This document shows positions 1 to 64,000 of a stretch of 64,000 bases of DNA, in pieces (within the stretch, counting starts at the first letter, position 1; the number at the start of each line of letters is the position of its first letter). The DNA lies in the NCBI GenBank assembly GCA_934098505.1, contig CAKOOR010000006.1, positions 19,655 through 83,654 of the forward strand. The letters run 5' to 3'. A program made the position numbers and the translations under genes. This DNA comes from an uncultured Bacilli bacterium (GTDB taxonomy: Bacteria; Bacillota_I; Bacilli_A; RF39; UBA660). The notes under the pieces were generated by a model. That model was not told where the DNA came from, searched no databases, and was given only the letters and a program-made list of their open reading frames with translations.

Positions 1-542
1 TAAGCATGAACCGTACTCATTGCCCCACCAACAATCCCAATATTTTTTTCAATTACATCAACAACAGGAGCCATACAGTTAGTCGTACAAGACGCTGCCG
101 AAATTATTTTCTCACTGCCATCTAACGTTTTTTCATTAACATTATAAACAATTGTTTTCATATCACCTTTACCAGGTGCAGAAATAACAACTTTTTTAGC
201 ACCGGCATCAATATGTTTATAAGCATCCTCATACTTTGTAAAATGGCCACTACATTCTAAAACAGCATCAATTCCTAATTCTTGCCAAGGTAAGTTAATA
301 GGATCCTTCTCGCTGTACACTTTTATCTTTTTAACACCAGCTATTATTAAACAATCGCCATCAAAGCCAATCTCGTTTTCATGGAAGCTGCGATGATTAG
401 TATCATACTTTAATAAATAAGCCAACTCCTCAGCACTTGCTAAATCATTAATTGCAACAACATCTAAATCCTTACTTGTAATCATTTCTCTAAACGCTAA
501 ACGACCAATTCTCCCAAAACCATTAATTGCTATTTTTTTCAT
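1..542 (-). CDS. gap: glyceraldehyde-3-phosphate dehydrogenase, N-terminal part (C-terminus runs off the window edge)
   Basis: Reverse translation from ATG at 542 gives MKKIAINGFGRIGRLAFRE (NAD-binding motif) and later SAASCTTNCMAPV (catalytic Cys motif). It is absent from the ORF track because the window edge cuts it. Confidence 0.9.
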   Translation of the reverse strand, partial: MKKIAINGFGRIGRLAFREMITSKDLDVVAINDLASAEELAYLLKYDTNHRSFHENEIGFDGDCLIIAGVKKIKVYSEKDPINLPWQELGIDAVLECSGHFTKYEDAYKHIDAGAKKVVISAPGKGDMKTIVYNVNEKTLDGSEKIISAASCTTNCMAPVVDVIEKNIGIVGGAMSTVHA

Positions 543-865
543 TTTTTATTACCATTTCTTTCCTAATTTTTTCTTTAGTTTTATTTTTAAACATTAATCT
601 TTAAAACTTTTTTAAACATTTAGTATAGATATACTTTCTAAACCTTTAACTATTATATTTATATTATCCAGATTTTATTATTTAATACATGAATATTATT
701 TATTGACTTTAGAAAATCAACTTTTTATTAAAAATAACTAAAATTTTCTTGCCAAATAAACAATAATTACTTATTATACTATATACATATAACATAATAA
801 GTCACAATAATTATTTTCCTTATTATATTATAGGAAATTCTAACACTAATTATTAATAGATTTAT

Positions 866-2524
866 TTAATTTTCAAAACACGATCCTCCTATAAATTCAC
901 GTAAGACACAATCCTCAGCAATGTACTCACTAGAAATAGGATAGTAACTCTTCAAGAAATTTATTAGCCGACGTGCTTCTTCATAATAAACCGAATCCGT
1001 CCCTACTGAATATAATAAAGGTTCCGCAAATACTTTCAAGACCCCAATCTCATAAACAAGCGAAGTATTTATAATAACATCACTAGTATTTATATAAGGA
1101 AATATATATTTTTCTTCCCCACTTCGAACATCTTGCCAAGAGCAAATAGTCTTACTAACATCATTACCACGAGTTCGGTTATCCCTTACCATTCTTCTTA
1201 TCAATCTTAAATCAGTTGTACTTACATAGTTATTACTATCTAAATTTAGTGGCATAAAAGGACTCAAATAAATTTTATATTTTATATCCTTATCAATATA
1301 TGGTGTCAAAGCATCATTTAAACAATGCAACCCTTCCATCAAAATAATACAATCTTTGGTAATTTTAGTCTTACCATTAACATACTCTCTAATTCCTGAT
1401 ACAAAGTTATAAGTAGGCAAAGCCACTTCTTCCCCAGCAAGTAAAGCATTAATATCTTTATTTAAATCTTCAACATCTACCGAAGCAATACTTTCAAAGT
1501 CGTAGCGCCCATCTGGTAACCTAGGTGTATCTACTCTATTTTTAAAATAATCATCAACACTAATCGTCAAAGTTTTAAGACCTCTAGCTTGTAAATCTAA
1601 AGATAATTTTTTACATGTTGTTGTTTTACCACTACTAGATGGTCCTGCAATCATTACAAATTTACTATTTTTTTCTAATATTTTAGAAGCTACTTCATGA
1701 ATTTTATTATCGTAATTTATTTCACTTAGTCTTATCAAGTCTTTTATCTTGCCACTGGCAACCACTTTATTAACTTGATAAACATAAGGAATATCACATT
1801 TATTTAACCATTCTTTTTCCTTTTTAAAACAATCAATAACCTTTTCATAATGAATATAAGATGGTACTTCATTTTTGCTTCTCGGTGTTGGAAACAATAA
1901 AACAATTTCTTCTTCATTTAACGCTACTAAATCAAATCGCTTTAAACAACCAGTACTATAAGGCATTTCCACATAAAAATAATCAAAATAATTTTCTAAT
2001 TTATACAAAGTAACTAAGGCATCATCAATATTTAAAACATTAAAGCAATTAGCAACTTTTCCTTCTTTTTTATAAAATTCAACCATTTCCTTGCTTAAAA
2101 CATTCATTTTCAATATACGTAAATCATCATTTATAATCTTAGTCATTCGTTCTTTAATTTTAATTATTTCTTTATTTGCTATTTTTAATTTGCTTACAGT
2201 AATATGCATGCCTCGCATAATCGAATGGTCAAAATTAATAACAACTTCTTTACCATAAATATCATATACTGCCGCTAAAAAAACAAATTTTAATCCGGCC
2301 TGATACATTTTATAGCCAGCCAAATCATTACTATCAATAAAATTAATACAACAATCTTGTTTTAATTTAGTATCAAAACTGACAATAGCATTATTAATCT
2401 TAGCGCCAACTAACCTAGTCTTTACATCAATTGGTAATTGCTTGACAATATCAATAATTTTTGTATTTTTATTCACTAATAATCTTTTACCATTATTATA
2501 AGTAACACTTATTTTATTATCCAT
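866..2524 (-). CDS. uridine kinase-family nucleoside kinase with N-terminal TGS/ThrRS-like domain
   Basis: 552 aa. P-loop GPSSSGKTTT in the C-terminal half. The architecture is typical of long Udk-like proteins of Firmicutes. Confidence 0.6.
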   Translation of the reverse strand: MDNKISVTYNNGKRLLVNKNTKIIDIVKQLPIDVKTRLVGAKINNAIVSFDTKLKQDCCINFIDSNDLAGYKMYQAGLKFVFLAAVYDIYGKEVVINFDHSIMRGMHITVSKLKIANKEIIKIKERMTKIINDDLRILKMNVLSKEMVEFYKKEGKVANCFNVLNIDDALVTLYKLENYFDYFYVEMPYSTGCLKRFDLVALNEEEIVLLFPTPRSKNEVPSYIHYEKVIDCFKKEKEWLNKCDIPYVYQVNKVVASGKIKDLIRLSEINYDNKIHEVASKILEKNSKFVMIAGPSSSGKTTTCKKLSLDLQARGLKTLTISVDDYFKNRVDTPRLPDGRYDFESIASVDVEDLNKDINALLAGEEVALPTYNFVSGIREYVNGKTKITKDCIILMEGLHCLNDALTPYIDKDIKYKIYLSPFMPLNLDSNNYVSTTDLRLIRRMVRDNRTRGNDVSKTICSWQDVRSGEEKYIFPYINTSDVIINTSLVYEIGVLKVFAEPLLYSVGTDSVYYEEARRLINFLKSYYPISSEYIAEDCVLREFIGGSCFEN

Positions 2525-2795
2525 AAATATCCTTCTATTCTCTTTTAAATTATACCAAATATTTTTTTAAAAGTCTTTTAAATTTTATTACTTTCCTTTC
2601 GCTTTAGAACTCCTTAGCATTTAAAACATCAGTAAAAGCCAAAAATACAAGCTAAAAAAACTAAAAGCAAATTCTAATCATAATCATTTATCGTCATATA
2701 ATCTTTATACTTTTAGTTTTACGCAACACATAATAATATAATTACTTAAATTTTTTCTAAGCTATTTTTAAAAATAATTTCATTAGTTTAATATT

Positions 2796-4166
2796 CTACT
2801 CCCCAAAAACCAAATTTCCAAAGAAAGTTTGATATAGTTCTTGCAGCTTCACACTAACATTATCCTTTTCTTCCTGACTCATATCATTATACATTAAAGC
2901 TCCAGTCGTATCTAACTTATCTATAGTAATACTATTAGAAAGGCTATAGTCATTAGAAACACTTACTTCAGCCTTATAAATAAAGGTATCTAAATTTACA
3001 TTAACTACTAAAGTTCCAACTATGTTTTCTTGTTTATCTTTTAATTTATTAGTTATATTGATATTAATATTCATTCCCAATACATTAGATTTACAGTTAA
3101 AAATTGTAGCATCATTATCTTTTGCATAACTAAAAGTTGCTATTACCTTATTCTTATAATAAATAGAACCATCTATCGAATCAATATTACCAGTAGTTTC
3201 TAGTTTAAGACTATTCTTTGGTAAACTTAAATTTAAACTATTGGTAGTATTATCATAATCAAAATATAGAAAACTGCTATTATTACCTACTTCTAACCCC
3301 ATAAATTTATTAAAAAGACCATTTGTATAAATATTTATTTCCAGATAATCAGATATATTATTTATTTTATTAATAAGTGCCGTTTCTAAATCATCAAAAG
3401 ATGAAACATTATCAAAAAAATTATACGCAATTTTATATAAGTAATATTTAGCATTAGCATCTAATTTGCTATATATACTTTTAATTGTTTCTTTGTCTAA
3501 CCTATAAGTGTACTTATTATAGTTAACGTTCTCATCTTTAAAAGTTCCCTTATTCCGATAAACATTGTCATTTGAAATACTATCTAATATAGCTTGTTTT
3601 AAACTAATAATCGCAGCATTTAAAGAAATATTGTCACTATTTATTCCATCATCAACTGTTAAAATATTATAAAATTTCTGTAACTGGCAAATAAATTTAT
3701 CATCTAAATTACAATCAGCATTAGAAATATCATAAACATTGGAAAGCAAACTTTCACTTTTAATATAGGCCCCATCCTTAGCATAAAGAATTGTTCCATC
3801 AACTAACATTTTATCATTTTCTAAAATACTGCCATTTACTTGAAATTGCCTATCGACATTATTATAAAAACCACTTATATTTAAAATATCATTAGCAAAC
3901 TTATTACCTAAAATATTCTCTTTAATTTTTATCGCTGAAGTAAATTGAATATTTTTTTCTTGCTCTTGATTAGGAGCAAAATTTTCTACATTTTTAAAAG
4001 CTTTAATTACGCTTTGCTTAATGACATATTTAGGACTACTTATTACCCAATATAAATATCCTGTTAAAAAACAAATTATTAACAAAAGAAAAGTACCTAT
4101 TAGAAGCCATTTTCTATTTTTAGCTTTTTTAATCTTTGCATTATTAACACTTATTTTTTCATTCAT
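2796..4166 (-). CDS. hypothetical membrane-anchored protein
   Basis: 456 aa long ORF. One N-terminal TM helix (WLLIGTFLLLIICFLTGYLYWVI). No recognisable catalytic motif. Confidence 0.5.
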   Translation of the reverse strand: MNEKISVNNAKIKKAKNRKWLLIGTFLLLIICFLTGYLYWVISSPKYVIKQSVIKAFKNVENFAPNQEQEKNIQFTSAIKIKENILGNKFANDILNISGFYNNVDRQFQVNGSILENDKMLVDGTILYAKDGAYIKSESLLSNVYDISNADCNLDDKFICQLQKFYNILTVDDGINSDNISLNAAIISLKQAILDSISNDNVYRNKGTFKDENVNYNKYTYRLDKETIKSIYSKLDANAKYYLYKIAYNFFDNVSSFDDLETALINKINNISDYLEINIYTNGLFNKFMGLEVGNNSSFLYFDYDNTTNSLNLSLPKNSLKLETTGNIDSIDGSIYYKNKVIATFSYAKDNDATIFNCKSNVLGMNININITNKLKDKQENIVGTLVVNVNLDTFIYKAEVSVSNDYSLSNSITIDKLDTTGALMYNDMSQEEKDNVSVKLQELYQTFFGNLVFGE

Positions 4167-4267
4167 ATTTGAACCAACTTTCTACTTTAATTATATCTTA
4201 TCATTAATTTTCATATTATAGCAATAAACTTAAACACACTTTATTTTTTTATTATTCTAAAATCTAT

Positions 4268-4299
4268 AAAAGCAAAAAAAGTTATACCACTGGTACAAC
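4268..4299 (-). terminator. rho-independent terminator after whiA
   Basis: On the minus strand, GTTGTACC-AGT-GGTATAAC (8-bp stem with one G-U pair) is followed by TTTTTTTGCTTTT. Confidence 0.5.
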
Positions 4300-4334
4300 C
4301 AATCATTATATTAATTAATAAACTTTATATCTAA

Positions 4335-5276
4335 CTATTCATCGTTTTTGGTATTATTTTGTCCTTTATGTCTTGTTACTAACTCCTTTATTTTACGAAA
4401 ATAATGATTAATACCTGACTTACTTATAGACTTTCCACTCTCCGTTGACACTATTTCTGCTAATTCTTGATATGATGTTTCGGGATATTTAATTCGATAT
4501 TCAATTACTTCTTGAATTCTTTCATCTAATAGACCTACTAAATCATACTTTTTTAAATATTCAATATCTTCTAATTGTTTAAGCCCAGTAATAGTAGTCT
4601 TTTCTTGATTAGCAATCTCACAGTTATTTAATCTATTTACCATATTTTTATGATCACGGTAAATTCTAATATCCTCAAAGAAGAACATACTGTTAATAGC
4701 GCCAAACATTTTCAAAGTATCACTAATCATCTCAGCTTGTTTAACATAAACCATATATTTGTTTTTTCTTTTCAAAATCTTAGAAACCACATTAAACCCC
4801 TTTAAAAGATGAACAATTAAATTAGCATCGCCTTTAGTACTAACACTCATTTCCATATGATAACCACTTGTTTGTGGATTACTAACACTGCCAGTTGCCA
4901 AAAAAAGGCCTCTTAAAAAAGCAATTTTTTCTTCTTTAGTTCCCAACATATATGCATTAGGCATTACTTTGCGACCATTCTCGGTTATACTTAATTTTTC
5001 TAAGACACCATTGGCATTATTATAAGTTAAAATATATATTTGTTTCACTCGAAAACGGTTCTGATTTCTTACGGTCATCTTTGGCCTTATTTGAAAACAC
5101 ATTTTCATCAAGGAATATATTCTTCTCGCCACCGAAGCATTTTCGATAGTTAAAACAATTTCATCATTTTTATTATCACTATCAAAGCGAATAAAACCAG
5201 ATAACTCAGCAATTGCTTCGACTACATTAGTGTCCAAATGAGCTATTTCATCTTTTATTTTTGTTGTATAAGTCAT
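4335..5276 (-). CDS. whiA: DNA-binding sporulation/cell-division regulator WhiA
   Basis: 313 aa. It begins MTYTTKIKDEI, has a LAGLIDADG-like middle region (FLRGLFLATGS), and a C-terminal HTH (YQELAEIVS...SKSGINHYFRKI). Confidence 0.9.
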   Translation of the reverse strand: MTYTTKIKDEIAHLDTNVVEAIAELSGFIRFDSDNKNDEIVLTIENASVARRIYSLMKMCFQIRPKMTVRNQNRFRVKQIYILTYNNANGVLEKLSITENGRKVMPNAYMLGTKEEKIAFLRGLFLATGSVSNPQTSGYHMEMSVSTKGDANLIVHLLKGFNVVSKILKRKNKYMVYVKQAEMISDTLKMFGAINSMFFFEDIRIYRDHKNMVNRLNNCEIANQEKTTITGLKQLEDIEYLKKYDLVGLLDERIQEVIEYRIKYPETSYQELAEIVSTESGKSISKSGINHYFRKIKELVTRHKGQNNTKNDE

Positions 5277-5678
5277 TTTTTATTTCTCCCATAATAAAGT
5301 AAAGTATTTTCCATACAAAACTTTATAAATTTTTCTTAATTTTTATCAAAATTCATCTAAACTAGCTATCTTGCTAGTATTTTATAATATTTCTATTAAA
5401 TAACATTTCTATACTAAACTTTATAATTAGTAATATTATTATATCTAAACTTTAATTTTTTTCAAACAAAACTATAAAATTATGCTTCAGTATATCATCA
5501 AATAAATAAATATAGTCTTTTGTGTAATCCAAAACAATATGCTATTCTACCAATCGATGTGAGCAAATACAAGTTATATTCATAAAATTACCCCATTTAT
5601 AACTAATATCAACTAACTATTTAAAGCAATATAACTTCTATATTTTTCTAATTCTAATACCTTACTTCGGCTCACATC

Positions 5679-5726
5679 AAAAAAACTATATTTGAATCTC
5701 GCGCAAACGATTTTCTCATATAGTTT
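5679..5726 (-). terminator. rho-independent terminator after the M23 peptidase gene
   Basis: On the minus strand, the stem AAACTATAT...ATATAGTTT (9 bp) encloses a GC-rich inner stem and is followed by a T run. Confidence 0.5.
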
Positions 5727-5731
5727 TTATT

Positions 5732-6952
5732 TTATCTTGAATACCACCAAACCCCAGTCTTAGGATATCCAGGAGGTTCAATAGAATTAGCAATAAACTT
5801 TGACCATTTACTATAGTCTTCTAAATAATACCCTTTAGAAATACCAAAATGTAAATGAGTACCAGTCGTACATGTATCATAACCACCATATTTATATGAA
5901 GTTGAACCGCCACCAACGGTACCAATAACCGTGTTAACGTTAACTTTATCGCCAACTTTGACTTTAATCGATAAAAGGTGAGCATATTGCATGGTATAAG
6001 CTTTGCCTAATACATTAGCATGAATATAAACCATATTACCACCACAATTTGAACGACGTGTGATAGCAGCGACTGTCCCAGCTGCCGCAGCATAAACTGC
6101 AGTACCTTCAGCATTGCCACCTATATCATGAGCGTTATGGAAAGTTCCTGTATTTAAAACCTGATTACGATATCCCCAACGAGAATTTATGCGTCCTTTT
6201 ACCACCGGTTTTAACCATCCAGCTGAAGCTTGAACTGTCGTACAAGAAGTTAATAATTGAGTTTCACTTTTACATATTGTCTTATAATAATTAATTAGCG
6301 TTTGTTGATTTTTAATTTGAGAATCAATATCTTCATTAATATCATTTATTTCGTCTAATTGATTATTTAATTTAGAAATAGCTTTAGAAGTATTAGCTAT
6401 TTTTTCATCAAGTTGAGTATTCTTATCAGCTAAATCTACCTTTAACTGTTCATTTTCTGTTATTAACTTATCCAAATCATCTATTTTATTTTTATAATAA
6501 CTAGATAATTGCGATACAGCCTCAACCCGCATTATTAAATCAGTAGGACTTGAAGCCCCAGTAATATATTCTAAATACTCATTTTGATTATTACTTAATT
6601 GATAGTATTTAAGAACTAAATCAACATCTTCTTTAGCTTTTACAATATCCTCATTACTCTTTTTGATTTTTTCTTCCGCATCAACAACATCATTAGCAAT
6701 TTGTTGTTGTTCTTGTCTAGCATTTTCTACCGCTTGCTTATTTTGATTTATTTGATTTTGCGTTTGTTTCTTTTCTTTTTGAGCATCAGTTTTTTGTTGT
6801 TTTAAAGCTTCTAGTTCCTTTTTTAAACCAGCAATCGTAGTCGCCTTACTAGTATTAGTAACAGCCATAACACTAAAGGGTTCAATAAAATATGGTATTA
6901 ACATTAACACAACTAGAATTAATCTAAAACTATAATTTATAAACTTTTTCAT
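5732..6952 (-). CDS. coiled-coil M23 family peptidase (PcsB/EnvC-like partner of FtsEX)
   Basis: 406 aa. Signal/TM at the N-terminus, a long Q/K/E-rich coiled coil, and a C-terminal M23 domain (HNAHDIGG...GTHLHFG). It lies immediately downstream of ftsEX. Confidence 0.8.
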   Translation of the reverse strand: MKKFINYSFRLILVVLMLIPYFIEPFSVMAVTNTSKATTIAGLKKELEALKQQKTDAQKEKKQTQNQINQNKQAVENARQEQQQIANDVVDAEEKIKKSNEDIVKAKEDVDLVLKYYQLSNNQNEYLEYITGASSPTDLIMRVEAVSQLSSYYKNKIDDLDKLITENEQLKVDLADKNTQLDEKIANTSKAISKLNNQLDEINDINEDIDSQIKNQQTLINYYKTICKSETQLLTSCTTVQASAGWLKPVVKGRINSRWGYRNQVLNTGTFHNAHDIGGNAEGTAVYAAAAGTVAAITRRSNCGGNMVYIHANVLGKAYTMQYAHLLSIKVKVGDKVNVNTVIGTVGGGSTSYKYGGYDTCTTGTHLHFGISKGYYLEDYSKWSKFIANSIEPPGYPKTGVWWYSR

Positions 6953-6953
6953 A

Positions 6954-7862
6954 TTATATTTTCAAATACTTTCTAACGGCTCTACTACTACCAAACATAC
7001 CAACTAAGCCACCAACAGCCATCAAGATTAGAGAAACAAACCATATTAAATTCATTGGTTTAATCAACTCAACAATATGTGAAAATAAATAGCCGTCAAA
7101 ATGATCATAAATTAAAATATAACCATAAACCGTAATAATGATAGGTATGATAGAACCAATAATTCCTAAAATAAATCCTTCTATAATAAATGGTTGGCGA
7201 ATAGCAAAGTTACTAGTTCCAACTAATCTCTTTATCTCTATTTCATTTCGTCTTGAAAAAATAGTTAACTTAATCGTGTTACTTATCAAAAAGGCTGTTA
7301 CTAATATTAAAGCACATACAATAACAATCATAGCCTTCTCGACAACATCAAAGATAAAGACCATCTTATCAACACTATCTTCGCCATATTTAGCCGATTT
7401 AACACCTTCCATATTACGAATTGCACTAGCCACATAAGATAAACTTTTAATATCCGTAACTTTAACCGTAATTGAATCTAACAAAGGATTGGTATCAAGA
7501 TAACTTAATGTTGCCCCTAATTCCTCACTAGAATCAATCATTTCCTGTTTCCATTCATCTTTTGACTTATATATTAAAGATTCATAATTTTTTAATTGCT
7601 TTATTTCTTCTTCAATCGTATTCTTTTGTTCTTCAGTGACATCCTCTTTTAAGTAAACAACAATAGTCAAAGTTTCTTCTAATCTCTTCGTAAAATGATC
7701 AACATTTGCACTTATAATCATTGCAATTGCTACTAAAACAAGAGTTATAGTTATACAAGTAATACTAGCTATCGAAAGACTAAAATTTCTAAAAACACTT
7801 CTAACTGCATCACGAAAATTTCTAATTAAGATTCTCATGTACTTCATAAACCTTATATTCAC
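6954..7862 (-). CDS. ftsX: cell division permease-like protein FtsX
   Basis: 302 aa. Topology is TM, large extracellular loop, then three C-terminal TMs. It overlaps ftsE. Confidence 0.85.
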   Translation of the reverse strand: MNIRFMKYMRILIRNFRDAVRSVFRNFSLSIASITCITITLVLVAIAMIISANVDHFTKRLEETLTIVVYLKEDVTEEQKNTIEEEIKQLKNYESLIYKSKDEWKQEMIDSSEELGATLSYLDTNPLLDSITVKVTDIKSLSYVASAIRNMEGVKSAKYGEDSVDKMVFIFDVVEKAMIVIVCALILVTAFLISNTIKLTIFSRRNEIEIKRLVGTSNFAIRQPFIIEGFILGIIGSIIPIIITVYGYILIYDHFDGYLFSHIVELIKPMNLIWFVSLILMAVGGLVGMFGSSRAVRKYLKI

Positions 7863-8535
7863 CTCTTTCTACATCGCTTACTTTGACACCATCTTCAATA
7901 GTAATTACTCTTTTTTTCATTCTATTAACAATATCTTTATCATGGGTAGCCATTACCACTGTAGTTCCTAATTCTTTATTAATTCTATTTATAGTTTTCA
8001 TTATATCTTTAGAAGTTTCAGGATCTAAATTTCCTGTGGGTTCGTCACATATTAACACTTTAGGTTCGTTAACAATGGCACGAGCAATACATACCCTTTG
8101 CATTTCTCCGCCAGATAACTCTTTTGGCATACTTCTTACTTTTTCTTTCAATCCAACTAATTCTAAAGCCATCATTACTTTTGGCTTAATTTCACTAGCC
8201 TTAAAGCCTTGCGTTTCTAAAGGAAAAGCTACGTTTTCATAAACCGTTAACTTAGGTAATAATTTGAAATCTTGAAAAACAACTCCTAATTTTCGACGTA
8301 ATTTATAAACTTTACCATTTCGTAATTTTCCAACATTAATTCCACCAACGAAAACTTCACCTTCAGTTGGTCTTTCCTCCCGATACAACATTTTAATTAA
8401 TGTTGATTTGCCAGAAGCCGTTGGACCGATAATAAAAACAAATTCACCTTTTTTAATACTTAAGTTTATATTTGCCAGCGCTGTTACACCATTTTTATAT
8501 ACTTTTGAACAATTCTTTATTTCAATAAATTTCAC
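7822..8535 (-). CDS. ftsE: cell division ATP-binding protein FtsE
   Basis: Walker A GPTASGKST, signature LSGGEMQR, Walker B LICDEPTGNLD. I prefer the GTG at 8535, preceded by AAGGTGG, over the TTG at 8574 used by the ORF track. Confidence 0.9.
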   Translation of the reverse strand: MKFIEIKNCSKVYKNGVTALANINLSIKKGEFVFIIGPTASGKSTLIKMLYREERPTEGEVFVGGINVGKLRNGKVYKLRRKLGVVFQDFKLLPKLTVYENVAFPLETQGFKASEIKPKVMMALELVGLKEKVRSMPKELSGGEMQRVCIARAIVNEPKVLICDEPTGNLDPETSKDIMKTINRINKELGTTVVMATHDKDIVNRMKKRVITIEDGVKVSDVERGEYKVYEVHENLN

Positions 8536-8594
8536 TACAACCACCTTACCATAATCAATATAACACAATTTCAAGAAAAATAAAAGAATAATGC

Positions 8595-9686
8595 CTAATC
8601 GCTATTATTCTCTACAACTAAATATTTAGTATATTCATTAATAACCATATTTATTATTGGTAATATTCTTTTCACTTGGCGATAAGAACTATCATCATAA
8701 CTGGTTTTCGCACTAGCAAGCACAATAATTGGATGATACCCAAACAAAATACCAGACGATATTGTAACATCTTTTGTAAATCCTTCTTTAGTAGCACTAC
8801 TAATATTAGGAATTGTATCCTTAAAATAATTAAAAACATTATTAGAAAGTAAGTTTAAGTATTCTTCACCCCAACTACTTTCCGTTGCAAAATGATATAT
8901 TTCTTGCCAAATTATTGCCATACTTCTTAAATCAGTTAGTCCCCAAGGATTATACAATGATAAATGTAATTTATTAATACCTAATTCATCTAACATAGCA
9001 TTATAACCGCTAACACCAAAGTGCCCATGTAACATTTTATACGCAATATTATCACTATTAACCACTGTATATTTTATTAAATCTCGTACGGTATACATTG
9101 TTCCAACCGGACTCTCTTTAACTAAACCAGTACCATCATTATAATAATTATAAGTGTAAGGTATTTCTTCATCCAAATTTATCATTTCCAAACTTACCTG
9201 TTTATAAAGATATAAACAATATGCAGCTTTAATCACACTTGCTGTTTGATAAATATTATCAACATTATAACCAAGCGATGTTCCATTCTCTAAATCAATT
9301 ATATAAAAAGAAGAATTAGATTTATAAGAATTTATAGTTTGATAAAACAAATTTTTTATCCCTTCACTCATTTCATAATTACTATTTAATATTGTTATCT
9401 TATTTTTAGTATAAACATAACTATTAATATCCAATTTTTCCAAATCAGTGTTATTTATTTCTTCCAAATTAAAATTGCTTTTATAAATATAATCTGTTTT
9501 TTCTTCTTGATTCTTTAATAAATCCCTATTTTTTTCAAAAAAATTATTTTTAGTAAGAGCATCAGCTTTAACATCGCCATATGTTCTTTCAATGTATAAA
9601 TTAACACTTTTACAAGCAAGTATACCAATAATGCCACCAACTAATATTAAAATTACCAAGTATTTTATAAGTCTTTTCATTATCAT
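8595..9686 (-). CDS. class A beta-lactamase-like serine hydrolase, membrane anchored
   Basis: 363 aa. N-terminal TM, SxxK motif (ASVIKA) and SDN motif (VVNSDNIAY). Confidence 0.6.
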   Translation of the reverse strand: MIMKRLIKYLVILILVGGIIGILACKSVNLYIERTYGDVKADALTKNNFFEKNRDLLKNQEEKTDYIYKSNFNLEEINNTDLEKLDINSYVYTKNKITILNSNYEMSEGIKNLFYQTINSYKSNSSFYIIDLENGTSLGYNVDNIYQTASVIKAAYCLYLYKQVSLEMINLDEEIPYTYNYYNDGTGLVKESPVGTMYTVRDLIKYTVVNSDNIAYKMLHGHFGVSGYNAMLDELGINKLHLSLYNPWGLTDLRSMAIIWQEIYHFATESSWGEEYLNLLSNNVFNYFKDTIPNISSATKEGFTKDVTISSGILFGYHPIIVLASAKTSYDDSSYRQVKRILPIINMVINEYTKYLVVENNSD

Positions 9687-9764
9687 AAACCCTTTATCTC
9701 CATTTTTATATGATAATCTAAATCCATTATTATCACACAGATATTATTGTATAAATCATATTTT

Positions 9765-10652
9765 CTAAAATAAACCTTGTTTTTTATTCTTTTTTCCACC
9801 TGTTACTTCATAACAATCACTTACAACAATAAACGCGTTTGCATCTATTTCTAAAATTTTTTCTCGAAATGCATTGTAAGATCTAGTTGGCACTACTATT
9901 TGCAGCATTTTACCCTTTTCAAACATAAAGCCACCTGTCGTATCAAGGATTGTAACTCCAGTTTGCATATTATTAATAGCATATTCTTGAATCTTACGAT
10001 ATTTTTTACTCGTAATTAAAAACATTTTACTAGTAGAAATACCAATAATAATTTTATCAACTATATTAGTAGAGATTATTAGTAAAATTAATGAATATAT
10101 AGCACTCGGTATACCAAAGACCAATATTCCTAGTAATATAATTACTGTATTCATCAAGAATTGTGAATTACCTTCTGTTAAATGTTGATATTTATGAATA
10201 ATTTTCATAATAATGTCGCTGCCACCTAATGTAAATCCACTTTTGTAGACTAACCCATTACCAATGCCAAACAAAACACCAGCAATTATTATAAGAATAA
10301 CTATACTGGAAAAATTTAAAAATGGTGCAATTAAATCACATAATGGTTTAACAAAATCAATTAATAATGGATAAAGAATTGCTCCAATTATACTATTATA
10401 TGTTGTATCTTTATCTAAGGTAAAATATGACAATATTAATAAAAAGATACTACTGCCAAAAATAAAATAAGATGGTTTTATATTACATAAATAATTCAAC
10501 ATAGTAGCAATACCAGTCATCCCACCAATATTAAATTCATTTGGTAAAACAAATAAGTTATAATTAAATGCTAAAATAACTATGCCACATAAAAATACAC
10601 CTGAATTTTTTATCTTTTCTTTATCAGCCATTTGTCTAATTATTTTTCTCAT
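9765..10652 (-). CDS. YitT family membrane protein (DUF2179 C-terminal domain)
   Basis: 295 aa. Multi-TM with GGMTGIA and GGSDII motifs, plus a soluble C-terminal domain. Confidence 0.8.
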   Translation of the reverse strand: MRKIIRQMADKEKIKNSGVFLCGIVILAFNYNLFVLPNEFNIGGMTGIATMLNYLCNIKPSYFIFGSSIFLLILSYFTLDKDTTYNSIIGAILYPLLIDFVKPLCDLIAPFLNFSSIVILIIIAGVLFGIGNGLVYKSGFTLGGSDIIMKIIHKYQHLTEGNSQFLMNTVIILLGILVFGIPSAIYSLILLIISTNIVDKIIIGISTSKMFLITSKKYRKIQEYAINNMQTGVTILDTTGGFMFEKGKMLQIVVPTRSYNAFREKILEIDANAFIVVSDCYEVTGGKKNKKQGLF

Positions 10653-10724
10653 AACTATCTTACCTCTATTATAATAATACTATATTTTTTAATTTTTGCA
10701 TATAGTTAGTGAGGTGAATTTAAA

Positions 10725-11165
10725 ATGAATGGAACATATTATCAAAACCCTACTTTTCCAACAAATCAAAATAATTATGATGTTAATATGAATTCAATTC
10801 CTAATAGTCAAAGTATTCCTACTAATACAAACATACCAAACAATAACAGCCTACCATCAACATTAAACAATTATAATCAAGACTATACATCAGGAACATC
10901 GCTTCCAATGGAACAAAGTTATATTGAAAATATTTTAAGACTAAATAAAGGAAAAATGGTTAAAGCTTATGTTAGTTTTCCTGATTCTACTGAATGGCGT
11001 AACAAAATTTTTGCCGGCCGTATCGAAGAAGCGGGACGAGATCACTTAATCATTAGTAATCCAAACACCGGCGAATGGGATTTAATTTTAATGATTTACT
11101 TAAATTACGTTACCTTTGATGAAAGAATAAATTATAGCCATAGTTATTCGCAAAAGAACTTCTAA
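10725..11165 (+). CDS. gerQ: spore coat protein GerQ
   Basis: N/Q-rich N-terminus. The conserved C-terminal block is YVSFPDSTEWRNKIFAGRIEEAGRDHLIISNP...LILMIYLNYVTFDE. RBS GAGGTGA lies upstream. Confidence 0.75.
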   Translation: MNGTYYQNPTFPTNQNNYDVNMNSIPNSQSIPTNTNIPNNNSLPSTLNNYNQDYTSGTSLPMEQSYIENILRLNKGKMVKAYVSFPDSTEWRNKIFAGRIEEAGRDHLIISNPNTGEWDLILMIYLNYVTFDERINYSHSYSQKNF

Positions 11166-11662
11166 AAAAAGAAGTTCTTTACTATTTCTAATGAATTTCC
11201 CAAAATTCCTGGATAAAAATGTCCTGGATAAATTTTAGTATTCAATGGATACTTGCTAATTTTCTCCAAAGATTTCTGCATTTCTTCTTGGCTACCTGTA
11301 GGCAAATCCATTCTTCCTATAGAATTATAAAAAAGAAAGTCCCCAGTAAACATGACTTTTTCATCTGGAAAATAAAAACTTTTCGAATCATCAGTATGAC
11401 CTGGCGTTGCTATTACTTCATATTTAAAAGTTTTTTGTTTGAAATCATTTGCTACTATTCCGTATTTATCTTCTAATTTCTTCAAAGCACCTATATGATC
11501 AAAATGATAATGAGTTACTAATATCTCTTCTAATGTTCCATTAATCTCAGCATCAATTTTACTAAATTCATCTCCCGGATCAATTACTAAATATTTTCCT
11601 TCATGTTCTAAAATATAACAATTTTCATCTAATTTGCCAACAATTAATTGTTTAATTTTCAT
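11162..11662 (-). CDS. MBL-fold metallo-hydrolase
   Basis: THYHFDHIG motif. The likely start is ATG at 11662 (MKIKQLIVG) rather than the track start at 11689. Confidence 0.8.
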   Translation of the reverse strand: MKIKQLIVGKLDENCYILEHEGKYLVIDPGDEFSKIDAEINGTLEEILVTHYHFDHIGALKKLEDKYGIVANDFKQKTFKYEVIATPGHTDDSKSFYFPDEKVMFTGDFLFYNSIGRMDLPTGSQEEMQKSLEKISKYPLNTKIYPGHFYPGILGNSLEIVKNFFF

Positions 11663-11753
11663 ATATATCACCAAGTAATACAATAGCATATAATTTATTT
11701 ACTAGCAATTACTTTATGTGGTATACTATTCCTATAAGATATGAGGTGTAACT

Positions 11754-12299
11754 ATGACAATTATTTATGCTTTGTTAATACTCTTAGTAATCGGTGGCAT
11801 TGGAACAATATTTTATATTGTTTATTATAATGCTTTACAAGATTGTAAAACGAAAATCGATGAATCTGAAAGTATGATTGATGAAGCACTGCGCTCTAAA
11901 TATGATATTCTTCTTAAACTTGAATCTCTCATTAAAACTAACATTAAAGAAACAAAAATTAATTTTAAAGATTTAAATGATTTAAAAAAAGAAAGTATTT
12001 CTAATTTTCAACTAGAAAGAAAGTTAGTGGATACTGTTCTTCTTATTAACAAAATTCAAGATGATTTTCCTAAGTTAGAGGAAATAAAAGAATATCGCGA
12101 ACTTCTAAACGATATTCGAGTAATGGATGAAAGAATAAATGCTTCTAAAAAATATTATAACAAATACACTTCGAAATCCAATGAATTAGTCCGTAAATTT
12201 CCGTCTAATATCATCGCCAAATTTCATAATATTACCATTCGTAATTTTTTTGATAATAAAGATATGAACGATGATATAATTAATGACTTTAAATTATAA
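11754..12299 (+). CDS. LemA family protein
   Basis: 181 aa. N-terminal TM followed by the YNALQ...KIDESESMIDEAL pattern typical of LemA. Confidence 0.75.
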   Translation: MTIIYALLILLVIGGIGTIFYIVYYNALQDCKTKIDESESMIDEALRSKYDILLKLESLIKTNIKETKINFKDLNDLKKESISNFQLERKLVDTVLLINKIQDDFPKLEEIKEYRELLNDIRVMDERINASKKYYNKYTSKSNELVRKFPSNIIAKFHNITIRNFFDNKDMNDDIINDFKL

Positions 12300-12953
12300 T
12301 CGCCAATCAATAGGTTGGAGATTATTTTTTTTCAAAAAATCATTTGTTCTTGAAAATGGACGACTTCCAAAAAAACCGCTACGACATGAAAATGGCGATG
12401 GATGAGGACTTGTTATCACTAAATGTATGGGATTCGTTATAAACTGAGCTTTAGACTTAGCAAAATTGCCCCACAATATAAAGACAACTGGAGTTGTTTT
12501 AGCATTTACTTTTTTAATAATATAATCAGTAAGTGGTTCCCAACCTAAATTTTTATGTGATGCTGGACAATCCTTTTTTACCGTTAAAACACTATTCAAT
12601 AAGAGAACTCCTTCCTGAGCCCACTTTGTCAAATCGCCATCACCATGCGGTGTAATTCCTAAATCGTCATACAATTCATGATAAATATTTTTTAAAGATG
12701 GAGGAATCTTAATATCTTTGTGTACAGAAAAAGATAGTCCCATTGCCTCACCTGTTCCATGGTATGGATCTTGACCTACTATTACTACTTTAACATTCTT
12801 ATAAGGTGTTAATCTTAAAGCATTAAAAATATCTTCTTTAGGTGGAAAAATTGTTTCTTTATTATACAAATTCAATACTCCACGATAAAATTTATTAAAA
12901 TTAGGACTATCCCAAATTACTTTTAATTCATTATCCCAATCATTTCCTATCAT
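12294..12953 (-). CDS. ung: uracil-DNA glycosylase
   Basis: GQDPYHG and HPSPFS motifs. The likely start is ATG at 12953 (MIGNDWDNEL). Confidence 0.9.
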   Translation of the reverse strand: MIGNDWDNELKVIWDSPNFNKFYRGVLNLYNKETIFPPKEDIFNALRLTPYKNVKVVIVGQDPYHGTGEAMGLSFSVHKDIKIPPSLKNIYHELYDDLGITPHGDGDLTKWAQEGVLLLNSVLTVKKDCPASHKNLGWEPLTDYIIKKVNAKTTPVVFILWGNFAKSKAQFITNPIHLVITSPHPSPFSCRSGFFGSRPFSRTNDFLKKNNLQPIDWRL

Positions 12954-13080
12954 AAATCTACTTCTTTCTACATTCAATTTTATCAAATAAAAAGATAACT
13001 GTCTTTATTTTTAGTTATCTTTTTAAAAATTTAATCATATTATCAATATTAATTATATAAATTACTCATCATAATCATAA

Positions 13081-13515
13081 TTATTTATGATAAGTTTCAT
13101 TATTATTGATCTTAAAAGCACGGTATATTTGCTCTAATAAAACACTTCTAAATAAACCATGAGGCATTGTCATTTTAGAAAAAGATAATTTTAAATTTGC
13201 ATTATTTTTTATACTATCAAAAATCCCATCGGATCCACCAATTATGAAAGTTATACAACCATAATGATTAAATGTATCACTCATAAAATTAGCAAATTCC
13301 AGTGAATTCATTTGCTTACCTTCGATAGCTAAGGCAACAATATATTCTCCTTTACCAATATTTCTTATAATCTCTTTACTTTCCTGTTCAATATTACTAT
13401 CTTTAACTTCAATAATATTAAACTTATGATACTTATTTATTCTTTTATTATAATCCATTATCATGTCAACTAAATATTGTTCTTTTATTTTTCCAACACA
13501 AATTAACTTAATCAT
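13081..13515 (-). CDS. rlmH: 23S rRNA (pseudouridine1915-N3)-methyltransferase RlmH
   Basis: 144 aa SPOUT protein. MIKLICVGKIKEQYL at the N-terminus and IGGSDG...MTMPHGL at the C-terminus. Confidence 0.9.
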   Translation of the reverse strand: MIKLICVGKIKEQYLVDMIMDYNKRINKYHKFNIIEVKDSNIEQESKEIIRNIGKGEYIVALAIEGKQMNSLEFANFMSDTFNHYGCITFIIGGSDGIFDSIKNNANLKLSFSKMTMPHGLFRSVLLEQIYRAFKINNNETYHK

Positions 13516-14285
13516 AATTCTATAATCTCCGATTTTTCATTTTGTTTAGCGCAACTAATATTTTCAAAATCAATTCCATACTCTAAAAATATATTTTTTA
13601 TAGTATCTAAAGCTTTTTCTTCCGTATTATTTTCATGAGATAAGTGGAGTAAAATTATTTTTTTAGTGTTATTGCCAACTAATTTAGCCAAATAGATACT
13701 TGCATCTTTATTAGATAAATGTCCATAAGGGCCAACTACCCTATCTTTTAACCAAGCTGGATACTTTCCGTTTAATAACATTTCTACATCATGATTACTT
13801 TCAAAAAGATAAACAGTTTTGTTTCTTAAAACATTAAAATATTTTTGATTTAAATATCCAGTATCAGTCAAGTAAACAACACTATTTCTTCCCTCACTTA
13901 AAACATACCCTTTAGAATCTTTTGTATCATGACTAGTTTTTATAACTGCAATTTTTACATCATCTAAATAAATATCATCATCAAAAAGAACTAAATGTTC
14001 ATACCTGTTAATAAAACTATCATTGCTTAATTCATCTATCATTCCTATTGTCATATATACGTTGGCTTGATATTTTTTTATATAATTTTCTAATGCTCCA
14101 ATATGATCACTATGCACATGTGAAATAAGAATGGTATCGATATCATTTAAAGAAACGCCTAATTCTTCTAAGCGTTCCTTTATGTAGCCAACATTCGTCC
14201 CTATATCCAATAATATTTTATGATTCTTTGTTTCAACATAAGTTGAATTTCCTTTAGAACCACTTGCTAAAACACAGATTCTCAT
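13512..14285 (-). CDS. MBL-fold metallo-hydrolase, YycJ/WalJ-like
   Basis: 257 aa. MRICVLASGSKGNSTYVE at the N-terminus and an HVHSDHIG motif. Confidence 0.8.
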   Translation of the reverse strand: MRICVLASGSKGNSTYVETKNHKILLDIGTNVGYIKERLEELGVSLNDIDTILISHVHSDHIGALENYIKKYQANVYMTIGMIDELSNDSFINRYEHLVLFDDDIYLDDVKIAVIKTSHDTKDSKGYVLSEGRNSVVYLTDTGYLNQKYFNVLRNKTVYLFESNHDVEMLLNGKYPAWLKDRVVGPYGHLSNKDASIYLAKLVGNNTKKIILLHLSHENNTEEKALDTIKNIFLEYGIDFENISCAKQNEKSEIIEL

Positions 14286-15802
14286 TATTTATATAGCGTC
14301 ATAGGGTTAATCGCTTTACTTCCCTTCGTATAAGGTACACCAGTCCAGAAACCTAAATGCAAGTGTGTTCCAGTAACTTGACCAGTTTTACCCATTGCCC
14401 CTATTTTCTGTGCTCTACTTACTTGTTGACCCCTTGAAACATAAACAGCAGACATATGTCCATAAATAGAGTAATATCCATTTGGGTGTTGAATAATAAC
14501 GTTGGTACCAATCGTCCAAGTACCTGGACCATTAGGTCCTGCATGAATAACTGTACCAGCTGCAATAGCAAATATTGGAGAACCATAGCCGGTACCAGAA
14601 ATGTCTAATCCATCATGACTAGAACGATTAAACAAATATCTCTTACCAAAACCAGATGTAATCATATACCCTGGCAACGTTGGCCAAGCATATTCAGTAC
14701 CATCATCAACATAATTGCCCCAGTTACCACTACTAGCAACTTTTTTACCTTTAACAATAACTTCATTTACTGTTTCCCTTACTACATAAGTATTTTCCTT
14801 ATCAATTACAACTTGTTGACTAGCATCACCATTAATAACCTGGGTACGAGAAGCAACACGTCTAATACCATTAACACCTTTGGTTTGAACTAAACGATAA
14901 CTTGTATCTTTAGAATAATCGTATTTTGTTTCGGTTGAATATTTCTCTTCAACATCAGCCACTATATATTTATCATATACTAATTGTAACATTGGGTTAA
15001 TTAATGATATAACCACAGTATCACCAACCGCCAACAAATCATTTTCACTTTTGTATTTTGGGTTGGCTACTAAAAACTCAGAAACATTTAACTCATTAGC
15101 TTCAGCAATACTAGCTATCGTATCACCCACTTTGACTGTATATAATGATTCTTTATTATCAGTTCCAAATAACAAATATTTACTTAAACTATCAACATCT
15201 GTAAATATTTTTTCATCTGTACTTATGTATGATTCTTTGATAGAAATATCCTCTTGAAAATAAATATTTTCAATTCTTTCACCAACACCAACTATTTCTT
15301 TTTGTTCATTATTTATATAAGCCAAATATTCATCTTCAGGAATAAATGACAAAATAACCTTTTTTATCGCCTCTTCAAACACTTGCTCATCTAAAACATT
15401 AATTTTAAATAATACTTTAGAATCACCATCATTTTCTTTACTACTAACGGTAATTGTATATCCTTTAATGGTAAAATTCTTTGATTCTTTAATTTTATCA
15501 TATATCTCATTTACGCTTGAAACATTTGAATTATAAGTATTTAATTTTGTGATTGAAAAGCCCTTTGGGGGATATACTTGCTCAACATTATATTCTTCTT
15601 TAATGCTTGATTGCTCTTCATTAATAAGATTATATAAATCGTCTTGACTATCAATCATACCTATTTTTTCGCCATTTAAGTATACTTGATAAACCCCGTC
15701 TACTTCATCAGCATAACTAGTTTTATAAGAAGTAGCAATAAACATTGCGACTCCAAATATCATAGTTGTTAAAATGCATAGAATTTGTGTTTTTTTACTC
15801 AT
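14285..15802 (-). CDS. M23 family metallopeptidase with LysM and G5 domains
   Basis: 505 aa. N-terminal TM, LysM (YTVKVGDTIASIAEANELNVSEFL), a G5-like segment (TKGVNGIRR...VIVKG), and an M23 domain (HDGLDISG...GTHLHLG). Confidence 0.8.
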   Translation of the reverse strand: MSKKTQILCILTTMIFGVAMFIATSYKTSYADEVDGVYQVYLNGEKIGMIDSQDDLYNLINEEQSSIKEEYNVEQVYPPKGFSITKLNTYNSNVSSVNEIYDKIKESKNFTIKGYTITVSSKENDGDSKVLFKINVLDEQVFEEAIKKVILSFIPEDEYLAYINNEQKEIVGVGERIENIYFQEDISIKESYISTDEKIFTDVDSLSKYLLFGTDNKESLYTVKVGDTIASIAEANELNVSEFLVANPKYKSENDLLAVGDTVVISLINPMLQLVYDKYIVADVEEKYSTETKYDYSKDTSYRLVQTKGVNGIRRVASRTQVINGDASQQVVIDKENTYVVRETVNEVIVKGKKVASSGNWGNYVDDGTEYAWPTLPGYMITSGFGKRYLFNRSSHDGLDISGTGYGSPIFAIAAGTVIHAGPNGPGTWTIGTNVIIQHPNGYYSIYGHMSAVYVSRGQQVSRAQKIGAMGKTGQVTGTHLHLGFWTGVPYTKGSKAINPMTLYK

Positions 15803-17154
15803 TAATATTCTCCTTCTTTTTCTAAAACCATATAGTTTTTGAAATTCATCATTGTTGGTTCAAATAAGACAGTAAACTTACCAGTACCACCTTTTCTATG
15901 TTTAGCTATTATTATATCAGTTTCTACATTTTCTGATTTTCCTAATTCCGTCTTTGCTTTATAATAATCTTTTCTATTTATAAACATAACAATATCGGCA
16001 TCCTGTTCGATTGAACCTGATTCTCTTAAATCAGCAAGCATTGGTTCATTATTTTCTCTTTTTTCTGCATTACGTGAAAGCTGAGCTAAAGCTATAACTG
16101 GCACTTTTAGTTCCATTGCCATAGTCTTGATTGCTCTTGAAATATCTGAAACTTCCTGTTGTCTTGATTCTGGACGTCTACCTCCCATTGTAAGCAACTG
16201 CAAATAATCGATGATAATCAATCCTAAACCCTCTTTTTTAGTTGCTAATCTACGACATTTAGCTCTAATGTCATTAACGGTAATACCAGAGTTATCTTCA
16301 ATATAAATATTCGTATCAGCAAGTTGACTTACTGCCTCATTATATTTTTTCCAATCATTTTGACCAAGCTGGCCGTTAGTTAATTTTTTACCTTCGATTC
16401 CACCTAAAGCACTTATCATACGGTTAACTAACTGTTCAGCTGACATTTCTAAGTTAAATACAGCGATAGCCTTTTTAGTACTCATCGCCGCGTGCGTTGC
16501 AATATTCAAAGCGAAAGCCGTCTTTCCCATACCGGGGCGAGCCGCTATTACTATCATTTCACCTTCATGTAAACCACTTGTAGCCTTATCTAAATCATAA
16601 AAACCGGTTTCTAATCCAGAAATAACACTATGGTTTTGTGATAAGTATTCTAATTGTTCTTGAGCCCGAGCTAAAACTTCATTAATGGGAGCAAACTCTG
16701 TAGTTTGACGTGACCTAATAACATCTAAAATGTTTTTTTCAGCCGTATCTAAAAGGCTAGTTACATCATCAGAATCATTATAAGCATCTGTTACAATGTC
16801 CGTAGCCGTAATAATTAAATTACGAACAATCATTTTTTCTTTAATTATATTAATATAATAATCTAAATTAGCAGCACTAACAACTGAGTCCATTATTTCA
16901 GCTAAATATGATACACCACCAATTGCTCCCATACTCTTAGTTTTATCTAATTCATCAGCTATCGTCGTTTGATCTATAGGAATCCCAGCATCATGCAAGT
17001 TTTTTATAGCAAGAAAAATCTTTCTGTTAGCATCACTGTAGAACATATCTTCAGATACTTCTTCTAAAACTTTGCTAACGACCCTCTCATCAAGAAAGCA
17101 AACACCCAAAACTGACATCTCAGCATCTAAATTTTGTGGCATTTTCCTTGCCAT
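15802..17154 (-). CDS. dnaB: replicative DNA helicase
   Basis: 450 aa. PQNLDAEMSVLG at the N-terminus, Walker A ARPGMGKTAF, and further RecA-like motifs. Confidence 0.95.
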   Translation of the reverse strand: MARKMPQNLDAEMSVLGVCFLDERVVSKVLEEVSEDMFYSDANRKIFLAIKNLHDAGIPIDQTTIADELDKTKSMGAIGGVSYLAEIMDSVVSAANLDYYINIIKEKMIVRNLIITATDIVTDAYNDSDDVTSLLDTAEKNILDVIRSRQTTEFAPINEVLARAQEQLEYLSQNHSVISGLETGFYDLDKATSGLHEGEMIVIAARPGMGKTAFALNIATHAAMSTKKAIAVFNLEMSAEQLVNRMISALGGIEGKKLTNGQLGQNDWKKYNEAVSQLADTNIYIEDNSGITVNDIRAKCRRLATKKEGLGLIIIDYLQLLTMGGRRPESRQQEVSDISRAIKTMAMELKVPVIALAQLSRNAEKRENNEPMLADLRESGSIEQDADIVMFINRKDYYKAKTELGKSENVETDIIIAKHRKGGTGKFTVLFEPTMMNFKNYMVLEKEGEY

Positions 17155-17163
17155 AATATCACC

Positions 17164-17604
17164 TTACTTCACTAAATTAACTCTAATATTGAAACGAACC
17201 TTCTTGTGTAACTCAATTGTTACATTATGAACTCCCAACGTATCCAAAGGCGAATCAATTTGAATTTGTTTTTTATCAACTTTATATCCCATTTTATTTA
17301 ATTCTTCTGCAATTTGTTTAGATGAAACATTACCAAAAACTTTATCCATAGCACCAGTTTTTACTTTAAAAGTAATATTTTCTCTAATTATTTTATCACG
17401 CATTTCCTGCATTGCTTTTATTAACTTTTCTTCTTCTAATTTTCTTTTATCTAATTCATTAGATAAAATTTTCGTACTTGTCTTTGTTGCTGCTACAGCC
17501 AAACCATTTTTAATTAAATAATTCATACCATAGCCATCACTAACTTCAATAATATCATCTTTTTTTCCTTGTTTTTTTACATCTTTTAGTAATATAACTT
17601 TCAT
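17164..17604 (-). CDS. rplI: 50S ribosomal protein L9
   Basis: 146 aa. MKVILLKDVKKQGKKDDIIEVSDGYGMNYL. Confidence 0.95.
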   Translation of the reverse strand: MKVILLKDVKKQGKKDDIIEVSDGYGMNYLIKNGLAVAATKTSTKILSNELDKRKLEEEKLIKAMQEMRDKIIRENITFKVKTGAMDKVFGNVSSKQIAEELNKMGYKVDKKQIQIDSPLDTLGVHNVTIELHKKVRFNIRVNLVK

Positions 17605-17835
17605 GATTTATCTCCTTTTTAATTCCTACCTATTGTATCAAATATATATCTATCAGTCAAAAAAATTCATGCTTTTATTTATTAATAATCCCACTTTTTC
17701 AAACTATTTTTTTATAAATTTACTGTGTAAAAACTCCTGTTTACTATGTGTTATTTTATATAAATTTTAATAGTAATATAATATTAATAAGTTTTATGTT
17801 TAATTAATCAAAATTTCTAAAAAATACAATTTAAC

Positions 17836-17864
17836 CCAAAAGAAAAAGACTAAAATTAGTCTTT
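17836..17864 (-). terminator. rho-independent terminator overlapping the rpsR stop codon
   Basis: On the minus strand, AAAGACTA-ATTT-TAGTCTTT is followed by TTCTTTTGGG. Confidence 0.55.
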
Positions 17865-18074
17865 AACATATGGAATTAATGCCATAAATCTAGCATATTT
17901 AATTTGTTGTGCAATATGTCTTTGGTGTTTAGCACAAGCACCACTTTGTCTTCTATTAACGATTTTACCTTTTTCAGTAACATACTTTAAAATAATAGGT
18001 ACATCTTTATAATCAATAGATTTTCCAGCACACATTTGACAAATTTTCTTTTTTTTGCGATAAAATTCTGCCAT
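17856..18074 (-). CDS. rpsR: 30S ribosomal protein S18
   Basis: 72 aa. The C-terminal KHQRHIAQQIKYARFMALIPY is typical of S18. Confidence 0.95.
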   Translation of the reverse strand: MAEFYRKKKKICQMCAGKSIDYKDVPIILKYVTEKGKIVNRRQSGACAKHQRHIAQQIKYARFMALIPYVKD

Positions 18075-18091
18075 TGCTTATTTCTCCCTTC

Positions 18092-18586
18092 CTAGAAAGG
18101 TAGGTCATCATCAGTTAATGATACTTCGTTACCCATAGCTGCATATGGATCCATATCTAAATCAGCAGTGACGATATCATTATTGACCATACCATTATTA
18201 TTTGGTACTGCGTTATTTGCAGTATAAGATGAAGTATTTAAACTATTTTCTACAGGTTGACTACCACCGTTTCTTGAACTTAAGAATGTTATATTATCAG
18301 CAATAACTTCGGTAATATATCTTTTTGTTCCATCTTGCGCATCGTAACTTCTTATTTGAATACGTCCTTCAACGGCAACTTGAGAACCTTTAGTACAATA
18401 TTTAGCTACATTTTCAGCTTGCTTTCTCCAAGCAACACAATTGATAAAATCAGTTTCTTTTTCTCCATTTTGGTTAGTAAAATTTCTATTAACCGCAAGA
18501 GTAAATGAAGCAGTTACATTACCAGATGCCATTGTACGTAATTCAGGATCTCTAGTCAATCTTCCTATTAAAATTACTTTATTCAT
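18092..18586 (-). CDS. ssb: single-stranded DNA-binding protein
   Basis: 164 aa. MNKVILIGRLTRDPELR OB fold and an acidic tail ending DDDLPF. Confidence 0.95.
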   Translation of the reverse strand: MNKVILIGRLTRDPELRTMASGNVTASFTLAVNRNFTNQNGEKETDFINCVAWRKQAENVAKYCTKGSQVAVEGRIQIRSYDAQDGTKRYITEVIADNITFLSSRNGGSQPVENSLNTSSYTANNAVPNNNGMVNNDIVTADLDMDPYAAMGNEVSLTDDDLPF

Positions 18587-18589
18587 TTT

Positions 18590-18880
18590 TTACTCCTCAT
18601 CTAATTTGATAATTAAGTGTCTAATAATATTTTCATCAATAGACATTTTACGATTAACTTCTTTGATAGCATCTTTACTAGCAGTCATAGTCATAACATA
18701 GTAATAACCACTGATTTCCTTCTTAATAGGATATGCTAACTTCTTTTGTCCCATTTCTTTAAAGCTTTCTACTTTAACTTTAAGACTTTCTGCTAATTTT
18801 TTTACATTTTCCGCAGCAGCCTTAACATTACTCTCTTCCATAGTTGCTTTAACAATGAACATCATTTCATATTTATTCAT
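18590..18880 (-). CDS. rpsF: 30S ribosomal protein S6
   Basis: 96 aa. MNKYEMMFIV at the N-terminus. It is the first gene of rpsF-ssb-rpsR. Confidence 0.95.
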   Translation of the reverse strand: MNKYEMMFIVKATMEESNVKAAAENVKKLAESLKVKVESFKEMGQKKLAYPIKKEISGYYYVMTMTASKDAIKEVNRKMSIDENIIRHLIIKLDEE

Positions 18881-18951
18881 TTTTTACACCTCCTCTTGGT
18901 CTTCCGGCTTACACTTAAAGTGAAGCAAGGAGTAATCACTACTCGCAAAGT

Positions 18952-18980
18952 ATTATAACAAACCATAACTTATAATTCAA
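18952..18980 (-). promoter_or_regulatory. sigma-A type promoter of the rpsF operon
   Basis: On the minus strand, TTGAAT is followed by a 17-nt spacer and TATAAT with an extended TG (TGTTATAAT). A leader of about 70 nt follows, ending in GAGGAGG. Confidence 0.55.
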
Positions 18981-19162
18981 GAGCTTTTACAATTCCGATT
19001 AAATAAATTTCTAACTTCCAGTTTTTTTAATTATGGGAAGTTAATTCTAAAAATTAACATGCAAACTACTATTTAAATTATCATTGTCTTTGCCTAAATT
19101 ATTTTTAAAAATATTTCTTTTTTGCAAACGAAAAATAATTTTTTCATAGATTTTTAATAAAG

Positions 19163-19190
19163 AAATGAAAAAGACTTCCTAAGAAGTCTT
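19163..19190 (-). terminator. rho-independent terminator overlapping the stop of the YfcC-like gene
   Basis: On the minus strand, AAGACTTC-TTAG-GAAGTCTT is followed by TTTTCATTTC. Confidence 0.55.
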
Positions 19191-20730
19191 AAACATAAGC
19201 CATTACTGCAAATAAAATTAACAATAAGACTAAAAGGATAATGGTAATTTTCCAGATATTCTTTAACCATTCTTTGTATGAAACATCATACATTGAAAGG
19301 CCAGTAACTAAAAGAACACTAGTTGGAGCTACCAAAGAAACTAAACCATTTATTGAAGTCATAATGACAAGCATTGTTCCAGTATAATCAGCAAATCTTG
19401 CTGCATATACAGCTCCTAAAGTGAATCCAGAAAAACCAAAATCAACATGGAAGAATGATGCTAAAGCATTAGCAACAGTTGCACTAATTGGATTAAATGT
19501 TGTACCAACAATCTTATCAACGATTGTGTTAGTAAATCCACTCCAATAGCAAATAACAAACATTGTATAAGCAAGAACAACAAATAAAGCAGGTTTCAAT
19601 GTTTTTTTCATTCCTTCAACAGCGCCATCTAACATTTCGTCTATTTTAACTTTGCTAAATAATTTAACAAAAATCAAAATAATCATCGCTATATAGCATA
19701 TTGTATAAATATCCCATGATCCAAAAGCACTAATTTTTCCTAGAATGTATCCAAAAATAGCATGTGAATTGCCACCAATAGTAACTGTAACTTTTGTTGT
19801 TAACCAAGTATGGAATGTATCAAATACATCAATGCCAAAAGCACTATTCCATGGCATATATCCTAAAATGCAGAATACGAATAATACAATAAATGCCACC
19901 AAATATGGCCAAGCTTTACCTTTCTTCTCATCTCCTGTTAAAGGAACTAAATCAACTGATTCTGCTTCAATATCTTTATTTTTGTTTTTCATTTTAATTA
20001 GAACCATATTTAGTACTAGTAAAGCAATTACTAAAATACCATATCTTACAGCTAAATTAGTAGTAATTTTTACATTCATTGTGCTTTCTAAATAAGAAAG
20101 TCCTAAAGTAGCTGTAGTTTGCCCAACAAGACCAACTATCATAGCTCCAAATGTCATCATTACACTTTTTAATTTTCCAAAGCCTAAACGACTAGCAATG
20201 CTTATTACAAGTGGAATGAACAGTAATATTGGAAAACTTTGACTAGACATTGATACAAATAATGCAATAATAACAGTATGTACTAAAGCAAACCATTTCT
20301 TTCTTGGTTGCCAAAATGAAACAGCATCATTAACTAATTTTTTATAACCATTAGTTTTCGAAATAACACCGTAAAACAAACCAACAACTAAGACAAATAT
20401 AAATTGTAGTAAGTAATAATTTGATGCATAGAACATTGATAAAAACATTTCATTAATACCAGTTCTAGCTGGATCACTAGTTGTTAAGTTAGCGCCACTA
20501 AATGTCCCTGAGGGAACTATCCAAGTTAAAACAATAGCAACAAAAATACTTATAGCTAAAGCTTTAAATAGGAAGTGACTTACTTTTTCTGATGTTTTTT
20601 TATCACTAACTACTTTCGTTTTGGAAACTTCTTTTTCAGTTTCTTCCAAAACAGCTTCAACTTCTTTTTCTACTTTAGAAGCTTTTGTTGTTTTGGAAGT
20701 ACTTTTCTTTTTTCCATTTTTCTTTTCCAT
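19189..20730 (-). CDS. YfcC/DcuC-like anaerobic carrier family membrane transporter
   Basis: Polytopic membrane protein with a Lys-rich N-terminal tail. WIVPSGTF resembles the YfcC family. The likely start is ATG at 20730, preceded by GGAGGT. Confidence 0.55.
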   Translation of the reverse strand: MEKKNGKKKSTSKTTKASKVEKEVEAVLEETEKEVSKTKVVSDKKTSEKVSHFLFKALAISIFVAIVLTWIVPSGTFSGANLTTSDPARTGINEMFLSMFYASNYYLLQFIFVLVVGLFYGVISKTNGYKKLVNDAVSFWQPRKKWFALVHTVIIALFVSMSSQSFPILLFIPLVISIASRLGFGKLKSVMMTFGAMIVGLVGQTTATLGLSYLESTMNVKITTNLAVRYGILVIALLVLNMVLIKMKNKNKDIEAESVDLVPLTGDEKKGKAWPYLVAFIVLFVFCILGYMPWNSAFGIDVFDTFHTWLTTKVTVTIGGNSHAIFGYILGKISAFGSWDIYTICYIAMIILIFVKLFSKVKIDEMLDGAVEGMKKTLKPALFVVLAYTMFVICYWSGFTNTIVDKIVGTTFNPISATVANALASFFHVDFGFSGFTLGAVYAARFADYTGTMLVIMTSINGLVSLVAPTSVLLVTGLSMYDVSYKEWLKNIWKITIILLVLLLILFAVMAYV

Positions 20731-20858
20731 TTTCTTTACCTCCAATTAGATTATAGCACAATTCCAACTCTTGCCAAGTACTTTTAGTTGAAATATTTCT
20801 TCACATTTATAGGAAAAGCCTTTATTTTTTTCTTATGGTAAACATTTCTTTGCTCAAA

Positions 20859-21074
20859 CTAAGTTAATCTACTAACAGTATTTACATTTTTTAAACAAAA
20901 TGATTCCAAATAAGGTATCAGCACATTTTTATATAACTCTTCAAAAGAGCTATAGTTAGCCATATTCTCTTTTATAAGATTCGCTATTTTCTCAGTTCTA
21001 ACAAAGCCAACTTTCTTAAACCATTCAAAATCTGGTCGCATTTCTTCTCTTAATATCCATTTTTCACTCTTCAT
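20859..21074 (-). CDS. hypothetical small protein
   Basis: ORF only. It has no clear RBS and no recognisable motif. Confidence 0.3.
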   Translation of the reverse strand: MKSEKWILREEMRPDFEWFKKVGFVRTEKIANLIKENMANYSSFEELYKNVLIPYLESFCLKNVNTVSRLT

Positions 21075-21108
21075 AAACTTTTTTAATAGCAATGTTTTTT
21101 TACTTTTG

Positions 21109-21143
21109 ATAAAAAAAGATTAGCACAAACTATTACTAATCTT
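21109..21143 (-). terminator. rho-independent terminator after typA
   Basis: On the minus strand, the stem AAGATTAG...CTAATCTT (8 bp, 12-nt loop) is followed by TTTTTTTATC. Confidence 0.55.
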
Positions 21144-21150
21144 TTCAAAA

Positions 21151-22956
21151 TTATTTTCTATTAACTCTAAATCTTTCGTTAGGATCTAAAATCTTCTTAC
21201 GAAGTCTAATAATAGCAGGAGTAACCTCTACATATTCATCTTCTTCGATAAACTCTAAAGCCTCTTCTAGACTAAATGTCTTAGGAGTAACTAAAGCAAT
21301 GGCATCATCAGCCGACTTACTTCTGGTATTAGACATTTCTTTGTTTTTACATGGATTAACATTTAAGTCATTATCTCTATTATGAATACCTACAATCATA
21401 CCGATATAAATATCAGCACCCGGTCCTACAATCATTTGACCTCTGTCTTGTAAGTTATATAATGAATAACCTAAAGCTTTACCAGTTTCCATTGAAACAA
21501 GAACTCCGTTTTTACGACCTCTAATCTCCCCAGCATAAGGTTTATATTCATCAAATGAGCGAACCATAATACCCTCACCCTTAGTATTAGTTATAAAGGC
21601 ACTCCTATAACCAATTAAACCACGAGTTGGCGCACTAAATTCTAAATGTGTATATCCTTCTTCCCCATTAGACATAACAAGTAAAGTAGCCTTTCTTTCT
21701 TGTAAATCCGAAATAATTGTTGAAGCATAATCACTTGGCGTATTAACGATTACTGTTTCATAAGGTTCACATTTACGACCGTCAATTTCTTCAAATAAAA
21801 CTTCTGGTTTGGAAACACATAATTCATAACCTTCACGACGCATCTCTTCAAGTAATACCGATAAGTGTAATTCACCACGGCCAGATACTTTAAATCCATC
21901 CGTACCAGGTAATTCTTCTACTTCTAATCCAACATTCGTTTCTAATTCTTTTTCTAATCTTTCTTTAATATGGCGAGAAGTCAAGAACTTACCACTTTGA
22001 CCAGCAAATGGTGATGAGTTAACCATAAAGTTCATTGACAAAGTAGGTCTTTCAATAATAATAGGAGGTAGAGGATCAACAACACCTTGAGGACATAAAG
22101 TATCACCAATGGAAATATCCTTGCAACCAGCAACTGTTACAATATCCCCATAATAAGCCTCACTCACTTCTTTTTTCTTAATACCTTCATTTACAAATAA
22201 CTTAGAAATTCTGAAAGACTCAACGGCACCAGTATTACGACATAAAGTAACCATTTCGCCAGTCTTTACAACGCCTTTAGTAACACGACCAATACCCAAA
22301 CGGCCAATAAATGAATCGTAATCTAATTGGGAAACTTGAAGTTGTAAAGTATCATCAACACTACCTTCATAAGGTTTAACTTGCTTTAAAACCGTTTCAA
22401 GTAATGGTGAAATATCATCTTCTAAATGATTTAAATCCAAAGTAGCTTTGCCATCTCTAGCAACACCATAAACAATAGGAAAATCTAATTGCTCATCTGT
22501 CGCATTTAACTCCATAAATAAATCAAATGTCATATTAACTACTTCTTCTGGTCTTGCATCTTTTTTATCAATTTTATTTATGAAAAGAATAGGTCTTAAA
22601 TTTTGTTCTAAAGCCTTCTTAAGTACAAATCTCGTTTGAGGCATTGGTCCTTCTTTAGCATCAACAATTAAAATAACTGTATCAACCGTACGCATAATTC
22701 TTTCTACTTCACTTGAAAAATCAGCATGACCTGGAGTATCAACGATATTAATCTTATAATCTTTATATCTAATAGAACAGTTTTTAGAATAAATGGTAAT
22801 ACCTCTTTCTCTTTCCAAGTCATTACTATCCATAACTTGTTCATGAACTACTTCATTTTCTCTAAAAACACCATTTTGTTGTAGTAACGCATCTACTAAA
22901 GTACTTTTACCAGCATCTACATGTGCTACTACTGCAATATTAATAATCTTATCCAT
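21151..22956 (-). CDS. typA: translational GTPase TypA/BipA
   Basis: 601 aa. G1 AHVDAGKST, G3 DTPGHADF, NKIDK. Length and C-terminal domain fit BipA. Confidence 0.95.
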   Translation of the reverse strand: MDKIINIAVVAHVDAGKSTLVDALLQQNGVFRENEVVHEQVMDSNDLERERGITIYSKNCSIRYKDYKINIVDTPGHADFSSEVERIMRTVDTVILIVDAKEGPMPQTRFVLKKALEQNLRPILFINKIDKKDARPEEVVNMTFDLFMELNATDEQLDFPIVYGVARDGKATLDLNHLEDDISPLLETVLKQVKPYEGSVDDTLQLQVSQLDYDSFIGRLGIGRVTKGVVKTGEMVTLCRNTGAVESFRISKLFVNEGIKKKEVSEAYYGDIVTVAGCKDISIGDTLCPQGVVDPLPPIIIERPTLSMNFMVNSSPFAGQSGKFLTSRHIKERLEKELETNVGLEVEELPGTDGFKVSGRGELHLSVLLEEMRREGYELCVSKPEVLFEEIDGRKCEPYETVIVNTPSDYASTIISDLQERKATLLVMSNGEEGYTHLEFSAPTRGLIGYRSAFITNTKGEGIMVRSFDEYKPYAGEIRGRKNGVLVSMETGKALGYSLYNLQDRGQMIVGPGADIYIGMIVGIHNRDNDLNVNPCKNKEMSNTRSKSADDAIALVTPKTFSLEEALEFIEEDEYVEVTPAIIRLRKKILDPNERFRVNRK

Positions 22957-23142
22957 AAATAAAACCCACTTCCATTTAATACTTTTAAGATATTACTACA
23001 TTTTTTTCCAAATTACAAGTAGTAAATACTTATTTTTTTATTTCCTTTTTTTAGTCATTTTAAAGTTTTTTTATATATCTTTTATCGAGTTAATTTTTAT
23101 AATAGCCTAAGTAAATTCTTCCTTAAAATCATTTAAGCTTAT

Positions 23143-24987
23143 CTATTTACCAGTTCTAACTGTATAATTGGCACAAGTATTTTTACTATTAATAACATCT
23201 TCAATTACTTCTACACTATCATTTTCCATATATCTTTCTTCTTTTATTTCTCTATATTTTAAAAAGGCAGTATATTTTAATTTAGTAAACTTTTCTAATA
23301 ATCCTTTAATTAAATCTTGATGTTCAACCACCATATCATTAAATTCTCCATCACCTATCATATTTCCATAATAGCAACCTAACTCATAATTAATTTCACT
23401 ATCATTATAACTTAAAAACATAGCCTCAATAGTACTTACATCTACTTTATAAATACTACTTAAAATCTTAAAATAACTCTTTTTTATACTTTCATACTCA
23501 TCTAAAAAGTTAGAATAATAACTACGAACTTCATTAGTTTCCATATAAGAACCATTAACTAAATTACTCATTATTAAATAATATAGAAAAACATTTTCTT
23601 CTAAACTCAACTTATTATTTTTAGTAAATTTATTATTTTTACCTAAAACAACATTAGTATCTCCTTTTAACTCATCAAATCCTACATTATTCTTATTATT
23701 TTTACTATTTAGTAAAACATTATCATTTAATCCTGCTAATTCTAGACTATAATCAATACTTTCTAAATTGTAATTAATTAAACTTCTTAAACTATATTTC
23801 ATAATAGTAATATAATATAAATATTTTATATTATCAGTCATTTTATAAATATCATTATCATCATAACCACTACTTTTATTTGTTAAACTTCTTAAATAAA
23901 TAGTACGATAATTCATACTATTAATAGCATAAATCATTCTTAAAAGTTCTCTTTTTTCTTCTAATGTTGTAGCCCCTAAGAACTCTAAGATTCTATTATT
24001 ATCATGTTTTCTAATCGCATCATAATATTCATCTAAAGTTTTACTATTATCAAAAATAGAACATAAAAACATTTGATTTTCTAAATCACGATATTCTGGA
24101 TAAGTATAATAAAACATATCTGGTTCTTCATCTTTTTTAGTAAATATGCCTAAATTCACTAAACTACTTTCAGCGCTTGCTTCACCTAGAATATTAAAGT
24201 ATTCATCATCAACAACCAATGCCTCTTCTTTTTTACCTTTCTCATCAGCACATATTCCTTGTTCAACATGTCTTAATTCATGACTAACAACTTCATCTAT
24301 CCTAGCTAAAACATCATCTATACTATTCATATCATTTACTAAAAGGGAAATATTTATTCTAATAACATCGTCTTTAGAATTATAATCAGCAAAAGTACTA
24401 TTACCAATATCTGAGCGAGAAAAACCGTCTACTAAAACAATCTTTAAGTTACGATAATTATGAATATTTGAAGCATCACCATTTTTCATAATAAAATCAA
24501 TATTACTTTTAAGAGTTTTTATTATCTGATCTTTAACTTTAATTAAGTTTTCCCCTTCGATATTTAAACCATACTTAGTAGCAAAATGACGATTATTATA
24601 ATAGTAATCACTAAAACAATCATTATAATTTTTATTTTCTAAAATATACTTACTAGTATTATCTTCTATTTGTTTATATATTTCTTCTGATGTATAACTG
24701 TTATTTTCACTACAAGTACCGAAATTTCTATTAAGAAGCTCTTGATATTTTTCTTCACTTAAGCCCATATCGTCTTGTAAGCCTAAATCGTTAGTACTAA
24801 CAAAATAATCTCTTAAGGCATCAGTTAAATTTATTGTATCTTCACTAACACTTGTTTTATCTTTATCATCATTTTTAAAAGAAACAAACGTATCCTTTGA
24901 AAAATTACAAGACATCATATTGACAACAAACGCTAAACATACTAATAAGCTGGCACTCCTCTTATTACTGATACTTATCTTGTTCAT
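23143..24987 (-). CDS. putative secreted HExxH zinc metallopeptidase-like lipoprotein (uncharacterised family, paralog A)
   Basis: 614 aa. Lipobox-like LAFVVNMMSC, HELRH motif (VVSHELRHVEQG), and a downstream GEASAES as a possible third ligand. It is a paralog of 27067..28653. Confidence 0.55.
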   Translation of the reverse strand: MNKISISNKRSASLLVCLAFVVNMMSCNFSKDTFVSFKNDDKDKTSVSEDTINLTDALRDYFVSTNDLGLQDDMGLSEEKYQELLNRNFGTCSENNSYTSEEIYKQIEDNTSKYILENKNYNDCFSDYYYNNRHFATKYGLNIEGENLIKVKDQIIKTLKSNIDFIMKNGDASNIHNYRNLKIVLVDGFSRSDIGNSTFADYNSKDDVIRINISLLVNDMNSIDDVLARIDEVVSHELRHVEQGICADEKGKKEEALVVDDEYFNILGEASAESSLVNLGIFTKKDEEPDMFYYTYPEYRDLENQMFLCSIFDNSKTLDEYYDAIRKHDNNRILEFLGATTLEEKRELLRMIYAINSMNYRTIYLRSLTNKSSGYDDNDIYKMTDNIKYLYYITIMKYSLRSLINYNLESIDYSLELAGLNDNVLLNSKNNKNNVGFDELKGDTNVVLGKNNKFTKNNKLSLEENVFLYYLIMSNLVNGSYMETNEVRSYYSNFLDEYESIKKSYFKILSSIYKVDVSTIEAMFLSYNDSEINYELGCYYGNMIGDGEFNDMVVEHQDLIKGLLEKFTKLKYTAFLKYREIKEERYMENDSVEVIEDVINSKNTCANYTVRTGK

Positions 24988-25139
24988 AAAAACCCCTCTT
25001 TTAATTGCTACTTATCTTAAGGCAAAATTTACTAAAAGTCAAGAATATTTGCAACCAATTTTTCTCTTATTTCACTGTTAACCGTAAAAGTCTTATCGCT
25101 TAATACCTTTTATATGTTAAAATTATCATAGGAAGGAGC

Positions 25140-25904
25140 ATAAAAGTTTATACGAAAGATAAGAAAAACATTGTAATTATTATTTTAAGTATTCTTTTAG
25201 TAACAACTGTAGGATATATTATTTATAGCGAATTAAATACTAAAAATAGCATTAATACTGACACTACAGATTGCAATAATACCCAAAACGACAATACTAA
25301 CAAAAATAATAAAAACAATCAAAATCAAACTAATAAATATTCAGAATATAGCATAGTTGGTGAAGCCTATAACGGTATTAATGTTATAAAAAATCCTAAC
25401 GACGATATTAATACTTCTATGGGCGACCCAGATGAAATGGTAGAAAAAGTAATTTTACCTAAAATTTTAAAAGATACCGAAACAACTCGTAGTATTAATA
25501 AAAGAATTCTAGATGATAATAACTCGGCAATTTCAACAGTTGAAAAAGGCTTACAAAACGAAGATGACCAAAATATCTTATTTGATGTTACAACTAATTA
25601 TGATTATACCGTTCACAATGATATTCTATACATCTTAGTAACTACCAAGAATTGGTATTATCATAGTCATGCTTTCAATACTTACTATAGCTATTATTAT
25701 GATATTAAAAATGATAAAGAATTAACAACTAGTGAAGTAGCTGGTATGCTTAATATCAAATTAAAAGATATCAATAACGCTAAAGAAATTACAAACATTA
25801 TGTACATTAACAACTATAAACAAGCTAAAATTTATTATAACGAAACAGAAAATAACTGTAGCAATGAAGAATGTAAGACTGAAACAACTATTGATTTAAA
25901 ATAA
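25140..25904 (+). CDS. hypothetical membrane-anchored protein (start codon uncertain)
   Basis: The frame is open from 25104. GGAAGGAG at 25131-25138 is followed by codons for a TM helix (IVIIILSILLVTTVGYIIY). The first ATG/GTG/TTG is only at 25419. Confidence 0.4.
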   Translation: MKVYTKDKKNIVIIILSILLVTTVGYIIYSELNTKNSINTDTTDCNNTQNDNTNKNNKNNQNQTNKYSEYSIVGEAYNGINVIKNPNDDINTSMGDPDEMVEKVILPKILKDTETTRSINKRILDDNNSAISTVEKGLQNEDDQNILFDVTTNYDYTVHNDILYILVTTKNWYYHSHAFNTYYSYYYDIKNDKELTTSEVAGMLNIKLKDINNAKEITNIMYINNYKQAKIYYNETENNCSNEECKTETTIDLK

Positions 25905-25998
25905 TCTCATACAAAAAGATACATACTTACGCATTAATTAAATCAAAAACACTCTTATATAAAAAATCCACTATTCTACTAGTGAATTTTTTTAAATT

Positions 25999-26880
25999 CT
26001 AATCAGTAATCGAATTAGTATCTAAACTAAAATCGGTCTTCTTCTTACTCTTTCTTTTATCTTTATTAATATAAACAGTTTCATAAGAATCACAAACAGT
26101 AACAAAAGCTTTATCATCAATAAATAATATTGCTTCTTTTATTTCTAAGTAAAACTTACTTTTTATTGATACCATTAAAATATCATAACTTTTCTCACTG
26201 TAACCGCCTTTACCTTTTAATATCGTAATTCCGTAATTATAAGTTTCTTTTAAAAATTTTCTTATTTCTTTATTTTTCCGAGAATTAATATAAAGTATTT
26301 TATCTTCTTTTATTCCTAACATAAAGCGATTAGAATAGATACTTTGAAATATCAAAATTACAAATGCATAAACTAAATGTTCAGTTCCAAAGACTAACCC
26401 GGTTAGGATAACTACTACCCCATCTATCATTATAATAGCCTTATCCATCGACACTTTCAAATATTTGCAGACGATAGCTTCAATTATATCGGTACCTCCC
26501 GTAGTAAAACCCGTTTTAAAAACTATCCCTAATCCATAACCATTTAGAATACCTCCTATTATCGCTTTTACTAATAAATCAACACTGCTTATGTCAATCA
26601 ATCCGGTTATATAACTTGTTAATTTTAGCATTATAGGATAAATGAGAGCTCCCAACACCGTTTTATAAGTATCATCCTTTCCTAAAAAAAGAAATGATAT
26701 TATAATTAAAAATATATTAACAGTTCCTACAAACAAAGAAGTATCAATAATTACAAATTTATTAATAACAATGGCTAAACTGCCTATTCCAGTTGAAGCT
26801 AAATTATCCGGCACGCAAAATAAATTAAAAGAAAATGCTACAATAGTTATTCCTAATAAAAACTTTATCCATTTTTTCAT
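25999..26880 (-). CDS. YitT family membrane protein (second copy)
   Basis: 293 aa. Same architecture as 9765..10652 (TGGTDII, C-terminal DUF2179-like domain). Confidence 0.8.
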   Translation of the reverse strand: MKKWIKFLLGITIVAFSFNLFCVPDNLASTGIGSLAIVINKFVIIDTSLFVGTVNIFLIIISFLFLGKDDTYKTVLGALIYPIMLKLTSYITGLIDISSVDLLVKAIIGGILNGYGLGIVFKTGFTTGGTDIIEAIVCKYLKVSMDKAIIMIDGVVVILTGLVFGTEHLVYAFVILIFQSIYSNRFMLGIKEDKILYINSRKNKEIRKFLKETYNYGITILKGKGGYSEKSYDILMVSIKSKFYLEIKEAILFIDDKAFVTVCDSYETVYINKDKRKSKKKTDFSLDTNSITD

Positions 26881-27066
26881 AAGCTCAATCCTCTATTATT
26901 CTTAATTAGATTGTACCAAATAACTATTAATTTTTCAAAATTTTATCGTCAAATGTTTTAATTTTATCAAAAGCAAATAATCCTTAACAATCATAGTCAA
27001 ATAACTTTTTAGTTTAACAATACACCATTTATAAATTCAATATATAATAAACTTGAAAACACTAAA

Positions 27067-28653
27067 TTATTTTAAAATAAATTTAAAACCATAATTGTTT
27101 TTCCCTTTTTCATTTATTATTGCTAATAAATTATTATAATTAAATTCGCTTAAATAAGTTCCACCATTTACTATACTTTTTATTTTTGGAAATTTATTAA
27201 TTAAATTAGCAACCTTGCTACCATCACTACCTATTACTGTCTTATTTTTAACATAACTAGTTATATCTCCTAACCATTCACTTTTATTTTTTTCGTCATA
27301 ATAATTTTTTATTTCAGTATCACTAAGATTATATATACTAGCTAAATACTCCATAAATATTTCTTCAATCAATTCATAATTTTTAATAAAATCATTATAA
27401 AATGTATAACTAACCTGACTAGTTTTATAATCATAATTACTAAAACTAGCACTATCTAAAATATTTACAAGAATAAAATGATATAATATCAAATTATCAT
27501 CTAAACTTAATTGTTCTTTTGTTATATTATAATTTATTAGAGAAGTAACACTTTGTTTTAGCAAATAACTCTCTACTATTCCTTTTGTATTATCAGTTAA
27601 TAATTCGTTTATATTTGTATTGTTTAAATCTTTAAAATCACTACTACCAATAAGACGACTCCAATAACTACTTCTTACTAATCTGCCATCAATTAACCAA
27701 ATTATACTTAAAAAATCTTTAATATTCTCATCACTATAAACATTAAAATAGTCACAAAAGCTATGCATATTTCCTTTAAATAAAGCTTTATAATAATCAT
27801 CAATTGATGTACTATTATCTAAAAAGCTTAGTAAAAATAACTTACTTTCATATTTTCTTTCTTCTAAATTATTATAACCATAATAAAAGCCACGATTAAT
27901 TGGTTTATAATTATTCTTTAAAACATTATAATTATAAGACTCTGCCATAGCTTCATCTAAAAAAGAAACTCCTACCTCCCCAGGTAACTTATAACTATTA
28001 GTATTATCTTCACAAGGTCGTTCAAACATATGATTAAACTCATGATTAATAGTATCATACAAACTCATATATAAATCATCAGCAGTATTAGCGCTCTTCA
28101 AAATATTATTTAAAGATATTACAATCACATTATCATTTTCAAAATATTCACCAAATTGATCCTTATCTTGAAAATTACCTACTATTATTTTTAATGATAA
28201 TAACTTGTGAACATCATCATTTCTATTTTTATCTAATAGGACATTGCTTAAAATATTTAAAATAATATTTTCAATATAATCACGTATATTTTTCTGTTTT
28301 ATATCACTTATTAATCCATAATTTTCTTTATCCTGAAGATATTTTTTACTATTTAAATTTATAATTTCATATAAATTATCTTTATCTCCATTATAATTAC
28401 AAGTACAAAAAATATTATCTATTTTGCCTATTTTTAATAAATTTTCTAATTCATTATTGTTTAATAAAGTGGTTTTTTCAATATCAAGTTGTATACCATT
28501 AAGTGTATTTAAATAAAAAACATTAGCTTTCTTATCATTACTTGCGGAGGCTTTAACTGTATTATAACCAAAAATGTTTGCTAAAGAAACAATAGATATC
28601 GATAAACAAAGACCTAACGCTGCACCCTTCCTGCTTAAATTTTTTATTATCAT
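27067..28653 (-). CDS. putative secreted HExxH zinc metallopeptidase-like protein (paralog B)
   Basis: 528 aa. Signal peptide, HEFNH motif (TINHEFNHMFERP), and a downstream DEAMAES. It shares blocks with paralog A (LKI(I/V), SLINYN, (D/E)(D/E)YY(K/D)A). Confidence 0.55.
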   Translation of the reverse strand: MIIKNLSRKGAALGLCLSISIVSLANIFGYNTVKASASNDKKANVFYLNTLNGIQLDIEKTTLLNNNELENLLKIGKIDNIFCTCNYNGDKDNLYEIINLNSKKYLQDKENYGLISDIKQKNIRDYIENIILNILSNVLLDKNRNDDVHKLLSLKIIVGNFQDKDQFGEYFENDNVIVISLNNILKSANTADDLYMSLYDTINHEFNHMFERPCEDNTNSYKLPGEVGVSFLDEAMAESYNYNVLKNNYKPINRGFYYGYNNLEERKYESKLFLLSFLDNSTSIDDYYKALFKGNMHSFCDYFNVYSDENIKDFLSIIWLIDGRLVRSSYWSRLIGSSDFKDLNNTNINELLTDNTKGIVESYLLKQSVTSLINYNITKEQLSLDDNLILYHFILVNILDSASFSNYDYKTSQVSYTFYNDFIKNYELIEEIFMEYLASIYNLSDTEIKNYYDEKNKSEWLGDITSYVKNKTVIGSDGSKVANLINKFPKIKSIVNGGTYLSEFNYNNLLAIINEKGKNNYGFKFILK

Positions 28654-28793
28654 ATAAGTTTTATCTCTCTTTTCTTTGTTTTATTTACTACCTAAGTTAT
28701 TTTTAATACTTCGTTTATTTATTATTTTCCCAATTTTATTATTATCTTTTTTTACACTTTATGAGCTTTTGTCCCCCTATCTTAAGTAATATT

Positions 28794-29883
28794 TTACTTA
28801 TTTGCCTTGGTTTTAAGTACAGACTCCATTATTGGCATTAAATTACCATCTAAAATTTTAAAAGCCTGACTAGTTTCATAACCACTTCGTAAATCTTTTA
28901 CTAAGGTATAAGGTTCAAGAACATAATTTCTAATTTGACTGCCAAAATTAATGCTGTCACTTAAGCCCTTTTCCTTATTTAATTCTACTTCTTTTTTCTC
29001 TACTTCTAATTGATATAATTTAGATTTTAGCATTTCCATAGCGCGTTCTTTATTACGAAGTTGGCTCCTTTCAACTTGACAAGAAACTACTGTTTTAGTT
29101 GGTAAATGCGTAATACGGACAGCTGAATCACTGGTATTTACTGACTGCCCACCAGCCCCACTCGAATGAAAAACATCAATTTTTAAATCTTCATCATTAA
29201 TCTCGATATCGCTTACTTTATCAAATTCTGGCACTACAGTAACCGAAGCAAAAGAAGTATGGCGACGTTTATTAGCGTCGAATGGAGAAATTCTAACTAA
29301 ACGATGAACACCCTTTTCTCCTTTAAAATAGCCATAACTCATATTACCACTAATTTTTAAGGTTACCGATTTAACCCCTGCTTCTTCGCCTTTTAAAAAG
29401 TCAATTATTTCATATTTATAACCATTGGCTTCGCAAAATCGTTCATACATTCTAAGTAACATGGAAGCCCAGTCCATAGCTTCCGTACCACCAGCACCAG
29501 GATGAATTTCTAAAAAGCAATTCAAATTATCATAAGGGCCACTGAGTAAAGTAGCTATTTCCAATTCTTCTACTAATTTTTCAGTATTAGAAAGTTCATT
29601 TTCTAAGTCATCATTTAAACTTTCATCCAATTTAACTAAATCAATTAATTCTTGCAGTCCTTCTATTAAACTATTAGCCTTCTTTAAATCACTAACTTCT
29701 TTTTTTAAGCTAATTAATTCACTATTAACTTTACTAGCATAAGCATTATCAGTCCAAATATTTGGTTGATTAAGAATATTTTCAAGTTCTCTAATCCTTT
29801 TATCTTTAGCTTCTTGGTCAAAGTGACCTCCCTATATCTTTAATTTTGCTAACTAAATTATTATATCTTGTTTCTATATCCAT
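28794..29883 (-). CDS. prfB: peptide chain release factor 2, requiring programmed +1 frameshift
   Basis: The short frame-0 ORF from ATG 29883 (MDIETRYNNLVSKIKDIGRSL) ends at CTT TGA C (29817-29823), preceded by the SD-like AGGGAGG. The +1 frame continues into the tracked ORF, which carries SPF (RISPFDA) and GGQ (SGAGGQSVNT). Confidence 0.9.
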
Positions 29884-30096
29884 TTTTTCTCCTTGTAATC
29901 AAAACTTCAAAAGATAAATTATCTCAATTTTTTTAAAATTCATTAAACTCATCTCATAAATTAATAATACTAATTATACCACACCTCCTACTATCTTTAG
30001 CAAGTTATCACCATTCTATCTGTTGAAATTTTATTATTTTTCAATTGCTACTACTATTGGCGCCTTTTAAATTAACTTTTAACCATTTTAGTAACT

Positions 30097-30816
30097 TCAC
30101 CCTAGACTTAATTTTAAAGCTGCTCTTATATCGCCAACATTTTCTAATTTTTTACTGGAAATTCTTTCTAATTTAAATATAATCAAGTTTAAATAATCAA
30201 TATAATCATCTCTATTTAAACATTCTATTTCCTTTCGCATATAATTTATATCTATATCATTCCATAAATAAAAATTATCAATTTCCACTATCTTATCCAA
30301 TACTAAATTAAACAAAGTAAAACCCATCGATCTATAAGCCGTCATTCTATCATCATAAAAATAACTATTATCTAAATCAATCAAATAAAATTTTTTGCCA
30401 TCAAAAAGAACATTATCACTCCAAATATCCGGATTAAAAAGACCGAGATTACTTAGCTTTTCAATTTCACTCAATAAATCTTTTAAAGCTGCAATTACCA
30501 TTTTATAAGAAGTCGTATCTAAAAAAGTATCTAAAGGCTTTCCTAAACATATAGGCATCGTATATCCCAAAAAAGAAAGATCAGTAACATAAATATCTTC
30601 AGGTAATATTAAATACCTAAAAATCTTATTATCCATTAACGTTTTTAAAATCATCAATCTATTTTTATTGCTTTTAACCTCTAAATCCATTAAAGCAGGA
30701 TGAAAAAGTTTAAAATATTTTTCTTGATATTCATAAATATAACTGTTTGACCCATAATAAATTGGTCGATTGGGTAACTCTAAATTATCAATGCTCTTTA
30801 CTCTAATTAGTGCCAT
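30097..30816 (-). CDS. small protein-kinase-fold protein (APH/RIO-like), paralog 1
   Basis: 239 aa. Catalytic-loop-like PDIWSDNVLF followed by YLIDLDNS (DFG-equivalent). Similar layout to 47025..47750. Confidence 0.45.
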   Translation of the reverse strand: MALIRVKSIDNLELPNRPIYYGSNSYIYEYQEKYFKLFHPALMDLEVKSNKNRLMILKTLMDNKIFRYLILPEDIYVTDLSFLGYTMPICLGKPLDTFLDTTSYKMVIAALKDLLSEIEKLSNLGLFNPDIWSDNVLFDGKKFYLIDLDNSYFYDDRMTAYRSMGFTLFNLVLDKIVEIDNFYLWNDIDINYMRKEIECLNRDDYIDYLNLIIFKLERISSKKLENVGDIRAALKLSLG

Positions 30817-31122
30817 TGCTTCTCCTTGGTTTATGTTATCTAGGATATTACACTTATATTAGAAAGTCAATTTCTTTTCTTAACTATCATAATATTTTTT
30901 TATATTCGTTTCTAATATATATACTATATAAATAGTAAAAATAACTATTATAACTTATTATATTTATGGATACATAAAATACCTTAAAATTTTAAATTAG
31001 AAAGTTCTTTTTAACAACTTTTCCAATATTTATATAAAAGTCTTTTATCATTATTAGTTTTTATAACATAATTTATAATTGCATTATCTGTTTGCATTTT
31101 ATAAAATTAAAATGGTGATTAT

Positions 31123-31554
31123 ATGTATTTTCTTATCTGTTTATTTTTTTATATCATTTGGGTTAAATTAGTTTATAGTCCTATTCCTTCGCTTATTTTT
31201 TTAATGCCGTTTACCAAAGATTTTATGCAGTTAATTCGTTTAAAAAAATATCGAAAGCCCTTTATTTTAACCATGATTTTTACTTGTTTTATTTATTCGG
31301 TTGCTATTATTGATTATATATCTAATCCTGCCTATACCATCGCTTTTTTCATCATCTTTTTTAATCTCCTACTCATTTTAAATTATTTAATTCTTAAATT
31401 TATTAGTTTTGTCGATTTTTGCTTGCGTTATAAAGAATTTAATGAATCTCTATATATTTTCATCTTTTACTTTCTTTATTTTGGTTATCTAACTCTTTGC
31501 TATATAAGTAGTGAAACAATCATTAAATTAACTTCTCATCTTTTTCAAATTTAA
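31123..31554 (+). CDS. hypothetical polytopic membrane protein
   Basis: 143 aa, very hydrophobic. ORF only. Confidence 0.35.
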   Translation: MYFLICLFFYIIWVKLVYSPIPSLIFLMPFTKDFMQLIRLKKYRKPFILTMIFTCFIYSVAIIDYISNPAYTIAFFIIFFNLLLILNYLILKFISFVDFCLRYKEFNESLYIFIFYFLYFGYLTLCYISSETIIKLTSHLFQI

Positions 31555-31575
31555 AAAAAGTACTATTTCTAGTAC
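31553..31575 (-). terminator. terminator hairpin between convergent genes (best fit for the minus-strand SDR gene)
   Basis: On the minus strand, GTACTA-GAAA-TAGTAC is followed by TTTTTTT. Confidence 0.45.
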
Positions 31576-32364
31576 CTAAATATCAAAAGTATATCCACCA
31601 TCAACAGCAATATTTTGTGCCGTTACATTTTTAGCTTCTTCACTAGCTAAGAATAACACCATTACTGCTATATCTTCAACTGTTTGCGGACGTTTTAATG
31701 GGATAGCATCGGTTGATTGTTTAAAAGTTTCTTCTCTTATATCATCATTTTTACTAGTAAAATCATCTAAAATACCTTCCCACATGTTTGTACGAACAAT
31801 TCCCGGTAAAACAGAATTAACATTAATATTGTATGGTGCTAACTCACGAGCCATACTACTCGTAATAGCCATAATACCCGCTTTTGTTGTTGCATAAACA
31901 TTGGAACCACTATTACAAATTCTTCCGGCGATACTAGACATATTTATGATTTTGCCAAAATTTTGTTTTTTTAAAATAGGAGTTAAAGCTTTACACATGT
32001 AAACAGTCCCTTTTAAATTAATATCAATTAAAGCATCAACGGTTTCAATCGGCATTTCATCAATTGGTACTAGTTTACAAATACCAGCTGAATTAACTAC
32101 AACATCAATACGTCCCAACTTTTCTACAACAAAAGCCACTAATTTTTCAATCATCTTATAATCAGTAACATCAACCTTGCAAGCCACAGCTCGACCACCA
32201 GTTGCACTTATCTCTTCTTTAACTTTTTTGATTCTATCTTCCTTATTATCACATAACACTACCATAGCGCCACATTTACTAAACTCTTTAGCGCACTCTT
32301 CCCCAATACCGCTACCGGCTCCCGTAATAAGCACTACTTTTTCTTTAAAATCAAAATTTAACAT
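31576..32364 (-). CDS. SDR family oxidoreductase (FabG-like)
   Basis: 262 aa. TGAGSGIG cofactor motif, NSAG, and the YATTKAG catalytic YxxxK. Confidence 0.85.
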   Translation of the reverse strand: MLNFDFKEKVVLITGAGSGIGEECAKEFSKCGAMVVLCDNKEDRIKKVKEEISATGGRAVACKVDVTDYKMIEKLVAFVVEKLGRIDVVVNSAGICKLVPIDEMPIETVDALIDINLKGTVYMCKALTPILKKQNFGKIINMSSIAGRICNSGSNVYATTKAGIMAITSSMARELAPYNINVNSVLPGIVRTNMWEGILDDFTSKNDDIREETFKQSTDAIPLKRPQTVEDIAVMVLFLASEEAKNVTAQNIAVDGGYTFDI

Positions 32365-32508
32365 ATCTATTCTCCTTTTATTCTACATTTATATAATAAC
32401 ACAAAAAGACTAATTTCATTTATTAAACTTCTAAATTTATTTACTTTAAATCAAATTTTAATATATAATGAACTCAAAAAAAGCAATAAATTAAAAAAGA
32501 GGAAAAAT

Positions 32509-32691
32509 ATGCAAATTATATACCAAGGTAGTTATTCTCAAGTTAAAAATCTCAGTATAATTCAGGGAAAATATACAAAAGATTTTGGAGAAGGATTTTA
32601 CTGTACAATCTTAAGAGAACAAGCAGAAAAGTGGGCAAGAAAATATGAAACATCTTTTATCAACATATACGAATATCATGAGAATTCTTAA
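32509..32691 (+). pseudogene. truncated DUF3990-like gene remnant
   Basis: 60 aa. It matches only the N-terminal part of DUF3990 (YQGS...DFGEGFYCT...QAEKWA), whereas family members are usually about 150 aa or more. Downstream sequence does not continue the family. Confidence 0.4.
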
Positions 32692-32932
32692 AATTGATAA
32701 TTACAATAGCAGTCTATACTATGAAAACCCTGATTACATTTACGAATGTTACAAAGAAAATAAAATATTATAAAGTTTTAAAAATGTACAAGAAAGCCCC
32801 AAACTTTCTTTTTTTATCCATTTAATAACAATCCAACTACTATAATTATAAAAAAATAGTAAATAAGTTTTTTTCTTAAGACACTCTTTATATTACCCAA
32901 AATTAATACAACATCTAAAAAACTATTAAATT

Positions 32933-34828
32933 TTAATTGCTATCCTGTATTTCCATTAATTCTAACCATTTATTATTAAGTTCTTCTAACTTCTTCTTAC
33001 TATCATTTATTCTAATATTTACTGTATTTAACTTATCATAATCACTATAAACTTCTTCTAAATATAATGATTCTTCATCTTTTTTAATCAATTCTTCTAA
33101 TTTTTTAATCTCTCGTTCTATTTTACTTATTTCTTTATTTAAATTATAAGTATTAACTTTCTTTTTATTTTCTTTAGAACCTTCCTTTAATTTTATATCA
33201 TTATCCTTACAATCAATATTTTTTTCTAATTTTATCTTATCTAAATATTCATTATAACTACAATTATATAACTTATAATCATCTTTAGTTAAAGCAAGTA
33301 TCGAAGTAGCGACCTTACTAACAAAATATCTATCATGAGAAACAAATAACACAGTTCCTGTATATTCATTTAAAATAGTTTCTAAATATTCCCTTCCTAC
33401 TATATCTAAATGGTTAGTTGGTTCATCTAAAATCAAAACATTAGGTCTTGTATATAAAATCTTACATAATTGTAATCTAACTCTTTCCCCACCAGATAAA
33501 ACATTTAATTTCTTTAAAACATCATCACCTTTAAATAAGAAAGAACCTAAACTACATCTAGCCTCATATTCCGATACTTTAGGAAACTGAGTCATAAATT
33601 CTTCTAAAACCGTATTATTTTCATCCAGCATCATAAGACTCTGATCAAAATAACCAATATTAACATTATTTCCTACTGTTATAGTCCCTTGCATTTTAGG
33701 AATTAGCCCCACTATCGTTTTTAAAATGGTTGATTTTCCAAGTCCATTCGGACCAATAATTCCAATTTTATCTCCACGTCTTACATATAAATTTAAGTTA
33801 TATAAAACTTTATCATAACCTACTTTTAGATTATCTAAAATAAATACTTCTCTACTAGGCATAACTATATTATCAATATTAGTTTTAAAGGTAATAGCCT
33901 CTATCTTATTAGGTCTTTCTAAGATATCCATTTTTTCTAGTTGATGAAGTCTGGACATCGCCAACCTCGCCTTAGAAGGTTTACATCTAAATCGTTCATA
34001 TATTCTGGTTAATCGGGCTATCTCTTTTTGTTGAAACTCATAATCTTTTAAGGCTTTTTCATAATTTAATTGTTTTTGAAACTCATAATAATCATAATTA
34101 CCACTATATTTAGTTAAAGTCCCATAACTTATATCATAAATAGTATCCACGATATTATTAATAAACATTCTATCATGCGATACTACTATTATGGCTTTTT
34201 TATAGTTTTTTAAATATTCTTCTAACCACTCCACAGTATCTATATCTAAATGATTAGTAGGTTCATCTAAAAGTAAGATATCTGGTTTATTAAGTAACAT
34301 CTTTATAAAAGCAATCTTAGTCTTTTGACCACCCGAAAATTCACTTAAATACTTACTCTTATCTTCCTCTTTAAAGCCAAACTTTTTAATTAATACTTCA
34401 TACTCTTTTTTATAAGTATAACCACCGTTATTTTTAAATTTTTCTTCTAATGCTGTATATTCTTCCACTAACTTTATATCATTATGAGTATTCATTTCAT
34501 TAACTAAGTATTCTAGTCTATCTTCCATTTTGATAATATCTATAAAAGGCTTTCTTACTTCTTCTAACATCGTATTATTATCATTTAACTCAATTTGTTT
34601 TAAATAACCAATACTGGGATTACCTTGTTTAATTACTTGAAAAGAAGTATCATCTATACCACTTTCTAACATTGAATTATCAACAATACTTCGTAAAAGA
34701 GTTGTCTTACCAGCACCGTTTTTTCCAACTATGCCAATATGACTTTTTTCATTTATCTCTAAATTAATGCTTTCTAATATTGTATCGCCATTAATACTAA
34801 CAGCACCGTTTTTTATTACATATTTCAT
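32933..34828 (-). CDS. ABC-F family ATPase (two ABC domains plus C-terminal coiled coil)
   Basis: Two Walker A sites (GKNGAGKTT, GPNGLGKST), two signatures (FSGGQKTK, LSGGERVR), and no TM segments. The likely start is ATG at 34828. Confidence 0.85.
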   Translation of the reverse strand: MKYVIKNGAVSINGDTILESINLEINEKSHIGIVGKNGAGKTTLLRSIVDNSMLESGIDDTSFQVIKQGNPSIGYLKQIELNDNNTMLEEVRKPFIDIIKMEDRLEYLVNEMNTHNDIKLVEEYTALEEKFKNNGGYTYKKEYEVLIKKFGFKEEDKSKYLSEFSGGQKTKIAFIKMLLNKPDILLLDEPTNHLDIDTVEWLEEYLKNYKKAIIVVSHDRMFINNIVDTIYDISYGTLTKYSGNYDYYEFQKQLNYEKALKDYEFQQKEIARLTRIYERFRCKPSKARLAMSRLHQLEKMDILERPNKIEAITFKTNIDNIVMPSREVFILDNLKVGYDKVLYNLNLYVRRGDKIGIIGPNGLGKSTILKTIVGLIPKMQGTITVGNNVNIGYFDQSLMMLDENNTVLEEFMTQFPKVSEYEARCSLGSFLFKGDDVLKKLNVLSGGERVRLQLCKILYTRPNVLILDEPTNHLDIVGREYLETILNEYTGTVLFVSHDRYFVSKVATSILALTKDDYKLYNCSYNEYLDKIKLEKNIDCKDNDIKLKEGSKENKKKVNTYNLNKEISKIEREIKKLEELIKKDEESLYLEEVYSDYDKLNTVNIRINDSKKKLEELNNKWLELMEIQDSN

Positions 34829-34916
34829 TTCTAACACATCCAGTCATTACTAACGATTATAGCAAATTATTAAAATTTTTAATAGAATTATGCTAAAATA
34901 ACATTAGGTGATACTT

Positions 34917-35978
34917 ATGACTTCTATATTTACTGATGAAGATACGATAAAACTAATTAATTACATTATTAGTAAAATTAACTTTTATAGTAATTCTTAT
35001 CTTTTAATTAATAATTTAGATTTTTTATACTACCAAGCCGATAAATTTTTTAATATTTTTTTATACTATGACAAAACTTATCAAGACGCAAAGAAAAAAG
35101 GATTAACCAAAATTAGTAAGAACAACCATTATACCCAAATTTCTATTGAAGAAATGTATAACCTAACTCAAGAATTTTTAAATTTTTATCACATTAACCT
35201 TAACATTTCTAACTTAGTTAAAGATAAAAAAATAATTATTAACAATATTAAAGAAAAATTAGAAAATAAAGAAATAACTGATGAAGAGTATAACAATTTA
35301 CGTTTTAATGCTCGCTGTAACAAAGGATTAATTCACTTTAACTATTGCGGTGATATTATCGACTGTGTTGTATTTTTACATGAAATAACTCATCTTCGTA
35401 ATAAACCTTTAGATAACAAAACTCATAGAACAGAAATTAATGATTTTATAACCGAAAGTATAGCCTATGCTGAAGAATTTATTTTTTTAGACTTTTTAAA
35501 AACTAAAGGATATGAAGATGATTATAATAATTATTTATGTGATATTTTCTATAATTGTCTTGTTTTCTCTGATAGAGTCTATTATGTTAATAAAATATTA
35601 TATGTTTATAAAGAAAAAGGTAACATTTCTAAAGATAGTTATACTAGTATTTTTAAAAATCATAAAAATTATGAACCAGCAATTAAAGAACTTTATAAAC
35701 TAATAATAAGTAAAAATTCTTATATTGAACTTATGTGGACTTTTCTAGGATATATCAGTGGTTTATATCTATACATCATGTATTTAGAAGACCATAATTA
35801 TTTTCAAATTGTAGAAGAATTAAATGAGGCTATAACAAATGAAAAATGTACTTGGCAAGATATTTTTAGAATCCTTAAAGTTAATAAACCCGAAGAATTA
35901 TTTAAGATAATGTCTGAAAAAATAGATTATTTCGTAAAAAATGAAACCTTAAAATTAAAAATGCTATCGATTGCTTAA
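34917..35978 (+). CDS. hypothetical cytoplasmic HExxH protein (possible gluzincin-type peptidase)
   Basis: HEITH motif (VVFLHEITHLRNK), with ESIAYAEE about 24 residues downstream. The likely start is ATG at 34917 after AGGTGA. Confidence 0.45.
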   Translation: MTSIFTDEDTIKLINYIISKINFYSNSYLLINNLDFLYYQADKFFNIFLYYDKTYQDAKKKGLTKISKNNHYTQISIEEMYNLTQEFLNFYHINLNISNLVKDKKIIINNIKEKLENKEITDEEYNNLRFNARCNKGLIHFNYCGDIIDCVVFLHEITHLRNKPLDNKTHRTEINDFITESIAYAEEFIFLDFLKTKGYEDDYNNYLCDIFYNCLVFSDRVYYVNKILYVYKEKGNISKDSYTSIFKNHKNYEPAIKELYKLIISKNSYIELMWTFLGYISGLYLYIMYLEDHNYFQIVEELNEAITNEKCTWQDIFRILKVNKPEELFKIMSEKIDYFVKNETLKLKMLSIA

Positions 35979-36469
35979 GACAAATAAACCTAGATAACAT
36001 TGATACAATTATTATTGATTTACGTGGTAACTTCGGTGGTAATGCTAGCCTAAATAAATATTTAATAGATTTTTTTAAAGAAAATGCTGATAAAAAATTA
36101 TTTGCATTAACCGATTATCGTGTTTTCTCTGGTGGTCGTTACGCATTAAGAAACCTAATTAATTTAGGTGCTGTTACTATTGGTGATGAAATATCAACAC
36201 CAATTAATTGCTACGGTAACTGTTATTTAGAAAAAATCAATGAATATTGGACATTTACTATCTCTGAGCACTATTATCATCCTATGTTAAATATAAGTTT
36301 TAAATCTAAAGAAGAATATCAAAATGGTATAACTCCTGAAATTTCAAAAGATTATATCTTCCATCCTAATATTCTGGTTAAAGAAACTATTCAAGATTTT
36401 ATAAATAACAATGACCAAGTTTTACAAAAAGCCCTTGAATTAGCAGCAAAAAAGTCAAAACATATCTAA
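35945..36469 (+). pseudogene. C-terminal fragment of an S41 (tail-specific/C-terminal processing) peptidase-like gene
   Basis: The frame open from 35945 encodes IIIDLRGNFGGN and VFSGGRYAL, an S41-like DLRxNxGG block. There is no ATG/GTG/TTG before 36284 and no N-terminal domain. Confidence 0.55.
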
Positions 36470-36491
36470 GATTACTCCAAGATATGTTTTT

Positions 36492-38321
36492 TTATCTGAA
36501 TATCTCTTCTATCCATTTTAAATATAAAAATATTAAATTACTACTCTTACTTTCAAACAATAATTTTCGGGCTAAATCCACATCATCAGTAATAATATTA
36601 TCCACATTTAAATCTAACATTTTATTAATACTATCTTTATTATTAACTGTCCAAGCATATACTTCTTTTCCATTATTATGTAAATTCTTTACTAATTCTT
36701 TACTTATAGATGATGTTTCAATACTAAAATTATCTGCCTTATCCAACTTTAATATATCTCCATAAGCAAAACTCATTATATAACCAGTAGTAATTTTATT
36801 ATCTATTTCTTTTACTTCTTCTAATACATTATACTTAGATGATGTTAATACCACTCTATCTTCTAAATGATATTTCTTAATTAATTTAATAGTATTTTCT
36901 ACTAATAATCTATCTTCATAGTAAGGTTTAATTTCTACATTAAATTTAATATTATTAACAAGTCCCCAAATAAATACATCGCTTAATAATGGTACTTTAA
37001 CTTCTTTATTAGAATCATCTATATTGTTTAAATTGATTTCGTGTAATTGGTCATAAGTTAAATCATATATGTTTTTATCAACACCAGCCACTCTTTTTAA
37101 ATTAGCATCATGACTGACAACGACCTTTTTATCACTCGTTAATTGAATATCTAGCTCTATCCAATCTGCATTTTTATCCAGTGCAGAAGTAAAAGCTAAA
37201 AGGGTATTTTCAGGATAATTTAGACTATCACCACGATGAGCTGTAATTTCAGTATTTTTTATATATTCTATATTAAAATTATATTTGTTAGTAGCAACCC
37301 CATAAGTAAATACACTTCCAGCCGCAATAGCCATAATAGCAAGTGATACTTTAAAATGTTGCCATTTTTTAGTTGTTATAACAATCTTTTTTCGTTTATT
37401 AAAATTAATATGTTTTATATTTTCGCTATTTTTTTCTTTATGACGATAAAACATTATACTCATTACAGCATAACTTAAAGGCATTGATAAAACTGCAAAT
37501 ATTATTAATGATAATGCTAAAAAAATACCAATAATAGTTATAAATATACTACCTATAATCATTACTTTACTAAGTAATTTATAAAATAAATAAATTAAAG
37601 CTATTCCTATAAGTAGAAATATTATATATAAAGCATACACTATTCCTTGAATTGCTATTAATTTAACTAAATCCCTAAATCTACTATGCTTGCTTAAGTT
37701 TATACTTCTTTTTCTCGCTTCTTTAAAATCACAGTTTTCTAAAACATAATAAAAGACTGCATATAACCATCTAAGTAATAATATTGTAAGTAGTCCAAAT
37801 ACAATCCAAAATATTCCCATAAATAATAAATTATTATTAATATAATCCATTATAAATTCTGGTATTTTTATAGATGATACAAACCCAGATACTATTCCAA
37901 TGTTTAAAAAAGGTATCAAAAAAAGAATCATAAAAGCCAGTGCTATATTTTTAAATTTAAATACTTCAACTGATTTTCTTACAGATATAGTTAGAACTTC
38001 TTTTATATCTATTTTTTTCTTTTGACATGAAGCATCTAATATAATTATAATTGTACTTAAATCAAAAAAAGTATATGCCATCATAAAAAGTATCAACAAT
38101 ATAAGCATTAGGATTACTAAAGGATTAGTAACAAAGTTAAATAAATTCTCAATAGTTAAATATTCATATCCAGTAATTTTCATGATTATATTAAAAAGAT
38201 TTAAAAATAATGGTGCAAAAATAAGAAAACTGGTAACTTTAAAAACTGTTTGAAAGGTAACCAATTCTTGAAAATTGTAAAATAACATATTTTTTATTTT
38301 ATTTATCATAAACTTCCTCAT
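36492..38321 (-). CDS. membrane-bound glycerophosphodiester phosphodiesterase
   Basis: 609 aa. N-terminal multi-TM domain plus a C-terminal GDPD domain (ITAHRGDSLNYPENT, ELDIQLTSDKKVVVSHD). Confidence 0.8.
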   Translation of the reverse strand: MRKFMINKIKNMLFYNFQELVTFQTVFKVTSFLIFAPLFLNLFNIIMKITGYEYLTIENLFNFVTNPLVILMLILLILFMMAYTFFDLSTIIIILDASCQKKKIDIKEVLTISVRKSVEVFKFKNIALAFMILFLIPFLNIGIVSGFVSSIKIPEFIMDYINNNLLFMGIFWIVFGLLTILLLRWLYAVFYYVLENCDFKEARKRSINLSKHSRFRDLVKLIAIQGIVYALYIIFLLIGIALIYLFYKLLSKVMIIGSIFITIIGIFLALSLIIFAVLSMPLSYAVMSIMFYRHKEKNSENIKHINFNKRKKIVITTKKWQHFKVSLAIMAIAAGSVFTYGVATNKYNFNIEYIKNTEITAHRGDSLNYPENTLLAFTSALDKNADWIELDIQLTSDKKVVVSHDANLKRVAGVDKNIYDLTYDQLHEINLNNIDDSNKEVKVPLLSDVFIWGLVNNIKFNVEIKPYYEDRLLVENTIKLIKKYHLEDRVVLTSSKYNVLEEVKEIDNKITTGYIMSFAYGDILKLDKADNFSIETSSISKELVKNLHNNGKEVYAWTVNNKDSINKMLDLNVDNIITDDVDLARKLLFESKSSNLIFLYLKWIEEIFR

Positions 38322-38405
38322 AAGACTTTTTAAAGTATACCATCAAATAGAAAAAAATAACACCACTTAAGTGCTATTTCAATATTTTCTTATGATGAAT
38401 AAATT

Positions 38406-38912
38406 TTATCTAGATGGTTTAATAACCTGTTTTAATTGAAAATCAGGTTCAGATTCAGAAATATTTTTTGTTTCAAATACTAAAGAATCTTTAGTGCCAT
38501 CACTATAGTAAGTAGTAATACCATTTTCTCCCTTTGAATACTCATTAATATATACTTCTTCTATCCCATTTTCATAAATTTTATGAAATTCTTCTGTATA
38601 AGTAATTTGTCCATAAACAGAACCAACAATTAACTTTTCTTCTTCATTAGTATCTTCGCCGTATTCTTCACTATAATAATCCTCGGCTAAATGTGTTAAC
38701 TGATGTTCTGCTCCTCTTGGAATTTCATAATCTAACTCCGCGTTTTTATAATTTGGTAACATATCAAGCAATTTAGTTACAGGACATAATTCCTTAGTGT
38801 GGTCTGTTTTCTTACAGCCAATTGCAAGTCCTACTGGTGTACCAACAATAGCAGCCAAAGTAATACTAGCTGCAAATTTCTTAATACCTTCTTTATTAAT
38901 TTTAATATTCAT
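38406..38912 (-). CDS. hypothetical lipoprotein
   Basis: Lipobox GLAIGC. The likely start is ATG at 38912, preceded by AGGGGG. Confidence 0.5.
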   Translation of the reverse strand: MNIKINKEGIKKFAASITLAAIVGTPVGLAIGCKKTDHTKELCPVTKLLDMLPNYKNAELDYEIPRGAEHQLTHLAEDYYSEEYGEDTNEEEKLIVGSVYGQITYTEEFHKIYENGIEEVYINEYSKGENGITTYYSDGTKDSLVFETKNISESEPDFQLKQVIKPSR

Positions 38913-39023
38913 TCTTTTTTCCCCCTTTAGGTAATTGCTATTATACACTTTTATTTTGTAAAATCAAGCAAAAAATTAAGGCGCTATTTTATCCGATTTT
39001 AATCACAGTGAATACTTTGTTGC

Positions 39024-39467
39024 TTAAATAGTTTCAATATTTTCTAAATACCTAATGGCATTTATATATTTTATGGCTCTTTTTCTATCTTCATCAGTTA
39101 TTTCATCTAATCTGGTTAAATCGCTATTATGTTCTAAATCTTTTAGTTTCACTTTAGTAGCAAGTTTATTAGTTTTAATTCTTTTAATATATTCTACATA
39201 ATCATCATTTTCATTTTTAGTTAATATTTTTAAAGCTACCATTACTTCTTCACTAAAATATTGACTTAGATAATCAATAGTAATATCACTATCTTCAACT
39301 ACATCGTGTAATAAAGCAACTATACAAGAAGCCTCAGTATCCATTTGTTCTGCTATATGAATTGGATGAAATATGTAAGGAACACCGGCCTTGTCTTCTT
39401 GCCCTTCATGAGCCCTATAAGCTATTTTACTTGCTAACCTAGTTAACTTTGTATTAATCATAAACAA
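39024..39467 (-). CDS. HD-domain (p)ppGpp hydrolase-like protein (SpoT/Mesh1-type small alarmone hydrolase)
   Basis: 147 aa. AHEGQEDKAGVPYIFHP and ALLHDVVEDS motifs. Confidence 0.7.
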   Translation of the reverse strand: MFMINTKLTRLASKIAYRAHEGQEDKAGVPYIFHPIHIAEQMDTEASCIVALLHDVVEDSDITIDYLSQYFSEEVMVALKILTKNENDDYVEYIKRIKTNKLATKVKLKDLEHNSDLTRLDEITDEDRKRAIKYINAIRYLENIETI

Positions 39468-39519
39468 TATCTCCTAAACTTCTACTTAAATTTTATCAAA
39501 AATAAAAAGTAAGTAAATA

Positions 39520-41832
39520 CTATTTTAAGTACTTACCTACTATTTGTATTACTCTATTAAATTCTTTTTCTAATTCTTTAAAATTATTAGTTACATATTC
39601 AGTATCATTTTCTTTACTTTTTAACTCATGATTCAAGGATACTTCTGCTAACTTTTCCATGCCAAAATATCTAGCATCACTCTTTAGAGAATGAACTTCT
39701 ACACTATAATTTGGCATATCTTTATTATCTAATAATTCTTTTATTTTCTTAAATTTATTTAAAGAATCTTTATACCAATCACTTAACATCTCTTTATAAG
39801 TTGTTATATCTCCAAATAACTCTACCCCTTTATTATAGTCAATTCCGTTATCTAGCAAATACCTTTCATCATATGTTTTATCATCATCACCAACATTATT
39901 TTTATTGTTTTTCTTTGTATTTTTATCCAATTTTCTATTCACTTTTTTGGCTTTAGAATTATCTTTTTTATTATTTTCTAATTCTTCAAATACTTTATCT
40001 AATTTAAGTTTTATTTGATCTTTACTAAATGGCTTAGATATATAACTAGTAAATCCTTCTTCTTTATATTTTTCTTCTGCTCCCACAATGGCATCTGCCG
40101 TTAAGGCTATAACTGGAGTATTAAAACCCTCTATATCTTTTAAATTTTTAAGAGCAGTTTCTCCACTCATCACCGGCATCATTATATCCATTAAAATAAT
40201 ATCATAAGTATTACCATCTTTAATTTTATTAACACATACTAACCCATTTTCGGCATCATCAATTTCTTTAAAATGTAAAGGTTCTAAGGCTCTTCTGGCT
40301 ACTTTAATATTTAATTTGTTATCATCAACTACCAAAATTTTCTTTTTACTATAGTCAATATTATTTTTACTTAAATCTAATATCAATTCGGCTGTATTAT
40401 TTAATTCTTCTTTAGTTAAAGGTTTACTCATCATACCTATTCTTTGAGGAACATTTACCATAAACATCGAACCTTTACCAAAAGTTGATTCTACATTGAT
40501 TTTGCCACCCATTAATTCAACTAGTTTTTTCGTGATAGCAAGACCAAGACCAGTACCTTCAACCGTGGTATTTCTTTCAGCATCTAATCTATCAAACTTA
40601 TTAAATAATCTACTAATATTTTCTGCTTTTATACCTTTTCCGGTATCTTTACAAGTAATATATAAATTACAAATATCATCTTTATTTATACATTTTACAC
40701 TTAGTTCAATCTTACCTTTATCAGTATATTTAATAGCATTCGATAACAAATTATTAACTATTTCTTTAATATGACCTTTATCCCCAATTAATTCATAAGG
40801 AATATCTTTTGCGATATCAACAGTTAATTCTATTGGTTTTTCTCCTATTCTTACTGAGTCTATTCTTGCTAAGGTTTCTATCTCTTCTTTAAAGTTATAA
40901 GGCACCTCAATAATTTCCATTTTATCTGATTCAATCTTATTAATATCCATGATATTACCAACTATTTCAAGCAAAGTGTTAGAAGCATTAACGATATCTC
41001 CTAAATCTTCTTGCATATCTTTTGGACAATTACCTCGTTCTTTAATATCATTAGAAAGACCTACTATCGCATTTAAAGGTGTTCTAATCTCATGTGACAT
41101 ACTAGATAGAAAATCCGACTTAGCCCTGTTTGCTTTTTCGGCCTCATTTTTAGCCAGTTCTAACTGATTAACCATTTTTAAATCAGGATTTTCGATGGTA
41201 AAATACATTATTACACAAATAAAAGTTTCTACATATGTCATCATTAAAATTTCTGGGTGTGATGATTGAATAAGTATAGCAATTGAGCCAATTATCAAAA
41301 ACAAATATACAGGGATTAATTTTTTAGTTTTTAATTTTCTATAATTTAATATTAAACATACTAAAACCACTATTATAGCTACAAAAGAAATTATATAAGA
41401 AAAACTAACACAAGGACCACAAGTATATCTAGTCCTAAAATCATCTTTAATAACTGATTGAATTGGCAAAACTGTCAAAAAAATTGCTACCAATAGATAA
41501 TATAAAGCAAATAATTTAATTCTTCCTTTTCTTACTTCTAGCCCTCTAGGTCTGGTTACACTAAAAACATAATAAGCAAATGTTGATATCCATACGATTA
41601 TATACATTAAATAAGATTTATAAATAAAATTACTTATGTGAGGATGTTTAAAATATATTATCGAAGCCACTGTACACATTATTTCTATAAGTAACCCTAA
41701 AAAATTAGATACAATAAGTACTCCAAATATTTTTGTTTCCTTTGTATTAATGTGTTCTTTAGCAAAATATAATATTAGCATTAAAAAGCTAAACGGTAAT
41801 GCCAACATTGGGAAATAAACACCACTTTGCAT
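39520..41832 (-). CDS. hybrid sensor histidine kinase with receiver and HPt domains
   Basis: 770 aa. About 6 N-terminal TMs, H-box SHEIRTPLN, an HATPase domain ([18 protein letters not shown]), REC ([10 protein letters not shown]...[10 protein letters not shown]), and HPt ([12 protein letters not shown]). Confidence 0.9.
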
Positions 41833-41903
41833 ATTATCAACTCCTATCTTACAAGATTAATTATATCAAATAAGTCTATGAATATAAATAAAGAACCTGC
41901 ATT

Positions 41904-43700
41904 TTATTTTGCAAGTTCTAACTTATAAAATTTTTGAGATTCGCCCTTTTTTAAATCAGCCGCTGCCTTTTGTTCTAACAATTGATAATCTACTTTTTCA
42001 GTTCCTTTTCTTCGAGGAAGCGCATTAACAAACTCGATATAGGCAGGAATTTCATATTCTTTCAATTGAACAACATCACCATTTACCATTTTAATAGGCT
42101 TTAAACACAAATCAAGTATTTGACTAGTAAAATCCTTATTATCAAGCATTTTACTTTCGTCTAGAACAATATAGGCTTTATTTGCTGCTAGACTTCCATC
42201 GTTAGTATCAACTTTAACAACAGCGCAGTCTTTCACACAAGGAAAATTACTTATAACCCCCTGAACATAATCTAAATAAACTTTATTTAAAGTAGATATT
42301 ATATAAAATCTTGATTGACGACCAGTTAGAGTGAAATAACCATCATTATCAAGTCTTCCAAACATTCCCGTTGCTACATAATTTTTTCCGTTAACAACAA
42401 TTTTAGCCTTTTTAGTTAACTCTGGTTTTTTATAATATTCTTTGAAAACATGCTCACCACCAATAAGCAGTAAACCTTCTTCCCCTATTTTCTTTTCTTC
42501 TATTGTTCCATCATTAGTATATTTATCCATATCTATAACTAAACACTCGCTACCAGTTAAAACTCGTCCAACCGTTTCTGGTTTTACTTCAATTCCTACC
42601 GAATTTGTACCACAAGAAACAGTTTCAGCATTTCCCGAACCATTTGTAATAACCGTCTTAGCCTTATGTTCTTGAAAGAAATCTTCCCCTCTTTTAGCAT
42701 TTGCTGGAGTTAAGAAATCACCACCAGAGATAAAAGTTTTAACCGAAGATAAATCAAAATCTTTCGGAGCATTTATCATCATTAATTCTAAAAGGGCTGG
42801 ACTTCCAAATATTATATTAGGATTTTTAGCCAAATAATAATATAAATTATCTTTAGTTAAATCTGGAGCCAAAATGGCTGTTCTTCCACACATTAACGAC
42901 ATAAGTGTTGAGGTAGAAAAACCATAAGGATAAGTAAATGGAACACAAACTAAACTTTTTTCGCCTCGCGTATCACTTATATGAGTTGAATTTTTTAAAT
43001 AAGTAGCAGCAGCCAAAATATTCTTATTTGTTAAAACTACTGCCTTAGGTTTTCCGGTTGTCCCACTAGTATAAAGAATTAAAGCATCATCTAAAGCATT
43101 AAAAGGATTTTCTAAAGTCTTCTTTTGAAACTTAGCCAAACATCCTAAAGTATTAAAATCAATCGTATTACTCTTAGTTAAATGATAATTACCATTAAGA
43201 CTTAAAGAATTAACCTTACTTTTATCTAGAGTAATAACATATCTAACATGAGTCTTATCTACAATCTTTTGATTTTCTTCATCACTACGATTAAAATTTA
43301 TATAAACGGGACTTTCAAATAAATTTAAATAAGATACAATTTCTTCATCTGGCGCAAAAGAATTTAAAAATGTTGTTGTCGCTCCAATTCTATTAGCGGC
43401 CATAAAAACGGCTACAGCCTGATAAAAATTAGGCATAGATACGGTAATAATATCACCTTTTTTAACCCCTAATTCTTTTAAAGCCATAGATACTGTAACG
43501 GCATCGTCAAGTAACTCTTGATAAGTTGCCGATAATTTTAAACAATCAACTGCCTTTTCATCACGATAAAAACTACTAATAACCTTAATGGCTGTATATA
43601 TATTAATATCAGGAATTATAGGATGAGCCTCCCAAAATTTTGCTCCTTTATTTTGTGGTTTGTCGATGCTTGCATAACCTGTTAATTTCTTTTCAAACAT
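41904..43700 (-). CDS. AMP-binding acyl-CoA/acyl-adenylate synthetase family enzyme
   Basis: 598 aa. AMP-binding motif LYTSGTTGKPKAV. Confidence 0.85.
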   Translation of the reverse strand: MFEKKLTGYASIDKPQNKGAKFWEAHPIIPDINIYTAIKVISSFYRDEKAVDCLKLSATYQELLDDAVTVSMALKELGVKKGDIITVSMPNFYQAVAVFMAANRIGATTTFLNSFAPDEEIVSYLNLFESPVYINFNRSDEENQKIVDKTHVRYVITLDKSKVNSLSLNGNYHLTKSNTIDFNTLGCLAKFQKKTLENPFNALDDALILYTSGTTGKPKAVVLTNKNILAAATYLKNSTHISDTRGEKSLVCVPFTYPYGFSTSTLMSLMCGRTAILAPDLTKDNLYYYLAKNPNIIFGSPALLELMMINAPKDFDLSSVKTFISGGDFLTPANAKRGEDFFQEHKAKTVITNGSGNAETVSCGTNSVGIEVKPETVGRVLTGSECLVIDMDKYTNDGTIEEKKIGEEGLLLIGGEHVFKEYYKKPELTKKAKIVVNGKNYVATGMFGRLDNDGYFTLTGRQSRFYIISTLNKVYLDYVQGVISNFPCVKDCAVVKVDTNDGSLAANKAYIVLDESKMLDNKDFTSQILDLCLKPIKMVNGDVVQLKEYEIPAYIEFVNALPRRKGTEKVDYQLLEQKAAADLKKGESQKFYKLELAK

Positions 43701-43776
43701 AATACTTCTCCTATTTCTAATTTTATTTTACCTTATTTCTCGTTAATTACAAGAAATTATTCACTTATTTCACTAA

Positions 43777-44136
43777 TTATCCTTTGTAAGTTTCATGATT
43801 TTTATCAAACCAAACTATATAAAAGCATTCTTCCTGACGGTAGCCAATTAATCTAAACTTATCCGTTACTCTTAAAGAACCTAAAATTATATCTCTATCT
43901 ATACTATCTGGTTTCTTAAGTTGCTAAATATTTTCAAATTTAAAACTTGGATATATCTTAATTTCTCGCCACAGCAAACTTTCAAACAATTTAGCAAAAT
44001 TTAAGAATGCTTTTAATTCATAAATAGGATATTTATCATGGCAGCTAGAAAACTTCAAGATACCGCACTTGTCATCATTATTATTTTTATTTAAATTATA
44101 ATTAAAACTTTTTTGAACATTAAGCTTATATGTCAT
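43777..44136 (-). pseudogene. toxin-like ORF downstream of the Panacea antitoxin, interrupted by an in-frame TAG
   Basis: A 70-codon ORF overlaps the upstream gene by 11 nt. After TAG at 43924-43926 the same frame stays open for 48 more codons (QLKKPDS...KFRLIGYRQEECFYIVWFDKNHETYKG) up to TAA at 43777-43779. Confidence 0.4.
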
Positions 44137-44599
44137 TTATAACTGTTTTAAAAAACTCTTTCATACTTTCTTTAGTAATTATATTATGACATCTTTCACC
44201 AATCGCACAACCTTTTCTCGCCTTAATCCAAGGTTCTTCTTTATGAGTTTGTTCTTCTAAAAACTTACCATCATAAATACCAAAAGTCTGCCAAATATCA
44301 CTTAAAAATGCACAAATATTATCACTAATATTAATTGTTTCATCAGTTGGACAAGGTATAGAATCAAATCCAAATTTTTTATACTTATTGTATATCCCTT
44401 CATTAGCGGGGCCATGAGCCCAAGCTTCAAAATCTTCAGGAAACAACTCTTTATCATAGTAAGCTAAATAATACCCTTGTGCATAATATAAAATTTTTTG
44501 CAATTTTAATGGTGTTATAGTACTACCTGCATCTCTATCTACTATTTTTAAGAAAAAATTTGCCGCATCAAAAATACTTAAACTATTTTTTCTAAACAT
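44126..44599 (-). CDS. Panacea (DUF4065) domain protein, PanA/SocA-type antitoxin candidate
   Basis: 157 aa. ITPLKLQKILYYAQGYYLAYYDKELFPEDFEAWAHGP matches the DUF4065 core. RBS GGAGG lies upstream. Confidence 0.7.
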   Translation of the reverse strand: MFRKNSLSIFDAANFFLKIVDRDAGSTITPLKLQKILYYAQGYYLAYYDKELFPEDFEAWAHGPANEGIYNKYKKFGFDSIPCPTDETINISDNICAFLSDIWQTFGIYDGKFLEEQTHKEEPWIKARKGCAIGERCHNIITKESMKEFFKTVINDI

Positions 44600-44764
44600 T
44601 ATATACCTCCACTATCTATAATAATGATACAATTATTGTTAATATTCTTCAAGAACTCTTATTAATATATTTAACAAAAGTTTCGCCATCAACAACTGCT
44701 ACTATTTTAACTAATTCCTCTAAAAACACAAGTATTTTACTTAAACTTAATAAATTGCTATTCT

Positions 44765-44808
44765 TTTTTAGCAAAACATCAAGTTTAGCTAAGCCAAACT
44801 TGATGTTT
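44765..44808 (-). terminator. rho-independent terminator after the TtcA-like gene
   Basis: Perfect 12-bp stem AACATCAAGTTT/AAACTTGATGTT with a 9-nt loop, followed on the minus strand by TTTTGC. Confidence 0.5.
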
Positions 44809-44867
44809 AGATATTTTATTAATCATATTCTTAATTTTTTAATAGAAATTTTCCACCCAAATAAAAA

Positions 44868-45716
44868 TTATTCCAAAATATTTGGTTTATTTTCATCATA
44901 CTCATCCAAAAAGCTCTTATACTCTCCATTCTTCTTGGTTCCCAAAACACAATCTAAATTAATATTATTCATACTTCTAAAGATACTATTATCAATATCA
45001 CTATTTACTTTTCTTAAATTCTTTATTAACTCTTTAATTTCTTTTCGTTTACTGGTCCCATCATTTATTAACGAACAACCTTCGGTAAAACGGCAAGCAC
45101 AATTTATAAATACTAAATCATTACTATCACGCCATGAAATAATATCAGCCTCTTTTACCATGTATAAAGGTCTAATTAACTCTAAACCTTCAAAGTTAGT
45201 ACTATGTAATTTAGGTAACATAGTCTTAACCTCGGAACCATAAAACATGGAAAGTAAAGTAGTTTCAATAACATCATCAAAATGATGACCAAGAGCAATT
45301 TTATTACAACCTAATTCTTTAGCCTTATTATATAGGTGTCCTCTTCGCATCTTAGCACATAAATAACATGGACTCTTACTATCAACTGTACTTACGACAT
45401 CAAAAATATCTGTATTAAATATTTCAATAGGAATATTAAGTAACTTAGCATTATCAATTATATATTGTCTATTATAATCATTATACCCTGGATCCATCAC
45501 CACATAATGGGCCTCAAACTTAACCTTACCATGTCTTTCTAATTCTTGAATACACTTAGCCAGTAAAAATGAATCCTTACCCCCACTAATACAAACCATA
45601 ATCTTATCATTTTCATTTATTAGTTCATAATCTTTAACAGCCTTTGTAAATCTGCTCCATATTTCTTTACGATATTTCTTAATAATACTACGCTCTATCT
45701 CTTGATACTTCTCCAT
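44868..45716 (-). CDS. PP-loop ATPase, TtcA-like tRNA thiolation enzyme
   Basis: 282 aa. SGGKDS PP-loop and CxxC (CYLCAKMRRG). It is paired with a cysteine desulfurase. Confidence 0.75.
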   Translation of the reverse strand: MEKYQEIERSIIKKYRKEIWSRFTKAVKDYELINENDKIMVCISGGKDSFLLAKCIQELERHGKVKFEAHYVVMDPGYNDYNRQYIIDNAKLLNIPIEIFNTDIFDVVSTVDSKSPCYLCAKMRRGHLYNKAKELGCNKIALGHHFDDVIETTLLSMFYGSEVKTMLPKLHSTNFEGLELIRPLYMVKEADIISWRDSNDLVFINCACRFTEGCSLINDGTSKRKEIKELIKNLRKVNSDIDNSIFRSMNNINLDCVLGTKKNGEYKSFLDEYDENKPNILE

Positions 45717-45756
45717 ATCCTTTAATATTCCTTTCTAATATTTTATACTTCTATTC

Positions 45757-46881
45757 TTAATCTTTATAATACTCTTTATAAATACTATCAAATTCTTGTA
45801 AAAACACTTCTACTTCTTCTAGTTTTGTTAAATGCGACAAACTAACTCTGATAGCCGTACTAGCGATTTGCTTATCTTTAGTTAGAGCATATACTAACTT
45901 TGAAGGACTTTCAATTGGACAACAACTAGTCTTAGCCGATACATATATCTCTTTATCTTCTAAACTTTCTACTACCTTTAAAGACTTAACATTTTTAATA
46001 CTAAAATTAATTGTAAATGGCAAACTATTATCCCTGTTATTAATAATTACATTCTTATACTGCCTCAACTTATCTTTAATTATTACATTTAATTTTTCTA
46101 CATAATTATAATTATTATCTATATTTCTTAAGGCTATTTCTATTGCTTTATCTAAGGCGCCAATACTAGGTAATTCTGGTGTTCCTGCACGATAAATAGT
46201 CGTTGATTTTCCCCCATCTATTTGGGGTACTAAACCTATTTCTTTTCTCTTAATAAGTAAACCCATTCCCGTTAAACCATAAAACTTATGGGGCGCTAAA
46301 GTAACTAAATCCGGAATAGTTAAATCTAAATTAATTTTGCCAAAACCTTGGGTGGCATCAGTATGTAATAAACAATGCGGATAATCTTTTAAAACTTCTT
46401 TTATCTCTTTAATCGGTTGTACTAATCCAATCTCACTATCGACACTACAAACACTTACTAAAATAGTATCTTTTCTTATCATCTTTTTTAAAGATTCAAT
46501 TTCTATTAAGCCATCATTTCGAACTGGTACAACTTCTACTTCAAAGCCCAGACTCTGCATTTTAACCGCACTGGCTACAATCGAGTTATGTTCTAAAGCA
46601 CTAATTAATATATGTTTACCAAAACTTTTATATCTTTCGCATACTCCTTTAATAGCCAAATTATTAGATTCAGTCGCCCCACTAGTATAAATTAATTCTT
46701 CGGGTAAAACTCCTAACTTTAAAGCAATATCTTTGGTATATTTATCTATTAACTCTTTAGATCTTTTTCCTAACTTATGGTTACTATTAGGATTAGCATA
46801 ATATTCTTTTGTTAACTTATTATAAATATTTAATACTTCTTCATTTACTGGTGTTGAAGCCGCATAATCAAGATAAATCAT
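45757..46881 (-). CDS. cysteine desulfurase (NifS/IscS class V aminotransferase)
   Basis: 374 aa. SGATESNN, the PLP-lysine region APHKFYG, and the C-terminal active-site loop SAKTSCC. Confidence 0.8.
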   Translation of the reverse strand: MIYLDYAASTPVNEEVLNIYNKLTKEYYANPNSNHKLGKRSKELIDKYTKDIALKLGVLPEELIYTSGATESNNLAIKGVCERYKSFGKHILISALEHNSIVASAVKMQSLGFEVEVVPVRNDGLIEIESLKKMIRKDTILVSVCSVDSEIGLVQPIKEIKEVLKDYPHCLLHTDATQGFGKINLDLTIPDLVTLAPHKFYGLTGMGLLIKRKEIGLVPQIDGGKSTTIYRAGTPELPSIGALDKAIEIALRNIDNNYNYVEKLNVIIKDKLRQYKNVIINNRDNSLPFTINFSIKNVKSLKVVESLEDKEIYVSAKTSCCPIESPSKLVYALTKDKQIASTAIRVSLSHLTKLEEVEVFLQEFDSIYKEYYKD

Positions 46882-47024
46882 TTAATCATCCCCTTAAAAT
46901 TTAATAAAACTATTTTATCATAATTATTCTTAAATAAATATTATTTTTATTAATATTAGTATAGAATTAGTATTACTTCCAAACCTCCCACCCTTATAAA
47001 AAAAAGACAATAACAATATAGTTA

Positions 47025-47750
47025 TCATCTCTTTAAAACTCTTGATTTATTAACTCTATTAACTAATATATCATCAAAATAATAAAGCTTATTAATATCA
47101 AGTACTTTAGATATCTCTTTATATTCTTCATCACTAGTTAAAAATTTAAGAACCATTTTAACACTCTTAAGAGAATATTTACAAACAATATTTTCTAAAT
47201 CTACTCCATATAAAAATGACAAACAACATATACAAACCTTAATATTATCTGTAATAAAACTTGCTTGTTTACTAGGTACACTTTTAATACTTTCTTTAAC
47301 TAAATATCTTTCTCGAAACTTAAAGTTATCTTCTGGATATCTTATTTCATCTAAATCTATTACATATCCATGACCATCTTTATATAAAAAGTTAGATAAA
47401 TGAATATCTCCAATACATATTCCATAACTATGTAAAGTCTTTAAAGACTTATAAATATCTTTAATAGCACTTACTTTATCCATAAAATCTATATTCTTAT
47501 TTAAAGACTCTCTAAAAGTAATTGTCCCCTTTATATATTCCATTATATAACCATTAAAATCACTATTCTTATATAACATTTTATATATTTTAGGAGTATT
47601 AGGAATACTATTGTTCATTAAAAACTTAATATTTCTTTCCTTTTCTTCTCTAAAATAACTTATTTCATTATAAACCTTATATAAATAACCATCTTCTAGA
47701 TATAAACTCCCACCATTATTATATTCTTTATTTATATCTAATTCTTTCAT
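47025..47750 (-). CDS. small protein-kinase-fold protein, paralog 2
   Basis: 241 aa. GDIHLSNFLY catalytic-loop-like motif followed by YVIDLDE. Confidence 0.45.
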   Translation of the reverse strand: MKELDINKEYNNGGSLYLEDGYLYKVYNEISYFREEKERNIKFLMNNSIPNTPKIYKMLYKNSDFNGYIMEYIKGTITFRESLNKNIDFMDKVSAIKDIYKSLKTLHSYGICIGDIHLSNFLYKDGHGYVIDLDEIRYPEDNFKFRERYLVKESIKSVPSKQASFITDNIKVCICCLSFLYGVDLENIVCKYSLKSVKMVLKFLTSDEEYKEISKVLDINKLYYFDDILVNRVNKSRVLKR

Positions 47751-47854
47751 ATATTGTCCTTCCTTTGGACTAATTTATATTAACATATTTTTTCTTATTT
47801 GTTTATTATTTTTATATTAATTAATACTATATAATTTAATTAGAAGAATTATTT

Positions 47855-48235
47855 ATGAAAGTATTAACTATAAGAGAACCATTTGCTACTTTAATTAAAG
47901 ATAAAGTAAAAATATATGAAACTAGAAGTTGGAAAACTAACTATCGTGGAGAAATCTATATCCATGTTGCTAAGATAAGAAGTAAAGCTAGTAACGCAAG
48001 TATTGCAAGTACTTATCTTAAATCTAGGGAAAATCCTGAACATATTATCTGTAAATGTTTATTAAAGGATTGTATTTATATGACAGAAGAATTTATTAAC
48101 AACATTAAGAAAAGACCAGAAGAATATAACTTTGGTCGTTATGAAGTAGGACGTTTTGCTTGGCAATTAGAAGTAATAGAAGTCTTAAAAGAACCAATAT
48201 ATGCTAAGGGACAACTTGGCATTTGGAACTTCTAA
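47855..48235 (+). CDS. ASCH (PUA-like) domain protein
   Basis: 126 aa. The N-terminal MKVLTIREPFATLIKDKVKIYETRSW is typical of ASCH. Confidence 0.65.
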   Translation: MKVLTIREPFATLIKDKVKIYETRSWKTNYRGEIYIHVAKIRSKASNASIASTYLKSRENPEHIICKCLLKDCIYMTEEFINNIKKRPEEYNFGRYEVGRFAWQLEVIEVLKEPIYAKGQLGIWNF

Positions 48236-48252
48236 GACTTCTTTTTTTAATA

Positions 48253-48697
48253 TTATTTTATATTATTATTTTCTAAATCAAATTCACTTATATCATCTAA
48301 CATGCCATTACCCGCACCATCTATTATACTTGAATAATAAGTCTTATTATTTTCTTTTAACTTTATAGAACCTAAATACTTTATTTTAAATGTTGTCGTA
48401 GATCCAAAGTCATATTCCATTTTCATAGTATTATTATCATTTAATCCTATATTGCTTAATATACTTTGAATAGCATCTAATGCTATTTCATGATCAAACA
48501 ATAAATCATCATATATATAACAGTTATACTCTCTATCTTTATAAGTAATAACTATAAAAATGATATGCTAATGAATTAAAACTAGCTAGTATACTATAGG
48601 CTAAATCGCCTATAGTCATCTTATCTGTAACTTCTATTACTCCCCATTTTTTATCTTCTAATTTATTTATTCCTACTTTAAACATTAATACTTTCAT
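48253..48697 (-). pseudogene. frameshifted pRiA4b ORF-3-like (PF07929-like) gene
   Basis: The N-terminal piece from ATG 48697 (MKVLMFKVGINKLEDKKWGVIEVTDKMTIGDLAYSILASFNSLAYHFY) stops early. The C-terminal piece (YDFGSTTTFKIKYLG) continues in another frame. The frames switch near the T5 run in CATTTTTAT around 48545. Confidence 0.5.
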
Positions 48698-48857
48698 ACA
48701 CATTCCCTTCATTCCACCCTTATAGTAATATCTTTTCTTCTAAAAATCAGCTAAAAAATGATAGAAGAACTCCTTCTACCAAGTAAGTAATAGGCGTGGT
48801 CGCTAAACGATAATTCATTTGGCGACCTCTCTGCCTCGCATTAATTATCCTAAATGC

Positions 48858-50456
48858 TTACGCATGAAACGGTTCAGATGCCGTCCCATTGCCATTATTT
48901 AGAATCTCAGAGCTTAGATTTAAAACTGGACGGGCACCAAGCCTGTTGCCGACACGGTTGCTGATACCGTCCATGCTACCCGCAAAGCCGGTTGAAAGCA
49001 CAATATACTCTTGAGCACTGTTATAATCGAAGGAATCGGACGACATAGTCCAATAAGTTTGTCCAGAGTATAAATAATAATTTGAATTATTTGAATTCCA
49101 ACCACCCGCTAAAACTACCTCATCAGCCGTAACAAGGCCAATACCATAAGTAAGAGCTCCGTTCCCTTTGCTAGTATCACTAACTGTAAAAGCATCATTT
49201 TTTTGTGGACACGTTAACATCATTTTATTATTATAAGAACTATATGCAAAATTATGCCAGCGATATGACGTTTCCTCAGTACCGTAGCCTTTAGTGCTCC
49301 AACCACTTAGCATATTGCTACTTAAAGAACGATCGTTACAAAATAAATTATCTTTAACATATTGTTCATTGGTTATGCCTTTAATATTATTTTCATACCA
49401 CGTATCAAGATAAGTCTTAATATCAGAGCTATTAGTATTAGTTTGAGCTTTATCTTTACTTGTTGTTCCATAAGTAACATAACTATAACCAATGGTTGCC
49501 CTTGATGAACCTGCTGTAACACTAGTAATTTTATAAATATATTGATTAGAAGTACTAGAACTTGTTCCGTTAAAAGTATAGTAACCAATATAATCACTTG
49601 TCATGGAATTTCCAAGTACGGCAATCGGATTTTTCAAAGTAAATTTATCTGTTGAAGCATTATAACTATATTCCTTAGCAATATAATAAGTACTAGTATT
49701 TGTATAAGATGAAGTAGAATATTGAGTTGATTGTTCAACTATACCATCTCTATTACCATACATGTAACCAAAACCAGCATTATCATTTAAAACGTATGAA
49801 TTAGCACTTTCCTTAACATTATCCTTTTTCCAGTAATAATTAAAACTAGTAGTCCCTATTTGTCTATCGACACTCGCATCATTATTGGCATGAGCTACTG
49901 TTCCATCATATATAACTCTTACTGTTCCGTCACCATTATATCTTATAATACGCCAATATTTCCCAGCAAATAAGACATAATTATTGGTTACATTACCACG
50001 GTAATAATACGAGTCCCCATAAACATCTTTAGCTCTACATAAATAACCATAAGTATCTTCTGCTCTAGTTACGGTTACAGTGCCATCACTATTCATTGTT
50101 GGGCATCTTCCCATTTCATCTAAATAAAATTTTTTATCAGCTAGTGTAAAACTTTCTAAACTTTTAAAATAAATATTACATCTACTTCTTATCCCCCAGT
50201 TAGAAAGTTTTATTCCCCACTTACCATAATCCCAACTAGCATTCTTATTATTATCACATACTATTTTATCTACAGCATATCCACTACCTTTAGTTGGTAA
50301 AATTTCAGAATAAGTACCATTAATATATGCACCAATTAACGGCTCTTCTTTTGGAATAGAATTATAATAAGTAATACATAGTCCAATAATTGCAAATGCA
50401 CTAACTAAGCCAGATATTATAATATATTTTCTTTTTTTATTTTTAAATATTTTCAT
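48858..50456 (-). CDS. membrane-anchored surface protein, paralog 1, with a variable-region-like GC-rich C-terminal segment
   Basis: 532 aa. N-terminal TM and conserved blocks shared with 51013..52356 (YYYRGNVTNNYV.FAG.YWRIIR.NGDGTVRVIYDG, MMLTCPQKNDAFTV). It ends ...LGARPVLNL...NNGNGTASEPFHA. Confidence 0.6.
   Translation of the reverse strand: MKIFKNKKRKYIIISGLVSAFAIIGLCITYYNSIPKEEPLIGAYINGTYSEILPTKGSGYAVDKIVCDNNKNASWDYGKWGIKLSNWGIRSRCNIYFKSLESFTLADKKFYLDEMGRCPTMNSDGTVTVTRAEDTYGYLCRAKDVYGDSYYYRGNVTNNYVLFAGKYWRIIRYNGDGTVRVIYDGTVAHANNDASVDRQIGTTSFNYYWKKDNVKESANSYVLNDNAGFGYMYGNRDGIVEQSTQYSTSSYTNTSTYYIAKEYSYNASTDKFTLKNPIAVLGNSMTSDYIGYYTFNGTSSSTSNQYIYKITSVTAGSSRATIGYSYVTYGTTSKDKAQTNTNSSDIKTYLDTWYENNIKGITNEQYVKDNLFCNDRSLSSNMLSGWSTKGYGTEETSYRWHNFAYSSYNNKMMLTCPQKNDAFTVSDTSKGNGALTYGIGLVTADEVVLAGGWNSNNSNYYLYSGQTYWTMSSDSFDYNSAQEYIVLSTGFAGSMDGISNRVGNRLGARPVLNLSSEILNNGNGTASEPFHA
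48927..49046 (-). repeat. VR-like segment 1 (40 codons, ATG TCG TCC ... CGT CCA)
   Basis: Homologous to 50774-50866 and 51082-51192. It is locally GC-rich in an AT-rich genome. Confidence 0.6.
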
Positions 50457-50761
50457 AGTTAATATATCTCCTATTAATTTATAAGTATTTAGAATTATGT
50501 TTTCACATAACTCTAAATACTACCAACATAGTATCTAACTTTTAAATTACGTCTAAAAGTATCTATGTTATATGTTCGGTTTAATTACAACTGATTTATC
50601 ATTTTTTCCAATCTAATACTAGATTATCTTATAAAAGTTCGGTAACATCTTTATTCTGTTTAAAAGCAATAAATAGTTATTTATCCCTAGTTCTAAAAGA
50701 TTATTTCTTACAATAAAAAGCCTTAGCCGTTTATTTTGAGTGCCATAGATTTTAATCTATC

Positions 50762-50866
50762 TTAGCAGGAATCTGGACGGGACCCATTAGTGTTGTTGTC
50801 TGCATTGCCGTTTGAATTCGCATTATGCTCATTAGCATTGTTACCATTGAAGTAATTAGGCGACAC
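50762..50866 (-). other. TR-like AAY-rich fragment homologous to the C-terminal segments of the two flanking paralogs
   Basis: GTG TCG CCT AAT TAC TTC AAT GGT AAC AAT GCT AAT GAG CAT AAT GCG AAT TCA AAC GGC AAT GCA GAC AAC AAC ACT AAT GGG TCC CGT CCA GAT TCC TGC TAA. 13 of the 31 aligned codons are AAT/AAC. A stop lies two codons upstream, so it is not part of a long gene. Confidence 0.6.
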
Positions 50867-51012
50867 GTCTTAAAAGAACAAACAATAGTTTATAGGACAA
50901 ACCAACTTTATATAATATTACTAACTCTATTATATCATATAAAGATTTTCGCCACGGCCAAATGATGATTCATTTGACGACCTATCTGCCTCGCATTAAG
51001 TTTTCTAAATGC

Positions 51013-52356
51013 TTACGCATGATATGGATTACTTGCCGTTCCATTGCCATTATTCAGAATTTCAGACTTCAGATTGAAAACTGGACGGGCACCAAGACTG
51101 ACGAAGACGGCGCCGTCGCTGCCCACAAGGCCGTCCGAACTCACGTAACGCTCAAGAGTGCCGTCTTCATCGTCGAAGCGATCAGGAGACATTGTCCAAT
51201 AATATTCACCATTATATAAATAATAGTTGTAATTTCTTGAACTCAAACTACCAGCTAAAACTACTTCATCAGTTGTAACAAGGCCAATACCATAAGTAAG
51301 GGTCCCGTTACCTTTACTAATATCAGTTACGGTAAAAGCATCATTCTTTTGTGGACACGTTAACATCATCTTATTGTTGTTAACATTAGATGAAAAATTA
51401 TACCAACGATAATCTGTTATGCTAGTTCCCGCACCCGCACCACTATTATTCGGTGCAAAGCTTCTATCATTACAGAAAAGATTATCGGCAATATACTGTT
51501 CATTAGTGGTACCTTTAATATTATTTTCGTACCATGTATCTAAATAAGTCTTAATAGTTGAATTATTAGTATTAGCATGAGTTTCTTCATAACTTGATGA
51601 ACCTGCGGTTCCATACATATAACCAATATAAGCATTATCATCACACTTATCATTAAACGCACTTGTTCCAATTATTCTATCACTACTTGACTCACCATTG
51701 ACATGAGCACTCTTACCATCATATATAACTCTTACCGTACCATCGCCATTAACGCGAATAATACGCCAATAAAAGCCAGCAAATTTAACATAATTATTAG
51801 TAACATTTCCTCGATAATAATAACTAGTACCATAAGCATCCTTCATACTACATAAATAACCATATTTACTTTCAGCCTCAGTAACCGTTGCTGTGCCATC
51901 TGCATTTACTGTTGGACAAAGTCCATAATCATCTAATGGAACTGCCACATTACCAATGTTTATTTTCTCAACATCCACAAAATAAATGTTACATTTACTT
52001 CTTTTCGTTACATTAGATATTGTTGGTCCCCAATCTTTGGCGCTCCACTCACCAACTGCACCATTATCACAAACTATTTTATCAACCTTATAACCAGTTG
52101 CTTGAGCTGGAGCATCTTCAACTAATTGACCATTGACATAATTATTAATAACAACATCGCCTCTTATAAATGGTGCAACTGTCGCTCTTACAACTTCTTG
52201 CTCTTGAGTAACAAAAAATTTAGAATAAGCAAAATAAATACCTAATATTCCGCATAAAATACATGGAACACCAATATAAAAATACCGCGAATTACTCTGC
52301 CAAAATCGTTTTAATTTTAGTTTTTTTAAATATTTATCCTTATTAAATTTTTTCAT
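51013..52356 (-). CDS. membrane-anchored surface protein, paralog 2, with a variable-region-like GC-rich C-terminal segment
   Basis: 447 aa. Same architecture as paralog 1. It ends ...LGARPVFNL...NNGNGTASNPYHA. Confidence 0.6.
   Translation of the reverse strand: MKKFNKDKYLKKLKLKRFWQSNSRYFYIGVPCILCGILGIYFAYSKFFVTQEQEVVRATVAPFIRGDVVINNYVNGQLVEDAPAQATGYKVDKIVCDNGAVGEWSAKDWGPTISNVTKRSKCNIYFVDVEKINIGNVAVPLDDYGLCPTVNADGTATVTEAESKYGYLCSMKDAYGTSYYYRGNVTNNYVKFAGFYWRIIRVNGDGTVRVIYDGKSAHVNGESSSDRIIGTSAFNDKCDDNAYIGYMYGTAGSSSYEETHANTNNSTIKTYLDTWYENNIKGTTNEQYIADNLFCNDRSFAPNNSGAGAGTSITDYRWYNFSSNVNNNKMMLTCPQKNDAFTVTDISKGNGTLTYGIGLVTTDEVVLAGSLSSRNYNYYLYNGEYYWTMSPDRFDDEDGTLERYVSSDGLVGSDGAVFVSLGARPVFNLKSEILNNGNGTASNPYHA
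51082..51192 (-). repeat. VR-like segment 2 (37 codons, ATG TCT CCT ... CGT CCA)
   Basis: Very GC-rich and adenine-poor on the coding strand (for example GGC AGC GAC GGC GCC GTC TTC GTC). It is GC-rich enough to create a spurious antisense ORF (50962..51219). Confidence 0.6.
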
Positions 52357-52442
52357 TTTTCAATACTCACATTCTAACTACAATAATTATAAGTAAAAAT
52401 AAAAGAAAATTTTGTCGAATCATAGTTTACATATATTTACAC

Positions 52443-52473
52443 TTTTCATAGAGTTGCATACTTCTATGAAAAA
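52443..52473. repeat. lox/dif-like site L: 11-bp arm, 8-bp spacer TTGCATAC, 11-bp inverted arm
   Basis: TTTTCATAGAG TTGCATAC TTCTATGAAAA. Confidence 0.7.
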
Positions 52474-52660
52474 TATAGGTAAACACTGGCTTTGAATGAC
52501 TATTTGACTATAAATTTGACGAGAATAAAAATTAATAAAATATGTTTAACAACTTTAGCAATCCTCTATAATTATTGGAAATTTTATATATTTTTATGAC
52601 GAGAAATTTGACTATAAAAAGGATTAAACACTAGTAAAAATATCTTTAAAATATACTATT

Positions 52661-52682
52661 TTTATGGTATATTTATGGTATA
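52661..52682. promoter_or_regulatory. perfect 11-bp tandem direct repeat (TTTATGGTATA x2), candidate response-regulator box
   Basis: The 11-bp periodicity is typical of OmpR/PhoB-family sites. On the minus strand it lies just upstream of a TATATT -10-like hexamer (52650-52655) facing paralog 2. Confidence 0.35.
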
Positions 52683-52709
52683 AGTTAAAAATAGATAACG
52701 TATTTTTGG

Positions 52710-52738
52710 TTTCATAGAGGTATGCAACTCTATGAAAA
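52710..52738. repeat. lox/dif-like site R, inverted relative to site L
   Basis: TTTCATAGAG GTATGCAA CTCTATGAAAA. The spacer is the exact reverse complement of the site L spacer, and the arms match site L with one mismatch. Confidence 0.7.
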
Positions 52739-52789
52739 TTTTTAAATTCATAGATTACCCAATTATTTATATAATATACAAAAAAAGTC

Positions 52790-54001
52790 CTACTTTTTAA
52801 ATAGAACTTTAAAAGTTGTAACCTTACCAACACTTTCTGCCGATATTTTACCATTATGATTAAGAACAATATTCTTAGCAATAGCAAGCCCTAAACCATA
52901 TCTATTTTCTTTCCTACTTCTAGATTTATCTAACCGATAAAACCTTTCAAATATCTTTTCTTCCTCTCCTTTAGGAATTACATCTCCTGTATCAGTAACA
53001 CTAAGTAATATATTATTACCTTGTTCCTTTAAACTAACAACAATCGTACTTTTTTTATCTGCGTGTTTTAAAGCATTATCAAGTAGAATCTCTACTAACT
53101 CATTTATCGAATAACTATCAAAATTAAACTTAATATTTTCATCGATATTACTTTCTAACTTTATATCACTCTCATATGCTTTAGCATCAAATGTTAATAC
53201 AGCAAGCTCTACAACTTTCGATAAATTATCTTCCTTTAATATATAAGTTTCTTTCTTTTCAAAAGTAGCTAACACTAATAAATTCTTAATTAAAATATTC
53301 ATCCTATTAGCTTCGCTTTTAATATTATTTAACCATTTAACTTCATTAGGATTATCTTCTAAAACTTCACTACTAGCAATAATAACTGATAAAGGTGTCT
53401 TTAACTCATGAGAAGCATCGGCTATAAACTCCTTTTGTTTTTCAAAACTACTTATTACTGGTTTAATAATCCAATTAGTTAATACCGTACTTACTAAATA
53501 AACTATAGCTTCTAATAAAACAAATAAACTTAAAGAAATCAATAAATAATTATATAAACTATTTTGAATACTACTATTATCTATAATAGTTAAATACTTA
53601 CCATTATTATAAACATAACTATATTTATTAAAATAAATATTACCTATATATTCTCTTTTAATATCATTCTTACTTAATATAGATTGTCCTAATAATTTAA
53701 TACTATCTATATCTATATTATTATTAGATAAATTAATAACTTCTTTAATACTATTATCACTATTTAAAAGAATAGTATAAATAACTTTATCCATATATCT
53801 TATATTATTATCTTTAAAACTATTATCTTTATTTACTTTATTCTTATCTTCTTCATTATTCTTAGCTATTCTTAAACTATTACTAATAATCTTATTAGAT
53901 TCTATATACTTTTCAACATTAAAGACAATAATAAAACCTAAAATACTAATACTTAAAATACTAAATATTAGAGTAAATACTTTCTTCTTTAAATCATTCA
54001 T
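52790..54001 (-). CDS. sensor histidine kinase (two TMs, extracytoplasmic loop)
   Basis: 403 aa. H-box ASHELKTPLS and an HATPase region (GLGLAIAKNIVLNHNGKI). Confidence 0.9.
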   Translation of the reverse strand: MNDLKKKVFTLIFSILSISILGFIIVFNVEKYIESNKIISNSLRIAKNNEEDKNKVNKDNSFKDNNIRYMDKVIYTILLNSDNSIKEVINLSNNNIDIDSIKLLGQSILSKNDIKREYIGNIYFNKYSYVYNNGKYLTIIDNSSIQNSLYNYLLISLSLFVLLEAIVYLVSTVLTNWIIKPVISSFEKQKEFIADASHELKTPLSVIIASSEVLEDNPNEVKWLNNIKSEANRMNILIKNLLVLATFEKKETYILKEDNLSKVVELAVLTFDAKAYESDIKLESNIDENIKFNFDSYSINELVEILLDNALKHADKKSTIVVSLKEQGNNILLSVTDTGDVIPKGEEEKIFERFYRLDKSRSRKENRYGLGLAIAKNIVLNHNGKISAESVGKVTTFKVLFKK

Positions 54002-54680
54002 TACTATACTCCAACTTATATCCCATATTTCTTAAAGACTTAATATTTACTTTAGAGTCTATAGCTTTTAATTTCTTTCTAATAAAGGATAAATATACTT
54101 CTAAGTTATTAGACTTTATTTCATTATCTAATCCCCATATTTTATTATATATTTGATCTTTAGATAAAATTAGATCTTTATTAATTATTAAGTACTCTAA
54201 TAATAATAATTCCTTATTAACTAGCAATACTTTATTATTATTATTTATACAACTTAAATAAGAAGTCTTTAAATTTAATTCTATATCTTTATAAGATAAA
54301 ATATCTTTATTAGTTTTACTACTACTTCCTTTAAGTTGAATATTAACACGTGCTACTAATTCTTCTATATGAAAAGGTTTAGTTATATAATCATTGGCTC
54401 CATTTTCTAAACCTTCTAATTTATCATCTAAAGTCGACTTAGCCGTTAACATAATAATTTTTGTATTTATCTTATCTTCTCGAAGTTTCTTTAAAATAGT
54501 AAAACCATCCATATCAGGTAACATAACATCTAAGATTATTAAATCATAAGTATCACATAAAGCTTTATAATAGCCTTCTTCGCCATTACCTTCTATTTCT
54601 ACTTGATAATTATTATTTTCTAAACTAGCCCTTATAACATCAGCTAACGCTTTTTCATCTTCAATAATTAATATATTCAT
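53994..54680 (-). CDS. OmpR/PhoB family response regulator
   Basis: 228 aa. REC domain (ILIIEDE...DLIILDVMLPDMDG) and a winged-helix C-terminus (LRNMGYKL). It overlaps the kinase gene. Confidence 0.9.
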   Translation of the reverse strand: MNILIIEDEKALADVIRASLENNNYQVEIEGNGEEGYYKALCDTYDLIILDVMLPDMDGFTILKKLREDKINTKIIMLTAKSTLDDKLEGLENGANDYITKPFHIEELVARVNIQLKGSSSKTNKDILSYKDIELNLKTSYLSCINNNNKVLLVNKELLLLEYLIINKDLILSKDQIYNKIWGLDNEIKSNNLEVYLSFIRKKLKAIDSKVNIKSLRNMGYKLEYSNE

Positions 54681-54773
54681 ATAATTACCTCACTAACTAC
54701 CATTATACTATAAATTGTTAAATGAATATTAAAATAAGCCATACTGCAACTGCAATATGACTATATTCTTTTA

Positions 54774-55973
54774 TTATTCTTTACCTAATAACCAATCAAC
54801 CACATTTATTTTTTTTATTCCATCATAATCAGTTTCTAAATCATTATCCATTGTAAGTAATACTTTAGGATAAAAATCACCTGTTTTTTGTAAAGATTTT
54901 AATTCTCTTTCTAACACTTTATCATCTCTTACACTAAGTGCTACTTGATAATACTTTAATCCTTCTCTATTCTTGGCAATAAAATCGACTTCTAAATCTC
55001 TTGTTTTACCAACATAAACAGTATAGCCTCTTCTTAGCAATTCTAAATAAACTATATTTTCTAAAATATGGCCCATATCTTGATTAGCTTTTTTACCTAA
55101 AAGAAAACTTCTAAGTCCCATATCAACACTATAAAATTTATAATTTCCTTCCAATAACTTTTTACCTTGAATATCAAAACATTCAAGCTTATATATTAAA
55201 TAGCTATTTAAAAAAGCATTGATATATTTATCAACAGTATAATAATTTATAGGCATTCCTTTACTAGTAAGAGTATTACTAATTTTATTAATTGATACTT
55301 GACTACCGATACTATCATAAATAAATTTTAAAATTCTTTCTAATTCTAATTTATCCATACTATTTTCTCTAGTCATTATATCTTTATAAACAACTGTTGA
55401 AAATATTCCATCTAAATACTTATCAATTCCATTGTAGTTAGCATCTAATAGATTGACTACGCCAGGTAAACCACCTGTTTGCATATACTCTAAAAATAAA
55501 GATTGATAATTAGTATTATTAGATACACTAACATATTCTTTAAATGATAATGGTAACATTTCTATTTTTATATAACGTCCTGATAGTAATGTAGCAAGTT
55601 CTCCCGATAAAAGAGTACTATTAGAGCCAGTTATATAGACATCAATGTTCTTTTTTATATATAAACTATCTACTACTTTTTGAAAGTCTTTAACAATTTG
55701 AACTTCATCTAAAAATACATAATATTTACTTTCATTTTTTATTAAACCATTAACATATTTATAAAATTCTTTATAATCTTGAAAATCATAATCAGCATCT
55801 TCTAAATTAATATGAATTATTTGATTTTCTTTTATTCCTTGATTTTTTAATTCCTCTATAAATAAATCAAATAATGTTGACTTTCCACATCTACGCATGC
55901 CTGTAATAACTTTTATTACATCTTTATCTTGCCATTTTTTTAATTCCTCTATATAAGTTGGTCTTTCTATCAT
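54774..55973 (-). CDS. AAA-type ATPase with DUF4143-like C-terminal domain (COG1373-like)
   Basis: 399 aa. Walker A GMRRCGKST and Walker B VFLDEVQ. Confidence 0.7.
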   Translation of the reverse strand: MIERPTYIEELKKWQDKDVIKVITGMRRCGKSTLFDLFIEELKNQGIKENQIIHINLEDADYDFQDYKEFYKYVNGLIKNESKYYVFLDEVQIVKDFQKVVDSLYIKKNIDVYITGSNSTLLSGELATLLSGRYIKIEMLPLSFKEYVSVSNNTNYQSLFLEYMQTGGLPGVVNLLDANYNGIDKYLDGIFSTVVYKDIMTRENSMDKLELERILKFIYDSIGSQVSINKISNTLTSKGMPINYYTVDKYINAFLNSYLIYKLECFDIQGKKLLEGNYKFYSVDMGLRSFLLGKKANQDMGHILENIVYLELLRRGYTVYVGKTRDLEVDFIAKNREGLKYYQVALSVRDDKVLERELKSLQKTGDFYPKVLLTMDNDLETDYDGIKKINVVDWLLGKE

Positions 55974-56100
55974 AAGATTATCACCTCTAAATTAAGTATA
56001 CAACATTTTTGATATTTTTACAATTTGTTTTAAATGATATTAATCTTATATATTTTTATTAAATGTATTTAAAACATTTTAACGTTTTTGCGCTTTTATA

Positions 56101-56140
56101 AAAAAATTAAAAAGTTGTATCACTTAATTGCTAATACAAC
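56101..56140 (-). terminator. rho-independent terminator after the PstS-like gene
   Basis: On the minus strand, the stem GTTGTAT...ATACAAC is followed by TTTTTAATTTTTT. Confidence 0.5.
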
Positions 56141-56154
56141 TAATATTTACATTT

Positions 56155-57066
56155 CTAATTTATTTCAATATAGCCAGCATTTCTTGCTATTTTCTGACCA
56201 TCACTACCAAGCATAGCATTCTTTACTTTACTAACAGCACCATTTTCTGTATCTTTTAAAGTAACAATATAATAAGCAGTAATTAAAGGATAACTTTCAT
56301 CTTTTATCGTATCGTGATTAGGACTTACCCCATCAACTGCTAAAAACTTAATATTTTCATTGCCATACATTGTTGTCGCATAGTAATAATAAGAGTAACC
56401 AATTGAATCCTTGCTATTATCGTAATTAGCAACCGCATCAATTATACCCGCCATCGAAACAATATATTCTTCGGTTTTAGGTTCTTTAATCTTTTTATCT
56501 TTCATAACTAATGAAAGCATACCGGTCTGACTACCCGAATTTTCTGGTCTTTGATAAGCAATAATCTGTGTATCATCGCCTCCAACTTGATGCCAATTAG
56601 TAATTTTATCCGTATAAATATCTTGAATCTCTTTTAAACTTAAACCATTCACTGGATTATTAATATTAGTAAAGAAAACAAAACCTTCATTAACAACCGG
56701 TGTTACTTCTAATTCTACTCCAGCCTCATTAGCTCTTTTTAACTCATCACTACTAGGTTCTGTAACAATAATTAAATCTGTTTCTCTATTAATTAACTTT
56801 GTATAAGCCGGATCAGTATTAGTATAATCTTTATTTAAATTAAAATCTTTCAAATTATCAACATAAGCATCCATTAAAGGTTGAGTAGCAAGTGAAGCAT
56901 CAACTCTTACCACAGTATCATCCTTAACATTATTATCTTTCTTAGTCTTATTATTCTTAAACCCAATCATTATCGCAAGAATAATCATTACCACTAGCAA
57001 TACAATTATTAAAATATCTATAACTATATTTTTTCTATTACTATTATTTTCCATTTTACTCTCCAA
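56155..57066 (-). CDS. PstS-like periplasmic-binding-fold protein, membrane anchored
   Basis: 303 aa. N-terminal TM. The RPENSGSQTGMLSLV and SIGYSYYYYA pattern fits PBP-like type 2 phosphate-binding-family proteins. Confidence 0.55.
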   Translation of the reverse strand: MESKMENNSNRKNIVIDILIIVLLVVMIILAIMIGFKNNKTKKDNNVKDDTVVRVDASLATQPLMDAYVDNLKDFNLNKDYTNTDPAYTKLINRETDLIIVTEPSSDELKRANEAGVELEVTPVVNEGFVFFTNINNPVNGLSLKEIQDIYTDKITNWHQVGGDDTQIIAYQRPENSGSQTGMLSLVMKDKKIKEPKTEEYIVSMAGIIDAVANYDNSKDSIGYSYYYYATTMYGNENIKFLAVDGVSPNHDTIKDESYPLITAYYIVTLKDTENGAVSKVKNAMLGSDGQKIARNAGYIEIN

Positions 57067-58768
57067 ACATTTCTTTAACTAATTCATCTCGTTTATTATA
57101 ATCATCTTTACATAAATAAACTTTCTTATCATAATATCTTAATACTACAGTATTATAATTTATATCTAAAATTAATCTATTCTTATCAGTATAAACATTA
57201 TCATAAGTAATAAACATACTATTTATTAAATCATCAACTGTCTTATATTTACCTAAATTTAACCATTCACTAGGTATATACTTCTTTAAATCAAAATCTT
57301 TCTTAATAATATCAATACTATTATATTCTTTTCCAGTACTACTTTCAATTATATAAAAATACAATCTCTTTTTATTATTATATTCTTTTAAAAAATCATA
57401 TTCTCCTATATAAGTTGAAGGTCCTGATATTATATCTTCTCTTTTACTAAATTTATTTATATAAATATTCTTTTTATTATTTACATATTCTTCCTTTTTT
57501 AAATCATAATGATAAACATTATAATAAACATAAGAATATTTACTAAAATTATAAAAACTACCATTAACACTATAAATATTATAATTACCAGTTTGTAATT
57601 CTTGCATCTCTTTTAAAACTAAATCTTTCGTAACTGGTTCTACTTTCTCTTCATATATATCAGCATCATAATCTATTAAAGTATTATCTTCTTCCTTTAT
57701 AAAATTACTATCTATATTATCTTTAATAAATTTTCTCTCTATTTGTACTTTATCATTATTATACAAATTATCTTTATTAACAAACTTATCATAAATAATA
57801 ACATTATCTACTAAATCTACCATATCTATTATAAAAGTAGCATTATTTCTCTTATTATCTAAATCTATATATACTTTACTACAACTTTTTTGATTACCTA
57901 AATCATCGTCGCATTCTTCAATATAAACACATCCGCTTTTACTATCCTTAGTAAATAAATTACAATTATCTTTATTTATATCATCAGTATCTATAGATAA
58001 AGGTGCTTTACTATCTAAGTTATCAAACATTAAATATATATATCTTGCATCAAAATAAAACTTATAATCTTTCTTATTAAACTTTGCCATTATCTTAAAA
58101 ACAAAATCTTCAACTTGACTATAATCAGGATATGGATTCTCACAAGGACCACCAGTACAGAAAAAACCAGCATCTTGGATAGCTAAATCATAAGCTTTTT
58201 TTCTTAATATTTCTTTAAGAGAATTTATATCGTAAATAACATCTTCCATTTCTAAAACATTGCCGGTATTTAAATCGATATTATAACTATTTATAGCATA
58301 ACCCCCAACATTACCTTTTATAAATTCTTCATCACGATAATTACTATTTACATATTGATTTTCCACAATTGTCACTGAAAGTATATTACTAAAACTAGCC
58401 TCTATCTTATTATATATCAAATACTTACTATTATTAGCACTTTCATCAACTTTATGTTTAATATTCTCATTTATTTGATTTTCTATCTTTTTATCTTTTA
58501 AACCATCAATTAAAATATAATATTTATTATCATTTTTCTCTAACTTATAATTTAACCCATTCTTAGTATAGGAAGTCGTAGCATCAACAATATACTTTAA
58601 ATTTTCTTTATCTATATTATATATATTGTTATTTATACTATCAATTTTAAAATCATTATTACTATTATTAGTCTTCCTAGGTCTTAAAACTAAATATACT
58701 TCTCCAAGTATAATTACTAATAATAATGTTAAAACAACCACTCTTACTATTAACCCTTTTTTCTTCAA
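57056..58768 (-). CDS. hypothetical membrane-anchored protein (possible DUF4163/DUF3298-like region)
   Basis: 570 aa. N-terminal TM. It overlaps the downstream PstS-like gene by 11 nt, so the two are likely co-transcribed. The domain guess is weak. Confidence 0.4.
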   Translation of the reverse strand: MKKKGLIVRVVVLTLLLVIILGEVYLVLRPRKTNNSNNDFKIDSINNNIYNIDKENLKYIVDATTSYTKNGLNYKLEKNDNKYYILIDGLKDKKIENQINENIKHKVDESANNSKYLIYNKIEASFSNILSVTIVENQYVNSNYRDEEFIKGNVGGYAINSYNIDLNTGNVLEMEDVIYDINSLKEILRKKAYDLAIQDAGFFCTGGPCENPYPDYSQVEDFVFKIMAKFNKKDYKFYFDARYIYLMFDNLDSKAPLSIDTDDINKDNCNLFTKDSKSGCVYIEECDDDLGNQKSCSKVYIDLDNKRNNATFIIDMVDLVDNVIIYDKFVNKDNLYNNDKVQIERKFIKDNIDSNFIKEEDNTLIDYDADIYEEKVEPVTKDLVLKEMQELQTGNYNIYSVNGSFYNFSKYSYVYYNVYHYDLKKEEYVNNKKNIYINKFSKREDIISGPSTYIGEYDFLKEYNNKKRLYFYIIESSTGKEYNSIDIIKKDFDLKKYIPSEWLNLGKYKTVDDLINSMFITYDNVYTDKNRLILDINYNTVVLRYYDKKVYLCKDDYNKRDELVKEMFGE

Positions 58769-58865
58769 AATCTCACTACCATTATAACCAGATTATATAA
58801 TAAAAATGATTAAAATTCAAAAAAAGACATATTACTCTTTAAAGCAATATAACTTAAAATATATC

Positions 58866-60791
58866 TTAATTAATAGCAATACCATTTACATAAAGTTTAT
58901 ATCCATTAAAATCAATATTACTATTAGAACTATCTTCATTATTTAACGAAGTAATATAACTATTTCCTGTTAATTTAATTTTTGAAGTCTTATCTAAAGT
59001 TAAACTTATACTTTTAGCACTATTATCGCCATTTATTGTACCTTCATAAGAAGAATTATTACTTAAAGCCATACTAAGAGTAGATATAGAATCCACAACA
59101 ATATTACCAGTAGCTTTTTGATTCTTTAAATTTAAAGTAACATCGCCTCCATTTGAGCCACTATTTCCCCATGAGTCCTTTTGAACTCTTAAGAAATTAC
59201 CAGTAGAATCGTTATTAACAATAGTATTATTCTCTAGAGTAATTGTTGCTTTAGTATTAGTTACATATAAAGTATCACCTTTATTAGTAGTTATCTTACT
59301 ATTACTAGCCTTAAATACCGCAACGCCAGTATCAGCATCCCCACTCATCGATTGATAGAGGAAGATATTTTTATAAGTGGTTGACTGGCCATTAAGTTTA
59401 TTATTTGTATCTACTAAAGTTACGTTATCTAAAGTTACGGAGTTTTTACCTTCAATCACAACACCTTCTGAGGCCGTTGCTTTTAAAGTAGCGTTTTTTA
59501 CGGTAATATTGGCTGTTGAGTAAACAGCCGGTGATCCTTGACCAGTTGTCGTATAAGTACCACCATCAACATTTACAGTACCACCACCACGATCACTTCG
59601 AATAGCAGCACTGGAAGTTCCGGCGGTATTAATTTCTAAATCAGTCGCATTCATTACACCACCACCAGTAGTCATAATACCACCAGAATTATCTTTAGTT
59701 GTAGTAATTTTTGAATTACTGATATTTACCGTTGTGCCATCACTACTAGAATTACTAGTTGTTGCGGAACCACCATAAGAGAACACACCATTCGCGCCGG
59801 TTGCTTCGGTTGTAATAGTAGAATTTTCAATATTTAAAGTAGCGCCGTCTTTAGCTATAACAGCGGAGTTAGTACCATAAAAACTAGTACTATCACCACC
59901 ATCAGAATCGCCAGTCTTTGTAACTGTTACATTACTAATATCAGCGGTTGTATCGCCACTAACACTAATCGTATTTTCATCACTACTAGTAGAAGTGTAA
60001 GTACCATCAGTAATGGTAATGTCGCTGGTTATTTCTTTTGCCGCACTGTAGCTAGCATTATTATTACCTCCGTTCATTTCGCCCATACCAGGGTTACCAG
60101 AATTACTACTATTATTACTTAAAGAATTATTTGTTAGCACAATACTACTTGTTGATAAAACACCAGTTAAAACAATTACTCCTAAAACGTTAATCATCAC
60201 ATTATCTTTATTAGTAAATGTTTCTTTAAAACTCTTTTTGTTAAATTCTGACATAATTAAATCCATAACTAGTAAAGCAATACCCAAACTACTTGAGATA
60301 AATATTAAATAATAAGGCCATGTTATGCTATTAGCATTCCGACTAAAATTCATATCGTTTGGCATACTTGGGGGAGTACTACCATTACTTGAATTACCAT
60401 TACTTGGCATACCGTTCATTCCATTATTATTTGAGCTATTACTGTTGCTAAAATTTTGACTATCATCAGGTTTAGCAGAAGAAGTTCCATCATCATCACT
60501 AGGCTTTTCAGATGGTGTACCTTGATTACTATTTTGATTACCACCTGTGTTATTATCTGGTGGTGTCATATCATTACTACCATTTGGTTTTTCTGGCATA
60601 CCATTTGAATCATTACCATTATTGCTAGAACCAACAGGCATACTTGGGGGAGTACTACCATTCATACTAGTAAAAATATTATCAGTAATATGCTTCTTAG
60701 CATAACTATAAGTAAAAACCATACACATACTTAGTAAAGCAATAACTGCTACCATTAATACATTCTTTACATTTCTTTTCATATAATCCAA
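58866..60791 (-). CDS. beta-helix carbohydrate-binding-domain protein (Cthe_2159-like) with N/G/S-rich linker
   Basis: 641 aa. Two TM segments bracket a low-complexity region. T/S/G/N-rich repeats follow (ISNVTVTKTGDSDGG..., TLNIENSTITTEATGANG...), typical of parallel beta-helix. Confidence 0.55.
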   Translation of the reverse strand: MDYMKRNVKNVLMVAVIALLSMCMVFTYSYAKKHITDNIFTSMNGSTPPSMPVGSSNNGNDSNGMPEKPNGSNDMTPPDNNTGGNQNSNQGTPSEKPSDDDGTSSAKPDDSQNFSNSNSSNNNGMNGMPSNGNSSNGSTPPSMPNDMNFSRNANSITWPYYLIFISSSLGIALLVMDLIMSEFNKKSFKETFTNKDNVMINVLGVIVLTGVLSTSSIVLTNNSLSNNSSNSGNPGMGEMNGGNNNASYSAAKEITSDITITDGTYTSTSSDENTISVSGDTTADISNVTVTKTGDSDGGDSTSFYGTNSAVIAKDGATLNIENSTITTEATGANGVFSYGGSATTSNSSSDGTTVNISNSKITTTKDNSGGIMTTGGGVMNATDLEINTAGTSSAAIRSDRGGGTVNVDGGTYTTTGQGSPAVYSTANITVKNATLKATASEGVVIEGKNSVTLDNVTLVDTNNKLNGQSTTYKNIFLYQSMSGDADTGVAVFKASNSKITTNKGDTLYVTNTKATITLENNTIVNNDSTGNFLRVQKDSWGNSGSNGGDVTLNLKNQKATGNIVVDSISTLSMALSNNSSYEGTINGDNSAKSISLTLDKTSKIKLTGNSYITSLNNEDSSNSNIDFNGYKLYVNGIAIN

Positions 60792-60887
60792 TCTTTCCTT
60801 TCTATATCTCCACTATAGTATTTAAATATTAAATGAAAATTAAAAGACTGCTGCTATTTTTAATATACAACAATCTTTTAAAACTTT

Positions 60888-61292
60888 TTATTTAATTAAT
60901 TTTCTTTCTAAACAATAAGGTATGACTTTATGTTTTAAAGTATTTGATAAAATTTCTTCCCCTGCGTTAGATTGATACCATAAAAACTTTTCTATTTCTA
61001 AAGACGTTGAAAGTTCACCTTCCAACACCCCATTATATCTAAAAACATAAAAATGAATCGGCGTTATCCCATCACTTGTTGCAATCTCATCAAATTCCAT
61101 CACTAAATCTAGAGAATTATCATCAAATATGGCCTTATCTCCTAATTCCTCATGACATTCTCTAATTGCAGCTTCTAAAGGCGTTTCTCCGTCTTCAACC
61201 TTACCACCTATCATTTGATAAGTTGGTCTTTTCCTTGGCTTATCTATCAATAAGCACTTATTTTTAAAAAACATTGTTCCTACTACTTCCAT
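60888..61292 (-). CDS. NUDIX hydrolase
   Basis: Nudix box GGKVEDGETPLEAAIRECHEELG. The likely start is ATG at 61292. Confidence 0.8.
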   Translation of the reverse strand: MEVVGTMFFKNKCLLIDKPRKRPTYQMIGGKVEDGETPLEAAIRECHEELGDKAIFDDNSLDLVMEFDEIATSDGITPIHFYVFRYNGVLEGELSTSLEIEKFLWYQSNAGEEILSNTLKHKVIPYCLERKLIK

Positions 61293-61390
61293 TTTTTCTT
61301 TCCTTACTACTCCAAACAATAAAATTTAGCCTTGGCAGCCTCAAATTTACAAAGAGATTTAATAATATTTGTTAATCATCTAATTAAAGC

Positions 61391-62401
61391 CTAGCACTTT
61401 CTTATTTTTTCTATTTCCTCTACTGAAAGACCAGTTATCTTAGATATGGTTTCATTATCTAGGCCTAGGCCGATAGCATTTTTAGCATTTTCAGAGGCTT
61501 TTTCTTTAGAACCTTGTTCAATACCTTGTTCGATACCTTTTTCTATTCCTTCTTCTACACCGTCTTTATAACGCTTTTTTGCATCTCTTTCGGCTTCGGC
61601 AAGTCTAGTATTAAAGGCCATTTCTTCATTGCTAAGTTTCGTAAATAAAGCAATATTTTCTTTATCACAAGATAACTCTTCGATGCGGTAAATTAATTTT
61701 TCAGCATCTTCTTTTCCCATAATTTCTTCTGCCTTTCTTTTAAAAGTTTCTAAATCATTTGTATTCATTAAAATACACCAATTAGCAACCTTTTTTTCTC
61801 TCTCATCAATTAGATTATACCATGGGTTAAGAGCAAAATTAACAGAAATCGTATAAAAAATATCGTCCCAGCCAGTATCAATAATATTATCTTGATCTTT
61901 CATTTGACTAATTGAAACTAATCTTAATTTATTAGTATCAAAAAAATCGAAATTCACTTGGACTAAGCGGTCAATATTATCATAAGTATTATCTCCTACA
62001 TCTAAAGAAAAACTACCAATTTTATTACTATAAACCTTATTTCTTCTTAACATAGAATTAGAAGTATTTATTTCCACATTAATATATTCTTCTTCTTCAT
62101 CACCGTCTTCATTAAACATTTTATGTTTAATAAGCAAATCTACTTTATTTAACATATTCTTTTTATTAGAATTCTTTAAATCTCTATTTAAGTATCTTAT
62201 ATTACCAATAAATACCTCTTTTTTAATACTTAATACATCTGATAATAATTGATAAAGGACAAAATCATAGTCTTCATCATTAAATATTTGGGTAAACATA
62301 AAATCTTGTTTTAAGGGAATTATCTGACTCTCTGATAACTTATCTATTCTTACATTCTTCCTTTCTTTTTTTAAATTTTCTTTATTTATTTCTAATGACA
62401 T
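61391..62401 (-). CDS. Rpn/YhgA-like PD-(D/E)XK recombination-promoting nuclease (putative transposase family)
   Basis: 336 aa. N-terminal PLKQDFMFTQIF and a characteristic C-terminus (EEGIEKGIEQGIEQG...ISKITGLSVEEIEKI). Confidence 0.65.
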   Translation of the reverse strand: MSLEINKENLKKERKNVRIDKLSESQIIPLKQDFMFTQIFNDEDYDFVLYQLLSDVLSIKKEVFIGNIRYLNRDLKNSNKKNMLNKVDLLIKHKMFNEDGDEEEEYINVEINTSNSMLRRNKVYSNKIGSFSLDVGDNTYDNIDRLVQVNFDFFDTNKLRLVSISQMKDQDNIIDTGWDDIFYTISVNFALNPWYNLIDEREKKVANWCILMNTNDLETFKRKAEEIMGKEDAEKLIYRIEELSCDKENIALFTKLSNEEMAFNTRLAEAERDAKKRYKDGVEEGIEKGIEQGIEQGSKEKASENAKNAIGLGLDNETISKITGLSVEEIEKIRKC

Positions 62402-62460
62402 ATCGTATTCCTTCTTTCTATCTTGTCATTTTCTAGAGGTAGTTAGAAATACTATCTCTA

Positions 62461-62488
62461 ATTATACTTATTGGTAACAGAAGTCCAA
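62461..62488 (-). promoter_or_regulatory. candidate sigma-A promoter for the Rpn-like gene
   Basis: On the minus strand, TTGGAC is followed by a 16-nt spacer and TATAAT, about 60 nt upstream of the ATG. Confidence 0.4.
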
Positions 62489-62647
62489 TTTCCTTCTTTT
62501 TTTACTAAATTTTTCTCCAAAATTACAAATTTTTTTAAATTCGACACTTTCTTGACACTTTTGACTTCTAATATTCCCTCAGGGTGGGTGGGTTGGGAAG
62601 TTAAAAAAAAGAAACTAACTAGCTAAACCTAATTAATTCCTAAAAAA

Positions 62648-63307
62648 CTAACTAATTCTAAAATGTCCTTTTATATCATTCTTCCTACTATTTAAGATAT
62701 CCTCTTCATATTCTTCCTGATAAGGTCTTTCATGATGAATTACATAAGGTATCCCTTTTTTATTTCTCTTATCCGATACAATACCAATATGTGTACTAAA
62801 AACTACAATATCGCCACCTTGCCAATTTTTTATATCATTAATATCAGTAGTTAAATTAATACTATTATTTTGAAAATAAATTAATAAATTCTTTACCCTT
62901 CGATAATCAATATTCTTATCTCGAACATCAATATTATATTTATCAGGATTATTTTTAATATCTTCATTTACTAACTCTCTTAAATCATAGCCAGCATCTC
63001 TTAAACCAAAAGCCACCACATCAGTACAAACACCATAACTATCATCTGGATAACCACCCGCATAATACTTGCTTTCATACTGTGGCTTTGTCGCTATATA
63101 TTTTCTTACATTATTTAAAATATCAGTTTGATCATCAATACCATCATTATCTTTATCAATTTTACTTTGATAAGTTTTAATGCCAAAATAACTATTATCA
63201 TATTTAGCCTTATTACCAATCTTACCAGTATAAATCTTAAAGCCTATAAAGGCCAGTGTTCCCAGCAAAAAAATAACTAATAAAATAATCAAAATTTTCT
63301 TTTTCAT
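62648..63307 (-). CDS. DUF1287 domain protein
   Basis: 219 aa. N-terminal TM, then YGVCTDVVAFGLRDAGYDL and GDIVVF...HIGIVS, as in DUF1287. Confidence 0.7.
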   Translation of the reverse strand: MKKKILIILLVIFLLGTLAFIGFKIYTGKIGNKAKYDNSYFGIKTYQSKIDKDNDGIDDQTDILNNVRKYIATKPQYESKYYAGGYPDDSYGVCTDVVAFGLRDAGYDLRELVNEDIKNNPDKYNIDVRDKNIDYRRVKNLLIYFQNNSINLTTDINDIKNWQGGDIVVFSTHIGIVSDKRNKKGIPYVIHHERPYQEEYEEDILNSRKNDIKGHFRIS

Positions 63308-63774
63308 GCCTTATTTAATCTTTCCATATCTTTTTCTTCATCAATCTTTATAGTACTAAACTTTATCCCTTTGCGATAATTATCGATAGCTATCTTTTCA
63401 AATTCAATAACATCAATAGACAACTTATCTAACTCTAACCACTTAAGTTCTTGACACTTACTAGGTTCATTTATTTTTATATCTCCACCATAATTATTTA
63501 TAATAAAATAGATATCATAATAAGGTTTTAAATTTTTATTTATTCTATTTACCACAAATGTATCTTCTATATCTTTAGTAGTTATATTTATATTCAATTC
63601 TTCTTTAGCTTCTCTAACTAATGCTTGACAGGCGTCTTCTCCCTTGTCAATATGACCAGCCGGAAGGGCCAAAAAATTTGGCCATAATTTGGTTCCTGAT
63701 CTTCTTTGAAATAATACTTCTCTTTTATCATTAAAAATTAGCATATAAACTGCTGATAAAAATTCTTCACGCAT
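63304..63774 (-). CDS. NUDIX hydrolase
   Basis: Nudix box GHIDKGEDACQALVREAKEELN. It has a 4-nt overlap with the downstream gene. Confidence 0.8.
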   Translation of the reverse strand: MREEFLSAVYMLIFNDKREVLFQRRSGTKLWPNFLALPAGHIDKGEDACQALVREAKEELNINITTKDIEDTFVVNRINKNLKPYYDIYFIINNYGGDIKINEPSKCQELKWLELDKLSIDVIEFEKIAIDNYRKGIKFSTIKIDEEKDMERLNKA

Positions 63775-63775
63775 A

Positions 63776-64000
63776 TTATTTTTTATCTCTCTTTCTATAT
63801 ATTAAAACTAATACTAAAATCATCGAGCACAACACAAATTCTAACATTGATGTAAATTTCAACATATTATCCGTTGTACAAAGATAAGCATATAAGACAT
63901 AGGTAAAATAGCTTATGGTTCCTACTATCCACGATGGTATGCTTAAATCTTTAGCACTCCTGCTAACTATCAAACGTGTTATTTGGGGTACGTAAGAAAT
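63776..64000 (-). CDS. PQ-loop (SemiSWEET-like) small membrane protein, N-terminus off window
   Basis: The frame stays open to the window edge. The upstream codons read ISYVPQITRLIVSRSAKDLS, which contains a PQ motif. Confidence 0.5.
   Translation of the reverse strand: MSYVPQITRLIVSRSAKDLSIPSWIVGTISYFTYVLYAYLCTTDNMLKFTSMLEFVLCSMILVLVLIYRKRDKK

Follow-up and report, generated by a model that had tools for sequence, protein, structure and literature searches.

The window, that is, the whole stretch of 64,000 nucleotides analysed from an uncultured Bacilli bacterium, carries a DGR-type template repeat (TR) and two adenine-mutagenised variable regions (VRs), as the earlier note had proposed, and the support for this comes more from the related loci than from the window itself. 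Several species carry the cassette at one and the same chromosomal site, and in some strains it has been recently active. Considering all the evidence, it is probably a non-autonomous DGR cassette, in which the RNA and DNA parts have been kept but not the enzyme, and which would be served by an unlinked reverse transcriptase (RT).

The cassette is encoded on the minus strand throughout, in the order gene A, TR, gene B, and the coordinates previously given were verified. Gene A (51013..52356) is an ORF for a 447-aa protein, which its DUF6273 similarity suggests to be a membrane-anchored DUF6273-like surface protein, with more than 6000 homologs; gene B (48858..50456) encodes a 532-aa paralog, identified from its ORF and by sequence comparison. 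The products are 65% identical across the C-terminal 214 aa and 54% across 199 N-terminal aa, and each has an N-terminal hydrophobic helix. The pair of membrane-anchored paralogs described at these positions is present. The TR (50772..50866) is non-coding, with 34% A and 12 AAY codons, and the VRs are placed within the 3' ends of the target ORFs, as in DGRs: VR_A (TCTCCT...CGTCCA, 51082..51190) has 60% GC and 14% A, and VR_B (48927..49044), which is 9 codons longer than the resident TR, has 52% GC and 21% A. The 3' limits of both are 66 nt ahead of the stop codons. The GC-rich and A-poor character of these segments had already been noticed, and the counts agree (16 A in 111 nt and 60% GC at 51082-51192; 25 A in 120 nt and 52% GC at 48927-49046), against 34-36% A and 30-32% GC in the remainder of both genes and 27% GC in the entire window. 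Regarding the fragment at 50774-50866, the 32 A in 93 nt and the TAA stop two codons upstream were as described, but there are 12 AAT/AAC codons and not 13.

The differences between TR and VRs in the window showed the adenine bias that had been claimed for them. In gapped global alignments, the TR is mismatched with VR_A at 20/32 A and 12/58 non-A positions (18 gap columns; Fisher p=1e-4) and with VR_B at 15/32 A and 11/58 non-A positions (27 gap columns; p=0.006). In both cases the homology stops at the GC-rich (G)CCCGTCCAG, with divergence beyond it. The in-frame indels of 6 and 9 codons among the three segments were also as claimed. These non-A mismatches (a divergence of 19-21%), together with the 6 and 9 codons by which the VRs exceed the TR in length, indicate that the resident VRs were not copied directly from the resident TR. 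The template that best fits the window VR_A is the ancestral-type 105-nt TR of the related locus L023, with mismatches at 29/41 A versus 9/64 non-A positions (p=4e-9). The imperfect repeat with A-to-N mismatches expected of a DGR is found in the window, and in relatives it reaches 16/41 versus 1/64.

The cassette was located at the same site in at least eight related gut-bacterial lineages, and its synteny is kept across many metagenome strains and the representatives of six GTDB species. A metagenome k-mer scan returned 4 loci only, of which 3 are long enough to contain both flanking genes, and all 3 are syntenic. The value of 16/41 A and 1/64 non-A mismatches belongs to VR_A of L023, which aligns with its TR free of gaps, and comparable figures were obtained for VR_A of L001-L004 (19/34 A, 3/65 non-A), for L054 (16/39 versus 3/66), for L056 (19/37 versus 3/68), and for L014, where VR_A (22/36 A, 7/66 non-A) and VR_B (20/36 A, 7/66 non-A) behave alike. 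In L023, L054 and L056, TR and VR agree at 95-98% of the non-A positions. When mismatches were pooled, 112 of 144 (78%) started from a template A (A>G 52, A>T 40, A>C 20). By TR codon position, they affected 76/203 first, 51/203 second and 17/203 third positions; changes at positions 1 and 2, with the fewest at 3, are the opposite of what neutral drift would produce. Moreover, TR and VRs co-evolve lineage by lineage, as substitutions private to the TR of one lineage reappear in the VRs of that same lineage (CTTG in L014, GCACGT in L023, TAT in L056). The AAY codons of the TR are kept across species, whereas C and T columns, including AAY third positions, are more variable. A generic self-blast DGR detector, which recovered the BPP-1 control, showed no second TR in any locus. 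Remote paralogs of the family in the same genomes were considered as additional targets and rejected, since none matches the TR.

VR diversification was also evident among strains. In clusters whose members are at least 90% identical, variation affected 90/340 VR columns versus 385/4222 scaffold columns (p=1e-18), and five VR alleles carried on near-identical scaffolds differed from the TR at 78/119 A-containing codons versus 1/55 A-free codons (p=1e-17). Nevertheless, VRs are static in many lineages (clusters 1, 3, 6, 7 and 8). Cluster 3 is that of the window, with 0/34 variable VR columns, and the window strain differs from the next cluster in 6/31 VR and 10/416 scaffold residues. Hence, the expected population hypervariability, limited to the VR and to positions derived from template adenines, was observed in the sister lineages but not in the window's own 90% cluster.

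Concerning the RNA, the 3' end of the TR is predicted to be fused to a structured non-coding RNA of ~260 nt (50524..50784, minus strand) with 13 predicted helices. Its MFE z-score is -3.2, and RNAalifold gave 75 pairs, 9 of them with compensatory changes; pair counts were compared with shuffled and slid controls, and this support is drawn from about three independent lineages. A predicted long-range helix would pair the TR 3' end (GTCC, TTCC) with GGAA..GGAT ~170 nt downstream. Rfam contained no family for this RNA. Intergenic conservation was withdrawn as a signal of selection, as it does not exceed, among the closer strains, that of the surrounding genome. Upstream of the TR, a promoter-like sequence (50930..50961, minus strand; TTGGCC, a 16-nt spacer and TATGAT, overlapping TGATATAAT), recognised by its match to the consensus, is kept in most orthologous loci and is different in L013 and L014.

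Gene A is followed by a conserved 56-nt 3' UTR element (50957..51012, minus strand) that folds into two predicted hairpins, the second of which has a 7-12 bp stem and a 4-nt loop and is preserved by compensatory changes in relatives. The 3' UTR region of gene B (48759..48857, minus strand) contains the same element at 48802-48857, 86% identical to that of gene A, and a terminator-like hairpin with a T run at 48759-48781. The conserved stem-loops with 4-nt loops are therefore ~105-115 nt downstream of each VR, past the stop codons, and they may simply be terminators rather than DGR 3' boundary hairpins.

The proteins A and B are, judging by their similarity and modelled fold, DUF6273-like, and DUF6273 is a known DGR target domain. 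Matches to PF19789 (DUF6273) were found in 15/48 family members (best E 3.4e-6, above cutoff, at residues 382-432, which are the VR), with the two window proteins below the Pfam threshold. Fold matches in BFVD were DUF6273 proteins (E 2e-4 to 1e-2), and the best of all fold matches were to DUF6273 proteins of phages and to the N-domain, also DUF6273, of the T. ramosa IgA peptidase. The VR is placed at the C-terminus of the domain, a part of DUF6273 proteins already known to serve as a DGR variable region (PMC11792537). The C-type-lectin fold that had been suggested for the variable proteins was not confirmed: the full-length AF2 model (pLDDT 70) matched CD23 lectin domains at E ~4-7 only, the model of the C-terminus alone had a pLDDT of 38, and the PDB had no match by sequence.

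The lack of RT and Avd genes in the window, also pointed out in the earlier note, held in every search. Pfam covered 49/55 window ORFs of at least 100 aa (genes A and B and 47/53 others, the six omitted being each shorter than 170 aa) and gave no match to RVT_1, and YxDD motif scans were negative, window included. Three DGR RTs and three Avds, from BPP-1, BalMu-1 and Lagaffe, were used as queries in tblastn and HMM searches, which found neither protein in the window and gave no match with E below 0.4 in 662 kb, including 10 kb around related loci. Extending the search by ~10 kb past each window edge gave no DGR-type RT or Avd either, and in the window lineage the stretch free of both genes reaches ~23 kb to one side of the cassette and ~60 kb to the opposite side. 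No RVT family is recorded among the genes neighbouring the cassette in the six GTDB species representatives and the metagenome strains. The search was sensitive, since the Brt query recovered 130 diverse phage DGR RTs. A DGR-clade RT adjoining the TR is thus absent from the window, its flanks and the 662 kb of loci; as for accessory genes, the three Avd queries had no match, and HRDC, MSL and CH1, looked for via Pfam only, were absent from the neighbours. Viral contigs gave 0 matches to k-mers of the cassette RNA and TR. The protein family to which A and B belong is missing from the viral contigs scanned and has no detectable sequence match in phage records. A degenerate TR pattern that matched a GC-rich phage was an unrelated chance match.

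As no DGR-type RT was found in the loci searched, the key enzyme of the non-autonomous cassette is one that we infer. The promoter would drive a non-coding RNA in which the Asn-codon-rich TR is fused to the ~260-nt structured RNA. A DGR-type RT encoded elsewhere, possibly in another chromosomal region, a mobile element or a phage, would be recruited by the structured RNA and would copy the TR into cDNA, misincorporating opposite template adenines. This cDNA would then substitute the homologous 3'-end segment of both flanking genes, from ATGTC(G)CC to CGTCCAG, altering ~20 codons predicted to be ligand-facing in the surface proteins.

In the window strain the cassette appears to be dormant or in decay. 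Compared with those of the closest strains, L006 and L009, its TR is 12 nt shorter through an in-frame deletion, its VRs match older and longer TRs, and close strains show no VR turnover, so the idea of a decayed or orphaned DGR fits this strain. Regarding the other proposal, a distant RT with another template, the sister strains cannot be explained without the distant RT, but a second template is not needed to account for their VRs.

It could be argued that the whole system is a fossil, with the RT lost from the genome and the TR, RNA and VRs drifting neutrally as relics that no longer diversify. We regard this as unlikely. The window lineage agrees with it, through its TR deletion, out-of-register VRs, 19-21% non-A divergence and invariant VRs in cluster 3, and so does UMGS735, where the TR is gone entirely and a GC-rich VR is retained; furthermore, over half of the candidate DGRs surveyed by Wu et al. 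were inactivated (PMC5758913). However, this reading is untenable for the entire clade: relics would not be expected to keep 95-98% non-A identity between TR and VR in L023, L054 and L056, VRs that follow lineage-specific TR substitutions, independently randomised VRs among strains with proteins at least 90% identical, or TR AAY codons conserved across species while C and T columns vary more.

Two further explanations are far less credible. The earlier note raised a silent gene-conversion cassette, or ordinary paralog divergence beside a dead fragment, where a pseudogene tail is a recombination donor or is unused. The homology of the fragment to the gene tails and its upstream stop would suit this, and the VR allele of L047, which matches no known TR and was swapped whole within a 99.7% identical background, could be recombination. 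Nevertheless, the mismatch spectrum contradicts both forms and leaves them very improbable: faithful copying from a donor, as in pilS/vlsE-type systems, would transfer the As, while here non-A bases are kept and each of the other three bases is found in place of donor As, and ordinary divergence would favour third codon positions, which are the least changed, with A-free codons near-invariant among alleles. It is equally hard to believe that the RT comes from a resident non-DGR retroelement. The sole RT found is a group II intron protein in one strain, L054, where a complete intron (RF02005, an IEP with RVT_1 and GIIM, RF00029) lies ~0.2 kb past the 3' UTR of gene B. It was rejected as the DGR enzyme: it is mobile, it carries the motif QGGLISP instead of the DGR GxxxSQ, and no such intron occurs in L056, L057, L023 or the window, whose TR/VR pairs equal or better those of L054. 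Group II intron RTs are, moreover, high-fidelity enzymes, and adenine-specific misincorporation is not known outside the DGR RT with Avd.

A more specific version of the unlinked-RT reading, which we consider rather doubtful, is that these small-genome gut hosts have no DGR RT of their own and that the cassette is a species-conserved non-autonomous 'satellite' DGR, served only when a phage or mobile element brings an RT and re-randomising the surface proteins upon infection. In a weaker form of this idea, the RT would be encoded on the chromosome but permanently apart from its template. If either were true, a whole class of hypermutated loci would be unseen by RT-anchored surveys. On the unlinked-RT reading as such, a general occurrence of this architecture would mean that targeted hypermutation in gut bacteria is being underestimated, and the two DUF6273-like membrane proteins would be diversified surface receptors of an uncultured, prevalent gut lineage, 'Mycoplasma sp. 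CAG:956' included. The cassette would also make testable how a DGR RT recognises its template RNA in trans, for which the ~260-nt structured RNA on the TR is a candidate recognition element.

The literature contained no account of RT-less or orphan TRs, nor of DGRs in the host clade. The survey of Roux et al. (2021) was anchored on the RT and required one repeat within 1 kb of it (PMC8144416), and such surveys are by design blind to cassettes of this type.

Canonical DGRs (BPP-1 mtd-avd-TR-brt, BalMu-1, Lagaffe) have in common with this cassette a non-coding TR, a target ORF that has the VR at its 3' end, differences restricted to A-to-N, AAY codons, a GC-rich 3' homology boundary and a structured RNA after the TR, which in BPP-1 is a spacer that primes cDNA synthesis. 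In contrast, their avd and RT genes are found on either side of the TR, at most a few hundred bases away, whereas this cassette has neither and its TR is between two chromosomal target genes. Remote-target DGRs, such as that of Treponema, are also related, and 10 of them have a target at a distance of over 100 kb (Wu et al. 2018, PMC5758913); their RT works in trans on distant VRs, and they are chromosomal and not phage-associated. In addition, according to work cited there, avd, TR and brt co-expressed from a plasmid retarget a VR elsewhere, which is action at a distance (PMC5758913). However, in the systems covered by that survey the remote part is the target gene, whereas here it is the TR and its RNA that are unlinked from any RT. 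The Faecalibacterium prophages Lelie, CP11, Roos and Pioen have a DGR variable region at the C-terminus of a DUF6273 domain (PMC11792537), as the family of proteins A and B appears to have. Those targets, however, are phage proteins in DGR-carrying prophages, while A and B are cellular, apparently membrane-anchored and encoded in a core chromosomal region. Finally, the cassette recalls the logic of SINEs and LINEs, where an RNA template with a recognition structure and no polymerase gene relies on an enzyme encoded elsewhere. The cassette is likewise an RNA template without a polymerase gene and would depend on a partner RT, but it does not transpose, and instead rewrites two fixed neighbouring targets.

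Two paralogous genes for membrane-anchored surface proteins are located on the minus strand of the window, gene A at 52356..51013 (447 aa) and gene B at 50456..48858 (532 aa), with a 31-codon fragment between them (50866..50772 including its GTG, also on the minus strand). Identity between the two proteins is 65% in the C-terminal part (214 aa) and 54% in an N-terminal part of 199 aa, and both start with a hydrophobic helix. A GC-rich, A-poor segment, the variable region (VR_A or VR_B), immediately precedes a conserved tail (G-A-R-P-V-x-N-L ... NNGNGTAS) in both genes. One segment has 60% GC and 16 A in 111 nt and the other 52% GC and 25 A in 120 nt; the remainder of the genes has 30-32% GC and 34-36% A, and the whole window 27% GC. 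The fragment between the genes, considered here as the template repeat (TR), contains 32 A in 93 nt and 12 AAT/AAC codons, and has a TAA stop two codons upstream. All the features of this locus described in the earlier note were found, on the minus strand.

A 56-nt element follows both target genes (50957-51012 and 48802-48857, minus strand), the two copies being 86% identical. It has a stem-loop with a 4-nt loop and, in relatives, a stem of 10-12 bp through compensatory changes, which could be a DGR (diversity-generating retroelement) target-recognition hairpin or simply a terminator. Just 3' of gene B, the PRiA4_ORF3 (PF07929) gene (48253-48712, minus strand) is split into two short ORFs of 57 and 82 aa and is, for this reason, probably a pseudogene. 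This gene is intact (192-206 aa) in the related loci L002, L003 and L054.

The window is core chromosome: it contains dnaB, rplI, ssb, whiA and sporulation genes, and a ribosomal-protein operon, gap/pgk and spo0A are found past its edges. The order two-component system, gene A, an intergenic region of about 560 nt, gene B and PRiA4_ORF3 gene is conserved. Homologs of gene A number more than 6000 in gut metagenomes. When GTDB was scanned with a single genome for each species, 35 loci were obtained in about ten MAGs, which bear the labels 'uncultured Bacilli', 'uncultured Tenericutes UMGS735' and 'Mycoplasma sp. CAG:956'. Scaffolds HF993083-HF993101 represent CAG:956 here, and the related locus L023 belongs to GenBank MAG CAKOMC01. 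Each genome has several copies of the gene A/B family; the TR fragment and the sequence after it are single-copy and occupy a constant site.

The fragment of each lineage was aligned to its own two flanking gene tails. In the window, gapped global alignment of TR showed mismatches at 20/32 A versus 12/58 non-A positions with VR_A (p = 1e-4) and at 15/32 A versus 11/58 non-A positions with VR_B (p = 0.006), with gaps of 6 and 9 codons, respectively. Among the related loci, ungapped alignments were obtained for VR_A of L023 (mismatches at 16/41 A and 1/64 non-A), L054 (16/39 and 3/66) and L056 (19/37 and 3/68), and for VR_B of L014 (20/36 and 7/66). One 3-nt gap was present in those of VR_A from L001-L004 (19/34 and 3/65), VR_A from L014 (22/36 and 7/66) and VR_B from L054 (24/37 and 5/65). 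When the best pairs were pooled, the window lineage being excluded, a template A was the origin of 112 of the 144 mismatches (52 to G, 40 to T and 20 to C), and the mismatches by template codon position were 76/203, 51/203 and 17/203 for positions 1, 2 and 3. Judging from these alignments, TR is a template of the DGR type. With a generic self-comparison detector, the TR/VR pairs of the related lineages were recovered, as was the positive control, phage BPP-1, which carries a canonical DGR, and no second template was found at any of the loci. The template is matched by the two flanking genes only, not by their paralogs in other parts of these genomes.

Lineage-specific substitutions at non-A template positions are mirrored in the VRs of the same lineage (CTTG in L013/L014, GCACGT in L023 and AAT>TAT in L056), which means that information has passed from TR to VR after the lineages split. 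Concerning strain-level variation, ten protein clusters (at least 90% identity) showed variable columns at 90/340 VR versus 385/4222 scaffold positions (p = 1e-18), and clusters 2, 4, 5 and 10 each combine near-identical scaffolds with several VR alleles that differ greatly. Five such alleles were compared with the TR translation, and 78/119 of the A-containing versus 1/55 of the A-free codons differ (p = 1e-17); in the CAG:956 species, 93/120 A-containing versus 10/84 A-free codons do. Hence, the population test proposed in the earlier note, variation at template-A sites, is positive in sister lineages. The length of TR ranges from 69 to 106 nt through in-frame indels in the AAC run, and VR lengths are often 1-9 codons off the resident TR; this mismatch could be due to homing from earlier TR versions or to slippage of the reverse transcriptase (RT) on the repeat.

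Two related loci deserve separate mention. VR_A of L047 (L047:1224-1313) is completely unlike that of L005, the 2034-nt background being otherwise 99.7% identical; 5 differences precede the VR, about 50 lie in it and 1 follows. This VR_A fits no known TR, no donor was found among the related loci compared, and the resident TR of L047 is a 69-nt deletion variant. In UMGS735 (L015:11357-11690), genes A and B are syntenic and VR_A is GC-rich, and neither TR nor the structured RNA described below is present in the intergenic region, which suggests a lineage-specific loss of the template.

The homology between TR and VR ends at CCCGTCCAG. The approximately 260 nt after TR, at 50524-50784 of the minus strand, contain no ORF and belong to no Rfam family, and in the window this RNA region folds better than shuffled sequences (z = -3.2). 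A ten-locus alignment, to which only about three independent lineages contribute, gave a consensus of 75 pairs in which 97.7% of the cells are paired and nine pairs show two-sided changes, compared with 3.8 ± 1.5 after shuffling (0/500) and no more than 4 in slid controls. A long-range helix joins the 3' end of TR (GTCC, TTCC) with GGAA..GGAT about 170 nt downstream and encloses several hairpins. In closer strains, the RNA region is conserved no better than the flanking genome (90-99%). About 75 nt upstream of TR there is a promoter-like stretch whose -10 is of the TGnTATAAT type; it was recognised by consensus match only.

The absence of an RT from the window, already pointed out in the earlier note, was borne out by Pfam, tblastn and HMM searches. 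Pfam detected no RVT family in 49 of the 55 window ORFs of at least 100 aa, that is, genes A and B and 47 of the other 53 (the six left out are all shorter than 170 aa). The RTs of BPP-1 (Brt), BalMu-1 and Lagaffe, all phages with canonical DGRs, together with their three accessory proteins (Avd) and a three-sequence RT HMM, found nothing better than E = 0.4 in 662 kb. This sequence comprises the window, about 10 kb past each edge and the related loci, except four added later that were screened by three RT queries only. The Brt query is sensitive, since tblastn with it retrieves 130 diverse phage DGR RTs, including those of Bacillus, Faecalibacterium, Butyrivibrio, crAss-like and archaeal-virus origin. 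In the window lineage, about 23 kb to one side of TR and about 60 kb to the other contain no RT. In the related loci, numbering more than 15 and representing at least eight species-level lineages, there is none within 10 kb where the contig extends that far. The single RT met with (L054 13887-15149) lies in a complete mobile group II intron (L054:13381-15288), made up of RF02005 D1-D4, a 420-aa IEP with RVT_1 and GIIM domains and the motifs QGGLISP and YADD, and RF00029 D5-D6. Only one strain carries it, at the beginning of the PRiA4_ORF3 gene, just 3' of gene B; its empty site corresponds to about 48700-48720 of the window, and the intron is missing from the window and the other strains.

Regarding these data, the best explanation, which we consider probable, is a non-autonomous DGR cassette consisting of a putative promoter, TR, the structured RNA and two VR-bearing targets, whose cDNA would be supplied by a DGR-type RT with its gene at another site. 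DGRs are known in which more than 100 kb separates the VR from the RT, and avd, TR and brt co-expressed from a plasmid act on a VR at another location, with TR not separated from the RT (PMC5758913); this makes a mechanism in trans plausible. The intron of L054 does place an RT beside gene B, but that this enzyme services the cassette is hardly credible, since it is not DGR-type and the intron is missing in strains whose TR/VR pairs are no worse. Gene conversion or ordinary divergence of the paralogs is just as improbable and is ruled out by the mismatch spectrum: the preference for codon positions 1 and 2 is the opposite of the neutral expectation, and A-derived changes are not expected from faithful gene conversion. 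The silent gene-conversion cassette suggested in the earlier note can be discarded on the same spectrum.

A fossil DGR throughout the clade is unlikely, being contradicted by the near-perfect identity at non-A positions and by re-randomisation at strain level, but a fossil is plausible in the strain of the window. Relative to its closest strains, L006 and L009, this strain has lost 12 nt (CAACAACAACGT) from TR. VR_A fits an L023-like 105-nt TR (mismatches at 29/41 A versus 9/64 non-A, p = 4e-9) far better than its own, and VR_B exceeds the resident TR by 9 codons. None of the 34 VR columns varies in the window's own 90% cluster, and 6/31 VR residues versus 10/416 scaffold residues differ from the next cluster. 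Given the TR deletion, the misfit of the VRs and their static state, the cassette of the window strain is old and probably dormant. The 'decayed or orphaned' DGR, one of the explanations offered in the earlier note, suits this strain, with its 12-nt loss and invariant VR, and not the clade.

As for the target proteins, the C-type-lectin fold proposed for them was not confirmed. Proteins A and B of the window have no above-threshold Pfam match, and DUF6273 (PF19789) was matched in 15/48 family members, over the VR. A full-length AlphaFold model (pLDDT 70) matched the cryo-EM structure of the T. ramosa IgA peptidase (E = 8e-5), whose N-terminal domain is DUF6273 (PMC12402451), and predicted structures of gut-phage DUF6273 proteins also match the model. 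In Faecalibacterium prophages, DGR variable regions are located at the C-terminus of DUF6273 (PMC11792537). The C-terminal module of gene A, of about 280 residues, is widespread (5958 representatives at 50% clustering), and it is repeated 7-19 times in giant metagenomic proteins of 2500-4900 aa (P0121, P0122 and P0131).

Other genes of the window are also worth recording. The 641-aa protein encoded at 58866-60791 (minus strand) has no Pfam match; its N-terminal half is a long Ser/Asn/Gly-rich low-complexity stretch and its C-terminal half is repetitive and T/S/G-rich, and it may be another surface adhesin. Two lipoprotein-like ORFs (23143-24987 and 27067-28653, minus strand), distant paralogs (24% identical) with no Pfam match, carry the HExxH motifs HELRH and HEFNH and may be uncharacterised metallopeptidases; a third motif, HEITH, is present in the ORF at 34908-35978. 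The Rpn-like protein at 61391-62401 (minus strand), whose orthologs match HTH_Rpn_C weakly, is strain-variable (336 aa in the window and 125 aa in L001). Together with the SocA/Panacea antitoxin-domain protein at 44126-44599 (minus strand), it suggests mobile or defence-related islands in an otherwise core region.

Compared with known systems, the cassette agrees with DGRs in the TR/VR criteria and in its mode of working. However, it differs from DGR cassettes as all surveys define them, with neither an RT next to TR nor an accessory gene; the criterion of Roux et al. places the repeat at most 1 kb from the RT (PMC8144416). The importance of the cassette hinges on whether and where these genomes encode a DGR RT. 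A limited literature search returned no description of a remote template, and it would be this unlinked template that is new here, remote targets being already known.

Follow-up and report, generated by a model that had tools for sequence, protein, structure and literature searches.

In Mycoplasma penetrans, a large family of surface lipoproteins (mpl, P35) is controlled at the level of single genes, most of which are switched independently by inversion of their own promoter (Horino et al., 2003, as excerpted in PMC2268961). The mpl genes are clustered at several chromosomal loci, some of which have candidate tyrosine recombinases nearby that act globally (same excerpt of PMC2268961). Invertible promoters also operate in Bacteroides fragilis and other Bacteroidales, where the invertons are served by the global recombinase Mpi, and in the RecV switches of Clostridioides difficile (PMC2268961, PMC7446863, PMC9286219).

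Positions 52444-52737 of the 64,000-nucleotide stretch of DNA analysed here (the window) very probably form a promoter inverton, in which a promoter segment lies between two inverted simple tyrosine-recombinase sites. Phase variation by invertible promoters is a known kind of system; its form here is new, combining one arm consensus with many pair-specific spacers. As in the mpl system, many paralogous surface-protein genes each have their own invertible promoter. Unlike the mpl lipoproteins, the products are anchored in the membrane by their N-termini and lack a lipobox; they occur in an uncultured lineage of gut Bacilli that has sporulation genes, and the recombination sites, each 27 bp long, are lox-like palindromes whose spacers are pair-specific. 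The switches resemble those of Mpi and RecV in their 150-300 bp promoter segments, inverted repeats, many loci, a recombinase that would act in trans, surface control and gut habitat, whereas phylum, recombinase and repeat sequences all differ. To our knowledge, constant palindromic arms combined with a variable, covarying spacer have not been described for the Bacteroidales or C. difficile systems.

The site architecture is that of Cre/loxP and FLP/FRT: two inverted binding arms surround a short asymmetric spacer that sets direction, with arms of 10-11 bp here versus 13 bp and a spacer of 7 bp versus 8 bp. The lox and FRT sites recombine productively only with matching spacers, and their engineered spacer variants make orthogonal pairs; the set found here is natural and comprises at least 22 spacers, which by analogy would be orthogonal. 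The Hin switch of Salmonella and the Gin-Cin switches of phages likewise control a surface antigen through a promoter-bearing invertible segment, but the Hin type relies on a serine recombinase, a 2-bp crossover and a Fis-bound enhancer, as against tyrosine recombinases and a 7-bp spacer here. The R64 shufflon (Rci/sfx) shares the tyrosine recombinase, the 7-bp spacer, many sites per locus and surface-protein diversity. In the shufflon, one spacer is common to all sites, any pair can recombine and coding segments are shuffled; here, by contrast, the arms are common, the spacers are pair-specific and promoters alone flip.

On the minus strand, the order at the window locus is response regulator, histidine kinase, switch and the gene for a 447-aa protein. 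Its elements are as follows:

51013..52356, minus strand: gene placed under the switch; 447 aa, Lys-rich at the N-terminus, with a single transmembrane helix and a beta-rich ectodomain.
52357..52443, minus strand: leader from site L to the start codon, 87 nt, identical in the ON-state contigs L200-L203.
52444-52471: site L (gene-proximal), 28 bp; outer arm 52444-52453 TTTCATAGAG, spacer 52454-52461 TTGCATAC, inner arm 52462-52471 TTCTATGAAA.
52472..52709: invertible segment, 238 bp (236-238) between the sites, homologous to the interiors of 70 other switches.
52477..52489, plus strand: conserved motif AGGTAAACACTGG at the promoter-distal end of the segment, from the family consensus.
52503..52522, plus strand: first TTTGAC direct-repeat box pair, TTTGACTATAAATTTGACGA, with a 12-bp period, co-directional with the promoter and kept in the family consensus.
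52595..52614, plus strand: second TGAC direct-repeat box pair, TATGACGAGAAATTTGACTA, about 50 bp upstream of the -35 element and kept in the family consensus.
52645..52684, plus strand: predicted promoter (promoter scan) with -35 TTTAAA at 52645-52650, a 17-bp spacer, TG at 52665-52666 and -10 TATATT at 52668-52673.
52710-52737: site R (gene-distal), 28 bp; inner arm 52710-52719 TTTCATAGAG, spacer 52720-52727 GTATGCAA, outer arm 52728-52737 CTCTATGAAA.
52710..52747, plus strand: terminator-like element that OFF-direction transcripts would meet, made of the hairpin of site R (-12.6 kcal/mol) and then ATTTTTAAAT; one found against none expected.
52790-54001, minus strand: histidine kinase gene.
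53994-54680, minus strand: OmpR-type response regulator gene.

The stretch of about 295 bp is one copy of a switch family, a promoter bracketed by two mirror-image recombinase sites. Sites L and R, each made of 10-bp palindromic arms and an 8-bp spacer, are inverted copies that match at 27 of 28 positions and differ at the first base of the inner arm, T in L and C in R. The original prediction had placed an inverted site pair at 52443-52473 and 52710-52738; the pair is real, and those coordinates only add flanking T/A bases. The exact reverse complementarity of the two spacers and the single arm mismatch that it described are also borne out. The 28-mer site pattern has exactly two matches in the 64 kb, on opposite strands, and none in 100 dinucleotide-preserving shuffles; the window holds only these two copies even when two mismatches are allowed per arm. 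Each site can fold as a hairpin (-10 to -12.6 kcal/mol), and the region 52200-52900 has no match to any Rfam family. Compared with the family consensus, site L carries one extra spacer base and one arm substitution. The predicted spacer length of 8 bp is right for the window strain and peculiar to it: it is found in no other of 81 pairs, every other member of the family having 7 bp, and L002, 99.2% identical to the window over 9.2 kb, has the 7-bp spacer in both sites.

The predicted promoter is accompanied by an 11-bp tandem repeat, noted earlier and present at 52664-52685 (TATGGTATATT / TATGGTATAAG), the second unit of which supplies another TGgTATAAG at 52676-52684 on the plus strand. In the window the promoter points towards site R and away from gene 51013-52356, and the window copy is therefore OFF. 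The corresponding family consensus, TTTAAA-17-TGnTATAAT, is the most conserved block among 71 switches and stands 35-75 bp from one of the sites; in relatives in the ON state, this block is turned towards the ATG. The segment carries an outward-facing promoter of the sigma-70 type, whose activity is predicted from this consensus, and the promoter scan finds no promoter-like site on the gene strand of the leader (52357-52443). The promoter faces the gene in 12 of the 70 switches with an assigned gene side, faces away in 56 and is unoriented in two; the excess facing away fits a mostly silent gene family, although a wrong promoter assignment would look alike. The TTGAC direct repeats of the original prediction are found at 52505-52535 and 52597-52627. 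Inside every switch there are two conserved TTTGACYA direct-repeat pairs, which are candidate arm-type recombinase sites. The terminator-like element has counterparts in the family: of 63 switches, 24 have a T-rich tract beyond the site that lies away from the gene, against one with such a tract beyond the gene-side site. Judged from this asymmetry, the distal site appears to serve as a terminator in addition to its part in inversion and not in place of it.

The 447-aa protein has no sequence match in Pfam, NCBIfam or the PDB, and its AlphaFold model (pLDDT 43) is unusable. It belongs to a hypervariable family of more than 6292 relatives, some of which show weak matches to DUF6273, GLUG or ALK/LTK glycine-rich domains; the N-termini are Lys-rich, continue into one transmembrane helix and have no lipobox cysteine. 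Paralogues of the gene each lie behind a switch of their own. The idea that the segment is a phase-variable promoter for a surface protein gains from both sides, from the conserved extended -10 promoter and from the hypervariable membrane-anchored family. The two-component system to which the original prediction drew attention does adjoin the switch here but is specific to this locus, most switches having no such neighbour.

Inversion is supported by the finding that the segment occurs both ways round between unchanged flanks, as expected of the invertible switch first proposed, at the window locus and at eight or more others. The window locus is OFF in the window itself and in L001-L004, L009, L064, L089, L128 and L132, and ON, with the segment flipped, in L200-L202 and L204-L213. 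In L201 and L202, the window's gene and leader have collinear counterparts (98.1%), and the switch matches on the opposite strand (93-94%); L201 keeps the kinase-side flank collinear as well. Ten further samples (L204-L213) have the flipped state at the orthologous locus; in one of them, L204, the flank (91%) and the gene (81%) are collinear and the switch is inverted (91%). The polymorphism recurs in eight or more other switches of the family, with matching flanks and interiors inverted at 95-98%, e.g., in L099/L123, L122/L148/L173, L138/L161, L118/L129 and L196 vs L197-199. These orientations are read from consensus assemblies of different samples, the within-sample signs being confined to contig breaks and the fold-back contig L202, which has the gene-side flank at both ends. 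The breaks lend weak support: 28 of 146 contig ends fall within 120 bp of a site, and L203 begins at one, in a set of contigs chosen for having a site and among gene-family repeats that break assemblies too. The sequence flipped in silico has no usable junction-spanning ORF with which to search protein collections. A SNP in the inner arm (TTCATAGAA) travels with the segment while the outer arms stay put, which places the crossover inside the spacer.

The arm consensus, TTTCATAGAG-N7-CTCTATGAAA (27 bp), recurs in gut Bacilli metagenomes as inverted pairs upstream of hundreds of paralogous genes for membrane-anchored proteins. The paired sites are 252-268 bp apart (about 265 bp), the switches lie 9-118 bp upstream of the family genes, and some loci (L006, L049, L148, L175, L196) are clusters of several switches, one per gene. 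The spacer, which has 22 distinct versions, is the most variable part of the site between switches, yet it changes in concert within a pair: partner spacers are exactly reverse-complementary in 69 of 71 unique switches, against 4.6 on average and 14 at most when partners are shuffled. Across the seven spacer bases, partners mismatch in 0-1 of 69 pairs per position, whereas the arm bases bordering the spacer mismatch in 14 of 69 and 3 of 69; the concerted region ends exactly at the spacer edges. The orthologous switch of another species (L132) has a different spacer, TTAAATA. This statistical footprint suggests that partner spacers need to match, and constant arms with pair-specific spacers would give each variable surface-protein gene its own, largely independent switch. 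The tyrosine-recombinase architecture proposed from the window sequence is likewise supported, by the odd length and asymmetry of the spacer, the crossover placed by the SNP, the restriction of partner identity to the spacer and the presence of a recombinase near related switches. A literature search found the site motif in no relevant context and nothing linking phase variation to Bacilli of the RF39/RFN20 type; the switch family is widespread in uncultured human-gut Bacilli and apparently undescribed.

A mechanism can be proposed on this basis. A recombinase encoded elsewhere in the genome would act on the switch, binding the arms and making staggered cuts at the two edges of the spacer, and strand exchange would flip the segment. 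In the ON state, the promoter would drive transcription across site L, along the 87-nt leader and on into gene 51013-52356. In the OFF state, as found in the window, it would read towards the 3' end of the kinase gene and there meet the hairpin of site R and its T run, where transcripts may end.

Because spacer length usually matters for tyrosine recombinases, as enzymes of the Cre and lambda-Int types illustrate by their sensitivity to it, the copy with the 8-bp spacer could be slow or locked. The extreme case is a locked relic, in which a 1-bp insertion in both spacers and the arm substitution disabled recombination and left the gene permanently OFF. We consider this unlikely, although it is the strongest of the competing explanations: the 8-bp spacer is confined to one strain among the pairs compared, the two assemblies that carry it, and thus every assembly that does, are OFF, and site L has its C-to-T change in the inner arm right beside the spacer. 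The relic has difficulty with the extra base being present in both sites when both sites of a nearly identical strain have 7 bp; one round of recombination followed by replication would be expected to copy a change from one site to its partner. The promoter, the boxes and the arms are otherwise intact, and the same inner-arm substitution is found in switches known in both orientations. The 8-bp copy may still flip, perhaps slowly.

If the window copy is an active inverton, its recombinase should be encoded in trans. The window contains no recombinase detectable by tblastn with the family recombinase or by motif scans, and the contig, extended by up to 10 kb at both ends, has no recombinase gene in the 7-9 kb on either side of the window. 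When all open segments of the window were scanned with a profile HMM of 36 recombinases, the one match was weak; this ORF, at 34908-35978, has an HExxH motif and no integrase domain, and the match is spurious. The earlier statement that the window lacks a recombinase, which would then act in trans, thus stands as far as the window is concerned. In related genomes, clusters of switches have beside them the gene for a 355-aa protein with Phage_integrase and SAM_3 domains. Seven loci (L105, L122, L148, L196-199) carry it at a distance of 161-195 bp from a switch, and in L144 it adjoins a lone site. L155 contains a 35%-identical homologue inside a segment flanked by the same arms, an arrangement like that of hin.

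The model of the 355-aa recombinase (pLDDT 87) has strands at 8-10, 16-25 and 28-36 and a helix at 39-56, followed by SAM-like and catalytic domains. Its best sequence and fold matches are integrases of the Tn1549/Tn916 and lambda Int kind (PDB 6emy, 1z1b), the best PDB fold matches being Tn1549 integrase (TM 0.63-0.71) and full-length lambda Int. Shared with Tn1549 and lambda Int are an N-terminal domain of a three-stranded sheet and a helix and an overlap region of ~7 bp; identity to the Tn1549, Tn916 and lambda enzymes is only 18-21%, and the match of the N-terminus to the Pfam Tn916 DNA-binding domain is not significant (E = 1.3). As modelled, the recombinase of these related genomes would have the domain layout of a heterobivalent enzyme, with N-terminal arm-binding-type, core-binding and catalytic domains; Cre lacks the extra N-terminal domain. 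The Tn1549, Tn916 and lambda enzymes integrate and excise mobile elements, whereas the candidate keeps to one place in the chromosome, next to switches, with no mobile-element genes noted nearby. This Tn1549/lambda-Int-like protein is the leading candidate for the enzyme that would flip the switches, acting in trans.

Flipping by some other enzyme, e.g., a housekeeping Xer-type recombinase or a serine invertase, is improbable, more so than the locked relic. It would be in keeping with a window genome to which no recombinase is assigned, with candidate homologues (~50% and ~75% identical) that occupy conserved chromosomal positions with no adjacent switch, and with a 285-aa Xer-like gene located 4-5 kb from switches in L061, L063 and L102. 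Four recombinase homologues (P0003, P0012, P0019, P0024) lie in conserved chromosomal contexts with no switch alongside, and none is tied to the species of the window. The Xer-like gene sits between deoD and ppdK and is probably a housekeeping gene. A serine-recombinase motif is absent from every fetched locus, and an odd 7-bp spacer misfits the 2-bp crossover of serine enzymes. The 355-aa candidate, by contrast, directly adjoins switches in its seven loci and the lone site, and its L155 homologue is enclosed by identical arms.

The sites might instead do their work with no DNA rearrangement, as operators for a dimeric regulator, terminators or attenuators, or halves of a long-range RNA helix whose pairing would account for the covariation; the hairpins formed by each site, the terminator score of site R with its T run and the formal compatibility of inter-spacer covariation with an RNA helix suit such roles, but we give them almost no credence, as they fail to explain interiors found both ways between unchanged flanks and an arm SNP that travels with the segment, no Rfam family matches, and termination is apparently a function added to the distal site. 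Equally hard to sustain is a MITE-like miniature transposable element, dispersed across these genomes and bounded by terminal inverted repeats of ~28 bp: the many copies per genome, the terminal inverted repeats and the homologous ~240-bp interior would suit it, but the copies are always upstream of one gene family and in the same place, no obvious target-site duplication or direct repeats are present in the flanks of the switches displayed, pair-specific concerted change is not expected of transposon ends, and the element flips in place with its flanks unchanged. Three further identities do not fit. The 'lox/dif-like' label given earlier holds for the architecture but not for dif: a XerCD chromosome-dimer resolution site is single on its replicon, near the terminus, and directly repeated after dimerisation, whereas the sites here come as inverted pairs, many per genome, before one gene family. 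A Hin/Gin/Cin serine-invertase switch, with a 26-bp site, conflicts with the 7-bp spacer, the missing serine motif and the Phage_integrase-domain enzymes nearby. A REP-like dispersed palindrome, the outcome that would have undone the original prediction, is not what was found: the site is dispersed, but the 64-kb window has only two copies, elsewhere the copies are nearly always inverted pairs before one gene family, and their spacers are pair-specific.

The promoter inverton can be extended into a more tentative reading, possible but on the doubtful side. A single Tn1549-Int-like recombinase would serve dozens of switches per genome, kept orthogonal solely by their 7-bp spacers, a natural library of at least 22 heterospecific sites. 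Partner matching would be a by-product of strand exchange, with heteroduplex spacers segregating at replication so that both sites of each daughter match, and one 'master' switch would turn its promoter either to a surface-protein gene or to the gene of the recombinase itself. Such an arrangement would give an uncultured gut lineage a self-regulated means of producing combinatorial surface coats. If one enzyme does serve all spacers with no cross-talk, they would be a ready natural set of orthogonal inversion sites for engineering.

The findings indicate that abundant uncultured Bacilli of the human gut subject a hypervariable family of membrane-anchored proteins to phase variation on a large scale; systems of this kind shape immune evasion, phage resistance and colonisation in Bacteroides, Clostridioides and mycoplasmas. 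The switches would also explain why these genes assemble poorly. Pairs of TTCATAGAG-N7-CTCTATGAA about 265 bp apart provide a rule by which switches can be found and scored in metagenomes. The concerted spacer gives way sharply to non-concerted arms, a boundary that maps the region of strand exchange with no experiment and suggests a route for the concerted evolution of partner sites. The host records are labelled 'Mycoplasma sp. CAG:956', 'uncultured Tenericutes' or 'uncultured Bacilli'.

In the window, an intergenic region between a two-component system and a putative surface-protein gene very probably contains an inverton in the OFF state, one of a large family, with its promoter facing away from the gene. 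The relevant features are as follows.

53994-54680, minus strand: OmpR-type response regulator gene
52790-54001, minus strand: histidine kinase gene
433 bp between the histidine kinase gene and the 447-aa gene: intergenic region with the switch
52710-52737: site R (kinase side), TTTCATAGAG-GTATGCAA-CTCTATGAAA
52645-52673, plus strand: predicted promoter, TG at 52665-52666
52503-52522 and 52595-52614: TTTGACYA direct-repeat pairs (consensus)
52477-52489: AGGTGAATACTGG motif (consensus)
52444-52471: site L (gene-proximal), TTTCATAGAG-TTGCATAC-TTCTATGAAA
51013-52356, minus strand: 447-aa gene

The site pair reads as the original prediction described it: each site is a 10-bp palindromic arm pair with an 8-bp spacer in the middle, the two spacers are exact reverse complements, and the sites compared as inverted repeats differ by one base. 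A repeat finder reports 36-nt arms with 89% complementarity and 238 nt between them. The 28-mer site pattern matches the window twice, at sites L and R only and on opposite strands, and has no match across 100 shuffles. The genes neighbouring the switch are all on the minus strand, and the window is chromosomal, given its ~27% GC and housekeeping genes along its whole length.

A scan for the 17-mer TTTCATAGAGTTGCATA across one genome per species (596 Gb) gave about 40 single matches, scattered over unrelated phyla (~70 expected by chance, by our own estimate). Inverted pairs, 255-274 bp apart, were present in seven MAG species, recorded as 'uncultured Bacilli bacterium', 'Mycoplasma sp. CAG:956' or 'uncultured Tenericutes UMGS735'; more than one paired locus was seen in several of their genomes. 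An arms-only search added pairs with different spacers on the same contigs, and a metagenome scan for TTCATAGAG-N7/8-CTCTATGAA returned at least 120 stretches, mostly from human-gut assemblies. Among the matches listed are 81 site pairs, 252-268 bp apart, with exactly reverse-complementary spacers in 78 of 81 (69 of 71 once duplicates are removed), compared with 4.6 complementary pairs on average, and never more than 14, when partners are shuffled; the switches listed carry at least 22 distinct spacers.

Almost all of the pairs precede, by 9-118 bp, a gene whose product is anchored at its N-terminus. The 447-aa product has a Lys-rich N-terminus and one membrane helix, and matches nothing in Pfam, NCBIfam or PDB; its relatives in the protein collection exceed 6292, many on 1.5-2.5 kb contigs. 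The family proteins share a conserved N-terminal region followed by widely variable C-terminal domains, and their genes often form tandem clusters in which each gene has its own switch. A second family-type gene, downstream of the 447-aa gene (window 48858-50456, 532 aa, no Pfam match), is without its own switch and has a TGaTATAAT promoter-like site ~470 bp upstream (50925-50943); no terminator was detected after the 447-aa gene.

Flanks and interiors of the loci, compared all against all, show both orientations. L099 and L123, two metagenomic loci, have flanks 97% and 92% identical and interiors inverted at 97%; in L122 and L148 the flanks are 97.5% and 99.5% identical and the interior is inverted at 96%. 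Matching flanks with inverted interiors also occur in L148/L173, L138/L161, L118/L129 and the tandem paralogues L006a/L006b. Four strains with an identical recombinase protein (L196-L199) have 97-99% collinear flanks, and L196 has its site-to-site stretch in the opposite orientation to that of the other three, with 95-98% identity. The window's own locus, reached in other strains through relatives of the 447-aa protein, behaves likewise: in L201, the stretch of gene and leader matches window 52471-50901 collinearly at 98.1% and the kinase-side flank is collinear too, yet the switch lies on the opposite strand relative to window 52431-52738 (93%). The same flipped junction is found in L200 and L202, and in a more distant lineage from ten samples (L204-L213); the window orientation is common to L001-L004, L009, L064, L089, L128 and L132. 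The proposed invertible switch is thus found in both orientations among assemblies of different strains, own locus included.

Mixed populations are also hinted at. L202 has the gene-side flank at both contig ends, so both junction types occur among that sample's reads; L203 starts at a site and L200 26 bp ahead of one. True contig ends fall within 120 bp of a site in 28 of 146 cases, an enrichment that selection bias makes weak support. In L204-L213 (e.g., L204:2210-3001), the kinase upstream of the orthologous switch is a 61-119-aa remnant beside a Fic gene, the gene-proximal arm is TTTATAGAG and 10 of 10 samples are ON; this switch may be a locked-ON derivative.

The serious alternative, which we consider unlikely, is that the window strain's copy is a locked relic that no longer flips: its 8-bp spacer is unique among the 81 pairs listed and it is seen only OFF, although the change affects both sites and every other element is intact. 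Operators, terminators or an RNA helix alone would leave the flipped interiors between fixed flanks unexplained, and no Rfam family match was found. Against a MITE, the copies all lie upstream of one gene family and flip in place, with no obvious target-site duplication in the flanks inspected.

A consensus built from 71 oriented switches contains a predicted promoter, TTTAAA-17-TGnTATAAT. It is directed outward across one of the sites, from which its -10 is separated by about 35-45 bp; upstream, in the same direction, TTTGACYA boxes form two pairs with a period of 12 bp, and the consensus also has an inverted pair of AGGTGAATACTGG motifs. Both box pairs and an AGGTGAATACTGG motif are present in every switch; they may be bound by the recombinase N-domain as arm-type sites, or may serve an OmpR-type regulator like the neighbour's. 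In the window, the 11-bp tandem repeat noted earlier is present and supplies a second -10. The promoter is directed to site R and the 3' end of the kinase gene, away from the 447-aa gene, and a promoter scan of the gene strand from site L to the start codon found no promoter-like site, so the window copy is in the OFF state. Flipped relatives have this block turned towards the ATG, and the suggested phase-variable promoter for the surface gene is supported. Among 70 switches with an assignable gene side, 56 point away from the gene, 12 towards it and 2 are unorientable, which fits a mostly silent gene repertoire, given that the assemblies are consensus ones. Of 63 switches, 24 have a T-rich tract after the non-gene-side site and 1 has such a tract after the gene-side site, and in the window site R plus ATTTTTAAAT is the region's only predicted terminator-like element. 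The distal palindromic site thus seems to serve also as the stem of a terminator that stops transcripts running in the OFF direction; the activity of promoter and terminator alike is predicted from consensus.

In L099/L123, a spacer-adjacent arm variant, TTCATAGAA, is carried on the inner arm and moves with the segment while the outer arms stay fixed; the crossover is therefore between the arms. Partner sites mismatch at each of the seven spacer positions in 0-1 of 69 switches, and at the spacer-adjacent arm bases in 14 of 69 on one side and 3 of 69 on the other. Between switches, the spacer is the most variable portion of the site, and partner identity is at background level beyond the 27-bp site. 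Tyrosine recombinases exchange strands via staggered cuts. If these fell at both spacer edges, a recombinant site would receive one spacer strand from each parent, and replication would yield one daughter with parent-A spacers at both sites and another with parent-B spacers at both. Because the daughters would segregate matched spacers, a spacer mutation would, within a single round, either disappear or spread to the partner site; such segregation of heteroduplex spacers would explain covariation without selection, and is consistent with the fact that Tn916/Tn1549-type integrases are known to tolerate spacer heterology. In the window strain both spacers are one base longer than the seven bases found at both sites of a strain with 99.2% identity over 9.2 kb; this may exemplify copying between partners, or may reflect separate insertions at the equivalent position of each site.

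Three switches have non-matching spacers (L088:1227-1503, L103:4973-5249 and L174:2788-3076; TATCTAA..TTTGCAA, and TTAAAAA..TATTTAA), and the right flank of L088 is an inverted match to the flank of a TTGCAAA switch in L105. They look like products of recombination between different switches, and such hybrids may be locked.

As originally noted, the window lacks a recombinase gene: tblastn, motif and profile searches were all blank, as was the remainder of the 80.7-kb contig. A weak profile match in a 356-aa ORF (window 34908-35978, plus strand) is spurious; the ORF has a HEITH (HExxH) motif and no Pfam family. The candidate enzyme comes from related genomes, where a gene encoding 355 aa, divergent from the family gene, is separated from a switch by 161-195 bp. 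These switches are:

L196-L199:9517-9805
L148:3421-3709
L122:3532-3820
L105:5658-5946

The same gene adjoins a single site in L144. The protein has Phage_integrase and SAM_3 domains, and among solved structures the Tn1549 integrase is nearest to it in sequence. Its structure model (pLDDT 87) comprises an N-terminal three-stranded sheet and helix, then core-binding and catalytic domains; the best fold match is again Tn1549 integrase (TM 0.63-0.71), followed by XerA, full-length lambda Int and the integron integrase IntI4. The gene has a conserved chromosomal position beside a 545-563-aa gene, rmuC and an RNase J gene, with no mobile-element genes noted among its neighbours. A serine invertase as the flipping enzyme is a poor fit to a 7-bp spacer, and no such gene was seen in the fetched loci. 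The switch beside the 355-aa gene is aimed at the surface gene in L148 and L196, and at the recombinase gene in L105, L122 and L197-L199; in the 'OFF' state the switch promoter may thus drive the recombinase gene, a hint that switching rate is subject to feedback.

In an unrelated organism of 43% GC (L155:3661-4870), a 328-aa homologue, 35% identical, lies within a 1185-bp segment with an outward TTGACA-17-TATGAT promoter, bounded by identical arms with spacers TAATTCA / TGAATTA; its position within the same arms ties the recombinase lineage to the arm sequence. The layout is Hin-like, but with a tyrosine enzyme. In L098:8397-9538 (53% GC), a site lies 288 bp ahead of a homologous recombinase gene. 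One to four family genes lie beside the recombinase, varying among strains with an identical recombinase protein, and in some cases tandem paralogues have a spacer in common (GTTAAAA twice, CTATAAA twice; L006:8-2181; L196:4586-7343), which suggests deletions or duplications between same-spacer sites.

The site architecture resembles that of loxP and FRT, for which engineered heterospecific spacer variants exist, and the enzyme is of the Tn1549/lambda Int type; dif, a Hin-type switch and a shufflon were each rejected as the identity of the window switch. In its logic the system is closest to the mpl family of Mycoplasma penetrans, where, as related in PMC2268961 (citing Horino 2003), an invertible promoter belongs to each of most of the 38 surface-lipoprotein genes; next come the promoter invertons that a global recombinase controls in Bacteroides, and the RecV switches of C. 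difficile (PMC7446863, PMC9286219). A full-text literature search of incomplete coverage, with the main gut-inverton surveys possibly outside it, returned no description of the site motif or of phase variation in these Bacilli lineages. The principle of invertible-promoter switching is already established; the host lineage, the regulated protein family, the combination of constant arms with pair-specific spacers and the mechanical footprint of concerted spacer evolution appear to be new.

An Rpn-like protein (weak HTH_Rpn_C match) and an AAA_14/DUF4143 ATPase are encoded a few kb from the switch (window 61391-62401 and 54774-55973), with no link to it seen. The organism has sporulation genes, with GerQ in the window and Spo0A just beyond its left end (window 10725-11165; L185:14808-15578), and its relatives are named Mycoplasma or Tenericutes in public records; in L012, SigE and SpoIIGA-like genes adjoin a switch.
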